Source: Lama guanicoe
Taxonomy: Eukaryota
Assembly (NCBI GenBank): GCA_013239625.1
Contig: MU053873.1
Location: 3,300,524-3,364,523, forward strand
Direction: 5' to 3'
DNA: 64,000 nucleotides
In this document: piece after piece, positions 1-64,000 of the stretch
How positions within the stretch are numbered: the first letter of the stretch is position 1
Layout: the number at the start of each line of letters is the position of its first letter
Translations under genes and position numbers: made by a program
Notes under the pieces: generated by a model
The model's input: the letters and a program-made list of their open reading frames with translations, nothing else
Database searches by the model: none
Told to the model about the DNA's origin: nothing

Positions 1-72
1 CCTCATAGTCACAGCCCAGGGCCTCTGCTGCGTGGTTTGCCCACTCAAAGTGCATGAACTGCTTCCGGCCCA
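1..72 (-). CDS. MYO18B: MYO18B coding exon 12, truncated by the window edge (VGRKQFMHFEWANHAAEALGCDYE...)
   Basis: cacacag acceptor at 73-79. Phase 1 matches the preceding exon and the translation matches MYO18B. Confidence 0.93.
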
Positions 73-359
73 CTGTGTGAGGGACGAAGCAGAAGGAGGG
101 TGGTGAGGTCTTGGGAGTGTCCCAGGTAGGCATCCAGAAAAACCTCAGAGAGTCTCACCACCTCCCACTCTCCAGGCCACCGACCTTCAGTAGAAGCCTG
201 AACAGCTGCCTGGGCCTGGGCCACAGGAGACAGCTTCCTGAGACACATATCTGTCCTATTTCCTTGCCATCTGCATTGTTTACTTTTCCAAGCAATTAAG
301 GATATTGTGGGGAGCACTCTGAACATGGGATCGAGGAAGAATGAACAAAAGTGTGACTT

Positions 360-965
360 TCCACCCATCCATCCACTACCCTGCATCCACCTACCTGTCC
401 ACTCAACTATTTGACATTCAACTACCCTCCCATTCATTCAGTGCATGTTCTTGGAGTTACTACTATGGGACCAGCACCGTCTCAGCCTCTGGGAAACGGA
501 TGACAAGCAGGACAGACAAGGTGCCTGTCCTCACAGAGCAGTCTGTGACAGGGAGGCAACAAATAAGTCTTTGAGAGAAGGAGACAATAAATAAGGACGC
601 AAATAAATTATTTCAGGTGATGAAATTATAGTTATTTTTTTCCCCTCTAAGAAGAAAGTCAAACAGGATGACAGATTAAGAGAAACTGCAGGAATGACTA
701 CAGAAGTGTCATTCTGTGGCTCAATCCGAAGATGCTATATGAAAACCGGGGTATGAAAGGTGAGAAGGAGCTGCCACATCAAGAACCAGGGAAGAGCTTT
801 AGAGGAAGGAGGAGGCAGCAGTGCAAAGGCCCTGAGGCAGGAATGAGCATCCTCTGTTAGGGAAGTGCCAAGAAGGCCAGCGTGGCTGGGATGTAAGCAA
901 GGGAGGGTAGTAAACAGAGGAGGCTGGAGAAGTGATGGGGAGCCTCCCTCTGGGCTATATCAAGG
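360..965 (-). mobile_element. L2 LINE 3' fragment
   Basis: cattcattca tail, acagacaaggtgcctgtcctcacagagc and gcagtgcaaaggccctgaggcagg are typical L2 3' motifs. Confidence 0.7.
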
Positions 966-1635
966 CCATTTAATATCAGTGACAAAGACTGTACAACATG
1001 GTCAATGCTTATGGTCAAATGTTAAATGAAAAGGACTAAAAGATCACACCACAGTATGGCATCAATTGTGTAAATAACTCTAAACTACTACAAAAATTAT
1101 GAAAAGGAGTTATATCCAAAAGTTAACAATCACAGGGTACAGGGATTTTGTATTTTCCAAACTTTCTGCAGCAGTTGGGTACTAATTTTGTGATCCAAAT
1201 AAAAAAATGATTTATTAAAGCAAGCAACAGTTCCATCCTTAAATAATTTTCTCCCATCTCTTATCTTCCCACAAATGTGTTTCCTTCTTTGAAATAAGAA
1301 TCACAGCTGCCAACAGAGGTTTCTCAATCCATTTGAAAGAGATTATGAGGGCCCAATTCTTCAAGCAGGCGTTTTAAAGAATTTGTGTGGCTTAAGGAAA
1401 ATACTGGAAGTGTGGAAAATGGCTTTTTCTGGGACTTTGTACCAAGAAGGAGCAGTTCTGACCACTGCTTTCTGAGGTGCTCCTACATGCCAGTTACTCA
1501 GCACTGATTATCACAAGAACATCATTTTATTGCCTCCATTTTACAGATTATTCTAATTTGACAGATGATGAAACAGATTCAGAAAGGTTACATGGCTAGT
1601 AAAAAAAATAAAGTCCTACCACTTTAAAAATTAGA

Positions 1636-1817
1636 AGGTGGTGATGATGGCGATCGCAGTGATGGTAGAGATGATGGTGGAGATGACGGTGATGATGGAG
1701 ATTGTGGTGATAATGGTGGAGATGATGATGGTGAGATGGTGGTGATGATGTTATGATGACAGTAGAGGTGATGACAATGGAGATGGTGGTGATAATGGTG
1801 GTGATAACCATTACCAC
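1636..1817. repeat. Imperfect (GAT/GGT)n trinucleotide repeat
   Basis: ggtggtgatgatgg... over about 180 bp. It explains the His-rich and Ser/Pro-rich spurious ORFs. Confidence 0.95.
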
Positions 1818-2099
1818 TCATTGACCTGATTTTATTCAGTGTGTCATCTTTGTTCAGCTGATGGATTTTGGAGTCAGAAAGCCTGTGTTCCAGGCATAAC
1901 ATACACAAAAAAACTCAATACATGCGAGGTGTAATTACTTACTATTATTATTATTATACAAAGCAATATTAGTCCCATCTTATAGATGAAGAACTGATTC
2001 AGAGAAGTCACCAGAAATCAGACGAAGCAGAAGAACAATTTCCCAAAAAGCAATCCTTCCAACATCATCTTTAGGAAACTGGTCAAATCCTTGTGACTG

Positions 2100-2498
2100 T
2101 GTTAAGTGAGAATCCATTTGTCGGAGGAGATCACTAAGAGGATGTGGCTGCCAGGTGACCTTTGAGCTGGCCTTGGGCAACCAGACGCTCCTCACCCCCT
2201 CCCCTCCTGTCCTTGGAACATATGTTCAGCCCTCAACCCCAACAGTGGGAGCTGTTCCAAGGCCACAGCCTCGAGAGAGCAAGGTGATGCTGAGACCATC
2301 CCTAAGGTCTACGTGACTGAGCCCAGTTACAACGTCTAAGAGACTTTGACACTCCGGCTGGTGGGGCGAGGAGAGCTACTCCTCTTGCAGCTGCCCAGGA
2401 CAAGCCTGTCGTAAGTCCCCTTGTTTACGCATCCTACTGGCACTCCCACCAATCTGGAGTGGCCTGCCTCTTTCTTCAGTCTCTTCCTACCCTCCACA
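2100..2498 (+). mobile_element. Probable ERV solo LTR
   Basis: About 400-bp TG...CA element ending in an LTR U5-like tcttcagtctcttcctaccctccaca. Family not assigned. Confidence 0.45.
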
Positions 2499-4879
2499 TA
2501 TGGGGGCCTTTTTGAACCAACACCATTACCACTTGTCACAAATAGAAAGCAGAAATAAATACGTGCACACAAAAATACCACTAGATTCTAATTAGACATA
2601 GTTACCTGGGAGCCTGGCTTTCTCTTTGTTTAAAAAAGTGGGGGGTAGATCAGCAAGTATTGGAGAGAGGAGTTCAAGGTGTTAGCCCTTCTTCCTGTGA
2701 TGGGGCTGGCAGTGCAGGGAACAGGAGATCACTGTCTAGGTGAGAGATTCCTGTCCCTCTGCTGCCCCAGCACCTCCACTGCCACCCCTGCTTTCCTCTT
2801 ACAGAAAGCTTCCGAGATCATTCAGATACGGAACAGACTCTGTGAGGTCCAGTCTCCTGTCCAGGTGGTACGGGGCAGGAAGGGCAGAGCAGGGCCCCCG
2901 CCCACCACAGGCTGACGTCAGCCAGGGCCGTAGGGCCTGCTGTTCTGCGAACACAGGGGCTGTGTGATCACCGCTCTAGCCTGACAGAGCTGGCACCAGG
3001 ACACATTAAATAAATATTTGTAAAGTGATTGTAAAGGAAGGAGTCAACAAAGAAATTAATGTTTCTAGCTGATGGCCAGCCCTGCCCAATGTGTCTAGTC
3101 TCCAAGATTTGGGGGAGAGAATCACTGTGTTTCCCTGTCCCCCAGGAACCAGCCGTTTGAACCTTAGAGAAAGCCTTCTCTAACAGGAAAGATGAAATAC
3201 AGGACAAAACAAAAGTGAGAGAGACAGAGAGAGGGAGAGGCAGAGAGACAAAGATGGAAACAGACACAGGACCAAAAAAAAAATGTGGAGGGGAAGGTTT
3301 TGGACTCCGCCCCAGCCCAGCCCACAGGGACCACGCCCTCCATCAGGGTGCTTTCTAGTCATCCTCCAGGTGAGGAGGGTGAGCCCAGAACGATCCCAGA
3401 GCTGAAAATGCAGAGACCATTTCCAGTATGCGTGCTTGGCTGCAGCTGTTCTGCTGGTCGCTAGTGGAAACAGGACCTCGTAGCAGGTGGGGCGGTGGCT
3501 CAGCTGTGCTTTCACACCCACTTCCCAGGGCTCCTCTGCACGCATCACACAGGACACGCGACACTGACCCACAGGAAACACACCCTGGTGCCCCACTGCT
3601 CACCGTCCTCTGTCTTGTCCATCCAAGAAAAAGAATCAGAATGCAAATGCCCAACAACGTTACAAAGGTGACCTTAACATCGTAACATCAGCCAGCAGCA
3701 CATACTGTACACCTACTCTGGACAAGGCACTGAGCTTAGCACTGGACACCCGCTGCCTCATTTCATCTGCACTCCGCCCCCGCCACCCCACAGCCCTGTA
3801 AGGTCAATGTTAATATTACCCCTTGACGTATGAGAACACAGAGCCGCAGAGAAGATGACCTTCCGAGGTCATGCAGCTGGTAAGCGGCAGAGGTGGGATG
3901 TGAACTCATGCCTCCTGACTCCAGCACTCAATATACTAACCATGGGACCGTGCAGAGGGGCCATATTACTCTAAAGTCAAGAGTCAAAGATGAAAAATCA
4001 AGGACCCTTAAAATTACCCTTGAGAATCTCTTAAACCACTCATTAACATACAGTATTGCAGCGTATTTCCACAAGTCCACCATAGCAAGCTTCCCCTACA
4101 GGGGGACACCAGAGGAACACCAAAGAAGTGGGTGGCTTGCCTTCAGGGTCATTTCATGGCATGTTCACCAGTATCACTGGGAAAAAATGAATTCTGTATT
4201 TTATCAATTTGATCATTGATTGATGAAACAAGTTTCTTAACTACAGGACTTGTCAGAGCCTTTAAGGTGTATCTTATGAATTTCCAAGCAATGGACAGAG
4301 TATCTTGATATAATGTCCCACGAGGCACTAATTTAGGAAATGCTGGCTTAGCTGAAAGAGCGCTCAATTAACCAGGTGACCCTGGGCAAACTGCTTGACC
4401 TGAGTCACTTGCCCAAAATCACTTTGTTGCTAAGAGGCAGGCTAGGATCTGAATAGAACGAACAAAGAAGTGAGAGAAAGAAAAAAGAAAAAAAAGGAAG
4501 GAGTAAAAAAAGGAATGTGACAGAACTGCAGTTTCTGAGCAGCTCAAAGCTACCTGCAAAGGCAGGTTTTTCCCTTTATGCTCAACACAAAAAAAGAAAA
4601 AAAGACAGAGGGAAAAAACAACATGACTGTTTCTCCCCCATGCACCATGAGTTCAGTTGCTATCAATTACTTGGCCTCCTGCATTTATTAATAACCAAGT
4701 TATTTCTCCTTCCAACCATAGCCAGGCTGTTGCTGAATTACCGTGGTGTGACTTATTTATACCGCGGGTGCATCTGGTGCACATTTCCTTACACAGAGCT
4801 TTACAGTCCGGAGGCCTCTGAAGGAGGCCATCTGCAGCGAAGGGAGAAGTTTAAAAGGCTGTAGGTGCTACCAGAAAAG

Positions 4880-5100
4880 GCAGCACTCCGCAAACAGAAT
4901 GTCCAGGTTCGAATCCCACCTCCACTGCCAAAAGCCGTGTGGTGTTTGGGAAGTCCTGTCACTTCTTTGAGCTTCAGTGTCCTCCCCTGTAAAATGGGGA
5001 TCTACCTCCACGGAGTTCTCACGGAGCCTCAGTGAGATTATATGTGTGTATCGCTTAGCACGGGACCTGCCTGGTAAGTGTCAGCTCGCAATGCCAATCA
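4880..5100 (+). mobile_element. MIR SINE, representative of dozens of copies (others near 3700, 5730, 6390, 6730, 10510, 13860, 22520, 31010, 33650, 34110, 43860, 56960)
   Basis: MIR core: ggttcgaatccc...gagcttcagtgtcctcccctgtaaaatgggga. Confidence 0.85.
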
Positions 5101-8100
5101 CACCCTGAAATCTGTGCCCAGGGACACCAGGGAAAGCTCAGTGGCTGGGATCCTAGAAAACACGACTGTCTTAGAAGCCAGAACTTCAAGTCTCTTTCGC
5201 TTCTTATGGCTCCTGCCTGTTACCGCTGCCCCTGAGGTACCATGCAGCCCCACAAACCTGGACAGACTGTTCTTCCACCTGCCTGGCCTTGGAGGAAGTC
5301 ACCTGTCCATCTGCACAGTTAGCACACCCTGTAAATTGCTGCTGAGTCGCTCATAATCCAACATGAATCACTACCCATGCTCTGACAGCTGGAAAGACAA
5401 TTCTGAACCACCCCCAATGCTCTGGGGACCATGAGCAGGTGTTCTGGACAAAGAGGGCTTGCTGGACAAATCAGCAGGGGCAGCATCCAATTAAATCAAG
5501 CAAAATGGGCTGCTTCCCTGCAGAGCTTCTCAGAACCTTCAGTATGCCCATGTGCCTCAGGAACTTACAAGAGAAGGGGAGCATGGTTAGGGGTCTCCTG
5601 GACTAATCAGACCAAGAGGCTGGAGGGGAAAGGCTGGTGTGGCATCTTTGGGGTGCTGGGCAATTGTGGGAAGAACCAGAGGCCAGGCATCCAAAAGCAG
5701 TTTCAGCCTGGCTGCGAGACCTCAAACAGGAAATCTCACCTCTCTGAGCCTCAGTTTCCACATCTGTAAAATGGGGTGGCTCCTCTCCCAGTGGGTCATA
5801 TAAACATGAAATGAGACACTGGGTGGAAAGCTGCCTGGGAGTGTCCCCAGAGCAGGTGACCTGAGCTGAGAGGCAGAGTCACCAGGGAGACTGCACTCAG
5901 AAGGTGCCACTCACCACTCGTCACTCAGGGGACCTATAGGAGCAAAGGCTCAAGGCGGCGGGCAGCAGCTGATGAGTGACCTGCATGAGGTCACACAGCT
6001 AGTGAGGCAGAAGCCAGAATCACCCAGTCCCGGCTGGCCCCCAGTCTGACACTCTCCACCTTCAAGAATCCCTCACCGAGGCAGGCAGAGCAGGGCTCAC
6101 TCAACCTATCACACTGCCTCCTCTAAAGCTGTTTCCTGGAGCCCAGGGAAAGCCCAGGAATCATTGGTGTTTCCCGAGTACTCACCACGTGCCCAGCCTT
6201 CTGCTAAACACTTAATCTCATCAGCATAAGAACAGTATGAGAAGGTGTGATGGCTAATTCCCCGTTTACTTGTGATGCCACAGACCTTCCAACAGAATGT
6301 GGCATGAAGAATGGGGGGAACTTTAAAGACAGAATCCATAGTCCCAAATTGGGCTCCTCTCCCTCCCAAGTCCAGGAACTTAGATGACTTCCTTTACCTC
6401 TCTGAGCCTCCACTGATTCACCCACAAAATGGGTATGATCTACTACATAGGGTTACAAGGATTAAATGGAATAACCAGGTAAAGTGCTGAAATCATGGCT
6501 GGCAGGGAGCAAGTGGACTCCCAGTAACACAGTGACAGTAATTCCACGCTCATCACCATCATCATTCCTGCTGTCAGCAGTACTGCTGCGCTGTCTCCGA
6601 AGGGGGAGCCTGCATTTACAGTGCACCCTCAGTGAGCAAGTGCTGAATGGAGTCTCTGATGAGCAAGGCTAAAAGAAACCCCAGAGAGTGTCTAATCCAC
6701 CCCACTGGGGAGAGTCCTTCCCTCTCTCTGAGCCTCAGTTTCCTCACCTACAAAATGGGGTAGTGGCACTTACTCCCTCGGGTCACTGAGAGCCAGGGCT
6801 CTTAAAATCGTCCCTGGCACCTCATAAACACTGTGTAACTGTCAGCTGCTACTATTACTTATGGGAAACAGAGGCCAGAAAGAGGAGAGGGGCATTCACA
6901 GGGCCACTAAGCAGGAGTGGTCAGCCAGCCTGGAGCCTGGTCCCTCAGGTGTCCCACCCGCAACCCTGCTCTCCACAGCCTGAGGCTGCTGGCAGGGATG
7001 CCTTCTAGCATCAGCCACTTCAGGGGTTTGTGGCTTTTTAAAATATAATTGTTTACATCCCACAGCAGCCATTCCAGCTTAATGAATGAATTCAACATGC
7101 TCAGAAAATGCAGAAGAGATCCTTGCCTATGGCCCAGAATAGGCCCAGCTGCGCCAGCTGTCGGGCAGGGAGCCAAGCCACCAGCTGAGGGCCTGCGGCT
7201 GTGGGAAGAAGGCAGGCGGAGGGATGGGGCTCAGGAGGGGACCGGCCTTGGGGATGCTGGCCCGCTGTAGGGCCACGTGGTAACCCTCTCTCAACCCAAG
7301 CCCCATTTCAATCCCACAGCACCAGTGCCGGGGCCCGAGGTTAGTGCTGGGACCCGAGGTTAGTGCCATGCAGATGGGAACATGGAGGCCTCAGGCCACC
7401 ACACCTCCGGAGAGCATCCTCCCTGATCTCTCAGTTTGGGAGATTCGGTTCAGGGGTCCCAGGCCCTAGGACCCCTTGGGCAGGGCTGACCACTCTTAAC
7501 TTTGGGTGTCTCCTGCCTAAAATTTTCTCTTGGCATCTCCAGTGTACCTGTCTGGGTCTCCCTCCCTTCATCAGACTGAAATTTTGCCTTGGAAAGTGAG
7601 GATGGTGTCTCAGGGCAGCCGAGGGCCTCCATCCAACAGGCACAGCAGGGAAGACAGGAAAGGAGGAGAGAGGGAGGGAGTTGGGGGAGAGAGGGGAGGA
7701 GTGAGGGAGGAAGAGATGGATGAAGATGAGAAGGGAGGGGGGAAAGGAGGGGACGAGCAGCAAGAATACCCAGGGGTCCAAAGACAGATTCTAGTCCATG
7801 CCCCCACCAGGCTTGCGACGGCACAGAGCGCCAACCCGCATGAACCCTCGGGGGGGGGGGGATCAGGCCATGCTCACTGAAATGGTCAACCTCAAACACG
7901 CCCCTGCTTTGGTCCAGCAGTTCCAAGTCCAGGAAACCACGCCTCCAGAATACTCACTCTGCACAACCTTTACACACAAGGACGTCAGGGTGGCGTTGTT
8001 CAGAACACCCCAAAGCAGGAAACAATCTGAATGATCATGGGCTGGAGAATTGCTACAGAGATGGAGGCCCCCTCTCCGGCAGTCCCCTCAGTCAGCGAAC

Positions 8101-10577
8101 AGCACTAGAGGCATCCCTGTGACCCAAGGCACCAGAGGCCCAGGTCGTACTAAGACGTGAAAAAAACAAAGTGTGTGAAATTGAAGCCGGTGTGAACCTA
8201 TTTATGTAAAAACAACAGCCGGCCACCCACCCAACCTCTGTATTTGTCATGCACACACATGGAGCTCACACTCGGTCTTAAAAGGGCTGAAGATGAGGCC
8301 TGCAGTTGGGGCCACGGTGACAGAGCCATGTCCACTCTCTGGTTTTGAGATGCGCTACAGCCACATCTGCAGCCATGACTTGGGGAAAGATTCCGGGGAC
8401 TCAGGCTGCTGTTCCAGCTACTCGTGAGTCTATGATGACTTCAAATCAAAAAGTTTAAGAGGAAAAAACTAGTCAGCCTGTTGGGGCCCTAGGAGCAGCC
8501 TGTATCACACGGTCATGGTGGACCCACGACATGATACATACTATATCAAGAGTGAACCCCAACGTAAACCGGGGACTTCATTAGTAACTGTGCATTAATA
8601 CTGGCTCACCAGGCGCAGTAACTGTCACCTTCGTACCTTAACAATGGTCACCTTTGAGGTCAGGAGAATCACAGGAGTGGGGAGGGACCTGCATTTGACA
8701 TTCAACGTTCCTCTGTATTGTTTCCATTTTTTGGTAGGAAGACAACTTTACTTGTGCAGTTTTTAAAACAGTAAAAATAGTAAAACGCTTCGCCAAGTGC
8801 TGGGATATATGGTTACTGCTCTGCACTGACAGCACCGTTACTCCTCCCTCTGGCCTTCTGCACACAGGGGTCTTGCCCCAGCTGGGGAAGCGTCTGGCCA
8901 CCTCTTCCTATCCCTGGATGGACAGTCCTGGCTGCTGGATGTCTGGGGGTGGGGAGTATCCCAGCAGAAGGCGAGGGGCTGAGCCCATCATTACTGCTAT
9001 TGTCTCTCCTTCCTGCAGGCCCCTAGGGGTTCCCCAAGCTATGACTCATCCATTCAGGGACTGACACCTTTATTACAGCAGGCAGGGAGTGGTGGCCAAT
9101 TGGCAGCCTCCCTCCCTCACCCCATTACGTGGTCCCTCCTGGGTTACAGACAGGCCTGAATGCGTCATGTATTATTAGGTAGTAGGGTCAGTGACAAGCA
9201 GACTGGCAAATTTAGTGAAAGACAAATCAATTAAACCTCCCATCAGCCCTCAGTGCCAAAGGAAAGCTAAGCAACTGGCCATCAAGGCAGGGACCACACA
9301 TCCTTGTTATTTTGAATTCTGAACATCATTGTCATTTTTATGGGGTAATGAGGGACAGCAGGCAGAGTGATAGTCTCAGACCTTCCAGGGAACGCGCACA
9401 TTGTCTCTCATAGCTACGGGACCAACAGGGATTAGGGAGGATTGAAGACCAAGCCCAAGTCAGCTCTGCAGACTGAAGCTTCTCTGGGGAAACGCCTGGA
9501 CGCTGGACAGATTTTTCCATTAATAATAATAATAGCGATAGTAACAAGGATAACAGAGCTCTACATATTCAAGTGAAATAATGTAAGCCTTCCAAGGACC
9601 CTAGGAGGTAGGCACTGCTATTATCCAGTTTACAGACAAGGACTCTCAGTCTCAGAGATAAAAGAGAGTCACAGATCACACAGGAGAGCTGGGACCAAAT
9701 ACAGGCCCACCTGGCCCCAGAGCCCACACTTTAGCCTCGATTCTGAGCTCTGCTGCCTTGGTTCTGCTTATCGGATGACCTTCCAGATAAAGCAGCAGAC
9801 ACTGGAGGTTGGAGACGGAGCTGAGAAGGAGCTTAGGAGGGAGGTGGAGGTCCCGGCACCCAGGATGCACCCAAGGACTAGGCCAGGTGGGCGTCCTCGC
9901 AGAGGAGAAGGACATCAGCTTTGGAGGCAGACAGTCCCTGATTCTAACGTTGGTGCCACCATGTGATGCTGTTTGACCTTGCCAATGTCACATAACCTCT
10001 CTGAGTCTGAGCATCCCGAACTGCAAGGTGGGAACTCTTCTCCACCTGTCAGTGTTGCTGTGAGAATTAAAAGATAAAACACAGGTAAGGGACCCCCAGC
10101 CTCTGGCTGACATGCAGAACAGTGAGACTCCCAGAGGACTATGTTCAAGAAGCTCATCCCAGGGAAGAGGGTCGTATTGGGTTTTAATCTCACACAGCCC
10201 AGAGGCCCCAAGACAGAGAAACTGTTTCTTGCTGCAGAAAGGGCTCTGAGTTCATCCTTGGTTTACTATTCCATGGGAAGAGAGTCTTAGGGGGCATCAA
10301 GGATAGGGAACAGGCACTGGCAATAAAAGCAGAGAGCAGAAATCCCCAGACCTTCTTCCTGCCGTCTCAGGAGGGGGCCGGAATGCCCCTGCAAGCTTCA
10401 AGAGTCCGAACTTACAACAGCCAGCTCTTATGGTGTGCCTGGTGCTACACTAAACCCTTCACATACAACTCTGTTCATCAGAATGGCAGACCTGCAAAGT
10501 CACTACCCTTCTCAACCCCATTTTACAGGTGGGGAAACTGAGCCTCAGAAAGCTTAAAGTTATTGCTCAAGGCCACA

Positions 10578-10995
10578 GTGGCAATATGGCCACACCAATA
10601 TTTCTCATCCTACGTGTTCTCAAACCTTGTCATCAAGGATTGGAGTCCATACCTCTGGGCCCTTAAAGCTTGACACAGAGCATGGTGGTAGTGACACTGC
10701 GTGATATTTGAGGCCACCTTGCTCTCTGGAAGCCTGCACTGGAGCCCTGAAGCCACTAGGCAACAAAGAAGCCCAAACAGGCCCTGAGACCTGAGACATG
10801 GAGAGAGGGAGGTGGACAGTCAGTCCCAGCCAACTTCAGCCCCACACCACTTCTGCTTCAGCCACCATCTGCCCACAGCCCAGATGAGCCCTTCCTAACT
10901 GCAGATCCACAGAAGCTTGGGGAAAAAACAAAATGACCATTGTTCAAACCACAGAGTTTGGGGCTGATGTGTTACACAGCACGGTAACCCGACCA
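10578..10995 (+). mobile_element. MaLR LTR (MLT1-type) inserted in a MIR
   Basis: MLT1-like 3' end aaaccacagagtttggggctgatgtgttacacagcacggtaac. It interrupts a MIR at aaggccaca/gtcacaaag. Confidence 0.6.
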
Positions 10996-12619
10996 GTCAC
11001 AAAGTTCGCAGGCGCTGGAATCCTCACTTCCACTTGAGCCAAGTCTGCAGCACTCCTGACTGCTCTGACCACCACCCTGCACTGGCCCGGGCCCTTAGGA
11101 CCTTCTGTGAAGCTGTGGAGAGAGTACTGGACTGACAGGTTCCCAGTTCAGACCTGCCCTTCACAAAGAAGTTTCATCATGTGCCCTTAAGCCAGGAGTC
11201 GCATCTCTTGGAGGCTTCAGTACTTCACCCAGCAAATGGGCCCCAGGACTCCCACCTGACTCACCGCAGGGGCCAGCTTTCACGCCAATGGACACAGAGG
11301 ACAACAAAGGCACTCTGCATAGAGAAGAGAGTTATGACCTGCTGAGTACCGGCACATGCCAGGTGGGATGCATCCCTTATCTGACTACCGAATGATGGAG
11401 AAGACAGATGGGATTTTACCGTTTTATGGACATGGGAGCTGCGGTCCAGAGAGGCAGAATCTCATGCACAGGTTAAACTGCACAGCCAGGAGGTAGAGGA
11501 CCCTGGATTCCAGGCCTGCACTGCTCACCAGCAGAGCCCTAGGCTTTCTTTTTCCTCCTCCCCTGCCCCTCTGTCCATTTGTTGCTGTTCAGAACGCACG
11601 GGTGCAGGCTGACTGAGCCATGGGCCACTTTTTGCCAAAGAAAAGAAACATGAGGTTGGAAACATGGTTCCCTGATGGCTCCTGAGGGATGGCCCAGGTC
11701 GTGAGTCTTGGTTAACCACAAGCCAAGCGCGATGCCAAGTCACCCAGGGTTTTCCGCATGCCCCGCGAACACAGCCCTCAGAGCCCCCTCCCACTGCCTT
11801 CCCAAGGGCCCCATCAGGCACAGAGAGCCTGAGAGACAGAAAGGAGGAAGAGACACAGTGCAGAGAGAGGGAGTGACACAGCTTCTTCAAACGAGCCTCT
11901 TTATAACTGACCAGCTAAGCCAGGAAGCCCCTGGCCTGTCCACGGCGGGGCCAGGAGCCTGAGCATTACTGGCAGTGTGGCCGTGGGTGACACAGCCCCA
12001 GAGAGCTCCCCGTCACCTTTTCTCCCTCTTGTAGATGAGGCCCAGGCGAGCACCGCAGCCTGCCGAGGTCACACGCTGCAAAATCAAAGGCCAGGCTGAG
12101 AGCTGAGCCCAGGACTCGCTGACCTCCAGGCACCTGTGTCCTTCCCCTGCCACATCCTGAGGGGAGGTTTCTTCTCTGCCTCGGAGGCTGTCCAGGGCAC
12201 TGCGGATGACAGGAGGACCCAGAGCCCCACAGGCAGCCAGCCTCCTGGGGTCAAGGACACCCAGTCACAGGGGCTGAAGGGACCAAGAGGCAGCGGGGGA
12301 GGGTCATGGCGGCAGCACCCTGCAGGAACTCAGGGGTCAGTGGGGGCCTAATGGGACTTGGGAGGAATAAGATCTAACCCCTCTACAGAGGAGGCGGCTC
12401 AGAGGGGCACCCAGGAGTGTATGGGGGCTGTGTGTGATGTCAGTGTTGAAGGGTCTTCAGGGAGAAGCCAAACTGAGCAGGAACCATGAGTGTTCTGGGA
12501 CCATGTAGTAACCTGGACCCCATCAGCCTGGAACACCCACAAAGTGCTCAGTGGTCTTTTATGGGGCCATTGGGTATGGGGGCTCTTGCACAGGGCTTGG
12601 GATTTGGCACCTGTGATGA

Positions 12620-13346
12620 ATGTGTATCTCTGTGGTTCCTGGCACACAGCTCCAAAAACCCCTGGACTCTCTGAAGTGATAACAGTGTCTTTTATATGTT
12701 AATGAGATGACCAGCAGCTTCAGGACAGGGGCTGGTCACCAGGAAGACCAAGGCATGATTAGAAGCTGGGAACTTTAAGCCTATACCCTGACCTACAGGA
12801 AGACGGGAGGGGCTGAAGATTGAGTTCATCACCAAGGGCCAATGATTTCATCAGTCATGCCAGTGGAATGAATCCTCTGTAAAACCCCTAAACAACAGGG
12901 TTCAGAGAGCTCCTGGGCTGAACACACTGAGGCGCTGAGAGGACTGCTCACCGAGCAAGGGCCTGGCAGCCCCTTCCTCCATCACTTGCCCTGCGCATCT
13001 CTTCCATCTGGCTGTTCTGAATTGTATGCTTTATAATAAGCAGATCCTAGTAAGTAAAGATCTTCCTAAGTTCTGAGTCATTTAGGCAAATCATCAAACC
13101 TGAGGAGTGGTTTGTGGGAACCCAACTTCATAGCTGGTCCGTCAGAAGTAAAGACGGACCAAAATGGTATCTGAGGTGGTACCATCCTGTGGGATTGAGC
13201 CCTTAACCTGCACTAACTCCAGGGATTGTTAGAACTGGGTTAAACTGGAGGACACCCAGATGGTGTCTGGAGAATCAGAGAGCTGGTTGGTGTAAGGAAA
13301 ATCTCACATGTTTGGTGTCGGAAGCAACATGAGTACAAACAGTTCA
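12620..13346 (+). mobile_element. MER21-like ERV LTR
   Basis: ggttcctggcacacagctccaaaaacccctgg...ggggctggtcaccaggaagaccaaggcatgattagaag...ttataataagc matches the recalled MER21 consensus. Confidence 0.75.
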
Positions 13347-15754
13347 AGGTGCCCCAGTGACATCACCATGCCTTGGAGCCTGTGAGGACAGAAGCAGCAT
13401 GACGTGGGGCTGGGGAGGCAGGAAGTGTGGTCCTGGGGGTCAGCCTCAGCACCTGGGCCCTCTGGCTTTAGCTGTGTGCTCTGGGGGATATGGACGAACC
13501 TCTCTGTAAAATGGGCATCTAATAGCTCTCACCCCTCCCAGGCTGTTCTAAGGTTGTACAGTGATACCATGTCTATAAGCACTCAGCACGGGGCCCAGGG
13601 AAACAAGTCAATTCTCCAGCAAAGAATGACCCTAGCAGCCCTCTGCAAAGTCTAGGGCAGCGAGGTGATCCCTGCAGGGAGACCGGCCATGGTTCCAAAC
13701 CTCACTCTGGAACATACCAGGTGTGTGATGTCAGGTAAACCACATATCTTCTCTTATAAAGCACCCTGCCACCAGCCAAGCCCTGGGCTCCACACGTTTT
13801 GGCATTGACCCATTTAATTCATGTGACAGGACTACAAAGTGGGTACTGTCATTAGCTCCATTTTATGGAAGAGGAAAACTGAGGCTCAGAGAGGCCAAGC
13901 CAGGAGGCTGACTCTTGTCCACGGCACTTCCTTCCTCTTCAGGTTACTGTATGAATCCAATTAGAGCAAAGGGCACAACAGAGGTACAAGTGCTCTTGAA
14001 AACGTCAAAGGCTAAACCAACATTAGTGGTGGTTGTTATGGTGTAAAAGTTCAAAACCCTGAGTCCAATTATAAGGTCTGAAATCTCCCCACAGGGACTG
14101 ATACTGGTTTTTAAAAATAAGATCGGTATTTCCAAAATAAGTTAAGGAAGCCAGGCGCACTGGGAGGAGAACATCATTTTAATGAAAAAAAAAACTGATT
14201 AATGGAAATGATTCTTAATATATTTCAAGATGATCTGTTATGACACAAAGCAAAGACATTTATATACAACTTTGAAATTCTTAATAGCTGATTTTAGGGC
14301 AATCTATTATGAAATCTTCCAAAGCAGAATATATAGTAAGTAAATCATCAGGCAGGCCTCCCAGGCAGACTGACGGCAGCTCCTCTTAAAGTAATTTATA
14401 AGGTGGGTTGGGGGAAGGCTGGGAGAAATTATTGCCATAATCATGTATTAATAAAATATTTATAAACGTGACTTTCTCTTTCATCGTTACAGGCAGCTAC
14501 AGGTATGGGTCCTGTTCCCACATCAGAGGAGGTCCCCCACATGCCCCAGGTGGAGAAACTCAGGCATCAAACCTCCCTGGTGACGGGTCAATAGGCCAGA
14601 GGCTCCCTTAACCTCGGTTTTGCCACATCAGAGGCAGAGAGTGTTCAAGTGTGACCTTGGAGATCAGAAGGCACACCCCCTAAAAACTCATCTTGCACTC
14701 TTCCTAGACTTTGCCGAGTCCTGGGGGAAGCAAGCCTATCTGAGTCAAGGACAGCCGAAAGGCACATGGCTGTGACACCTGGTGAGAGTCACCTAACCCA
14801 AGCATAACAACACAATCTACCAAAGCACTGCCTCGAGCAAGCACTGACGACCTGTTCGCCTCCCCTCGCCCTGGCCACCCCATACGTGCCACCTCATCCG
14901 TGTCCCTGGCCTGTCAGTGCAGGTATCTGTCTACACCCTATGCTTTCCTGGCTGCAGGAACACGCTCAGCTCAAGCGTGGGGCAGGGTGGAAGGGCAGGA
15001 GGTAACGCTCCCCAAAAGCAACCTTCAACTGGGGGAAGCAGGAGGTGGTACAGCAACATTCCAGCTCCCTGGCCCCTTGGATGATGTGCAACTAGAGGCA
15101 TGTTCTTCAGGGTCTCCCAGAGGTCCCCCCATGAGACTGGCCCCCCACTTCCCAGAGCTGATCTACTCATTACAGCGTCCAGCATCACCTGCCCTCCCTT
15201 CCCTGCCTCGCCCCTCGCCCTTCTACTGGCTCCTCCTGATTTCCTCTCCCAAGAAAGCTATGTGCTTCCAAATTCACTTTGGGGGAAACTTGCTTAACTC
15301 AGCTCTCTCTTCCTTATTCCATTTAATCCTCACAGCAACCCCATTCTCAGCCTGCTGGAAGAGGAGGCCTCTGAGGCTCAGGGAATTTTGGTTTTGAACT
15401 AGTATCTGCCTCTTTCAAGAGCCCACACCCTGTAGTTTAGTGCACTCAGACCTTCTGAACCTCCACTTTCCATTCTGTAAAATAGGTTTGCTTTCTTCCA
15501 CACATCCTCAACCTATACATGCCTGTGCCCCAACTCTGAACCTTCAACAGCTATTCTGGTCTGAACTGTGCAATTACACCCCCAATCCCAGTGTTTACAA
15601 AACTGGCTGATGGTCAGACTGAGAAGTCTCATCTCTCCAAATGAGACGATAAGCTCACAAGGAGGGGGCCCTATCTTCATAGCTTCTCCTATCCCTCTCC
15701 CTCCGCCAGGTCTAGACACAAAGTGGATATGGATTTAACTCAGGGGCCGGGATG

Positions 15755-16146
15755 TGTTTTGGGCTGAATTATGTACCTCCCAAAATGTGTATGTTTATGT
15801 GCTAACCCTCTGTACCTCAGACTGTGACTATTTGGTGACTAAGCCTTTAAAGAGGTGACTGACGTAAAATGAGCTCACGTGGCTGGGCCCTATTCCCACC
15901 TGACTGGTGTTCTCACCCAGAAGAAGAGATCAGGACACAGACAACACACAAGTGGAGGGATGATCATGTGAGGACACAGTAAGAAGGCAGCCATCTGCAA
16001 GCCAGGGAGAGGCCTCCAGAGAAACCAACCCTGCTGGCACCTCATCCTAAGCTTCCAGCCTCCACAACTATGAGAAAACAAAGTCCTGTTGTTGAAGCCA
16101 CCCAGTCTTTGGGAACTTGTTACAACAGCCTTAGGAAACTAATACA
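15755..16146 (+). mobile_element. MaLR LTR (MLT1B/C-like), near full length
   Basis: tgttttgggctgaatt...gcagccatctgcaagccagggagaggcc...ggaaactaataca. Confidence 0.85.
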
Positions 16147-16428
16147 CCCCCTGAAATCCACACGTAAAACTCTTGATGGGTGGGGGGTGCGTGGACCCTG
16201 GACTAAGATCTGGCCCAACTCCAGAATTTCACAGCTGACAAAAGTGAGACCAGAGAGAGAGGTGACTTGCTCCAGGTCACACAGCAAGTTAGGGATAGAG
16301 ATGAATTCCTGACACCCTCACTCTGGACAGCTGGGTCCCAGGAGGATTTTTTTTTTCCAGAACACAACTAAACAGGCAGTTCAGAGGCACAAAGACCCTC
16401 AAATGCTGAGATCTTCAATACTGCTCAT

Positions 16429-16738
16429 CGGGGTTCAGTCGACTTCTCCTGCAAAGGGCCACATAGAAATTACTTCAGGCTTTGCAGGCTGTCTCAGCTA
16501 CTCAATTCTGCCACCATAGCAGGAATGCAGCCACAGACACATAGGTGAATGAGGGTGGGTGTGTTCCAATAAAACTTTAATTATGGACAGTATAATTTGA
16601 ATATTGTGTAATTTTCACACGTCTCCAAACATCCTTATGTAATTTTTTTAATCTAACTGAAACATAAAAGCAATTATTTGTGGGCTGTACGAAAGCAGGC
16701 AGCAGGCTCAACGTAGCCCATGAGCTGCTGACCCCTGG
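16429..16738 (+). mobile_element. MER58-like hAT-Charlie DNA transposon
   Basis: Terminal inverted repeats ggggttcag/ctgacccctg and internal gtgttccaataaaacttt. Confidence 0.75.
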
Positions 16739-18002
16739 TGTAGACTAAGCCAGATGCAGAGGTGGGGATTTCTGACTGCGGACTAGAGCTTTGCAGGAAG
16801 AGAAATGCTCCCCAGGCTGAGACGGAACTAGTTCTCATAGCCTGGGGTGCATGACTCAGACTGGTCTCAGTGGCCAGGAGGCTGGAGCGAGAGATGCTGC
16901 AGTCCCAGGAAGAAGACAGTAGTGGTGCCCAAAAGCCAGGGCATGACCATGCCTCATGGCTGATTTTTGGAAAAGGCAAGTGGTGTTTGTTTTATCCATG
17001 TCTGCCCAGTTCAGCACGTCCACCCTTGGCTTGAACCCACTGTGGAACTCCTATCTTGCCTATTTCTGATCAGTATAATTCCTAGAAATTTCTAAAATCA
17101 AATCAGTGGGCCAACACATGTTGTCTCAAATGTATGAAAATCAGAGGATCAGGCCATGAGGCCCACAGGTACTGGAATGGCAGGAACAACATGCCAGCAT
17201 CTTCCAGAGAAGTCTGCTTCCCCACAGAGGAACAGCCCAGAACGACAGTAGAGTCAACATACAGTCCCAGAGGACAGACCTCAATGCATACATATGTCCC
17301 ATCAACAGATAAATCCCGATTCTCTGTTCTTCCCAAAGGAAGCCACTCTCTACAGGAAAGGTCTGGACAAGGACACAATCACAATACACGGCACCATAAG
17401 CCCCACGAAGGCAGGAGTCACATTGTTCCTGATATTTACTGTCTCCCTGGGACCTTTCCCAGAGCCGTGAGAGATGGCAGAAGGGACTGGTTAGGGAAGT
17501 GAGGAGCCCTGAATGCCAAGCCAAGGAATTTAACTTGATTAAGCAGGCACAGGAGAGCGTGGGGAGGATTCTCTTCAGGGAACGGCACAGTAGGTCTATG
17601 TTTTAGAAAGGACCTTGATGGTTACAATAAGGGAGGAGGGAAGGCATTGAGGCTACTACAATCGTCCAAGCCAAATAAAAAAAAAAAAAGGACTAGCAAA
17701 AACCCAGTCTAAAAAGACAGAGTAAGAACAGACAAGTCAGGACAGAAATTATCCACAGTGCACGGTGAATGACTGCAGAGTCGGGGATGAGGGTGAAACA
17801 GATGATTAGAACCACTCGGGGAGACCAACTCGAAGTAGGGACAATCAGCAGACAGTTAAGGCGAGGGAGCCAATGTGGGAGAAGGGCAGCTGGGTGAGCT
17901 ACACACACAGTAGGGAGCATCGCCAAGATGTCTAGATAGAAAACATCACCTTTACTGCATGGACCCAGTCTTCTCTCACATGTTCTAGGGCATCTCCTCT
18001 TC

Positions 18003-18190
18003 CACTAGCTCCATGTAGCTATTTAAATGTATGTTAATTAGAATGTAATGCAATTAAAAATCCTATTCCTCAGTCGTACTAGCTACATGTCAGATGCCCA
18101 AAAAACATGTGCAGCTAGTGGCTACTGTCCTGGATAGCACAGATGGAGAACCTCTCCATCATCACAGGAAGTTCTTCTGGACAGCGCTGG
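18003..18190. mobile_element. MER3-like DNA transposon
   Basis: ctagtggctactgtcctggatagcacagat...aagttcttctggacagcgctg. Confidence 0.7.
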
Positions 18191-18369
18191 TCTACAAGGT
18201 TCGCTTGAGAAAATCCAGCCCCGCTTCCTTCTCAGCACGCCTGGCTCAGGCAGCCTCCCAGAGAGCCAGTCCCAGAGACGCAGAAGACAACAGACTGACC
18301 CGGTCCCCCTCAGACACCTGCCAGTGAAGACAGCTGGCAGCCCAGGTGAGCTTGGCGGGAAGGACGTAC

Positions 18370-18514
18370 CTTTGCAGGCCCCCGCCGCGCCCAGGTGGTA
18401 GATGGCTGCGAGCACTCGCCAAATGGCTCTCTGCTCGCTCTTCAAAATGCCCAGCGTCTCCATGGCGCCCTGGAGCTGGGCAAAGGCGGCCGCAGCCCTC
18501 TGCTTGTCTTCAGA
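18370..18514 (-). CDS. MYO18B: MYO18B coding exon 11 ([48 protein letters not shown])
   Basis: 145 nt, ttacag acceptor, G|gtacgt donor, phase 0/1. Myosin LAAI.HLG motif. Confidence 0.97.
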
Positions 18515-20479
18515 CTGTAAGCAAAGGGAGAGAGGAATACAACAGGTCATCACCAGGAGGAAATGCGCGCTCCCAACTCAAAGCAGGGCTCGGTCTCAGG
18601 GGAGCGCATGGTCATTTTATGACCACAGGAAATTACCCACGATTAGGCTGGGGAGTACTGACATACCGAACTCAGACTGCTGGGAAAGTTATAAAAATCA
18701 TTTCTATCTAAATGTAGAATGTGGTGTGATTTTTACTCAGTCATGTGTTCATTCAACAGATTTATTAAGGCTCTGCACCGTGCTGGACTCTGGGGAGGCA
18801 GAGATGAGTGAAACCCAGAACTTGACTTTGAGGACCTCTCAAGGTGGAAGTGGAAAGAGACGTAAAAAGACAATGAAGTGTGAAACCAGCTACGTAGTAG
18901 AACGTGGGTGTGCGTGAGGGACTAGGATCTTAGAGGAGGACCTGACTGATTAACCCCACCTAAGAGAGTCAAAGAGCGTGTCGTAGATGATGAGACAAAA
19001 CTGTGATTGCAGCTGAAGGACAGACAGGCAGAAGTGACCACGTTAATGGAATGAAGGCCTGCCAGGTAGAGGGAACAATGGGAAGAGACGAGATCTCTGG
19101 AGACAACAGGTGGTCAACTAAAAGTGGACAGAGACACAGGTATTTTTGAAGGTGGGGCAGACAGGGGAGGGGAGGAGACGAGCATGAGAAGCTGGCCGGT
19201 GCCCACGGGGAAAGCTTCAAACACGGTAAAGGGCATAGGCTGAAAACTCCAGCCATGATCAACAAACACCCATTCCTATTTACACTCCTGGACCTGTGGC
19301 AGACATCATCAATTGATCAAGATTGCACAGCAAGCTGATGAGTCCAGATTCTCTTCAGGATGTCACTCCTTGCATCTACCACCAACCAATCTGCCTCGGC
19401 AACTGAAACAGGACAGGTCTGCCATCCCCAGGGCAAGTGGCAGGTAAATGCCAACGATTTTTAAGCAGGAGGAAAGAGAAAATGATAGATCAGATGTTCA
19501 GGGGCTGCAGGTTGCTTTTTCTTTTTCAGATTTATGATCCAATTATGTTTGACTGAATATTAAAATCAGTCTGAAACTCCTGCACACACACCATCTGGCC
19601 AAGGAGACTCAACCCAGAAGCCTGCGGTTGAGAGGAAGTGAGTTGGAGGTAAGGATTCTTTTGTCAATAATCCTTTAGTAGATAATGAGGAACTGATCTG
19701 CACTTGGCCTGTTTACAGGGCCTGGGTGATGAACTGTTAAGCTGTCAAGGCTGGCAGGTCCTTGAATTTAATGGAGTCTGATGCTCAGAGAGGGGATGAC
19801 ACTGGCCCAAGGTCACAAAGCAAATTCATATCAGAACAGGATTACAATGAGGCTTTTCCGACTCCGGGTCCAGGCCACTTGCCCCTTCCACTCAGCCACT
19901 TCTTCTAACTTGGGAAGAAACCTACAAGGATTATCGACCAATTGGGACGACATCAAAACACACAGTGACATTGAGAGATTTGCTGTGGAAACATTTCAAT
20001 TAATAGCAAAGGCATGTTCCACTGATCCATCATATTTCTGGGCCACCACAGGACCACAAAATCCCTAGCAACCAGGAGCTCAACCTAGCAACCGCAGCTG
20101 CTCCTCTGGAGCAAATGGAGGAAAGAAAGGCATCTCACCAACCCGCTCTTGGTTATTTATGAGATCTCAAAGCAGCAGAGAAAGGACACCAAAAGGACAG
20201 TGGCAACACATTTATTATGGCTTCCACTGTCAGCCACAAGCATTTGACTTTAAATTACAGGCAGACTCCATCATCTGCCACTTAGCTCATATGAGGAGAA
20301 TTAGAAAACTTCCACTAAAGCTTATTTGCTTCTCTCTCCTCTCCACCTCCCTCAGTCCCTGCTGCAACAGAAGACACAGAGGGCTGAATATATATGCTTC
20401 TGAGCAAAAACAATTAGGATCAGGAGGATGTTTACAGTTCCCTACACTTCTAAGGAGCCAGACACCTCTGCATAATAAT

Positions 20480-20996
20480 GCCCTGATGAAAGCCAGTCCT
20501 TGCCTCAAAATTGCAAAAATAGGAATCAGTCAGATTAGAGGATTAAATAAACTCACAGTGTAAATGTCTACCAACAGGAGGATGGATGAACAGTGGGTGG
20601 TCCAGCCAGGGCACAGGGACAGAATACTATGCGGCGATGAAAAAGAACACACCACTGACCATGAGGCCATGTGTATGAATCCCAAAGACCCCATGTGAGT
20701 CAGAGGAGCCACATATAAAACACCATGCACCATGTGGTTCTGTTTATGTGAGGTTCAAACATAGGCAAAACTACCCTATGGGGAGAGAAGTCAGGATGGT
20801 AACTCTAGGGTGGGAGGGATACCTCTGATGGGGTGGGGGCTCGAAGGAGCCTTTGTTGGAATGAAGAAGGTTCTAGGTGTTGATCTGGGGTGGGGTCGCA
20901 GGTGTGTTTAAGAATATAATCATCACTGAGCTGTATACTTAAAATTAGTGCATTCTGTACACTTGACTGTACATCTTCCTCAATTTAAAAAACAAA
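20480..20996 (+). mobile_element. Old L1 (L1ME/MB-type) 3' fragment
   Basis: aaatgtctaccaacaggaggatggatgaa...ggcaaaactaccctatgg...tgagctgtatacttaa...ctcaattt. Confidence 0.7.
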
Positions 20997-23353
20997 TTAG
21001 TGAAAAAAAAAAGTCGACTTGGAAGATGCCCAGGATTTGTCTGATGCAATCAAAGTCTTAAGGTCAACCAAATGTGGCTGGTAACTTAGCGAAAAAAATA
21101 AAATCCAAAATGTTCTCTCTACATGAGAGCCAGCTGTGCATAGAGCACCCTGGAGTCTGACAGGGCAGAGAGGCCAGGTTTGCATCTGGAGTCAGACCGA
21201 TCCTAGCAGCATGACTGCACACATCTCCTGTCCTCACACTGGAGGCTCAGTTTCCACTTCTGTGAATGGAAGTAGCAGCCAACCCTACTCTTAGGGCCAC
21301 TGTGAGGATGAAAGGAGTGGATGCTGTAAAGCACCAGCACAACGCCCAGCACACAGTGGTGCTCAGTGAATGTGGGGCTTGACCCCCATGCCTTTACCCA
21401 GGCTGTCCGGCCTTCCAGGGACACCTTTCCCCGCTGCAAGCCAAGTTCACACCCAGCAGTCCCTGGCAAGTGAATCAGGTGCAGCCTGTCCTCGAAGGGC
21501 CCCCAGTCCAAGGAGGGGGACAGACACTGACAGCACAGAATGAGTGCAGGGCCCAGGGGCTCTGGGGAGGGGCAAGGAGCCTACTTCCAGGAAGAAGCGG
21601 TGGATGAAGCAAACAGAATGAGCGAGGAGAAGTGGGTGCTGGGAGGCAGAAAAGGTCTCCAAGCAGAAGGGCGTAGGAGCACTAGGGGCGGAGAACCCCG
21701 AGGATGGTCGTGCAGTCCTCTCTCACAGAGCCAAGGGCGGGGGGAGCCATGGTCGGCACTGGGAGCTCCACTCTGGTGGAGAGCAAGGCCCTGGTCCTGG
21801 GCCTTCTGCCCCCTGGTTATAAGCACAAAGCAGGGCCCAGACCCCACGGGCTGAGGGGATGTGAACACGCCCCTCTCCTCCCGGGTTGGGGGGGGGGGGA
21901 GGCTCCCCTGTGTCTGTACAACTAAGATTCCCACCCTTCCGCCCCCTGGACCTGGAGCCGCCTCTGGGAGGAAAATGCTGCACACTGACTCAATTCATTT
22001 GCAAAACAAAACGGTGCCTGCACAGGCGGGTGAACGTCCTAGAGACCGTGAGGAGGGCAGGACAGGCGTCCATCCAGAGCCAGGAGTTCCCTTTATCTCA
22101 GCACTGACTAGTCCATGTCCTGTCTGGGCACTGGAAGTCCACTTAGGGAGGGAGGAGGGAAAGCATTAACTGAGTACCACTGTGTGGTCCTGGGTGCTTT
22201 TAACCCTGGAAAGCGGGTACGCCTCTCTCCAATCATCAGAGGAAACAGGCCCCAGAGGGTCAGGCCCTGGCCCAAGGCCACCTAGTCAGGGAGGGGCAGA
22301 GTCACTATCAGCAAGATATCCTGAGCCCCCCACCCTCCGAGCACACTGATGAGCTGGCTGTTGCTCTACCCATTCCACGGGTGGAAAAACAGAAGCTGAG
22401 AGATGGTTGAGTGACCCAAGGATGCACAGTGGGCTACACCCAGAGCATAAGGTCTTCAGCCAGGGCACAGGCCTGAGATGAGAGCCTGGGACAAACACGA
22501 GTGCCGATTTGGAGCCAGGCCGACCTGGAATCCAGTCCTGCCTCTGCCACTTAAAAGTTGTGCACCCTTAGGCAAGTAGCTTCACCTCCCTGAGCCTGGT
22601 TACTTCTCCTGAGAAATAGATGTGATCATAATCCCCTCCCTCAAAGGGTTCGTAGGAGACCTGAGTAAGAGAAATCTCCTGGCAGAGCCCTGGAGGAGCA
22701 CGTGACCTCCCACCCTGGAGGAATTGCAGCCCATTCCTCCACAGTTGATGCCTGGGTTGTTAAAAAATGGATGTGCCTCAGCCAAATCCTGGCTGGTGAC
22801 AACTTCTGGGTGACCAGGACTATTATTATTATGACCACTGCTGCTGGCACTTTTTCAAAAAAATCAGGGTAGGTTGGAAAAAAACTAACTATAGAAAAGA
22901 AGAAAGTTATACGAAAGCTTTGTGATTTCAAATGTGCCCTGGTGCCCTGGCAGAGTTCAAATAAGTTCTATTTAAAAGCTGAAATGTGCAGGGACCGGGA
23001 GGGGGACCTGGCAGTCAGCCACTGCCCTGAGGTGGTGGCTCCCCACTGAACCCCTGCTCCAACGACAGCCCCACACCCCACAGCCTCACCTGTGCTCTAC
23101 GGCCTCTGCACCTGATTGCTGTCCTCCTGCTGCCACCTTTGCATCAGGGGCTCCGTGTCACAGGAACGCTGGCCTCCCTGCACCTGTCTAACTTCACTCT
23201 CAGTCCAAGGCCAGCTTGTACTCACTTTCTCCAGGCAGCCTTCTCTGATTAAACGTCAACTGTCCAGGCCTGCCCATGCAATACCTGAGACATACTTAAG
23301 TCAAAAAGTATTCGACGTTTATCAGCAAGTTGAATTTAACCAGGAATCCTATA

Positions 23354-23620
23354 TTTTTTTTCCAATTTTACTGAGTTACAATTGACAAATAAAAACTGTC
23401 TATTTTTAGGTGTATAGTGTGAGGATTTGATATATGTATACATTGTGAAGTGACTACCGCAATGAAATTAATTAATACATCCATCACCTCACATAGTTAC
23501 CATTTCTTGGTGTGTGGTGAGAACACTTAGGATCTACTCTCCTAGGAAATTTCAAGCATACAACAAGCACAGCATTATTAACAATAGTCACCATGCTGTT
23601 TGTTAGATCAGTTACAAGAT
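23354..23620 (-). mobile_element. L1MA-type 3' end
   Basis: ttttactgagttacaattgacaaataaaaactg...catcacctcacatagttacc...agtcaccatgctgt. Confidence 0.8.
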
Positions 23621-24347
23621 GAGTAAGTTCTAGGCAACCTTTATTTTTATTTCCTGAATCCAGCAACTTTGGGAGCTTGTGTTTAGCAGGTCTCATCCTC
23701 GGGGGGGGGGCATTTCCTGACCACCAAATCCTCTTACTGACACTGTAAGTGAACTGCCCAATCCCCGAAAACTAGCCAGGCAGTTATCAAAGACCAACGA
23801 GTATTCAGATTTTATGTTTATTCCCAGAGAACAAAGAAAACACCCTCTTCACACCTGCCAGGTACCAGGGAGAGAACAAAGAAATACCCTACCATTGCCC
23901 ACAATCAACTGGTCTAAAAAAAAACACTCCGCAGAAACACAGGGGAAAAAAAGAAACCACTTCAAACGCCTCCTTGATGTGGAGTCACGCTGTGCCTCCT
24001 TCCTGTGGGCAGACTGCGAACAAATAGGTCGGGCTGGGGAGGTGCACAAGGGCCTGGCTTGAGACCCTCTTCCTCCTCAAAACCAAGAAAACCACCAACC
24101 ACTCTCTTGCTAATTAAAATGGATACATTCAGCCCAAACTCATTAAAGAAAACCCAGCACTGGGATAGGCTCTCCTCTGCCATCAGGGCGGAAGTCTGGG
24201 CTCCGAACGGCTCCCAATCAGGGGAGAAAAGACACAAAAGAACAGATGGCAAGTTCTCCCCAACCAAGTGGGGTGGCCAGATGGTGAAGGTAGGGGAGCC
24301 GCATGACCCCACCCCATCCCCTCCATCCACTGTGGAAACACTCTCCT

Positions 24348-24470
24348 ACAGGGGTTCTCAAAGCGGGGTCCCTGGAGCCGCAGCTTCAGCATCACCTGGG
24401 GACTTAAAAGAAATGCAGTTTCTCAGGCCTGCCCCAGACCTACTGAATCAGTACCTCTGTGGATAGCACT
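24348..24470. mobile_element. MER5A-like DNA transposon (other copies near 42000, 45590, 58820)
   Basis: caggggttctcaaag...cagcatcacctggg...aaatgcagtttctcaggcctgccccagacctactgaatcag. Confidence 0.75.
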
Positions 24471-24514
24471 GAGCAGTGTGTGCGCGCGCACATGCGCACC
24501 TGCCTGCGTGTGAC

Positions 24515-25697
24515 AGCCTTACTGAGGTGTGACTGACAAACAGAAACCACTCACCTTTAACACGCACGTGATAAGCATCATTACTAAAGACAATGGACAT
24601 CTATCACCCGGGAAGTACCCTTTTACAATCCTTTCTCCCCTCCTCCTGTCCCCACCCAAGCCCTAGGTAACCGCTGACCTGTTCACTGTCACGGCAGATT
24701 CGTTTGTGTTTTCTAGAGTTTCACGTACATGGGATCATAGGGTTGCACTCTTTCATTTGAGATTTTTCACTCAGCAGAATTATTTTGGGAACCATTCTGT
24801 TCTTGGATATATCAGTAGCACATTTTTATGACTGAGTCGGGTACTATCTTTATGAATATCCCACAACAAATTCATCTATTCACCTGTTAATAGACATTCG
24901 GGTAGTTTCCAAGTTTTGGCTATTACAAATAAAACTGCTAACAAACTTTCATGTGAAAATTTTTGCATGGATGTACACTTCCATTCTCTTGCGTAAATAT
25001 CTAGGAGCAGGCTAGTGTGTCATATGGGAGGTGAATGTTTAACTTTTTAAGAGACGGTTTTCCAAAATGATATATTATTTTACATGCCCACTAGCCACTG
25101 CATGAGAGTTCGTTACCCCAAATTCTCACCAGCAGTTGGCAGGACCCATCTTTTCATGCATTCTAGCAATTGTGCAGTGGTATTTCACTGTGATTTTACT
25201 TTGAACTTCTTTAATGACTAATTATATGCTGACATATTTTCACGTGCTCATCTGCCTTCTGTGTGTTCTCCTTGGTGAAGTCTATGTTGCAATCTTTTGC
25301 CCATCTTTTTTGTCAGGTTGTTTCATTTACGAGTTTTGAGAATCATTTATATATCCTGGATTCAAAAACTTCATCAGGTATGTGATTTGCAAGTATCTTC
25401 TCCCAGTTAATAGTGACATTCAAAGAGCAGATGTTCTTAATCTCAATAATGGGCAATTCATCAATTTCTTCTCTTACGGACACTGTTTTGGTGTCCTATC
25501 TATGAAGTCTTCACCCAATCCAAAGTTATAGAAATTTTTCTCCTGTTTTCTTCTAGAAGCTTTATGATTTTTAGTTTCACATTTATGTCTAGATCCACTT
25601 TTTTGTTAATTTTGTATATGGTGTGAGTTCATGGATTGAAATTCTTTTTTTTTCCTCCTTTGGATACCTAATTATTCTAGCACTGTTTGTTTCCTAG
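24515..25697 (-). mobile_element. Old L1 3' region, degraded ORF2 end and 3' UTR (partly repeated at 27507-27814)
   Basis: T-rich tract with ttttggctattacaaataaaactgct, tgtgcagtggtatttcactgtg and tgatttgcaagtatcttctcccag. Confidence 0.85.
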
Positions 25698-26612
25698 ACA
25701 TGGATATTTGGGAAGAGGTTTTGGAGCAGAAATGATCCACCCTCCTCCATCTAGTGAGCTACTCATCCTTCAAAAGCCAGGTCAAATGTCCCATTGGCTA
25801 GGAAGCCTTCCCCAGCCGAGGCCAGGTAGCTCTTTCAACTGTCCTCTGGTGCCATCTCTGGCATATTCTTATCTCACATGATTGCATTAATTCCCAAGTC
25901 TTTTCCTGATAGAGTGAAAATTCAGATGTGGTCCTTAATTCCAGCACTTAGCACAGACCTGGCACAGGTGGTGATGGTAGGAGTGGAGGTGGGGGAGTGA
26001 CTTAGAAAACAATTGTTAAAATACAAAAAAAAAAAGAATAAACAAGTGAACAATCCTCTTTTTCTCTTTTTTAAACAACTGAGTGGCACCTCTCCAGGCC
26101 CTACTCACAGGCCGTATCTTCCAGGAAGCCACCTGGCTGCACCTACTTACATTAATCATCAATAATACTTACTAAAAGTATCTCACTGATTTGACTTAAT
26201 CCAAGCCCAGCATCTAAGTACTTTCTGCACATCATTTCGTTTCATTCTCACAAATCCCTGGGGCAGATACAACTACTATGATTATTTTACCGAAGAGGAT
26301 ACACATGCTCAGAGACGTTGGGTTCCATGCCTGATGTCACATATCCAGTGTCAGAGCTCTGGTTTGAACCCAGAGAGCCTGTCACAGAGGCCTCGCTCTC
26401 ATCTCTACACATACCACCTCCTGGTTCCCTCTATTTGTACAACTCTCATGTCCCTGACAAGCCCAGGTCCCCGATATTACCAGTCTTTGCCAACGATGCA
26501 CCCTGGAGACAAAAGAGCTAAGTCACACAGAAGACCCCTTCCTCACCCTCTGATCCTCGCCATGGGGACACAGACACCCATGGGGACACACCCAGAAGGA
26601 CCTCCTCCTTAC

Positions 26613-26676
26613 CTTAGGCCACACACCCATGCCGAAGGAGCTGCTGTCTGCCATCTGGTGCAGGTACAGATCTGTC
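26613..26676 (-). CDS. MYO18B: Second identical copy of MYO18B coding exon 10, inside the gap-flanking duplication
   Basis: Identical to 28730-28793 at offset 2117. Only one copy can be used without a frameshift. Confidence 0.5.
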
Positions 26677-27256
26677 CTGGAAGCAGAGAAGGGACGAGAA
26701 GTTATTAGGGAGGGCCCACATACACCAGTGGCTGTCACACAATGCTTCAAGCAGCCCCAGTGGCTACCCCAGGCCCTGGCCAATATTCCTCACTCATTGC
26801 CCTCACTCATCCTTTCCTAAGTGCCAGGAAACCCTGCAAGTCATGGACTATAGCCACAAAGGCAGGTTCTAACTCCAGGTCCTCTAAGGACCAGCTGTGT
26901 GAACTTGGGACTGTCAACTTGAACAAGCCCCTTCTGTATGCCAAGATCTAAGATTACTCATGACAGCCCTACCCAATAGGTGTAAGTATTAGGCCCATTT
27001 TACAAATGACAAAATAAAGGTACAGGGTTAGCATCTTGCCCACACACTTAGCAAACACAGCGCTGGGAGTCAGGCTGAGTTCTTCTGGCACCCAGAGTCC
27101 AGAATCCCATGCTGTCCTGCCACCTGCCCCTTCTTCTCCTGGCCTCTGTCTTCACGCCATTAAGTGGCATGATGTTTAAGGTCCCTTAAACCAAAAGACC
27201 CTTAAAAGAGGTGCCTGCAGGTAGGTAGCCTTACCCTGGAGGCCTCAAAAAAGCAA

Positions 27257-27506
27257 NNNNNNNNNNNNNNNNNNNNNNNNNNNNNNNNNNNNNNNNNNNN
27301 NNNNNNNNNNNNNNNNNNNNNNNNNNNNNNNNNNNNNNNNNNNNNNNNNNNNNNNNNNNNNNNNNNNNNNNNNNNNNNNNNNNNNNNNNNNNNNNNNNNN
27401 NNNNNNNNNNNNNNNNNNNNNNNNNNNNNNNNNNNNNNNNNNNNNNNNNNNNNNNNNNNNNNNNNNNNNNNNNNNNNNNNNNNNNNNNNNNNNNNNNNNN
27501 NNNNNN
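27257..27506. other. Assembly gap (250 N)
   Basis: Run of n characters. Confidence 1.
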
Positions 27507-28729
27507 CAAGTATCTTCTCCCAGTTAATAGTGACATTCAAAGAGCAGACGTTCTTAATCTCAATAATGGGCAATTCATCAATTTCTTCTCTTACGGACAC
27601 TGTTTTGGTGTCCTATCTATGAAGTCTTCACCCAATCCAAAGTTATAGAAATTTTTCTCCTGTTTTCTTCTAGAAGCTTTATGATTTTTAGTTTCACATT
27701 TATGTCTAGATCCACTTTTTTGTTAATTTTGTATATGGTGTGAGTTCATGGATTGAAATTCTTTTTTTTTTCTCCTTTGGATACCTAATTATTCTAGCAC
27801 TGTTTGTTTCCTAGACATGTATATTTGGGAAGAGGTTTTGGAGCAGAAATGATCCACCCTCCTCTATCTAGTGAGCTACTCATCCTTCAAAAGCCAGGTC
27901 AAATGTCCCTTTGGCTAGGAAGCCTTCCCCAGCCGAGGCCAGGTAGCTCTTTCAACTGTCCTCTGGTGCCATCTCTGGCATATTCTTATCTCACATGATT
28001 GCATTAATTCCCAAGTCTTTTCCTGATAGAGTGAAAATTCAGATGTGGTCCTTAATTCCAGCACTTAGCACAGACCTGGCACAGGTGGTGATGGTAGGAG
28101 TGGAGGTGGGGGAGTGACTTAGAAAACAATTGTTAAAATACAAAAAAAAAAAGAATAAACAAGTGAACAATCCTCTTTTTCTCTTTTTTAAACAACTGAG
28201 TGGCACCTCTCCAGGCCCTACTCACAGGCCGTATCTTCCAGGAAGCCACCTGGCTGCACCTACTTACATTAATCATCAATAATACTTACTAAAAGTATCT
28301 CACTGATTTGACTTAATCCAAGCCCAGCATCTAAGTACTTTCTGCACATCATTTCGTTTCATTCTCACAAATCCCTGGGGCAGATACAACTACTATGATT
28401 ATTTTACCGAAGAGGATACACATGCTCAGAGACGTTGGGTTCCATGCCTGATGTCACATATCCAGTGTCAGAGCTCTGGTTTGAACCCAGAGAGCCTGTC
28501 ACAGAGGCCTCGCTCTCATCTCTACACATACCACCTCCTGGTTCCCTCTATTTGTACAACTCTCATGTCCCTGACAAGCCCAGGTCCCCGATATTACCAG
28601 TCTTTGCCAACGATGCACCCTGGAGACAAAAGAGCTAAGTCACACAGAAGACCCCTTCCTCACCCTCTGATCCTCGCCATGGGGACACAGACACCCATGG
28701 GGACACACCCAGAAGGACCTCCTCCTTAC

Positions 28730-28793
28730 CTTAGGCCACACACCCATGCCGAAGGAGCTGCTGTCTGCCATCTGGTGCAGGTACAGATCTGTC
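28730..28793 (-). CDS. MYO18B: MYO18B coding exon 10 (RTDLYLHQMADSSSFGMGVWPK)
   Basis: 64 nt, ttccag acceptor, AAG|gtaagg donor. Phase 2/0 fits both neighbours. Confidence 0.93.
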
Positions 28794-31700
28794 CTGGAAG
28801 CAGAGAAGGGACGAGAAGTTATTAGGGAGGGCCCACATACACCAGTGGCTGTCACACAATGCTTCAAGCAGCCCCAGTGGCTACCCCAGGCCCTGGCCAA
28901 TATTCCTCACTCATTGCCCTCACTCATCCTTTCCTAAGTGCCAGGAAACCCTGCAAGTCATGGACTATAGCCACAAAGGCAGGTTCTAACTCCAGGTCCT
29001 CTAAGGACCAGCTGTGTGAACTTGGGACTGTCAACTTGAACAAGCCCCTTCTGTATGCCAAGATCTAAGATTACTCATGACAGCCCTACCCAATAGGTGT
29101 AAGTATTAGGCCCATTTTACAAATGACAAAATAAAGGTACAGGGTTAGCATCTTGCCCACACACTTAGCAAACACAGAGCTGGGAGTCAGGCTGAGTTCT
29201 TCTGGCACCCAGAGTCCAGAATCCCATGCTGTCCTGCCACCTGCCCCTTCTTCTCCTGGCCTCTGTCTTCACGCCATTAAGTGGCATGATGTTTAAGGTC
29301 CCTTAAACCAAAAGACCCTTAAAAGAGGTGCCTGCAGGTAGGTAGCCTTACCCTGGAGGCCTCAAAAAAGCAAGCAAAAGGGGAGGTGGAGGCAAGTCCT
29401 CCTCCAGGCACCCTCTACTCACAAGAGCCCAGCCTATGACCCCCACACCCACCATGGGGCTCACATTGGTTCATAGGAAGTAGTGCTCTCTCACCAGTTT
29501 CCAGTCAGTTTCTCCAGTTCTGGGGCCTTTAGTGCCATCTCCCCAGGTTCTTTGTCTCACAACCTGCAAGGTCCCTTGTCAGAGAGACTGTGAATCCAAT
29601 CCCAACTCTGCCAGCTAGCAGATAAGGTGATTCTCTTCTCTGGATGTCCCTCTAACGCATCTATAAGTGGGCATCCTCCCCCTTGCCTCACGGGATTAAC
29701 GGAGATCTTACATATAAACTCCTACTGCCGGCTTGGCATAGGGTAGGTGTTCTATATTTGTTTTCCTTGCACTTGACCTGGTCTCAACTCCATTAGCTGG
29801 AAATTCAACTTGACAAATAATCAAGGAGCATCTACCCAGTGCCAAGTCTTGTGTTAAGTCCTGGGAAGAAGGAAAGGAATAAGGCAGGGCCCTTGATTCA
29901 AAGATCTCACAGTCTAGTGAGGAAGAAAGACCCAGTATGGCAGGTGCTGAACCAAAGCACATACCAGGCACCAAAATGGTATCAAGGAGAAACAGAGAGC
30001 AGGGATCAGGCAGCACTCCTGTAAAGAAGGGTTTTGGAGCAGGGTTTTGAAGGATGAATAAGAGTTTGCCACATGAATGCATAGGAGAAAGGAAGGACAT
30101 TTGTGGAAGTGGGAATCAGTTTTCTCCTTTGGAAGCTTCACCATGGATTAGACAACAGCCTGGCAGAAGCAGAGGCAGAGAAAGGGAGATGGCCTGGGAG
30201 GTCACCAGGGAGCCCCCAGAGACACCATAACACCCCATGAGGTCTGGGTTGTTCTAAGAACTTTTTTCCACTCTCCCAGGTCCCTGCAACTCATCTGGGG
30301 CAACCCCATGCCATGGTCAGTTTTGTCATAGCTCCTAAGGACATCACAATCACCTGGGTCAGGCCCACTGACACGGAGCCCTCCCCATACAGATCTGATC
30401 CTGGCATGAGGCCTGGCATCCTCTGCTGGTAGCAGTCCAGGAGGAGCTTTCAACTCCCCTCTCTCCACCAGGCGATGGCTCTAGGCCCAGAACAGACTCC
30501 CACCCAGGGGTATAGAACTGATCACCTACACATGGGCTCACAAGGGAGAGGGGCATGGCCTCCAGTCTTCTGAGAGATGAGGAAACGGGTGAATCCCCTC
30601 ACTGGAGGCCCGAAGCTGGAAAGCAGGATTCAAACTTCTACATGCAGAGTCTACACTCTCCCATGTTACCCCTCAACTATGCACCACACACCACGTCTAC
30701 CACCTCGACATGTAACTTGGTTTAAATGCCCACAGGGCTGGCACAAGTAGGTACCCATTCTAAGGAAGGGAAAACTGAGGTTCAGAGATGACCACATCAG
30801 GCAAAGCCTGTATCTAAACAGATATCCCTCTGACTCCAAAACCAATCCTTTCTAGCACACACCAGATCAGGACGTGATGGGCTTGCGGGGCAGGTCTAAA
30901 CCTCCAGAAGAACAACAACAAACGTGCAAAGCATTTGCTATGCTCTGGCCCCATTCTAAGCACTGTACACTCCTCACTCGGTAACCATCACAACACTCTG
31001 AGGTAGACACACTCATTTCACAGATGGGAAATTAGGCTCAGAGAGGTGAAGTCACCAGCCTGGGGTCACACAGTCGGCAAGTGAAGAGGCCAGCTGTGAA
31101 TCCCTGCAGTTTGGCCCCAAAGTCAGTGGTCCTAGCCACAATGCTACACCAGTCTACTCCAAGTTCTTCTATATTCCCAAAGGCTTCTCAGAAGCTTCCT
31201 TACTTTCAGTTACCTTGCTCTGAAAACCAGAAGTTTCCTCTAATCTTCCCTCTATCTGAAGGGTACAGTTGTCCTCCCAGCCTTACCCAGGAGGCTCAGG
31301 ACAGGTTGAGACTGTCCTTCAGATGGGGGAGGAAGGCAGACAAATAATGGGGGGTGCAAAGAGACAAACTGCAAATTATCCCTCCTTCACCTGGGAAAAG
31401 GCCTAGTTTTTTCCTTGCCCTGGGGCTTCACTAGAACCTTGCCCGGTCACTCAAGAGATAAGAAAACCAAGGCTCAGACAGGGAGGGAGCCACACAATGC
31501 CCTAGAGTCAGGGAAGGGCAGAGATGACTCCCTGGGCTACCTCCCCCAGGAAGCACTCCAAAATGAATCTCCTGGCTACTCTGCGGGCTGTTTCACCCTG
31601 AGCTCCATTGCCAAGGTAACCCACTCAAGCAAACCCTCCTGAGCACCCAAGGCTCTCACAGAGTTCAGGAACTTCTGGAAGATGTGGGGTCTTCTGTTCC

Positions 31701-32032
31701 CATGCTGCTGTCAGAAACTGTTAACGAAATGCCACCATCACAGCAGACAGCCTCCATCACCCCCCAGCACATAAAAAGAGCTTTACATGAATCAGTTCAC
31801 TAACTCCTATAAGGTCAGTCAACATTTCCACTTTACAGAGGAAGAAATGGAGGTTCAGAGTCGATGACACTGGGCCAGGTTCACCCAGTGCATGAGCAGG
31901 ACCAGCAGCAGGAATCAGACAGGTAATCACTGGGTTCCAGTGCCTCTCAGCAGAGTGAAGGCTGGGCCCCTGAAGAGCAGGTGCCCTGGGTCTCAGCGCC
32001 CTCTGCTGTCCCTGCCTGGCCCAGTCACTCAC

Positions 32033-32133
32033 CTGAGATCCAGGTCCAGTCCAGCTAGCATCTGGGAGAAAACCTCAAAACTGCCTTCCCCTTCCAGCTG
32101 ACGCGCCACACGGCTCTTCTCCAAAAGCATGGT
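32033..32133 (-). CDS. MYO18B: MYO18B coding exon 9 (TMLLEKSRVARQLEGEGSFEVFSQMLAGLDLDL)
   Basis: 101 nt, cctgcag acceptor, AG|gtgagt donor. Carries the myosin LLEKSRV motif. Confidence 0.97.
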
Positions 32134-32921
32134 CTGCAGGGGGAAAGGACAGGCACCTGGTCAGTACGAGGCCCTGGCCCACCCTGACCCACATCTCAGG
32201 TCCCAACTTGGCAAGACGCCTCTGTATTCGTACTTACCAGCCCTTTGCCTCACTGATTCAGAGTCCATCTAGGGAGTCAACCAATGCAACAGGCTTACTC
32301 CGATTAAGGAATCCAAAGGTAGTAACAGTTAAATAGAGCCACCTTCCAACATATTCTTATTTAACAGGAGCCTTTAATAATTTGACCCAAATGGTGATGG
32401 ATGGTAGAATTTTAGGGCCAGGCCAGAAAAGGGATTTATTTGGCACCAGTGAGTCTGGATATGATCCCAGTTCCACGTACAAACAGCCCTTCTAATAACC
32501 TAATCCTATTTTCTGTTCAAACAGAATGTTTGCGGGGGGGGGGAAGGGAGGGGCCGGGTGATTTTGGAGATAGGAACAAACAGACCATGTGTTCGTCACA
32601 CACAGGCTGTCTCGGAAGGCCGGTAAACGTCTGTTTAATTTCAGCTGACGCTCTTAAGACCTAGCTAACGAGCAGCAGAATTATATATTTACTCATGAAT
32701 ATTTCATCCCTGCGATATTTCAAGGCACAGACAGGCTGGCTTGCTCCAGGAGGGGGTGTCCGGGGCCCTGAGTGAGGTGGGGAGATGCTGGCCACAGCTT
32801 GGGGAGTGATGACCATTTAGACATATTCCAGGGTCCCAGTTGGAGGCATGGGCTCTGCTGAGTGGCACTGGGGCCACTGCAGCCCCCAAAACCCCCTCTC
32901 CCATCCACCCAGAAGCCTCAC

Positions 32922-33064
32922 CTGGAGCTGAGCAGCTGTGACTCGGCCTATGGCATTGAAGTCCAGCGACATCACCATGGCGAAGCGGGTGGCACTGCGG
33001 CTGTGACTGGTGGACACAGAGCCAAAGGCCCGAAGGATGGTGAAAGTGGCTCGAATCTTCTCCA
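32922..33064 (-). CDS. MYO18B: MYO18B coding exon 8, switch I region (VEKIRATFTILRAFGSVSTSHSRSATRFAMVMSLDFNAIGRVTAAQLQ)
   Basis: 143 nt, cccacag acceptor, CAG|gtgagg donor, phase 1/0. Confidence 0.97.
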
Positions 33065-34936
33065 CTGTGGGAGCATGGGGCAGAGTGTCACTATGGCCCA
33101 GGCCCTGCCGCCCCACCTCTCACAAGACCCCATTCTGGCCCAAGCAGGCACCCCGCCAGTTTCCCAACTCATCTCTAACCTGCACCTATTTCACCGCTGG
33201 CCTGGCCCTGTGCTAAGAGCATGGGTATGGGGGAGCAAGACTGAGTCAAGAAAGGGAGATACACAGACCCGGGGTTCATGCGATCTGGGAGACAGGGGCT
33301 GCCCTAGGGCCTCCCCGGCCTGGTGGAGTCTAGGAGGAGGGCAGGGCATTAACATTCTCAGACCTGCTCTCAGGGAACTCACCAGCACAGCAGGCTTGAA
33401 AGCCCTGCAGTCTCCCCACAACTGTTTATCAAGCAACTGCTCTGGGCACCTGAATACAGCCTAGCCTGACTCCCACTCTCCAACACACACTCTCAGCAGA
33501 ACTACATTCTGGAAGGGCCAAGACTGGTGCCTCTCCCCGCTGTACCCCAGCTCCTAACTGGGGCCAGGTGCAAAGCAGGTGATCAACAAAACACTGGAAT
33601 AACCCCAGTGGAGAAGCAGGAAAGTACAACGGTTAAGCAAATCTGAATACGGGCTCTCCCCTTTGCTAGTTACCTGATCTGGAGCAAAGTCATTAAGCTC
33701 CCTGTGCCTCAGATACTCCAACTGTAAGAGGGGGTAGTAACAGAACTTACCTACCTCATGTGGTTGTCATGAAGACCAAAACATTTAATAACGTAAAGTG
33801 CTGAGGACGTGCTCCAAATGTTAGTGTTATGTTTGCTATTAGAAAAGCAACGTTGCCTAGACCATGTGCTCTCAACACGGAGAATACTGCCCTCAAGGAT
33901 TTTTGAGGGTGGGGGGAGTTTTACTTACGTATGGAGCACAGACATATATCCACACTGTGTAAACAAGTATGTGGTGTGTCTGCAGCATTAAATTTTCATG
34001 GTGGGAGATAATTAGGAAAAATAACATCTTAAAAGCTCTTAAGAGGGGCAACAAGACACCGAGAACACTTGTTCCGGGTGACAGACCTGGAGCCTGCCTG
34101 AGTTTGAATCTCAGCACTAGGATGTATCAGCTGTGTGGCCTTGAGCAATTTGGTTAAACTCTCTGCACCTTAACATCCACCTATAAAATTCAAATAATAA
34201 TAATATCTACCTCGCAGGGCCGCTTTAAATTTAAAATAAGTTAACCTGCCCGGAATAGAGCCTGGAGCAAAGTGCTCAGCATGGGTTGACTATGATCACT
34301 GTCAATGCTGTAACTGGTGTTATTAACTGACGCTCTTTAAGACCCAGCTCAAACATCACTTCCTCCAGGAAGCCCCCAACCCTTCTCCTCTGCGCTCCCT
34401 CTGCCTCTCCCCGAACCGGCTCCACCAGCACATGGTGCAGAACGTTGGAGTCTGGCACATGTGTGCAGCTGAGTCTCCCTTCTAGCTGCCGGCAACTCAT
34501 GAGCACAGGCCCTGCCCTCATCTTTACTTGTCAGGGCCTCTGCACAGTCCAGCAGTCTGTGCACTGCGCTAGGATGCCACATCCAAAGGAGTGCAGCATC
34601 TACATCACAGTCACAGGTTGCACACTTAGTAGGATGATGGCCCAGAAAGTGGCAGTCAAGTGTTTGGTTCTAACAGTGTTAATGTGTGATGACTGCTGCA
34701 CAGATGGCAGTGAACACCTTGAGGAAGAAGTTACCTGTTTGTAACTTACATAACAGTGTCCAACAGACTAGGGGTGGCCCCGCCCAAAAGCAAGCACAGG
34801 GTCTGCACACCGGTGCTCAGTGAATGCTAGGTGAATGGACATGAGAAGCCGCCCAGCACGCCCTCCAACTCTCGTTTCCCTACCCTCCTACCCACCGCCC
34901 CTGTCCCAGCTGCACGTTACCTGGAGACCACTGTAC

Positions 34937-35135
34937 CTGAGACCCTGCCGTCCACACTGCCCGCCGTCCCCACCAGGTGCTCCAGGACCTGCTCACAGCA
35001 GGTGGTCTTCCCAGCTCCGCTGCGGCCCAGGGCCACGATGCTCTGGTCTCTCCTCTGGCTCAGCATAGCCCAGTACGCCCGCTGGGCCAGGGAGTTGAGG
35101 TGGGCAGGCAAGCCATCCCGGCGGCCCCTGGGCAC
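34937..35135 (-). CDS. MYO18B: MYO18B coding exon 7 with P-loop (VPRGRRDGLPAH...DQSIVALGRSGAGKTTCCEQVLEHLVG...RVS)
   Basis: 199 nt, ttcctgcag acceptor, CAG|gtacag donor, phase 0/1. P-loop reads GRSGAGKT. Confidence 0.96.
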
Positions 35136-35699
35136 CTGCAGGAAGACTGCAGGCATCAGTCTTCCCACCAAGCGGGTGCCCAGGGAGCACTCCAAGACTG
35201 TACTCCACCCCAGCCTCAAGCCCCAATTCGCATTCCTGCCTCCCATCCTATTCCAGCCTTGTCAGAGAAGTTTTGCATTTTGCTGGGGAGAGCCCAGCCC
35301 AGAGATGTAGTCCTGCCACTGGCTCGCTGTGAGTCCTTTAAGCCTATGACCCTACTCTGAGCCTAGACTGCCTCTACAGATAATGAGAGGCTTGAACTAG
35401 AGCTGTGTTAAGCTCACTTGCTACACAAATCATGGGATCCTACCTGCCTGAAATGTGGCAGCTGGATAAAATGGCACAATTAATTAGTGATGTCTGCCAC
35501 AGAAACAGAACAGGTAGGGGTGGGGTCAGTGGTACACGTGCTATGTATTTGCCATAATGGACTGAGACGACACTTGTAGCCACTTTCACCTCATTCATTC
35601 ATCCACTCATTCTTCATTCAATACAAAAATATTCACTGAGCGTCCACTAAGTAGCAGGCACTGTCTGAGGCACGGGGTACACAATGCTACTCAAAATAA

Positions 35700-36548
35700 A
35701 GGAAATTCCTACCAACCACGAGGAGATACCAGTACATACCTATTAAAATGGCTAGGAAAAAAATGTTTTTAAGGTTTTTTTTTTTTTGACACTACAAAAT
35801 TCTGGTGAAGACACAGAGCAACTGGAATTCTCACACAAGCCGTGGGGTTGCTCAACGGCACAGCAACTCTGGAAAACAGTTCAGTTCTTTCCTTACACTG
35901 AGATGTGCTCTTGTCATATGACCGAGCAATCCCCGTCTTAGGAATTCACCTAAGAGAATGAACATTTGTGTCTCCAAAAAAATCCTGTGTCATTGGTTAT
36001 ACTGAATATATACTCAAGGTCACCAAAAACAAGAAACCACCCAAATGTCCTTCAACTAAAGAACTATGATAACCAACCATCCTGTTTTCAGCATTGAAAG
36101 TCCCATGTCCCAGAAAACCACTCCATCCAGGGAAACCAGGACAACTGGTCCCACTATGAGTAGATAAGCAAAGCCGTGCAATAAAATAGGACAGAATAAA
36201 AGACCGAACGACTGGTAGCTGCAACAATGTGGGTCTCATATGCACTGTGTAAGTGCAAGAAGCTCATTCAAAAGGTTACACACTGCACCATTCCATGTGA
36301 CTTTTCAGAAAAGGCAGAACTAGGGAAGAGGGACACAAGAACAGATCAGTAGCTGCCAAGGGCAGGATGGGGGTAAGGGATGACCAAAGGGTCTGGAGAA
36401 CTTCTGGGGGTGACAGAACTGTCCTGTAATTGATGATGGAGACAGTCACACAACTGTATGTGTTTCTCAAAATCTTACAGAACTGAACACTAAATAAGGT
36501 GACCTTTTAACTGTATGTAAATTATACTTAATAAATCTGACTTTAAAA
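35700..36548 (+). mobile_element. Old L1 3' fragment with a nested MER81-like MITE (~36068-36155)
   Basis: agagcaactggaattctcac...caaatgtccttcaac...ctgtatgtaaattatacttaataaa. The internal gaaagtcccatgtcccagaaaacc is MER81-like. Confidence 0.7.
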
Positions 36549-39387
36549 AACCCTCCCTAAGGAGCTTGCTTTCATTTGGGAGAAGACAGATGAGAAACAA
36601 AACAACAAAATTATACGAATGGGAGTCACTGTAAAGCCACGAGCCTGGCTGACATTGCCAAGGAAGTGGGCATTTAAAAAGGAAGACAGAAGAGGCGTGG
36701 GGACAGGGTACCCCGACCTGGAGAGACCAGGGACCAGCAAAAGGAGGCTAAGAGGGAGGGCTGGCAGGATAGAAGGAAAACCAGGAAAAGCGGAGTCCTG
36801 GAGCTAAGGAAGGAAGTGATGGCAGGAGGAGGGAGGGACCAATCCCTCAAATACCACTGAGGGTCAAGTCAGAGGAGACCAGAGAACTGACCACTGAGCT
36901 TGGCAGAGTAGAGATCATTGGTGATCTTGACAAAAATCTGTTTAGCGTGGCTTTCAGGGAGAATGGAAGAGGGCAGTACCAAAAGTGGGGTCAGTGGAAA
37001 GGCACCAAAGGAAGCCGGGGAACAGGCCCAGCAGGGGGACATTGGAAGCTCAGGATGCTAAGTGGGTGGCCAGTGGGCCAGCAAGGCCCCATTTGCCCTC
37101 CCCAGTGGCTCGGCAGGACCAGGAGCACAAATTCCAATGTAGCAGCCCTTTTCCTGGCCTGGACCTCCAGCCTGAGGTTGAGGGGTGCCCCCAATGCACT
37201 GTTGGCCTTTCCTGCCCCAAGACCCCCAGAACAGGAATGAATCCCCATCCTGATGCAAAACACAAGGCTCAGCAGGATCCCAAAGCTGGCAAAGCAGGGC
37301 AAGCCCCCACCCTGGCTGGACAGAGCCCTGGGGCACGTGGCAGACAGAGGGTCCTTGTCTGAGCCCAGGAGCTTCCTCCTACTTTAGAAACAAAGTTCAA
37401 GGGACAGGCTATCCCAATCCTTGGCTTCCTCAGGCCTAGTGAGGGAGAGAGTATTCTGCAGACACACAGGTGCGTCTGTGCACACGTCCCCTTGTACCTG
37501 CGCACTGGTACCCTCGCATGCTTGCACACAGGCGTGCTAAAGGGCACACATACCCAGAAGCTGCAGAGGCCTCTGCACGCACAGTTGTGCCCATCTACAC
37601 CCGCAGTCACACCTACGCTCACGCCCACAGAGGCCTGCACCTTCACCCCAGCCGGCACACACTTAGCTCCCAGACACCAGGTGGGCCCAGGCCCCCAGTG
37701 AGAGGACCCCAGCCCTGCCGGGACCCCATCAGCCCATCTTCCAGGTGGCCCCAGTCCCAGCCTCGCCGCAAGTCTCTGCTCCCACCTGGTGGCCATTTGA
37801 GGAAACAGACGAGACTTACCCAAAGAACAGAAGGTAGCTGTGGGTTTGGGTGTGGAAGGCTGAGTGACTTGAGGGGTCCCCACCTCCACCCCAGGGTTAC
37901 AGGGGCTCAGAGGGATCATAGGACTCAAGTGTTTCCTATCAGAATCCCAATGCCTGCCTTGTAGGCTCTCTGGCCCAGGCTGTGTAACAGATGCTGCAAT
38001 ACCAGACAGCCTGGAGAACAGGGCCCAGCAAGGGACGGGAGAGTACACATGTCACCCTCCAAGGCCCCTGGCCAGGAGCTGGAGAGAGGCCTGGAGGGCA
38101 ATGTAAGGGGGGGCATCCTGGAGAAGAGAGGCCTTAGACAGGGGCTGCAGGGCTACTGTCCCCCTCTTTCATGGATTTAGCATCACTCAGGGGCTAGGAA
38201 TGGCTTTGTCTCATGAGACTCCGAAGGACAAGATGTGACGTTTCATCCCCAACTGACAGATGAGAACACTGAGGCCAGACAGGGGTTGTGATCTTCCCAA
38301 GGCACCTGTGGTGTGTTAGCAGGTGTTCTACAGATCTGAACTCCACCCCCAAGTCTCAGAACTGCACACAGATAAGACTTTTGACCTCCAAAGGGTCTCC
38401 CTGCCTCCACATCTGCCGGCCTCTATCTCACCTGCACCCAGCAGCCAAGGGGATCTTCCGCAGCATAAGTCAGACCGTGTCACTGATCTGCTAAAAAGCC
38501 CCATCACGCTCAAAGAGCTGAGTCAGTATGACGCCGTGTAAGACCCAGCATGACCCCTGGCCCCGCTTCTCCCGACCTCCTCACTCTCCCCACGTTCACC
38601 TGCTCCACGCAGTCATCGCTATTACTTGGGGCCTGTCTTCCCCCACCAGAACGGAAGCTCCATGAAGGCAGCTTCATTTGCCTGTCTTCTTCCCTGCTTT
38701 TCTCTCCGTGCTTGGCATACAAGCACCCCACTCAAGATCCCCTGAACGCGTGGACAGGACGGGGCTCCAGTTACTCGGTTGTAGCTGCAGGCCTTTCCAC
38801 AAGGTGGCGCTGAGCGATTCCCTTGGCTTTGCGGTCTTGACAAAAACAGCCATTTCTACACACCACAGGAAAAAAATAAAGTGGAGCTGAAGCTTGTTTC
38901 CCAATTCACGTGGGTGTCTGGGACTCCCAAGAGTCCAGGGTTGGGCTCAGAGTACACAGCAGCCAGCGGCGCGGGATCTACCCAGTTCCTTCACTTACTG
39001 AACGTGAGCTCGGCAGCCCAGCCCGCTTCTCACCTGTCCTGGCAGGCGGGCCTGGGAATTACTTGAAACGACACACGAAGGTGCCTGAAGCAGTGCCTGG
39101 TACATAGTTGACACCCGTTCGGTATTTTCTCTCTTGTTATTACATCTTTAATGCTCCTGCTGCTGTTTATCAGTTACTCATCTTTCCCCTCTAAGGAGGG
39201 GGATCAAGTGGTCCCCAACGCTCCCCAACACCCACCGTGCACTAGAATCTCAATTCTGCAGCTCTCTACTCACAGACAGGTTTGCTGGGGGCTTTGGTTG
39301 CTCTGCTCTCCCCTGAGATGCAGAGGGACTCCCCCCATCCCACCCTTCCTGCACTGCCCCAGCCCCGCCCACTGTGGTCCCCCTCAC

Positions 39388-39564
39388 CTTGCCTGCAGAA
39401 GGTACCGGGGGCCCCCGTGGCTGGAGGACGATCAGGTCAGGCCCAGCGCAGGTGTGCGGAAGCTGAGCCCGGTAGCGGTGCAGGAGTGTGTTCAGGACAC
39501 TGGATTCATTGACACTGACCAGGGAGGCCAGGTCATCCGCCTGGTCCAGCTCGGGGGGGTTGGC
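39388..39564 (-). CDS. MYO18B: MYO18B coding exon 6, start of motor domain (ANPPELDQADDLASLVSVNESSVLNTLLHRY...SAGK)
   Basis: 177 nt, cacag acceptor, AAG|gtgagg donor. Myosin head NPP..D/DL..L..NESSVL..L..RY motif. Confidence 0.97.
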
Positions 39565-40850
39565 CTGTGAATCATCACACAGCATGTCCTCTGGCCTCCT
39601 GGGCCCCCCTACACACACAGCCCTGGCGACCCTGTCCCCGGAGAGCTGCGTGCCAAAGACTAGAACAGGACACAAGGACTTTGGAGGGAACGACGAAACC
39701 CTACGGATGAAATGGGTGGGAACCTCTCTCCTTTGGTGTTTGCACAACCCAGGCCCCACCCCTTCCTCACACTGGTCCTTCCTCCTGTGGCTCCCTGCAC
39801 TGGAAAGGGGAATGCTCCTAAGACGATGCAGCAAGACTCGAGTGCTTTCTGCCTCTCGAGCACAAAAAGAGGGTGATGCTCCAGAGGGAAGGAGCATCCC
39901 CTACTGGTTCCTCCTCTTCTAGGTCTCATCGGGGAGCTCTGCAAGTGCTCCGTGACACTCAGGGAAGGGGGTCAATGCCCTGACTGCCCCACTTCTCCGA
40001 TAGCCCATCATACACTGATCACTTGGAAATATGCCAAAACCGTTCCGGAAGCAAGGGATGACTACAGCCTTTCCATTTTAATGAACTTCCTACCATTCTT
40101 TCCAGCTTCAAGGAGTTTTCTGGGCCTAATGCCCTGGGGTTTGGGTCAACCCTGAGCTCTTTTATGGGTCAGCTTTTCTTCTGAGGACACTGGCCCTCTG
40201 CAAACTCCCAGCACCAGGGGGAGTGAAGGGCCTGGGGTGGGCAGAGGAGCAAAGAGAGATGAAGATGGAGGAGACCGACAAGGAGTTCCTGGAAGAAACT
40301 CCTTCTCAGTGAGTAGGCTGTGAGGGGTGGAAGACGATCAGGACAGGACCTTTCACTTCTATCATTACACTCCGACTTATCTTCAAATAGCCTTATGGTG
40401 TATTGCAGAAATTACGCAAAACAACTGAAAAAGCAAAACCAAAACAAAGGTTGGTATCCAAAAGGCAGGCAATTGGAACCCATGCTATGGTTAATGGCAA
40501 GCTGCAAATTTGGTTCCGAGTTCCCTGGCAGCCAGAATGAAAAAGGAAGCATGCTCTGTAGCGTCATTTAGAATGTATATAAAAAGGAAAACAATCACTT
40601 TCTTGGGTCAAACAGAAGAACTCCAAGTCCCCAGATCTGACAAACATCTCTTAATATGTCCTCATACAGGGGGCACCATGGGACAGAGTAAAGACCCCTC
40701 AGCAGTATACCTCCAGCGGAGCAGTACCTTCCCTGTAATTCCCTCCGGGGCATCAAGCCCAAGGATTATCTGCAGTCAAGCACAAGGAAATCTCCTGCAG
40801 GGGTGGGGAAGGAAGCCGTGGAGCAGGCGGGGAGGGGGACAGGGTCTCAC

Positions 40851-40963
40851 CCGGTGAAGTTGATCCTCATCCACCTCGGTGATGCTTTTGTCAGCATCAA
40901 TGCAAAGTCGCACCCTTCCTGCCGGCAGGTCGGCTGTTCCCTCATCTGGCTTCAGCACTGTCG
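40851..40963 (-). CDS. MYO18B: MYO18B coding exon 5 (ATVLKPDEGTADLPAGRVRLCIDADKSITEVDEDQLHR)
   Basis: 113 nt, long CT-rich tract and cccag acceptor, CGG|gtgaga donor, phase 1/0. Confidence 0.96.
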
Positions 40964-41321
40964 CTGGGAGAGGGAGAGAGACAGGGAGGGAGGGAGGGAG
41001 GGAGAGGAGGGGAGAGAGAAGAGCAGCAAAGGAGCGGAGGGCAGAAGACAGGGACAGAGGAGAAGAGGAAACGGAAGGAAAGAGGTTCTCAGCTACTGAG
41101 CCAGAACAGGGAGCTGGAGAGGGAGCCTGGGACAGGTCAGAAATGGGTAGCATTCTCTCCCCTTGGAGCCCATTTACACAGAGGGTTCTGAACTGTGACC
41201 CCAGACCCTTTGAAGACAGAGGCTGGGTCTGACTCATATGGGACTCTTAACAGTTGGCACAGTGCCAGGCACAGAGTCGGCACCCAGATGGTTGGGTGTG
41301 CTGACCCATCTCATACCTAGA

Positions 41322-41518
41322 TCTGGGATGGCAGGTAAAGGTGTACAGGCTGCCACTCCTCCTTCCAGTGCCCATAACAGGCATCACTAATCAATCACAC
41401 TTTCCAGTTGTGTTCTGAACGGGACTCAGAATCCGTTCTCAGCAGAGTTTGGTCACCAGCCATAAGCTACCGACAAAAGTGGGCTCATGAGACGAAATCC
41501 ACGTGCCCACTTGCCCTA
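41322..41518 (+). mobile_element. MER112-like hAT fossil (related fragments near 19290-19430, 35450-35555, 56090-56260)
   Basis: gggatggcag...ggcatcactaatcaatcac...tcagaatccgttctcagc...gagacgaaatcc. Confidence 0.55.
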
Positions 41519-41833
41519 GGCTCCGAGTTCCTCAAGCAACACTGCAGAAACCAAACAATGCTTGTTGCTCTAATGATCAGTTAAATAATTAATTAACAAG
41601 GCTCAAACGCCTTTGAAAACAGCAGCTAATAGACCAGCTGCCAAGGGTGAAATGACACCTAATCATTCCCACCCAAAAAGCCACCTATCCCCATCCTAGT
41701 CTCAGCTGCTCCTTACCCCTCCCCACCCCGCCCTTCCCAAACTGGGATCAGGACCTGACAAACCTGGCTAGCAGCAGTAGGGGGCAAGAGAGGAAAACAC
41801 TTAGACCCCAGAGGTGCTAACACCCCTAATTAC

Positions 41834-41900
41834 CAAGAGTAAATCCATCCTTCTGAACCAGCCAGACTTTCTCTGCCTCGTACCATCTGTCCTCAGGAGC
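41834..41900 (-). CDS. MYO18B: MYO18B coding exon 4 (APEDRWYEAEKVWLVQKDGFTL), start of the SH3-like region
   Basis: 67 nt, ctctcag acceptor, G|gtaatt donor, phase 0/1. Myosin-18 W..EKVWLV.KDGF motif. Confidence 0.95.
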
Positions 41901-42430
41901 CTGAGAGCAAAGATCACATAAATTAGAGCAAGATGACACTGCCCCCACGAACCAAGGGAACTGAATTCCTTATGTAGGAGTTTCTCAGTGGGGCTGGGAG
42001 CACCTAAATCAGAAGGTTCTGGTGGGGGTGGGGAGTGCTTATTTAAATGCAGGAGCCATGGTCCTACCCCCAGCTTTCTGACTGGGAAGCTCCAAAGTGG
42101 GGTCCAGGAATCTCCATTTTGGGCAATCAGCTATGTACGCAGCACAGAGAACTGTCACGTGACACTGTAAGCTCAGCCACAAGGGGACATCTCACACGGC
42201 TGGGACGTTCTCTCACCCTATGGAGACTCTCACCCCGGGACAGGTGCTGTGGGGGTCTCAAGACGTCTGCTTGTCAAGAGGGAAGTGTCTGCTCCCACCT
42301 CTGGGCTGGCCACCCTCTCCAACTCCCTGTCCACCTCCTGTTCCCAGCCTGTCCAGCACCAATGCAGGTCTTTCCCACTCCTCCTTCTCTGGCCTGCCCC
42401 TTCCCACTCCCGGTGCTGTGGCCCCCTCAC

Positions 42431-43657
42431 CTGGTCCGAGACTCTGCTCTGGCCGCCTCCACTCCCCTCCTGCAGGGCTGGCCCCTCTCGGCTCTTCATC
42501 TCGGGCCTTTCTGCACAGCTCTCCAGAGCAGGCTTTCTAGGTCCTTCCATCTCCAGCTCTGGGCCCCCATCACCGGTGCTAGTGCAGGGCTCCTCTGCTT
42601 CCTGCCCTCTGCTTTCAGGCTGGTCCTCCTTCCCGGCTGCTGCCGGCGTCTCCCCACGTGCATCCATCTCCTTTGGGGCTTGAGAGCCCTTCTCTGTCTT
42701 CCTTCCAGCTTTCCCTGCCTCCTCAGACCTGCTCTGAGGCTGCCCTACCTTTTCCATCTCACCCTGGGGTTGACCTGCTCTCTCCATTGCTCCGGGAGCT
42801 TCTCCCACCTGTCCTTGTGCTGTGCCCACCTTCTCTGCCTTGGCCTGAAGCTCCTCGGTCTTGTTTGCCTGACTTAGGAGCACACCTTCTTTGTCCTTCT
42901 TACTCTGGGGACCGTCCCACCTGCTTCTTCTGCCCAGGGAAACTCCCCATCTTCTCACCTGGGTTCTGGCCCCAGCCCACTTCCTTTCACCGGCTGCCTC
43001 CTGGGAGAGATTCCCCTTTGCCACCTTGCTTGAGGGGTCCCCTCCCCGTTTCTCCACTGTCCCTGGTTGCCCCCCCTCCCCTGGCCCCTCTTTGCCCTGG
43101 AGTTCACCCCCTTTCACCCCTTTGGTCTGTGGGGCCCCGCCCCCCTTCCTCACTGTGCCTTGATCCTTCTCGCCTTCTGTCGGTAACACAGTTCCCAGGT
43201 CCCCAAGACCCCCAGCCTGGGTCCTCTCAGCCTTCGGAGCTGCATCCTTGGTGCTGGCCTGGGGGCCACAAGGAGTCTCTGAGGTCTCCCCTTTCTTTTC
43301 AACCCCAGGGTCTGTGGCTGGGGGTGGGGTCTTGCAAGTGGGTGCCCCACGGGGCTGGGTCCTCTGCTCCGGCCTGGCTGAGTCCGAGTCCAGCTTGGCC
43401 ACCATCAGCAACACATCGCCCCTCCTCACCCCCCTCTTGAAGGGCAGGGGTTTTCTGGCTGGTGTCCCGCTGGGGCCCGACTCCTGGGGCCTCTCGCCAT
43501 TGATGCTGGTCATCAGCATGGGGTCCACGGTGCCGGCCCCCTCGCTCTTCCTGCCCAGAATGTCTGCGCTCTGGGAAGAGCTTGAGATTTGTTGGCTTCC
43601 AGATTTGGTGCTGCTGTCGGACTTGCTGTTGGTCTGGTTGAAGGGAATTTCTGGGGT
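42431..43657 (-). CDS. MYO18B: MYO18B coding exon 3, large N-terminal extension exon (TPEIPFNQ...PFKRGVRRGDVLLMVAKLD...SRVSDQ)
   Basis: 1227 nt open frame overlapping ORF 42230..43528. ttttctcctag acceptor, CAG|gtgagg donor. Contains the conserved KRGVRRGDVLLMVAKLD block. Confidence 0.94.
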
Positions 43658-46600
43658 CTAGGAGAAAACACCACAACCATACTTAGCTGCTTGCTACCAC
43701 TCACTCATTCACTCACTCACTCACTTGTTCACCCAACCATTTACTCATCCAAAGACTCTCAAGAACCTACAGGCAATGAGCTGAACCCTAATATCCTAGG
43801 CTTTGGCTCCAAACCTCAAGGCCAAGTGATGTAATGAAAGGAGTGGACTCTGGAGCCCAACAGACCCAAATTCAACTCCTAACTCTGCCACTCACTAGCT
43901 GTGTCGCCCTAGGTAAGTTACATCCCCTCTCTAAGCCAGTTTCCCTTAGGACCATAATGGCCTACTACACAGCGTGGGTGTGGGGATTCCTAATACATGG
44001 AGAATGAGCCCGGCACCTAGTAAGTCCTCAGTCACAGGAGCCACTATTGCTGCGCCTGTCACTGGTGCTGCTGTCACGAGTGCTGTTACTATTATTTACA
44101 CCTGATCCTGCTAGGCAGCGATGGGGAAAGGACCTGGACCTGTTCTTGCCTTGGCTTCGATGCTTTCCAGCTGGGTGACCACAGACGACATCACCTCTCC
44201 TCTCTGAACCTTGGTTTTCCCTCAGTGCAGGCAGATACCATCTCACCACCCAGGTTTTTTGTAGGATGAGATGTGGAAACTGCAGAGAACTGAATGAAAT
44301 GAGCTGCTGCTGCCTCCACTGTCCTGGTCCCTGTACCACACCTGCAGACCAGGTGAGGGCCCTGGTTCTGCCCCTGAGGTCCTCCACTTTTGCTTGACCT
44401 AGACATCTGGGAACACAACACCCTGGGGTCTCCACTGCCTGTTCCTCTCCCATGTTTGTCTTTCTATTGTCTTGTGAGGTCAGCCCTGCCCAGCCCTCCA
44501 TCCTTAAGCCAGCCTGGCTGCAGCCTGAACTGCTCACAGGGTCAGCTTTGCCTCTGCAGAAAAGGACTGAGGGGGAGCTTCCACCCTGATGCCTGGTTTC
44601 ACCATCTGCGCTAGTCTGGGTTCTACAATCTTGGATCAGAACACCAGCCTCCCACACACCTGTGCCTGGGAATCTGGGGTTCTCACCCTCCTCCAGTACT
44701 CCAACCAGCCCCAGGACTGCATTGATTCTACCCTGCAAAGTTTCACATCTGAATTTCCTTTCCCAAACCCAGGTCTGCTAGCTCTCACCTGGGCCACTGC
44801 CACAGCCACTGAGTTGATGTCCCTTCAATTTGCTGCCAGTCATTCAAAACCTGATCAAAAGATGCTGGCAAGTGCCCAGGAAAATCATTTCAGCCTCCAG
44901 GAAAACCATTCAACACTGCCATCTGCCAGTCAACGTTCTCAAAGAGGAGCCCCCTCCTCTGGAATTATTGTTCCTGCTTATCTCCAAGTCTCTGTCCCAC
45001 CAGGCATTTCCTGCCACACCTGACACTCCCCTATTTCCATACTCTGTTCAAGCTGAGCTTGCTGCCTGGAATGCCCTTTCTCCTCTCCACTTGTCCAGGT
45101 TCTATGCATCTTTCTACACCCAGCTCAAATACCACATCCTCCATGAACCTTTGCCTGAAAACCTCAATCAGAAACTGTCTCATAGGCCCATGAAGTCCCA
45201 GAGCACCGTGTGCTGGGGCACCATTTACTGCAAGTATCATGTTTTGCATCACATTCTAGCTCTGATTTGTGTCTCTCTCCTGTTTTAAGTGGTGGATGGC
45301 CCCAGAGCACAGTCTCAATCTTCATCTTTGTAAAAATGACAACAAGAGTTATTGATCAGTCCTTACAGTGGGTCCTACATCACCATCGTGGGATATCCTA
45401 CTTAATCCAATAAAGAACCCAAAGAAGTAGGTTCTAAACTTCGCCCCATCCTACAGATAAGGGAAGAAATGCAAACATGTTAGGTGGCCCGAGACAAACC
45501 TATAATGGAAAATCACACGGGCCTCCGAGTTTAAAGCCAGTGCCATTACGCACCTCATAGCAATAGCCTTACTTGCCTTTCTGGGACTCACTGGAATCTC
45601 CTGGGCGCTTTAAAAAATTCTGACATTTTGGCTTCCATCCCAGAGAGTCTACACAGTTGGTCTGGGCAGCGCCCCTACCCCCAGGTGACTGCAACATGCA
45701 ACTAGGGCTGAGAACCCCTGGTAGAATCTCCATGGCCTGGGCACTCAGCCTGACCCTCTGGGACCCGACAGGATATCTCCTTGGAAAGGGGATTGGCTGC
45801 ACCTGGCACATCTCACCAACGTTTCCACCATTTTGCAAAGTGAGTCAGTGCCTTATTTTTAACCAAACCACAGCAGTGGAGACAGTAACATGGGGATGGG
45901 TCAAACAAGATAACGCCTGCCAACTTCCCTCCCCTCCACCCAGGGAATTCTCTCCCTTCGGATTTTCTCCATCTCCAAAGCCCTTAGTCCCCTCTGAGGC
46001 CTTCTTAATACAAGGGGAAGCAGCATGTCTAGACTTACCAGAGCTCAAAGGAAATACACAGCACATCCATTTTACAAATGAGCACACTGAAGCAAGAGTG
46101 GGGAAGGGATCTGGCCTGGACCATATGGAGTGGTGGGGCCAGAGCTAGAACCCAGTTCTCCTGACATTCAAGGACCTCTTCCTGCCCCTGTGTTAGTCCA
46201 GCCTCTCCTTGTCCCTCATGGCTGGGTGGCCTTAAGAAAACCAAGTTGCCTTCCTGTGCCTCATTTTCCATCCCTGCAAAATGGTGATGGATTCCAGTGG
46301 CTCCCTGAAAGGATTATGTGAGGATCAAATCAGACAGCTGTGCTGGGGTGAGGAGAGAGAATCCAATTATTTAGTGATCAGGACAAGAAAATACAATCAG
46401 CAGGAGCCAGTCAGGGCTTGCTGCCTCACAGGAACATGTCCTGAGGTTGCCCTGTTCCAGCCCCAGGAACATCTTGGCCTGTGGTCCAGACACCTGTTGC
46501 GGTCTGAGGCCTGTCCATCCTGCTCTGAGTCTCCATCCAGGCCCTATGGTGACAGTCTGTCCCATTCTCTGCTCAGCTCTACTTCTTAAGTTGTGCACAG

Positions 46601-48196
46601 AGACACCAGCATGGCCTGCACGCTCCTGAATTCTTTCCTCTCCAGGCTTCTGGGGCCACTGCATGAGCCACCTCACTCCCCAGACTGGTCCTTCCCCAGG
46701 CAGCTGGCCAGAGTAGGGAATACACAGACCTGACTTCACTGAACCTCAGTCTCCACTTCTGATAAGTGGGTATAATCCCATTTACCCACTGATGCACAGG
46801 GTATCAAAGGAGCCCATGAGCAGAGAATCTTGTGCAGTGATAAACAGTACACAACAAACTTCCTCATGACCTAACAGCAGCCTGTGGGAGTCGACTCTGG
46901 CCCCTACTCACTGGGTCAGGCAGGAGTGGGCACAGAGCCTGTCCTCTCCGTCCTCCCCACCCCACCACAGACTTGGTAGGTGTGTTCTGTTAGAGAACTC
47001 CTCTGATGCAGCAAAGTAACTGTGATTGGACAGGTGCAGACACGTGGTGGCCGGCTGGGTCAACAGCTGAAGGGGCATGGGAGGCAGAGCCAGAGTGGCC
47101 ACTGGGCTCGAGCCAACTCTAGGCCCTTAGGCCACCAGATCATGCAGCTCAAACACTGCAGCATTCACCTCACCTCCAGAGGGCGCTGCAGAGATACAAG
47201 GAGAGGCCCTTTCTGCTAAAATGGGGATATGCCCAAGGTGCACTGCATTCCAAGCCCCCTTCCCTGGTGTCCAGCCCCATCGCCCTGCCAGGGTTCCTTG
47301 TCTAAAGAGCCAGGGAAAAGGAGGGAGGCAGCACTAGACACCATCAGGGATAAATTAGCAAGTCTCTAAAGCACAGGGACCGCATCTCGTCTACCTACTG
47401 CTTCCAGCCAGCAGCGCTATTCTCAAGTACAGGGTTTTGGTGGACACCAACCAATCAGAAGGGCTGACAGCTGGAGCAGGGTCCTGGGGTCTCTACCTGT
47501 GCCAAGCAGTAACACTTTAATTATTGGCTTGTGGCCACCCTGAGGGACTCAGGGAAGGACTGAGGTGAGCATGACAGCTGAATGGCACTTGGGGGACTTG
47601 GGGCCACGGCCATTTACCACCTGGTATGGAAGGGTTTCAGTATTTTACCAACAATACAGCGACAACCAGTGAATCCCAACTAAACATCTTTTCTGCTTAA
47701 ACGAAAGCACGCTCTCATCCTTAGGTAATATTCAGGTTTCCCTTTCTGCACAAGTAGTGGTAAAATGATCCCTATCACACATCAACTGGTATCATTCATT
47801 CATTCATTCAACAACAATTTTTCAGCACTTGCTATGGACCAAGCACTATGAGAGCTGCTCAAGATACAGCAGAATGAGAGAGTTGTTGCTCTTAAGGAAT
47901 CCCTAGTCAGATAAGCCATATCATCAAGTAATTACTATGCTGACCACAATTCAACAGGCATAGGAAGTGCGGTGGGAATCAGAGGAAGGAAGGCAATGGG
48001 AGAGCTTTCCAGAAACATACTATTTGCACTGAATTTTGAAGGATGTATAGGAGTTCAACAGATTAAAGCGAAGACAGGACACTCCTCAAAGTGAGGACCG
48101 CAGGAACAAAGGTTGGCAAGTGACTCAGGGGAGGCTCAGGGGACAGGATGGTGGGTACTGACGGTCACCTGGTCCCCACCCTGTGGGGCCACTTAC

Positions 48197-48355
48197 CTCT
48201 CGTTCCGGAGAGGCAAGCGCTGTCTCTTTTCTCTGTCTTGCTTCCTTGGACTCTTTCTCAGTCTCCCGGACCAGCTGTCTAATGAAGCCTCCTGGGATGA
48301 CAGAGAACAGGGGAGGGGGCGAGGACGGTGGGGGGCTCTTGTCCTCGTCCCGAAT
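48197..48355 (-). CDS. MYO18B: MYO18B coding exon 2 (IRDEDKSPPPSSPPPLFSVIPGGFIRQLVRETEKESKEARQRKETALASPERE)
   Basis: 159 nt, aacag acceptor, GAG|gtaagt donor, phase 0/0. Translation matches MYO18B. Confidence 0.96.
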
Positions 48356-49965
48356 CTGTTTTGTGGAAGCAAGGAAGGAGAAAGCTCAGTGAATGACCCT
48401 GCATGAGCAAGTGGCCCTTTAAAGAGTCTGTGATGGAGCTGGGGAGGGAGGCACACATGACCAAGCCTGTGTATGAAAGGCCACAGCAAAGCAGGTGAGG
48501 TTCGACATGGAAGTGGAATGCCTGAGCTTCAGAAGTGACTGTGGTCAGTGTGCTCTATGCCTGGACCGAGTTTCCTCATGATGTGCATTTACACCATCAA
48601 GGCCACTGGTTCCCTCCCTTGGTGTGAGACAGAACTGCTTCAAAAAGAGCTTTTCCAGTTTCTGGAACGGGATGGATCCCAGAGAACCATTCACACTCTC
48701 CTGTTCCATCTCCCTTGCAGTTAGTAGAATAGATTAAGCCATTAATTCATCGCTCTATCACTTCTGTGTGCCAGGAACATGGAAAGGGAGGGAAGGGCTT
48801 GCAGCCACGGTTTATGTAAGAATCCAGCCCTGTGGCTACAGCCCACTCTGCCCACCCAGTGCTGTGGCTTCCTAACCCTCCCCAAACCAGGACCTGGGAA
48901 GCCAGGGGCTCCTCAACGCTGGGCTTTAAAGTCTGCACTTTACCCTAGAAACATGGTTCAGGCCAGAGCTGACTGCATTTGGGCTGTAGCTGAGGACTGC
49001 CCCGGTGATCTTGGGGGCTGAAACCTGGGGTTGTAACCAATGGGGTGGGCCTTTAACCAACATCAGTGACTGCTCGTGAGTTTCTATAGCTAGGTCTAAA
49101 ATAAGCTCCTTATCAAGGTCCTCTCCAGAGGCTAGCTAACACTTGATCTCTGCAGCCCTGCTGATAAAAGGGGAATCCAAAGGAGACAGCAAAGTCCAGA
49201 AGGCAAAGCAGAGGGCAAGAAATAAGGCAGACCTCCGCCTGGGAAGAGTGAAGCAGGAGACACACGAGGCTGGGCTCACGTTTACACCACACTGCCCCTC
49301 TTGATGGGACTGAGACCGCGTCATAAGTGAAAGGTGCTGCAGGTGTCAAAATTATTCTGGATGCTGCATCCAGATCAGTCCGGGAGGGGCAGAGGCAGCC
49401 AGAAAGAAGCTTCTGGACCACCCCACCCTTCACCCTCCAATGCATCAAAACATGTGCACATGGGTGGGAGGAGGGGTGGAGGAGATAACACGCATCAAAG
49501 AGGCAGCCCTTCAAGGAGTCTTATGAGAAATACAAAAGGGAAAAGAGGAATCACTGGGAAGAAGGGCTTGTTTCCAATTCTCCATGGTGACAGAAGGCAG
49601 GGACCTCAGAAACCCATCCCCAGGGCATAAACCTGGCCAACAGCTCTGCAACCCCTCCCCAGCATACGCCCCTCCTCACCACCCCACAACCCCATACTCA
49701 TTCCCTCACTGCCTACTGAGAACAGGCAGCGACCAGGCAGCCATGAGGGAGTCAAGGACATGGTCACTAATGTCCAGCTGGGCTGGGAGGCCATGCCTAA
49801 CCGAGGCAGATGGAGGGGGACTGGACATGCCCCAGAGAGGCACTGGGACTTCAGAACCCCTGCCCGAGGTGGGAGGGGGCAGCCTGGACTAGCCCGGCTG
49901 AAACTTATCCTTGGAGTGTCCAGCTGGCCCCAGTGGCTGCAGTCTGAGCCCTCAGCGTTACTTTC

Positions 49966-50004
49966 CTTCTGCTCCCACAGGGCGAGGCGTGATGAGATGG
50001 CCAT
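49966..50004 (-). CDS. MYO18B: MYO18B coding exon 1 (MAISSRLALWEQK). The exon including 5' UTR spans 49966-50115.
   Basis: ATG at 50004 gives the known MYO18B N-terminus. A pyrimidine tract and CAG acceptor sit at 50116-50150. The phase-0 end is followed by GAAAGT, a non-canonical donor. Confidence 0.93.
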
Positions 50005-50074
50005 GCTGCGGCCGTGGCAGGACCACGAGGTGAGATGAGATGGAGCTCTCGGCCAGACAGCACGGAATGCGGCT

Positions 50075-50095
50075 TTATGGACACACACAGCGCAT
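50075..50095 (-). other. Short uORF (MRCVCP*) in the MYO18B 5' UTR
   Basis: ATG CGC TGT GTG TGT CCA TAA lies inside the exon, out of frame with the main ATG and ending 70 nt before it. Confidence 0.6.
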
Positions 50096-50752
50096 GAGGT
50101 GATGGACACACGAGACTGAACCACAGAGACACAGTGGGGAGAGAAGAGAGATAGGTGAGCTCATGGGCACCGCCCGGCTCCCATTCCCCACCATCATCAT
50201 GTACCAAGAACCCACAGCCAGGCACAACTCACTGTCACTTACATCTGGGAGGAACGCAGTCAGCACAGGGCTGCTGGCCATGGAGCAGACAGTGCACTGA
50301 AAGCCTTTGCCCTCAACCCTACACTTCAACTTTCTCATGACATATACAATCAGAAGAGCACATACTCATTAAATGCACAGCTCAGTGCACTCACATAAAG
50401 AACTTAAATGTAACCAGTACCCTGACCAAATTAAAACTATTGTTTTAAATTTTTTAAATAAACACTATGATTTTAAAAATATTTTAAATCCAGTTAAAAT
50501 TTAGTGTATTACTGATTAAAAGAATCATCTTAATTTTAATCAAAATTATAAAAATAAAAAATAACTTTAAAATTATTAAAAATAAATTTTAATTTAATTT
50601 AAAATATTGTATTTATATAAAACAAAATCAAATCCAATCAGGCAAATCTAATTTACAGTGATAGAGGCTGGAAGAGCTGTTAGCTTTTGCTTGGGAAGAA
50701 CCATGGGGGAACTTTCTAGGGCAATGGGAATGTCCTATATCTTGATGTAAGT

Positions 50753-51189
50753 TGTGAAATATGAAATAGAATAGTCACTCATGTCAAGTGGCTTCAAAAT
50801 GGCATGGAGAGCCAGGCCATTAATGAGATGGATCTTACGCACATCCTCACCAGGTGCAACTAGGAACTTTTGAATTGGTCCAAACCACAAAGATCCCAAG
50901 GACCCTACAAGAACACCTGCCGTAAGTCCCAGTAAAGAAATTTTACTTCCCTCTAGTGATAGCCTCCACGCTCAATCACATTTAGCTAGGACCAGCTTCA
51001 GCCTCCAATTCCAATTCCAAATCTTTGTAATGCAAACCTCCCTCCTTGGCCTTTAAAAGCCCCTGAATTTTACTCCCTGGCTGGACACTGCATTGTTACC
51101 CAAATCTGTGTACCTCGAATTGCAACTCTTTAATCCCAAATAAAGGTTTCTGGTTGGATGACTGCCTCCTAGCTTCATGTAGGTGGACA
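50753..51189 (+). mobile_element. ERV solo LTR nested in an L1 fragment
   Basis: TG...CA ends, TATA-like tttaaaag at about 51052 and AATAAA at about 51138. Flanks aagt/tagt resemble a 4-bp TSD. Confidence 0.7.
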
Positions 51190-51959
51190 TAGTGCTGGTT
51201 ATGCTAGTACATCCCCTGTAAAAACTCATTCAGCTGTACAATTAAGATCGAAAATTTTAGTGTATTAAATCCTATCTCAATTTGAAAAATAAACAGAATA
51301 TTACCACCCCCTTGAGCATCCCTTGTGTCCCCTTCTAGTAACCACCCCCTGAAGGGCAGCCGCTAACCTGGTTTCTAAAATCACAGAACAGGGTGTTTCT
51401 CTTGTGAGGGAGCAGGCGGCCCCACAGTTTCACTACGAAAATGAGGAACGCGTAGGAAACCTCAGCTATGAATTGACCCAGAGCTCTGGGGAAAAGCTTA
51501 AGCTTGTTCAGCATCATTCTGAAAGCCCTAAACACTCATAACATTTGACCTCTTCTGGAAAACAAGTTTGAGGAAGTGATCCTCAACCAGAAAACGTCAT
51601 CACTGTGTTGCTTGTAGTGCTAAAAAAACAAAAAACAAAAAAACCAAAAAAACCCGAAGTGTCCAATAACTACAGAATGTCAAATAAATCAGAGTACACC
51701 TGACTTGAATATTAAAATGCCACTGAAAAGGATGTTTAGGAAACGTTTTAAAACAGCTTTATTCATCCCATTGTCAGAACTTGTAGAAGGCCAGTGTCTG
51801 TACAAACTGCTGAAGAGTTTCACGTGTCCCTTTGTTCCCATACTATAAATAGAAACGTCAGGGAAAAATGTAAATTAGCAGGCTCAAAGTGGAAAGAACC
51901 TGTCTGCCTCATATCCAGGTGTCATTAATAACAGTAAATTATTAACGCAAAAATAAAAA

Positions 51960-52550
51960 ACTGTCTTTACTGAAGTATAATTTCTATGCCAGCTGTAAGA
52001 ATCACCCGTTATAAGCATACACTTCGATGCTTTTTGAAAAATTAACCATTTTTAAAATAAATTTACAGAGTACTGCAACCATCACCAGAATTTCATCGCC
52101 CCCAAAAGACCCTTCACGTCCATTTGCAGCCTCAGCCCCAGGCAACCACTAATTTACTATCTAGCCTCTACCGGTTGCCTTTTCCAGACATGTGATATAA
52201 ACAGAATCCTAGAGAATGCAGTCTTTTACATCCTTTCACCTTGCATAATGTTTTGGAGCTGTGTCTGCTTTATCGTGTAAGTCAGTGTTCCCTCGTACAG
52301 ATAAACCACATCATCTTTATCCATTCACCCACTGATGAGCATTTGGGTTGTTTCCACCTGGAGGCCGTGATGAATACCGCGGCTCTGAATAGTCACAGAA
52401 GTCTTGGGGTGCCCAGGTGTTTCCACTTCTCTTTGGGAGCTTCCTAGCAGGGGGCACTGCTGGGTACTACGCTAATTTTACGTTTGACTCTTTAAGAAAT
52501 GGCCCAACTGTTTACCAAAGTGGCTGCGCCATTTCCCATCCCACCTGCGG
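51960..52550 (-). mobile_element. L1MB/ME-type 3' fragment
   Basis: ctttactgaagtataa...caggcaaccactaatttac...ccattcacccactgatgagcatttgggttgtttccacc. Confidence 0.8.
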
Positions 52551-52711
52551 TGTCTCGGGCTCGTTTGGGAAGCATCTGCAGTCACAGTGGAAGGTGTTTG
52601 TGTTGGCTTGTGAAGAGAATAAGATGGAGGAAAGCACCGCACACATACAAGAACTATCCAAAATGGGCAAATAACAAAGCACTCCACACAGAAAACAAAA
52701 AGCAGAAAGAA

Positions 52712-53073
52712 ACAGCACAGGTTCTGCGTCTGCGATTTCAACCAAGCATGGACGGGAACAATGCGGGGGGGAAAAATTCCAGAAAGTTCCAAAAAGCAAA
52801 ACTTGAATTTGCTGTGCCCTGGCAACTGCTGACACTGCATTTACGTTTACACTGTATTTACATAGCATTTGCATTGTGTTTATAACTGCTGACACGGGCA
52901 TTTACATTGCATCAGGTACAAGTAATTTAGAGACGATTTAAAGTATACAAAGGAGGCTGTGCATACGTTATATGCAAATACTACATTTTATACAAGGGAC
53001 TTGCGCATCCACGAGTGTCTGTATCTGTGGGGGTTCCTGGAACGAATCCCCTGCGAATACAGAGGGATGACTA
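52712..53073 (-). mobile_element. MER2/MER2B-like TcMar-Tigger DNA transposon
   Basis: ttccaaaaagcaaaacttgaatttgc...ttatatgcaaatactac...ggttcctggaacgaatcccctgcgaatacagagggatgact. Confidence 0.8.
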
Positions 53074-53149
53074 TGCAGCAAAATCTTAGGGAACCAGGCC
53101 AGGAGGGGAGGAACGAGTCTCTTTCCCCTTTCATTTTTTTCACTTCTAG

Positions 53150-53790
53150 CTCCGGCAGCGTCCCTCACTGACTCCTCAGCCCCGTCCTGGAAGATACCCC
53201 AACCCCACCCGCGACTGTTAGTTTACCTCGTTCTAGAGTCTTCGCCCCCTTGGCCTGTTAGTAGCCACTCTCAGTAACTTACCCATAAGAAGAGGCTTGG
53301 GCAGCGTTCGAGCTAATCCCGCCTCGCGCACCAACACCTGAGCATTCGGAAAGCTGGTGAGACCGGCCTCCCGGGACAGCGCTGTGTGGAAGCCCACTCT
53401 CACCTCACCAGAACCCACCGTGGCCCTCACTCTCCAGCTCCGCGGCGAACAGCGTCATCTCGCGAAAGCCCACCGTGGCCCTCAATTTAGCTCCGCGTGG
53501 GATGATGGGAAACTGACTCCCAACATCTCGCGAGAGTCCACTGTGGACTTCGCTTTCCAGCTTCGCGTGGGATGATGGCAAGCCGACTCTGATTATATCG
53601 CGAGAGCCCACTGTGGGCCTCAACTCCATATGGGATAATGGGAAACATCTCGCGAGACCCTATCATGGGTATCGCGTTCGAACTTCGCGTGGGATGATGA
53701 AAGCCGGCTGGTCATCTCGCGAAAGCTCGCCGGGGACCTGCTGTGGATCTTGCTTTCAAACTCGGCATGGGATGATGTCACATAATAGTT
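53150..53790 (-). promoter_or_regulatory. CpG-rich candidate promoter and non-coding first exon of MYO18B, with a tandem BANP/ZNF143-like motif array
   Basis: Locally high CpG density. Five TMTCGCGARA motifs. Minus-strand donors TGG|gtaagt (exon end 53283) and GAG|gtaaac (exon end 53227) point toward the acceptor at 50115. Confidence 0.65.
53410..53782. repeat. Degenerate tandem repeat, ~52-70 bp unit, about 5.5 copies
   Basis: Recurring catctcgcgaRag-cccacYgtgg...cgcgtgggatgatgg. Motif starts at 53458, 53526, 53596, 53648 and 53715. Confidence 0.85.
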
Positions 53791-53896
53791 TGAAATCAGC
53801 CACGGCAGTGTTTACTCCGCATAAATTGGCAGATACCACAAGTCAAGTGTTTTGTTTTGTTCCAGGAGAACCGTTAAACACTGACCGGCACATTGC
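53783..53896. mobile_element. MER63/Arthur-like hAT fragment abutting the motif array
   Basis: aatagtttgaaatcagccacgg...aaattggcagatac...ccaggagaaccgttaaacactgaccggcaca. Confidence 0.5.
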
Positions 53897-56351
53897 TCCT
53901 ACAAGGCCTGGCGAGAATGAAATCTCAGGATCCAAAGAAGGGATGTTTTGTCTCTGATGAGGGCATGTGCCCATGGAGACCCTAAGAACATGAGTTCAAG
54001 TGCGAACAGCGAAGTAAAGAGCTACAGGGTGTGGGCTCTCCAGCTTGTGAAGGCACGTTAGCGGCAAATAAAGCTGGAGGATACGCAGGAGCCCAGATCT
54101 CTGGGGGGAGGAGCTGGGGGAGAGGTGGGGTCAAAAGACGCCTCTCCACTCGTTCCCTTAGGAGACACTGTAGTGGCCTCAAGTGACTCACAACCAGAAT
54201 CCACTCTGCTACACGCCTGGGCAGCAGAGCCGAGCTTATGAATAGGCCTGACGTGAGGTGGTTGTCCTGGCCACTGCCCTGCCCCTCAACACTTCCCATC
54301 CAGCCCAGCCAGGTCAGTGGCTGCTTCCCAAGAATCACTCTCACCTTCAAGGCTCCAGGGGGAATCCTGAGCTGTCCTCAGCCTGGCTGTGGGCAGGCCC
54401 AGACGGCCATGGTATATGGGGGCAATGAGAGAGAGCTCCATTTCCGGCCTTCACTCCACGTGTCCTTCCCTTCAAAGGCATCAGGCCAGCCCCACTGACC
54501 CAGGGCCAGGAGCCAGTCCTACCGGGGTGGCTTTGTCAAGCCTTAATTTAAGCATGTGTTCTTATCACTGCATTCCTGTCCAGATCTGAAACTCACACCT
54601 GCCTCATCAGCTGCTGTTGTAAGCCCATGAGAAGGCCCCAAATGTTCAGAATTCATGGGATAAAGTGTCAAGTCTTTCCTCAAGGGTGAAGGAGGCTGGT
54701 GAAATGAAAGGTAACCCCAAATCCAAGGATGGCTTGAAACAGTTTTCTATGTAGACAGGCTAGGTCTGCGTGGCCCTGTGGGGCCCTCAAGGCATCCCCT
54801 CTTACCCCTCAAGGTTCAGCCCTGACCCAGCAGCTAACCCTCATTCACCTGTCTCAAAGAAAAAAAAACCCAGGTCTTCATAGTGGCTTCTGAGGCCCCC
54901 GTGATCACCTGTCCCAACCTCTCCCCCTTGCTCCTTTGCTGCAGCAACACTGACCTGACTGCACCCTTCCACACGGTTCCCACCTCAGGGCCTTTGCACA
55001 TTCTGTTCCCTGTGCTTCACATGCTTTTCTTTCTGCATGGCTCACATCTTCACCTCTTTCAAGCCTTAGCTCAGAGTCATCTTCTCAACAATCCTGCCTT
55101 CACCATCTTATTTAAATTGCTGCACAGCCCCATTCCACCTCGTCCCACCCCTATCCCAGGACTGCCCATTGTCTTTCCTTGCTCTTCCCCCCATAGCACT
55201 TAATCACTGCCTATCATCCCACAATACATCATGCTGTATATTTTTGGTTTAGTTTCTGACTCCCCACACAGAACATGGCCCCTGTGAGGTTCAGAATTTC
55301 CATCTGTTCTGTTCACTTAAGTAGCCCCAGAGCCTAGATCAGTGCCTGGCACATACTTGGCTCTCAAGACATATTTGTTGAGTGAATGAATGAGCGAATG
55401 GATGAATGATTAGGAGTGTCTGGGAAGGACAAAGCAGGCCATTGTCGGCAAGTCTATAGCTGGGATTTCTGACGTCCCCCTGCACTGTCTGCATCTGCAC
55501 ATAGGGGGCAGCATGTTATCATGACCCAAGTTCATGTCCTGCTACCACTATTCTCTTGTGGGAGCCCAGGAAGTTCTCTGAGACTCAGTTTTCTCAGCTG
55601 TAAAGTGGGAAGAGGACACCCACAGACCCATGTGCTTAATCACTGATAACTGTTTTCAATCATCTTTTCATTTTTGTTCATGGCTCCCTAAACCCTTGTA
55701 GTTTCCTAAGTGTAAAGGGTCATCAGGGTGTGTTTTGTTGTGTTAATGAGGTGACTTTTGGAAGGCCAAATATATATTTTTCTTTATAAATCACAATGTT
55801 GCACCCAGCTCAATTAAAATCTCCAAATGCTTTGTGCATCAGCTGGCTTTGACAAGCCAGCACCTCCCCTCCCCCACCTTACCCCCTTCCTCCATCCCTA
55901 AATCCTGCCACAAGTGTTTCTTGGAGAATCGTTAGAAAAATCTTGGCTCCTCCAGCACATTGGCTCTCCCCTTTCTATATCTGCAGTTTCCCCACTGACC
56001 CAGGTGGGCCACATGCCCCTTGCCAGCCACCTTACAGTCTGATGAGATGCCAGATCTCATAGATGGGCCTCGTGGCCGACTGCAAGGATGACCAATATTT
56101 CTCAAATGCCAGCATCAACTCATCTGTATTTGGGAGCTGCTTGGAGTGTTGTATTGAGAAGCATCCTAAGCTACGGCTGAACTAGCAAGAACGTGTGTGG
56201 TGATCAACTAGCAATGTCTGCCGTGGGCACAGGAATGGTTGGGGTAGTGTGGTGCCTGCACCAATGTGGCTAGTGGCTACCATATTGGACAGCACAAATA
56301 CAGAACATTTCTATTGTTGAAGAAAGTTCTGTTGGACAGAACCAAACTAGA

Positions 56352-56554
56352 TCAGGCTTTTCAATAGGGGGTGACTGTACCACCAGTGGACATCTGGCAA
56401 TGGCTGAAGACATCTTTGATTGTTACAACTAGATGGGGGTGCTACCGGTATCTAGCAGGTAGAGGCCAAGTATGCTGCTAAACATTCTACAATGCTCAGG
56501 ACAAAGAATTATTCAGTCCCAAATATCAACATCGCTGAGGTTGAGAAACCCTGG
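56352..56554 (+). mobile_element. MER20-like DNA transposon (a MER3-like fragment lies immediately before it)
   Basis: ttttcaatagggggtgact...ggtagaggccaagtatgctgctaaacattctacaatgc...gctgaggttgagaaaccctg. Confidence 0.85.
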
Positions 56555-57487
56555 TCTAGAAGAATCATGCCAAGTGGAGAGGAACGTGAAGAGGGGCAGG
56601 GAGCAAAATAATCTTGCTTTGAACAATAAATAGATGCGGCATAGAGCTGAGAAAATGAGCCAACCCACTGCTGACAGGGTAAGAGAAGTAATTCCTGGAC
56701 CCATCACCATGTAGTGCCTCTGTGGCCCCAGGCAAGTCCCTAACCCTCTCTGATTCTCAGTCTCTCCCTGATAAAACTGGAAGAGTATCACACCCACTCC
56801 TGGATGGATTAAATGAGGTAGTGAGTTTGAATAGGCTTTGTTATCTGTCCCAGTGGAACAGGGTTGCCTAATTGGTTATCTTACCTCCCTGTTTATTGGG
56901 CTCGACTAAATAAACAAGTCTCTAGCAGAAAGGCTCCAAGTCCCAGTTTCATTTCACTCTGCATGACCTTGGGTCCCTTAAGCCTCTAAATCTCACTTCC
57001 TGATCTGTAAAATGGGGCTAATCACTCATGCCCAAACTCACAGGAATATCCAGCATGAATGAGACATTTAATCCCAATAAGCAACCATCTCTCTCTCTCT
57101 CTCTCTCTGCTGTCTCTCTCAACTTGACAGCTAATCCAGTTGCCCTCCATGAAATTGAAACTCAAACCCCAGCTGGTACCCAAGAAACAGCTGAAAATGC
57201 ACTCTGTCTTTTATGGGCGGAGATAAATTACTTGGGACCCTGGACCTTGAAATTCCTGCCTCCCTGAGCGTGAGTACTGGCCACATATTTGGTAAACTCA
57301 CTTCACCAGTTCTCGAAGATCTTTCCCTCCTTGCCAGAAACTGTAGTTCTTTAAAGTAATGAAGTACCAGGGCGAAGCACAGTGAGAAATAGAGCAGGAA
57401 AGGAAAATTAGAGCTGAGTGAGTCATGCCCGGGGTGGGGGAGTGATTCAGATTAAACTGATGGTGACTCTAGATCCTTCAGAATGAG

Positions 57488-57559
57488 TGGTGTGTGTATG
57501 TATGTGGGTGTGGGTGGGTGTGTGTGTGTAGGTGGGTGTGTATGTGAGAGAGAGAGAGA
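57488..57559. repeat. Imperfect (GT)n followed by (GA)n microsatellite
   Basis: Direct reading of the sequence. Confidence 0.9.
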
Positions 57560-57994
57560 TTGACATCTGCCTTGATGGTTATGAGATACCTCCATCAGCT
57601 CTCATCCCAACAACCTTGTTTGTGTAATAAAGCTCACTTTTGTTGAACTAAAGCTGAGATTTAATTCTTTCCTTTGAGGTTTGGAAGATGACGATGAAGT
57701 TTTGGGGCTGGGGGTAATGGGGAAAATTCGGTTAGTATTCCTAAAATGAGGAGCCCCAGGCTGCTCCCTGAATGCCAAACTTGAAGGCAGGGTCTGTTCT
57801 AACCGAATGCCATCACTACAAAGCTGTGTGTCCTTGAGCAAGTTGCTATCCCTCTCTGTGCCCTAGTGGCCCCCATCTGTGAACAGGTAGGGCTGGATCT
57901 GATGGCACCCAGGAGCCTTCTGCTTGTCTCAAATGGACTTTCTCCATTTTTCAAATAATGCAATTTCATACAGTTTAAATATTAGGGTTATCAT

Positions 57995-58490
57995 GTAAAG
58001 ACATGGAGGAAACTTAAAATGCCTGTTACTAAGGGAAAGGCCCAGTCAGTGAAGACTACATACTGTATGACTCCAACTGTATAACATTCTGGAAAAGGCA
58101 AAACTATGCAGAAAGTAAAAAGATCAGTGGTTGCCAGAGGTCAGGGGAAAGGAGGGATGGACTAGGCAGAGCATAGAGGATTTTTAGGCCAGTGAAACCA
58201 TTCTGTGTGATACCCTAATAATGGAGACCTGTCATCGTGCATTTGTGCAAACCCATCGAATGAACACCACCAAGAGTGAACCGGCATATCGACTATGGCC
58301 TTGGAGTGGTAAGGACATGTCAATATAAGTCCATCGGTTGTCACAAACGTCCCACTTTGGTGGTGGATGTTATCATGGGGAGGCTGTGAATGTGGGGGGC
58401 AGGGGGTGTGTGGGAAATCTCTGTACCTTCCCTTCAAGTTTGCTTTGAATCTAAAACTGATGTAAAAAGTAAAAACGATTAAATAAAAAA
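57995..58490 (+). mobile_element. L1MC1-like 3' end
   Basis: acatggaggaaacttaaaatgc...acattctggaaaaggcaaaactatg...tgggaaatctctgtaccttcc followed by an A-rich tail. Confidence 0.8.
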
Positions 58491-59126
58491 TTTGAGGATA
58501 TGTCTTATACCACTGCACCATTCAGACAAGTGTTTTTACGTACTGGGTAGGGGCTATCTCATCAAGGCTGAGGAGAGACACAGCCAGAGTCCCCATCCTT
58601 TCAGCAGTACCAGGAAGTTTTCTCCAGCCTCTGGGCCTTCTGGTCTTATCCCCAAAAGCCACCAGAAGCACTTGATCTTACCCTGTCTGAACACTGGCCT
58701 TAGGAAATTTTGCAATAATCAGACCCTAATAGAGGACAGTGTGTGTTTTCCACGTCTGGGATGCAGTGAGGTTTGACAAGGTGGGTGCCTAGGGGTTTTA
58801 CTGGCTCCCACAGAGGAAAGGTGGTTCTCTAGCTTTGGTGGGTACCAATCCCACCTGTCAGGTTGGAAATCTACAGATTTCCAGGCCCCTTTCCCCCAAG
58901 ACTGTTCAGTAGTTTTGAGATGGTCCTGGGAATCTGCATTTTTAAAGCACCCCCCTCCCTGGTGTGGTCGATGGAGGTAATCAATGACCCATCTTTGCAG
59001 AAACGCTGCCCTGGATATTGAATTCCGGAAGCTGTCTCCAGGATGGTCTTGCCCCAGGCCTTCTGGGTTTTTGTAAATTAATTATTTATTTATGTTGGTT
59101 GATGTTTATTTTTTTTTATTAAATGC

Positions 59127-59216
59127 TTTTTTTTTTTTAAATAGAGGTACTGGGGATGGAACCCAGGACCTTCTGCATGCTAAGCACATGCTCTACCACT
59201 GAGCTACACCCACCCC
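59127..59216 (-). mobile_element. tRNA-Ala-derived SINE (Vic-1-like, camelid)
   Basis: The minus strand reads GGGGTGGGTGTAGCTCAGTGGTAGAGCATGTGCTTAGCATGCAGAAGGTCCTGGGTTCCATCCCCAGTACCTC, then a poly(A) tail. A and B boxes are present. Confidence 0.85.
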
Positions 59217-59842
59217 AACGAATTTAATTTTTAATAAATACATGCACCCCAATGTTCATAGCTGCACTATTTAAAGGGCCCTCAGGTTTTAGAAGGCATA
59301 ACTAAAACTCAGATTCCGGAAGGGGCGGATCTGAGGTCACAGAGTCAGCAGCATCCAAACTAGGCTATTCAAGGTGACCAGGCCTCTGTGCAGGTGACAC
59401 CAAATGTCTATTATTGGTGACATGCAGCCCCTCAAAAGTCAAGAGACCAGGAGACCCTCCTCCTCCTCCCCCTCCCCTCTCTCTCTGGGTCATTATTTTT
59501 TAGAACTCACCACACAGCCTAAACCACACGGGCCTTCCCCCAGCCCACCCTGGATATATTACCGGACACAGGAGGACCTAAGTCAGTAGCAAAGACCACT
59601 CCGAGGGAATCATGGTCTTGTTGGACACCGGGCATCTGCTTGGCTGGCCACAAAGTGAAAGCTGCAGCCGAGTTTTCCAGGCCTTGCAGGACAGAAGCCC
59701 AGGCTCCTGGAGGGTCAAGGCCAGACCGGGCAGCTTGGAACTGACTGGGGTTTCCCCTCCCAGCCACCTCTATGGAGAAGCCACACAGAGGCCGTGGCCC
59801 TGAGGCCTGACTCTGGGGAGGGAGTTCCAGGAGAAAAGACAG

Positions 59843-59921
59843 CCCCCTCCCCCCTCCCCCCCCCCCCCCCCCCCCCCCGCCCCCCCCCACCCCTCCCCCC
59901 ACGCCACCCCTCCTCCACCCC
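59843..59921. repeat. Poly-C / C-rich low-complexity tract (G-rich on the minus strand)
   Basis: A run of more than 20 C flanked by shorter C runs. Confidence 0.95.
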
Positions 59922-59944
59922 AAACCCATCCTTATTTGGAATAA

Positions 59945-62900
59945 ACGGAATAAAAAACTACTATCAAGGTTTATACTCAACAGCATTGGGAACATGAAAA
60001 GGGGAAGAGTTTGGCCTCCTGACTGTAAACTGACACCCAGTTAAGCAGAAATCACCGGTAGTTGAGGGAAAAATCTGAGCCCCACCGTCTGCCGGCTGAG
60101 ATTCCAAAGTGAAGGTTATCTCGTGACTCTAAATATATATAATTTTCATAAGCAGCAAACAGCTGGGTCCTGATCAGGGTGGTCCTTAAAAGTATCCGCT
60201 CGCCCCAGCCTTTCGTCCTAAAATCTGCCCATGAAACACTCTTGTTTTCTCTACGAGCGATGCAGGCACGCGGCAGAGGGAAGAGGCCCCGGAGGCCGGC
60301 CACATCAGAAAGGCCTAAAATAGACGGACAGACCAGAGGCCTGCCACCGCAGCCCCCAAAGCACATTCCCGAAAATTGTGCCTGTCGACTCGCAAGTGCC
60401 CATCGCAAAACCCAGCCCGACGGTACCTTCAACCCACAGGGCCACAGGTCTCAGGATCCACTGTCACCTGAAAGGTCTCCCCAGGTCTCAGTGCAGAGAC
60501 CCCACCAAGCCGAAAGAGCAGGCACAGAGGAGAAATGTCAGCGCTCCCCTCCCCACACTGTCACACACATCCCCTTCCCTCACTGCTCCTCCCTGTCCTC
60601 CCGCACCCTCCCTCTGCGCCAATGTGATAGCAGCTGAGTCGACAAGTCATTTCTAAAATTAGCTGGTGAGCTCCAGGTCTGGGCAGGAGACGGCAGCCTG
60701 GGGTGGCCATCGGAGCGTGGCAGTCAGAGGGCATGGACATATTTGGTGGCGCAGAAAAGGGGAGGGGACAGCTCCCGACGCAAGCACATTCTCACCCATC
60801 ATCCCTGTCCCGGGCGGGCAGCACAGCCATGCTCCTGCCTCTGCTCCATGCAGATAACCAGTGGCCACTGGAGTTGGACGAGGAGAGCCCGGCTCCACGT
60901 TCCAGCTGGGACTCTGGAAGGAAATTACTGGACCCGGTGCTGGCGTCTCCCGGTAAACAATCAATGCATGTAAATAAGTGTAAGGAGGATGCAGCCACTA
61001 CCACACGCCTGGACACCAACCTGAGGCCTTTAATGAACTCATTTTCCATTCCCGACAATCCTAGGAGGTAGGGTTTCCCCACTCCCATTTCACAGGTGGG
61101 GAAACGGAGGCACAGAAAAATGAACCAACTCGCAGGGGAGAGCCAGGATTTAGAACCTAGGCAGTCCTGGCCCCAGATGACACAGACTTAAACATGGCAC
61201 AAAACAGGATGCTCGAAAGAGTGCCCTGTCCACTGCCTGTGTTACTGACTCTGGTTCTGGAACTCTCTAATCAACAGAAAGTGATAAGAGGCCAGATGAG
61301 AAGTTCAGGCAAGGCTTTATTGGGACTCATGCTGCAGCGTGAGGGCGAGAGAACAAGAAACAGCTGCCCTTGCTTGTACACACAGATAATCTTAAGCACT
61401 GAGCCTAACTAAAGTGGTATTTTTTTTATTGAAGTATAGTTGATTTACAATATTATATCAGTTTCAAGTTTACAATAGTAATTCAGACTTACAGATTACA
61501 CCCCGCTGAAACTTCCAATGCAAAATGGAAGCTTTTTCAGTGGCGACCACAAAGGGCAACTGTATTTGTTGACCGTACTGAGCTAAGCCTCCAGAGTACC
61601 GTCGGTATGATCTTACTTTTCATTTGTTAGAGGGACCCAACTGTACACAAACAGACTATTCATAATTCTCTTCCTCTCTTTTCCCAGTCCTCACCAGTCA
61701 GTAGGCCATTTCACGACAGAGAAGTGAAATAATCGTTATCTGTCACATAGAAACAATGAGGCAGAAGTTAGGTTTAAAATAGGACCAGGCTGGATGTCCC
61801 CAATGCAGGCGCTTCCCACGATCACTAATAGACGCGTGAAAGGGAGGAAATTTTGAAAAATCCCCGTAGAAAACTATGACTGACAGTCAGGTGGAGACGT
61901 GTTTAACCAGCTAGCAAATCAACACTGTATGCCTACAAGGGAAACTGAAGAACTGGGCATCTTACCCGCAGACCAAAGTTAAAGAGTAAGAATACGAATG
62001 CAAAAACCAGTCATGTCCATACGTTAGGCCCAAAGAGGTTGCCCCGTGACCTTGCTGGGAGTAGGGTCCCCAGGATACTGCCCTTCCTTCTGGGTTCCAA
62101 GGAGGGACTGGATTTCTGCAGCTCTCAGGCATGGTCCTTGGTTATGTGGTGCATCAGACCCAGGGCTCCACTGCACGGCTGCCCTCTGCCTATGGAACTG
62201 ACTACGTTCCCCATAGCTGGGGCTCCCGTCAATTACTCCATTAAGAGGTTTTCAAGTCTGCAAACACAACTACATTCCAGGGAAACCGGATGGCTATGTG
62301 CACCAATTGTGACTTCCTTCTTTCCTGAACCGGCAAGGGACAGGAGGTGCTTCCAGCTCAAGGACGGAGGTACCTGCCCTACCCTCAACCTCTGGACCCA
62401 CGAGCAGACAGTCCCGCCCAAGAAGTCGTGGCTCTGGGGCCACCACCTCCTTGGATTCTGGTTTAAAGTGATGTGCACCACAAGGTCTCTCATGTCCTCC
62501 TGGGAGCAGGGATGGAGAGTGAGAGGTCTTAAGTCCAGGGAGGGACCCCAGGGTCACCCGAGAATCACACGGGGGAGCTTGGCATCACTTCCAGAAAAAT
62601 TGGAGATGAGTTGGACCTCCCGGCTTTCCCAGACTCTTTCCTGGCACCATGTCTGACACAAGCAGGTAGTCTCCAAAACCCTGACATTGAAGTTGGCTGT
62701 GCTCAAACAGTCCATCAAATCAGCAGAAACGCTTATTCGGTGGTTCCCATCCTTTTATTTTTTCATTTTGTAATAAAATCAGTCTCCGCATGAATTCTCC
62801 CCAAAGTCAGGATTCTTAAAAATGAGTCATTTCCTGATGACCTAAATGCTTGATAAAGAAATGCAGTTTCCTTAATTAATTTAATTTAATGGGGGGGGGG

Positions 62901-64000
62901 AGAGCACACCAAAGTACCTTTGTACATGTCCTTCCCATTAAAGTTTCTATAAGCAATTGATAAACACAGAAAACCAGCCTGGCTGCCCCCTAAATAGCCA
63001 TGAAATATGGTGATAGTAACTGATAGTGACACGCCACACACAGGGCAGGTGACCCAAACAGCGTCTCACGTGGGATACAATTGCAAAAGCACACTAGTGA
63101 ATGCATGCTGAGAGCTGATGTAAACCTCCACTGGCGCAACTGATGTGAAAAGAGAGAAAAACAAATGACTTAATAGCTACACTATCGAGATTTACAGTAT
63201 CTGATACACTGGCTTTGCTCAGTACAGCGATGCACGATAGAAAATGGACTTGTTAGTAAAAAAAAGAAAACGGACTTATTTCTTTAAGGGTATTTTGCTT
63301 TGCCATGAACAGAGTAAATGTATGACTACGTGGATGGCTACACAGCTGGGAAAACGGGGAGAGACAAAGGTCAGCGCATGAGGAGGGACCCCCCTCTCAC
63401 ATGGATCCTCAAGGGTCCACTCAAAAATAAGACCTCTCGCAAAGCTGGGACCATATACAAGCCCATTTCCCAAACCATCTTGAAATACCGAGGGGGGAAG
63501 TCACATTCAAATGTGCTGCTCTTGGAAGTGCTGCTGGTAAACCCAGCGGGCCATTTCTAAAGCGTGTGGAGGAAGAGGCGTCCGTCCGCAGTTGATGGAT
63601 CAGATGCAACAGTCAGATCTTGAGGCGGTGGCAAGACTGATTTGGGGGATTTGGCACAAGAAGAGTCAGAAATGATGCTCTGCAGGTGAACGTCAGGTCC
63701 TGAAGGATGATCATACAGAAGGGGTAATAGCCCCCGACCCCACTCACTGGGGCTTACATGATGCCGTGAAACCTACACTTCGAGAGAATGCCATCCAAAC
63801 TCTTTCCCAAAATTCTTTGACGATGATGGAGCCTGTCTAGAGTAAAGCAGTCGGGGAACCTGTCAACAAGGAGGGGGGCCTTCGGAAGAGGTAGATGAAT
63901 GCAGTATTCTGCAGCACGTTCGCTGTCGGATGTTACCCCAGGAAGTGCACTTGACTCTCAGCGCAGATCAGAGGGTGAGCTGCTGTTGAGAACTGTCCGT
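59945..64000 (-). other. Possible long 3' UTR of the upstream same-strand gene (GRK3 by mammalian synteny)
   Basis: Repeat-poor, non-coding, CpG-retaining sequence with U-rich blocks on the minus strand. A TATAAA variant signal at 59970-59975 is followed by a U-rich element. No coding sequence in the window confirms the gene. Confidence 0.3.
61238..61500 (-). mobile_element. LTR fragment followed by a short artiodactyl-type L1 3' end
   Basis: tgttactgactctggttc...ggcaaggctttattgg is an LTR U5/polyA read in reverse. ttttttattgaagtatagttgatttacaat is the L1 3' terminus typical of artiodactyls. Confidence 0.55.

Follow-up and report, generated by a model that had tools for sequence, protein, structure and literature searches.

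The window analysed here, a 64-kb stretch of guanaco (Lama guanicoe) DNA, carries the muscle myosin gene MYO18B on its minus strand. When the 5′-most three coding exons of this gene are joined through an intron that begins with GA in place of GT, they form 1,425 nt free of stops, and 63 of the 66 initial residues so encoded are identical in MYO18B of Camelus bactrianus, with 96% identity over the large third coding exon. The uninterrupted frame and these two agreements identify the locus as camelid MYO18B. Specifically, the first coding exon occupies 49966..50115, with a predicted start at 50115 behind TTCAG (the sole AG within the 70 nt examined, from which this 5′ limit is drawn), and its ATG at 50004 opens 39 coding nt, or 13 codons, that run to 49966 (MAISSRLALWEQK) and are followed by GAAAGTAAC. 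The same exon also holds a six-codon upstream open frame (50095-50075, minus strand) in a different frame from the main ATG. The intron that follows spans 1,610 nt (48356..49965) and ends in a pyrimidine tract and canonical AG acceptor (48356..48385), after which come the second coding exon (48197..48355, 159 nt, phase 0, encoding IRDEDK...), with a canonical GT donor at 48196, and the third coding exon (42431..43657), a large N-terminal extension whose frame is free of stops when the GA donor is used; the exon-4 donor lies at 42430. Elsewhere in the window, a 1,867-nt stretch occurs twice at 99.7% identity (25390-27256 and 27507-29373), flanking a 250-base N gap, so that a single motor exon of MYO18B appears both at 28795-28730 and at 26678-26613, and this is likely an unmerged assembly overlap.

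With respect to the first intron, the 5′ splice site reads AAG/GAAAGTAA (49958..49968), with the GA itself at 49965-49964. The earlier note on this DNA had described an exon ending at 49966, an intron opening with GA, and a phase-0 exon resuming at 48355, all of which our reading confirms, and the acceptor (...ACAG) carries a normal AG. It described the donor as regular consensus apart from position +2; between -2 and +7, +2 is the one position at which the site fails to match ordinary U1. No sliding of the junction produces a canonical pair, given that shifts of one and two bases yield GG..CA and AG..AC; by inspection the exon end and the intron end share AG only, and the repeat length given for the human intron in the published table described below is 2. 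The intron combines a GA in an otherwise U2-consensus donor, an AG acceptor with a pyrimidine tract, and the lack of any repeat-equivalent canonical alignment, three features expected of a U2-type GA-AG intron. Minor-class introns carry donors of the RTATCCTT type, and the MYO18B donor, GAAAGTAA, does not match this motif; the human ortholog is classed as U2. The motif AG/GARAGT has four matches on the gene strand of the 64-kb window and by itself proves nothing, so that it is the position which is informative. What goes beyond chance, as judged from the sequences compared, is the placement of the motif exactly at the K13/I14 boundary, as demanded by 158 of 209 homologous proteins, together with the same six bases after the same codon of the paralog MYO18A. 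Editing of A to I was considered as a means of rescue and set aside, as it would produce GG rather than GT.

The human ortholog of this intron is already on record. Parada et al. 2014 (PMC4176328, supplementary file 3) catalogue human MYO18B chr22:26157098-26159197 (hg19) as GAAG and U2-like, with support from 846 reads in 6 tissues, 6 cDNAs and 4 GENCODE v17 transcripts. That this is the same intron follows from the variant rs133885, which is reported as p.E44G (PMC3591001) and is positioned at 22:26159289 (PMC8633773): from these, codon 14 opens (c.40) at 26159198, directly adjoining the intron end at 26159197. The human and guanaco introns accordingly agree in gene, in position before codon 14, in terminal dinucleotides and in U2-like character, and differ in length (2,099 vs 1,610 nt). 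In the published catalogue MYO18B is a table entry only, with no mention in the main text and no place among the RT-PCR-validated cases; the high-confidence sheet, in which 14 of 184 rows are GA-AG, asks only for at least 1:20 coverage relative to the top variant (PMC4176328). A literature search found no paper on the MYO18B GA-AG donor beyond this table row, and the main text of Sheth 2006 mentions neither GA-AG introns nor MYO18B. The core finding is therefore known in human and is not new; the additions that we did not find in print are the GA donor shared with MYO18A-gamma and the apparent switching between GA and GG described below.

Protein records provide a second view of the junction. 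We gathered 277 proteins from several searches (two of them covering the best 120 of 280 and the best 120 of 285 matches), of which 209 contain the first-exon peptide; the remaining 68 were left out of the count. The exon joins directly in 158 of the 209, and in the other 51, all automated models, it runs on into the intron. Models of the latter kind are forced and arise solely at non-canonical donors, so that the sample is biased, lineages with GT are invisible in it, and the 158 direct records are uninformative about the base at +2. Within the 51 intron-reading models, the first extra codon encodes E (GAR) in 29, spread over 25 species, and G (GGN) in the other 22, which cover 16 species; V (GT) and A (GC) never occur. 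The second extra residue is S in all models save one (50/51), and this S would not derive from the acceptor side, because an extension of the acceptor would finish in an xAG codon. Species implying GAR comprise placentals, opossum, gecko, rifleman, mousebird and owl, and those implying GGN comprise game birds, waterfowl, ratites and tinamou, finch, another opossum and snake. The models with G-S after the exon (P0095, P0098, P0119-P0125 (part), P0176, P0207-P0214, P0225, P0227, P0228, P0259 and P0265) suggest that the donor is GG in numerous birds, in one opossum and in a snake, where relatives would have GA. Direct and G-S models coexist within quail and within goose, from which it follows that the direct form in these birds would use a GG donor.

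Further records come from vole. Three representative contigs of 8,091-8,138 nt and a fourth of 8,072 nt, all unannotated Logan assemblies, join the two exons directly, and since they hold open frames of 7.7-7.8 kb they represent spliced transcripts; the nearest named vole model, unlike these contigs, is pushed into the intron with E-S. Farther afield, a bichir RefSeq protein shows the direct join with all 13 residues identical, and ab initio models of bichir, sturgeon and tailed frog miss the exon; neither reveals the base at +2. In five fur seal and whale models (P0072, P0079, P0185, P0192 and P0193), both intron ends have been moved by 9 nt, giving ESN in place of IRE. Of the words sampled from 42400-50150, 14 DNA runs contain a share of 0.93-0.95 and 6 RNA runs a share of 0.18-0.36; we count these shares as evidence neither for the base nor for its splicing. 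Splicing at the guanaco junction is proposed from other species, and the GA itself is backed by other species and by the paralog. Because no other junction yields the invariant N-terminus, full-length MYO18B is likely produced mainly through the GA junction.

We turn now to that paralog. A search of the guanaco genome with the second coding exon of MYO18B returned only that exon and one chance match, and MYO18A was instead reached by way of a motor exon on contig C6970, with 70 kb upstream examined in this one assembly. Sequence comparison there reveals, on the plus strand, a gamma-type (muscle) first coding exon, a predicted GA intron and the acceptor exon (G000:C6970:4620567-4622999; L041:7567-7613 and L041:9940-9999). 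The ATG at 4620567 opens 39 nt, and the donor AAG/GAAAGT follows codon 13 (AAG/GAAAGTTG). The predicted intron, of 2,334 nt, then leads to a canonical acceptor at 4622940 and to the residues VKEEDK, in a 60-nt exon with a phase-0 GT that is followed in turn by a proline-rich exon with a phase-0 AG. Ten of the 13 first-exon codons are identical between MYO18A and MYO18B, as are 13 of the 19 initial residues. At the level of bases, the exons agree at 30/39 positions and the introns at 6/6 from +1 to +6, falling to 6/24 from +7 to +30. With all six leading intron bases identical and so little agreement beyond them, a base-call error becomes very improbable and an origin that precedes the duplication is favored, and the divergence at +7 to +30 also argues against recent gene conversion. 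The 13/19 identity, the polyproline exon and a location 10.6 kb upstream of the shared exon all agree with Myo18A-gamma, whose initial 19 residues have been noted to resemble Myo18B (PMC11112018). A search of the Atlas with the MYO18A proline-rich exon gave only matches under 0.8.

The shared GA donor was probably inherited from the common ancestor of MYO18A and MYO18B, to judge by the two guanaco sequences, in which case it would be older than 400 million years; an age in the hundreds of millions of years is likely for it. MYO18B has been described as vertebrate-only and as a probable duplicate of MYO18A (PMC7900500). Our literature search found nothing on a GA donor in MYO18A, which is absent from all 40 GA-AG rows of the human list (PMC4176328), although the Myo18A-gamma paper (Horsthemke 2019) or its supplement may already mention it.

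In terms of recognition, pairing with U1 offers a simple account of how such a donor might be used. Taking the U1 5′ end sequence from the guanaco genome, the MYO18B GA donor makes Watson-Crick pairs at 8 of 11 positions and is unpaired at -3, +2 and +8 alone. For ten canonical MYO18B donors, whose positions were chosen by eye from alignment ends, the number of pairs is 6 to 8, so that the GA donor equals the best of them, and its predicted duplex energy (-7.5 kcal/mol) lies within their range (-5.1 to -13.1 kcal/mol). The corresponding values for the MYO18A GA donor are 7 pairs and -5.9 kcal/mol. Among U1 loci (42 scored from about 33,863 candidates, 30 read), position 7 is A in 30/30 of those read, and none of these 30 has the altered base needed to pair with A at +2. 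With no such variant among the 30 and 8/11 pairs formed, ordinary U1 with a single mismatch would be the simplest account. One diverged U1 copy (L026; G000:C5172:361765-361928, minus strand) has a C to T change at position 8 and is probably a pseudogene; this very change has been discussed for GA-rich copepod genomes (PMC7072748). Helper-dependent GA donors of the FGFR kind also rely on intronic elements farther downstream. Runs of G downstream of the GA donor are not raised (5, compared with 2-7 in other introns, one row of which, exon 4, was mispositioned). During splicing, U5 contacts the exon end and U6 contacts positions +5/+6. We propose that ordinary U1 would bind the MYO18B donor despite the one mismatch at +2, and that the flanking U1 pairs, together with U5 at the exon end and U6 at +5/+6, would fix the register, such that cleavage could occur before GA with no helper GT.

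The earlier note had left room for a base-call error or a splice-disrupting allele, and we regard either as having a negligible chance of being correct for the guanaco assembly, since the same GA is present in human, is implied in 25 other species including whales, and recurs at the homologous paralog site on another contig; the direct joins in vole point the same way. Its preferred reading, a real GA-AG intron, is supported by the published human ortholog, by those vole joins and by the matching MYO18A donor. A second possibility is that the exon is truly joined through some other canonical donor, be it the in-frame GC at +10 (49955..49956, adding E-S-N), which we add to the sites listed previously and where a number of automated models from other mammalian species stop the exon with three added residues, the +7 site of birds (G-S), or an exon inside the intron. 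Public models do carry such insertions (51/209), and the bird G-S form could be a genuine second isoform. The inserted residues nevertheless differ by species (ES, ESN, ESD, ESG, ESA, ESC and longer), as is expected of software sliding to the nearest GT or GC; the curated human protein NP_115997.5 and the vole transcript contigs lack any insertion, the seal and whale models displace both ends by 9 nt, quail and goose show both forms, and the GC at +10 (49956) is very weak, with just 2/11 U1 positions paired. An exon inside the intron finds its best case in camels, where an open frame at 49233..49445 that ends at a weak GT (49232) serves as an alternative first coding exon in RefSeq/GenBank models: of 15 listed models in a cluster of 24, 8 start from the internal exon, 2 show the direct join and 5 miss the region. 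This internal exon (49445-49233) may be either a software detour around the GA donor or a genuine alternative start. Overall, we consider it very improbable that a canonical donor of this kind is the true junction.

A further proposal concerned the GT at +5/+6 (49960..49961), which the earlier note suggested might compete with the GA donor and limit full-length MYO18B. As that note stated, splicing at this GT (49961) would give 43 coding nt and a frameshift. A stop then falls at codon 40, and transcripts diverted there could be lost to nonsense-mediated decay: the stop would lie 82 nt ahead of the exon junction, which would trigger decay and conceal the product. The GT is present and out of frame in MYO18B and MYO18A alike, and one bat model (P0107, ET...Q) resembles what use of such a donor with an upstream acceptor might yield. 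Against this, G+5 and T+6 are normal donor consensus positions, needed by the GA register itself and found in 3 of the 10 canonical MYO18B donors scored, and in its own register the +5 GT forms six scattered U1 pairs, and duplex prediction reverts to the GA register (fixed-register energies of +4.2 kcal/mol for the +5 GT vs -7.5 kcal/mol for the GA donor). We found no measurement of its use. Being a consensus element and a poor donor, the +5 GT leaves the competition idea without support, and such a throttle on MYO18B appears improbable. The reading that we favor, and hold to be very probably correct, is that codon 13 of MYO18B is followed by a GA-AG intron whose donor is likely handled by the U2 machinery as in human and was probably inherited from the common ancestor of MYO18A and MYO18B.

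Among known systems, the FGFR genes cited in the earlier note are a loose parallel. FGFR1/2/3 share with the MYO18 genes a GA donor of a U2-type intron that is conserved across paralogs, and to this extent the comparison stands. It fails with respect to the nearby GT: the FGFR GA donor is an alternative donor that needs a canonical GT 6 nt upstream (Twigg 1998 and Brackenridge 2003, as cited in PMC4176328 and PMC7072748), whereas no helper GT is present at that distance in either MYO18 gene (the nearest is 13 nt away in MYO18B, and MYO18A has none within 17 nt, only GC) and the MYO18 GA junction appears to give the main protein. ITPR1 resembles MYO18B in that alignment software moves its real GA-AG intron onto a false canonical pair, much as in the seal and whale models (PMC4176328; TOGA2 preprint 10.64898/2026.06.30.735536), but it also has an alternative GT-AG junction with a similar read count, and none is known for MYO18B. 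Intron 12 of SYMRK in Trema orientalis is likewise a case of a functional GA donor in a required gene (PMC10668435). In this plant gene the change from GC is young and population-limited, whereas the MYO18 site looks ancient. The GA-AG introns of Eurytemora affinis and Oikopleura dioica share with MYO18 an AG before and an A after the GA (PMC7072748); those genomes show a genome-wide relaxation, possibly with a U1 variant, in contrast to MYO18B, where a single site stands among canonical donors.

As to why a base other than T should persist at +2, both genes are essential: mouse deletion of either is embryonic lethal with disordered cardiac sarcomeres, and null alleles of human MYO18B lead to a myopathy syndrome (PMC11112018). 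That two essential muscle genes have long kept a base other than T at +2 could reflect selection for a weak, regulated donor, an idea to which we give somewhat less than an even chance, with the alternative that +2 is merely tolerated. A fuller version of this idea is more tentative still. On that view, a donor other than GT has stood after codon 13 of the sarcomeric N-terminus in both vertebrate class-18 myosin genes since before the duplication, switching between GA and GG while avoiding GT, and would act as a selected gate through which the sarcomeric forms are spliced efficiently in striated muscle alone. Doubtful to much the same degree is an opposing account, in which each GA donor had its own separate origin, or in which changes at +2 are neutral and the base shifts freely between A, G and T, leaving a real intron with no special function. 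Relatives appear to differ (Monodelphis G vs Gracilinanus E, finch G vs rifleman E, snake G vs gecko E), and this apparent switching between A and G indicates that +2 can change. In addition, the GA donor of Trema SYMRK is fully functional with no effect seen (PMC10668435), and lineages that had drifted to GT could not show in protein records. The six leading intron bases common to both paralogs speak for a single, inherited donor.

Changes at the MYO18B donor will be misjudged by variant callers and splice predictors built on the assumption of a GT, and gene models often err at the MYO18B N-terminus, where 51 of 209 records are extended and others lack the exon. MYO18B and MYO18A-gamma constitute a natural pair for asking how GA donors work without an adjacent GT, and they bear on whether non-canonical donors are selected or only tolerated. 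If the selected-gate proposal is true, few known U2 donors that are both obligatory and non-canonical would be older than those of the class-18 myosins, which would work without a helper GT.

Follow-up and report, generated by a model that had tools for sequence, protein, structure and literature searches.

A tandem array at 53401–53790, placed by its surroundings in the first intron of the Lama guanicoe MYO18B gene, resembles a multi-copy CGCG/BANP CpG-island promoter in both motif content and base composition. It consists of five full units of 52–78 bp and a decayed sixth unit, and it forms the sole CpG island of the 64-kb stretch of DNA that was analysed (64,000 nucleotides, hereafter the window). 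Judging from these sequence features, we consider the chances about even that the array is a lineage-restricted intragenic CpG-island/BANP promoter in intron 1 of camelid MYO18B, feeding an alternative first exon. The lineage restriction is suggested by a single paper's statement about human, which in the part available describes the MYO18B gene and its promoter as having no CpG island (PMC12160609).

A motif scan of the 64,000 bases found TMTCGCGANR only at 53458, 53526, 53596, 53648 and 53715, with the letters, positions and spacings (68, 70, 52 and 67 bp) that the initial annotation had given. Measured against the BANP motif TCTCGCGAGA, two of the five sites are perfect and three carry one flank change; the motif TCTCGCGAGA or an active variant of it, as expected of a CGCG/BANP CpG-island promoter, is present. 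The TAT variant is as active as the consensus in reporters, while the AAA variant is not named in the available text of that study (PMC6192621), which also bears out the annotated methylation sensitivity of TMTCGCGANR. A period-70 array was detected by TRF at 53456–53623, and a repeat search returned six copies, including a degenerate unit at 53401.

All units are oriented along the plus strand. Unit 0 (53401–53455) is degenerate and has lost its BANP site, partly via a CG-to-CA change. Unit 1 (53456–53523) carries the site at 53458, unit 2 (53524–53593) the perfect palindromic site at 53526, and unit 3 (53594–53645), which has two deletions, the TAT-variant site at 53596. The perfect site at 53648 belongs to unit 4 (53646–53712) and the last, at 53715, to unit 5 (53713–53790), which has an 11-bp internal insertion. 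As annotated, each of the five full units also contains a second element, at 53494, 53564, 53627, 53686 and 53764. Pairwise identity among the full units is 0.68–0.83. None of 5000 dinucleotide shuffles of 53200–53800 reached five sites (mean 0.023, maximum 2), in a test that treats sites as independent whereas tandem copies share an origin. No second copy of the array was found within the 64-kb window.

A known counterpart is the human DENR promoter, a TATA-less CpG island with several copies of the same 10-bp motif and its TAT variant (PMC6192621). There, three copies lie 21 and 11 nt apart in a conserved housekeeping promoter, and reporter activity rose 7- and 17-fold with the second and third copies (PMC6192621). 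The putative promoter described here differs in having five copies in a 52–78-bp tandem repeat, in lying within a muscle-gene intron and in being apparently missing from human. The initial remark that such sites usually occur in few copies is right as a generalization, but several tandem copies have been described, as the three at DENR illustrate (PMC6192621).

The CpG island extends from 53190 to 53830 (641 bp, GC 0.56, 46 CpG). Its observed/expected CpG ratio of 0.91 is the peak of the window, against a median of 0.23 over 391 windows, and agrees with the composition of CGCG/BANP promoters. In the five full units, CpGs within BANP sites were intact in 10 of 10 cases, compared with 8 of 14 at the remaining CpG positions (p = 0.022). 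When ancestral CpG columns were defined with unit 0, 9 of 19 non-BANP CpGs were intact (p = 0.005); with unit 0 also counted, the comparison was 10 of 12 BANP CpGs versus 12 of 23 others (p = 0.07). Nearly all losses of non-BANP CpGs in the six units (10 of 11) are transition-type changes to TG, CA or TA, the mark of methyl-cytosine deamination. This suggests that the units were methylated in the germline at some time, with the BANP cores of five units surviving, and we infer that these survived by selection or through protection by a bound factor. Simple neutral star models gave p between 0.00008 and 0.04 for at least five of six units remaining intact; p-values of this kind are optimistic because the units are related by descent. 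GC skew of the region was uninformative.

Old repeats left of the island also have raised CpG ratios (0.71 and 0.52, versus 0.31 and 0.16). Those adjoining the island, at 51970–53074, comprise a remnant that we take to be L1-like (0.52) and one on the minus strand at 52725–53074, presumably of a MER2/Tigger-like DNA transposon, which shows high CpG retention (observed/expected 0.71); a similar piece at 57990–58480, likewise presumed L1-like, has 0.31. These ratios were considered as support for a germline-unmethylated domain and set aside, since the counts are small and 60–64 kb also shows 0.44–0.54.

Conservation within the array was scored on an alignment that was not anchored on the motifs, using the 65 columns represented in at least four of the five units. 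The 10 BANP columns had a pairwise identity of 0.90, the second element (14 columns) one of 0.84 and the remaining 41 columns one of 0.59, so the motifs are better kept than the spacers, as initially noted. A permutation test with the BANP columns as a fixed window gave p = 0.009, and with both blocks, the second of which was picked post hoc, p = 0.00016; the best of any 10-column window gave p = 0.21. The fixed-window test is fair because the BANP motif was defined independently of this locus. The proposed origin by old tandem duplication, as a minisatellite, with BANP sites outlasting the spacers, is supported.

The gene is MYO18B, on the minus strand. The translation of a large exon at 43657–42440 has seven database relatives, all named myosin XVIIIb or unnamed, and tblastn mapped successive MYO18B exons to the minus strand, running leftwards from 48361. 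Over 76 residues, the large-exon product shares 97% identity with a Camelus ferus MYO18B model. The Camelus model aligns only to the first 76 residues of this exon and therefore skips most of it, probably through a gene-prediction or assembly fault. Elsewhere in the window, two 1867-bp copies (25390–27256 and 27507–29373, 99.7% identical) flank its sole N gap (27257–27506) and duplicate a MYO18B exon; overlap in the assembly is the likeliest cause, ahead of a genuine duplication of the exon.

The region at 60427–60700 on the minus strand corresponds to human exon 1 and its muscle promoter. It includes a 15-mer CTCF site at 60683–60697 with one mismatch to the published human site, an E-box at 60631 and, at 60653, a MEF2-consensus site. 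Only two places in the window match the CTCF 15-mer with at most two mismatches (0.12 expected), and three match the MEF2 consensus (0.36 expected). The other two MEF2-consensus sites lie inside MYO18B at 51843–51852, 1.5 kb from the array, and at 23400–23409; that at 51843 may mark an intronic muscle enhancer. The human MYO18B promoter, which is not a CpG island, has its CTCF site 145 bp before the start, and a MYOD site lies 40 bp away from that CTCF site (PMC12160609). This arrangement, CTCF 145 bp upstream with MYOD about 40 bp away, is not found in the array and maps instead to 60631–60697. The CTCF, E-box and MEF2-like sites there therefore place the muscle start near 60540, with candidate exon 1 donors after 60468 or 60427, and put the array in intron 1, with the muscle promoter about 7 kb upstream and the first coding exon 3.3–3.7 kb downstream. 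The initial view of the array as a promoter standing in front of the myosin gene is thus replaced by an intronic position. The human muscle promoter shares with the array the gene and a methylation-sensitive control, and its CTCF site and E-box are present in the window; it differs in being a low-CpG, MYOD/CTCF promoter with its counterpart at 60.5–60.7 kb, 7 kb from the array (PMC12160609). About 500 bp into intron 1, an 80-bp C-rich tract of low complexity (59843–59922; G-rich on the sense strand) could be a G-quadruplex or assembly noise.

Reported CGCG elements indicate where transcription from the array would begin. A single element drives bidirectional, methylation-sensitive transcription with starts 20–70 nt away (PMC6192621), and BANP motifs inserted into a chromosomal reporter relocate start sites (10.64898/2026.05.04.722487). 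By analogy with DENR-type promoters, start sites would be expected 20–70 nt outside the motif cluster, on both sides, which would place minus-strand starts at about 53390–53440. This distance rule, together with a strong minus-strand splice donor after 53283, defines a candidate alternative non-coding first exon at 53283–53440 on the minus strand. The donor is a perfect GGTAAGT; the minus strand has six of these in 64 kb and no other from 50.2 to 61.5 kb, but 71 of its 3825 GT sites equal this donor in their fit to the consensus. Weaker minus-strand donors follow 53409, 53404 and 53227. By eye, the candidate leader contains two upstream ORFs of 10 and 14 codons (ATG at 53345 and 53286), and an acceptor with a polypyrimidine tract and CAG lies at 50115–50150 on the minus strand, before the first coding exon (exon 2) and about 3.2 kb from the candidate donor. 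Beyond the candidate exon, the first A(A/T)TAAA on the minus strand occurs only at 51763. Within 500 bp, no plus-strand donor scores better than 6 of 9 matches, and an AATAAA on that strand at 54067–54072, some 340 bp to the right of the last BANP site, is a candidate early antisense end. Such an asymmetry of donors and polyadenylation signals is typical of promoters directed to the sense strand whose antisense transcripts stay short.

These observations are consistent with the following sequence of events. An ancestral unit of about 70 bp with one CGCG/BANP site would have been duplicated five to six times, after which the units diverged by 17–32%. BANP forms oligomers and binds CGCG selectively when it is unmethylated, being repelled by methylation (PMC11472053); on unmethylated DNA it would bind the five sites and open the chromatin. 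The leftward, sense transcript would be spliced from the donor at 53283 to the first coding exon, giving a new 5′ leader with an unchanged protein, and the rightward transcript would end early at 54067. Methylation would switch the promoter off, so germ cells or early embryos would be the likeliest place of its activity. SYCP1, SYCP2, TDRD6, TDRD9 and MORC1 are germline genes. They are included in the human CGCG gene list, from which MYO18B is absent in the available text (PMC6192621), and germ cells show lower-level expression of human MYO18B (PMC12160609). Germ cells may be favoured because of this expression and the many germline genes on the list. The decay of the spacer CpGs records past germline methylation, which is awkward for a germline promoter that is constantly unmethylated.

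A word search of sequencing runs gave 21 rows: nine RNA or possibly-RNA runs containing 0.14–0.21 of the 29 words, five of them labelled reproductive-system, six runs of unknown kind containing all words, and six added by label; these figures are no measure of expression or tissue. The paired-motif patterns had no matches in viral contigs or in metagenome contigs, and the plasmid collection held no match to the array pattern. A 21-letter pattern had one metagenome match, in an apparently prokaryotic coding sequence that shows no similarity outside the pattern; this match was rejected as chance, as were 10 matches in prokaryote genomes, where about 14 were expected by chance and none extended past the motif. 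No mammalian orthologue of the array was found in the viral, metagenome, plasmid and prokaryote collections searched. Camelid satellites, with monomers of 1.8–8.5 kb in the available part of PMC13751797, are unlike the array unit. The literature searched, which leaves most subscription papers outside, contains no description of the array or of an intronic camelid MYO18B promoter.

The second element had been described as closely fitting the Staf/ZNF143 consensus, each copy pairing with a BANP site. Against the consensus used in the initial annotation, the fit is good for one copy, in unit 1 (one mismatch), and loose for a second, in unit 2 (two mismatches). It fails for unit 3 (three mismatches, a level of at most three that 26 other places in the window reach) and for units 4 and 5 (more than three). 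Compared with the SBS1 probe (PMC3627581), the five units have 4, 5, 6, 7 and 9 mismatches of 18, unit 1 being the best SBS1 match of the window and the sole site at 4 of 18. Its element at 53494, on the minus strand, is the only good Staf/SBS-like site of the array. Mutation of CCCA at positions 3–6 abolishes ZNF143/Staf binding (PMC1904299), and this core is intact in two of the five units, 1 and 3, rather than in every unit; the SBS core is broken in unit 2, and in unit 3 both CpGs of the element have decayed. The ACTACAN extension (SBS2) occurs in none of the five units, and conservation over the 18-column SBS span is not significant (p = 0.15). The best-kept stretch of the element is a 10–11-nt core, TGGGATGATG, which is present in almost all units and is offset from the SBS core; it has eight window matches with at most one mismatch, against 1.83 expected window-wide, and four of the eight lie inside the array. 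ZNF143/Staf promoters with two SBS sites (BUB1B) or three (BIRC5) (PMC1904299, PMC3627581) are comparable in that unit 1 resembles the 18-bp SBS1. They differ from the array, which keeps CCCA in two units, lacks ACTACA and has matches that fade to background along its length. The only Rfam match in the window is tRNA-like (59142–59213, minus strand), which leaves the Staf-like site with no snRNA gene to serve. That match has a poly(A)-like tail and is probably a tRNA-derived camelid SINE.

A single ZNF143 site is plausible on these comparisons, while a five-fold two-factor cassette is not supported. That BANP and ZNF143 are both openers of CpG islands (10.64898/2026.05.04.722487) and that unit 1 is the window's best SBS1 match would suit the full initial reading, a BANP plus ZNF143 cassette acting as the promoter of the myosin gene. 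We regard this as very improbable given the incomplete SBS cores, the missing extension and the offset of the conserved core, and because the conserved muscle promoter sits elsewhere, at 60.5–60.7 kb. Even less credible is a neutral, decaying minisatellite without function that contains the motif by chance. One founding motif accounts for all five copies, unit 0 lost its copy, and neither the post-hoc window test (p = 0.21) nor the six-unit CpG test (p = 0.07) argues strongly otherwise; but the motif was defined independently of the locus, its columns and CpGs are the best kept, and the island coincides with the CpG peak of the window.

A transposon origin is unlikely, yet far less so than neutrality. 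The array would then be the remnant of a transposon promoter, either a solo LTR U3 or an L1 5′ UTR, whose internal repeat already held BANP sites and which may now be silent or only leaky; the conservation of the motifs would then go back to the time when the element was active. Its flanks consist of other old repeats (identities presumed, as above), and the uneven conservation among units was possibly inherited from a transposon consensus. Mobile-element promoters with the same motifs and methylation sensitivity are known: active THE1B/C LTRs carry BANP/ZBTB33 motifs (PMC10474299), solo LTRs at promoters contain ZBTB33 motifs (10.64898/2026.02.17.706328), and MLT1J has ZNF143 sites (PMC3627581). 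Absence from human, going by the no-CpG-island statement (PMC12160609), would also fit. In contrast to THE1B/C and MLT1J, for which the available text describes no 70-bp BANP array, the array showed no LTR ends or target duplication. No LTR signature rises above chance: TG...CA pairs with a duplication of at least 4 bp number 15 versus about 8 expected, those with a 5-bp duplication 2 versus 2.0 expected, 6-bp duplications are absent, and the longest flanking direct repeat is 11 bp. None of the 12 ORFs scanned (of 32 listed) matched Pfam, the array is single-copy in the 64-kb window, and CpG loss would be expected of an old, silenced element, against the observed/expected ratio of 0.91. Such an origin could also be combined, as exaptation, with an intragenic promoter. 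Distinctly unlikely is an orphan CpG island that is bound and open without feeding MYO18B, serving as an enhancer, as a source of short or antisense non-coding RNA, or as a copied promoter fragment brought in by a camelid segmental duplication. CGCG elements do fire both ways (PMC6192621), and antisense transcripts with a testis preference come from other parts of human MYO18B (PMC12160609). Against this, the strong donor is sense-directed with an acceptor 3.2 kb away, and the plus strand meets an early AATAAA with no good donor in reach.

A more specific form of the intragenic promoter reading is possible though rather unlikely: a camelid- or artiodactyl-specific, methylation-switched promoter born inside a muscle gene through tandem amplification of one BANP site and providing a germ-cell first exon of MYO18B, with TGGGATGATG marking a partner factor. 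Were the germline first exon and the partner factor real, promoter birth and the multivalency of BANP could be studied on the array as a natural copy-number series.

Multi-copy CGCG promoters, intragenic CpG islands and alternative first exons are all known, and the array, unusual in its tandem architecture, would be a good example rather than a new principle. Its intact motif CpGs beside decayed spacer CpGs make it a small test of CpG protection, on an evolutionary time scale, by a bound factor or by selection. If active, it would be a compact natural case of promoter birth via tandem duplication of a single activator site, by which a sarcomeric myosin gene would have gained a second, non-muscle entry point in one lineage.
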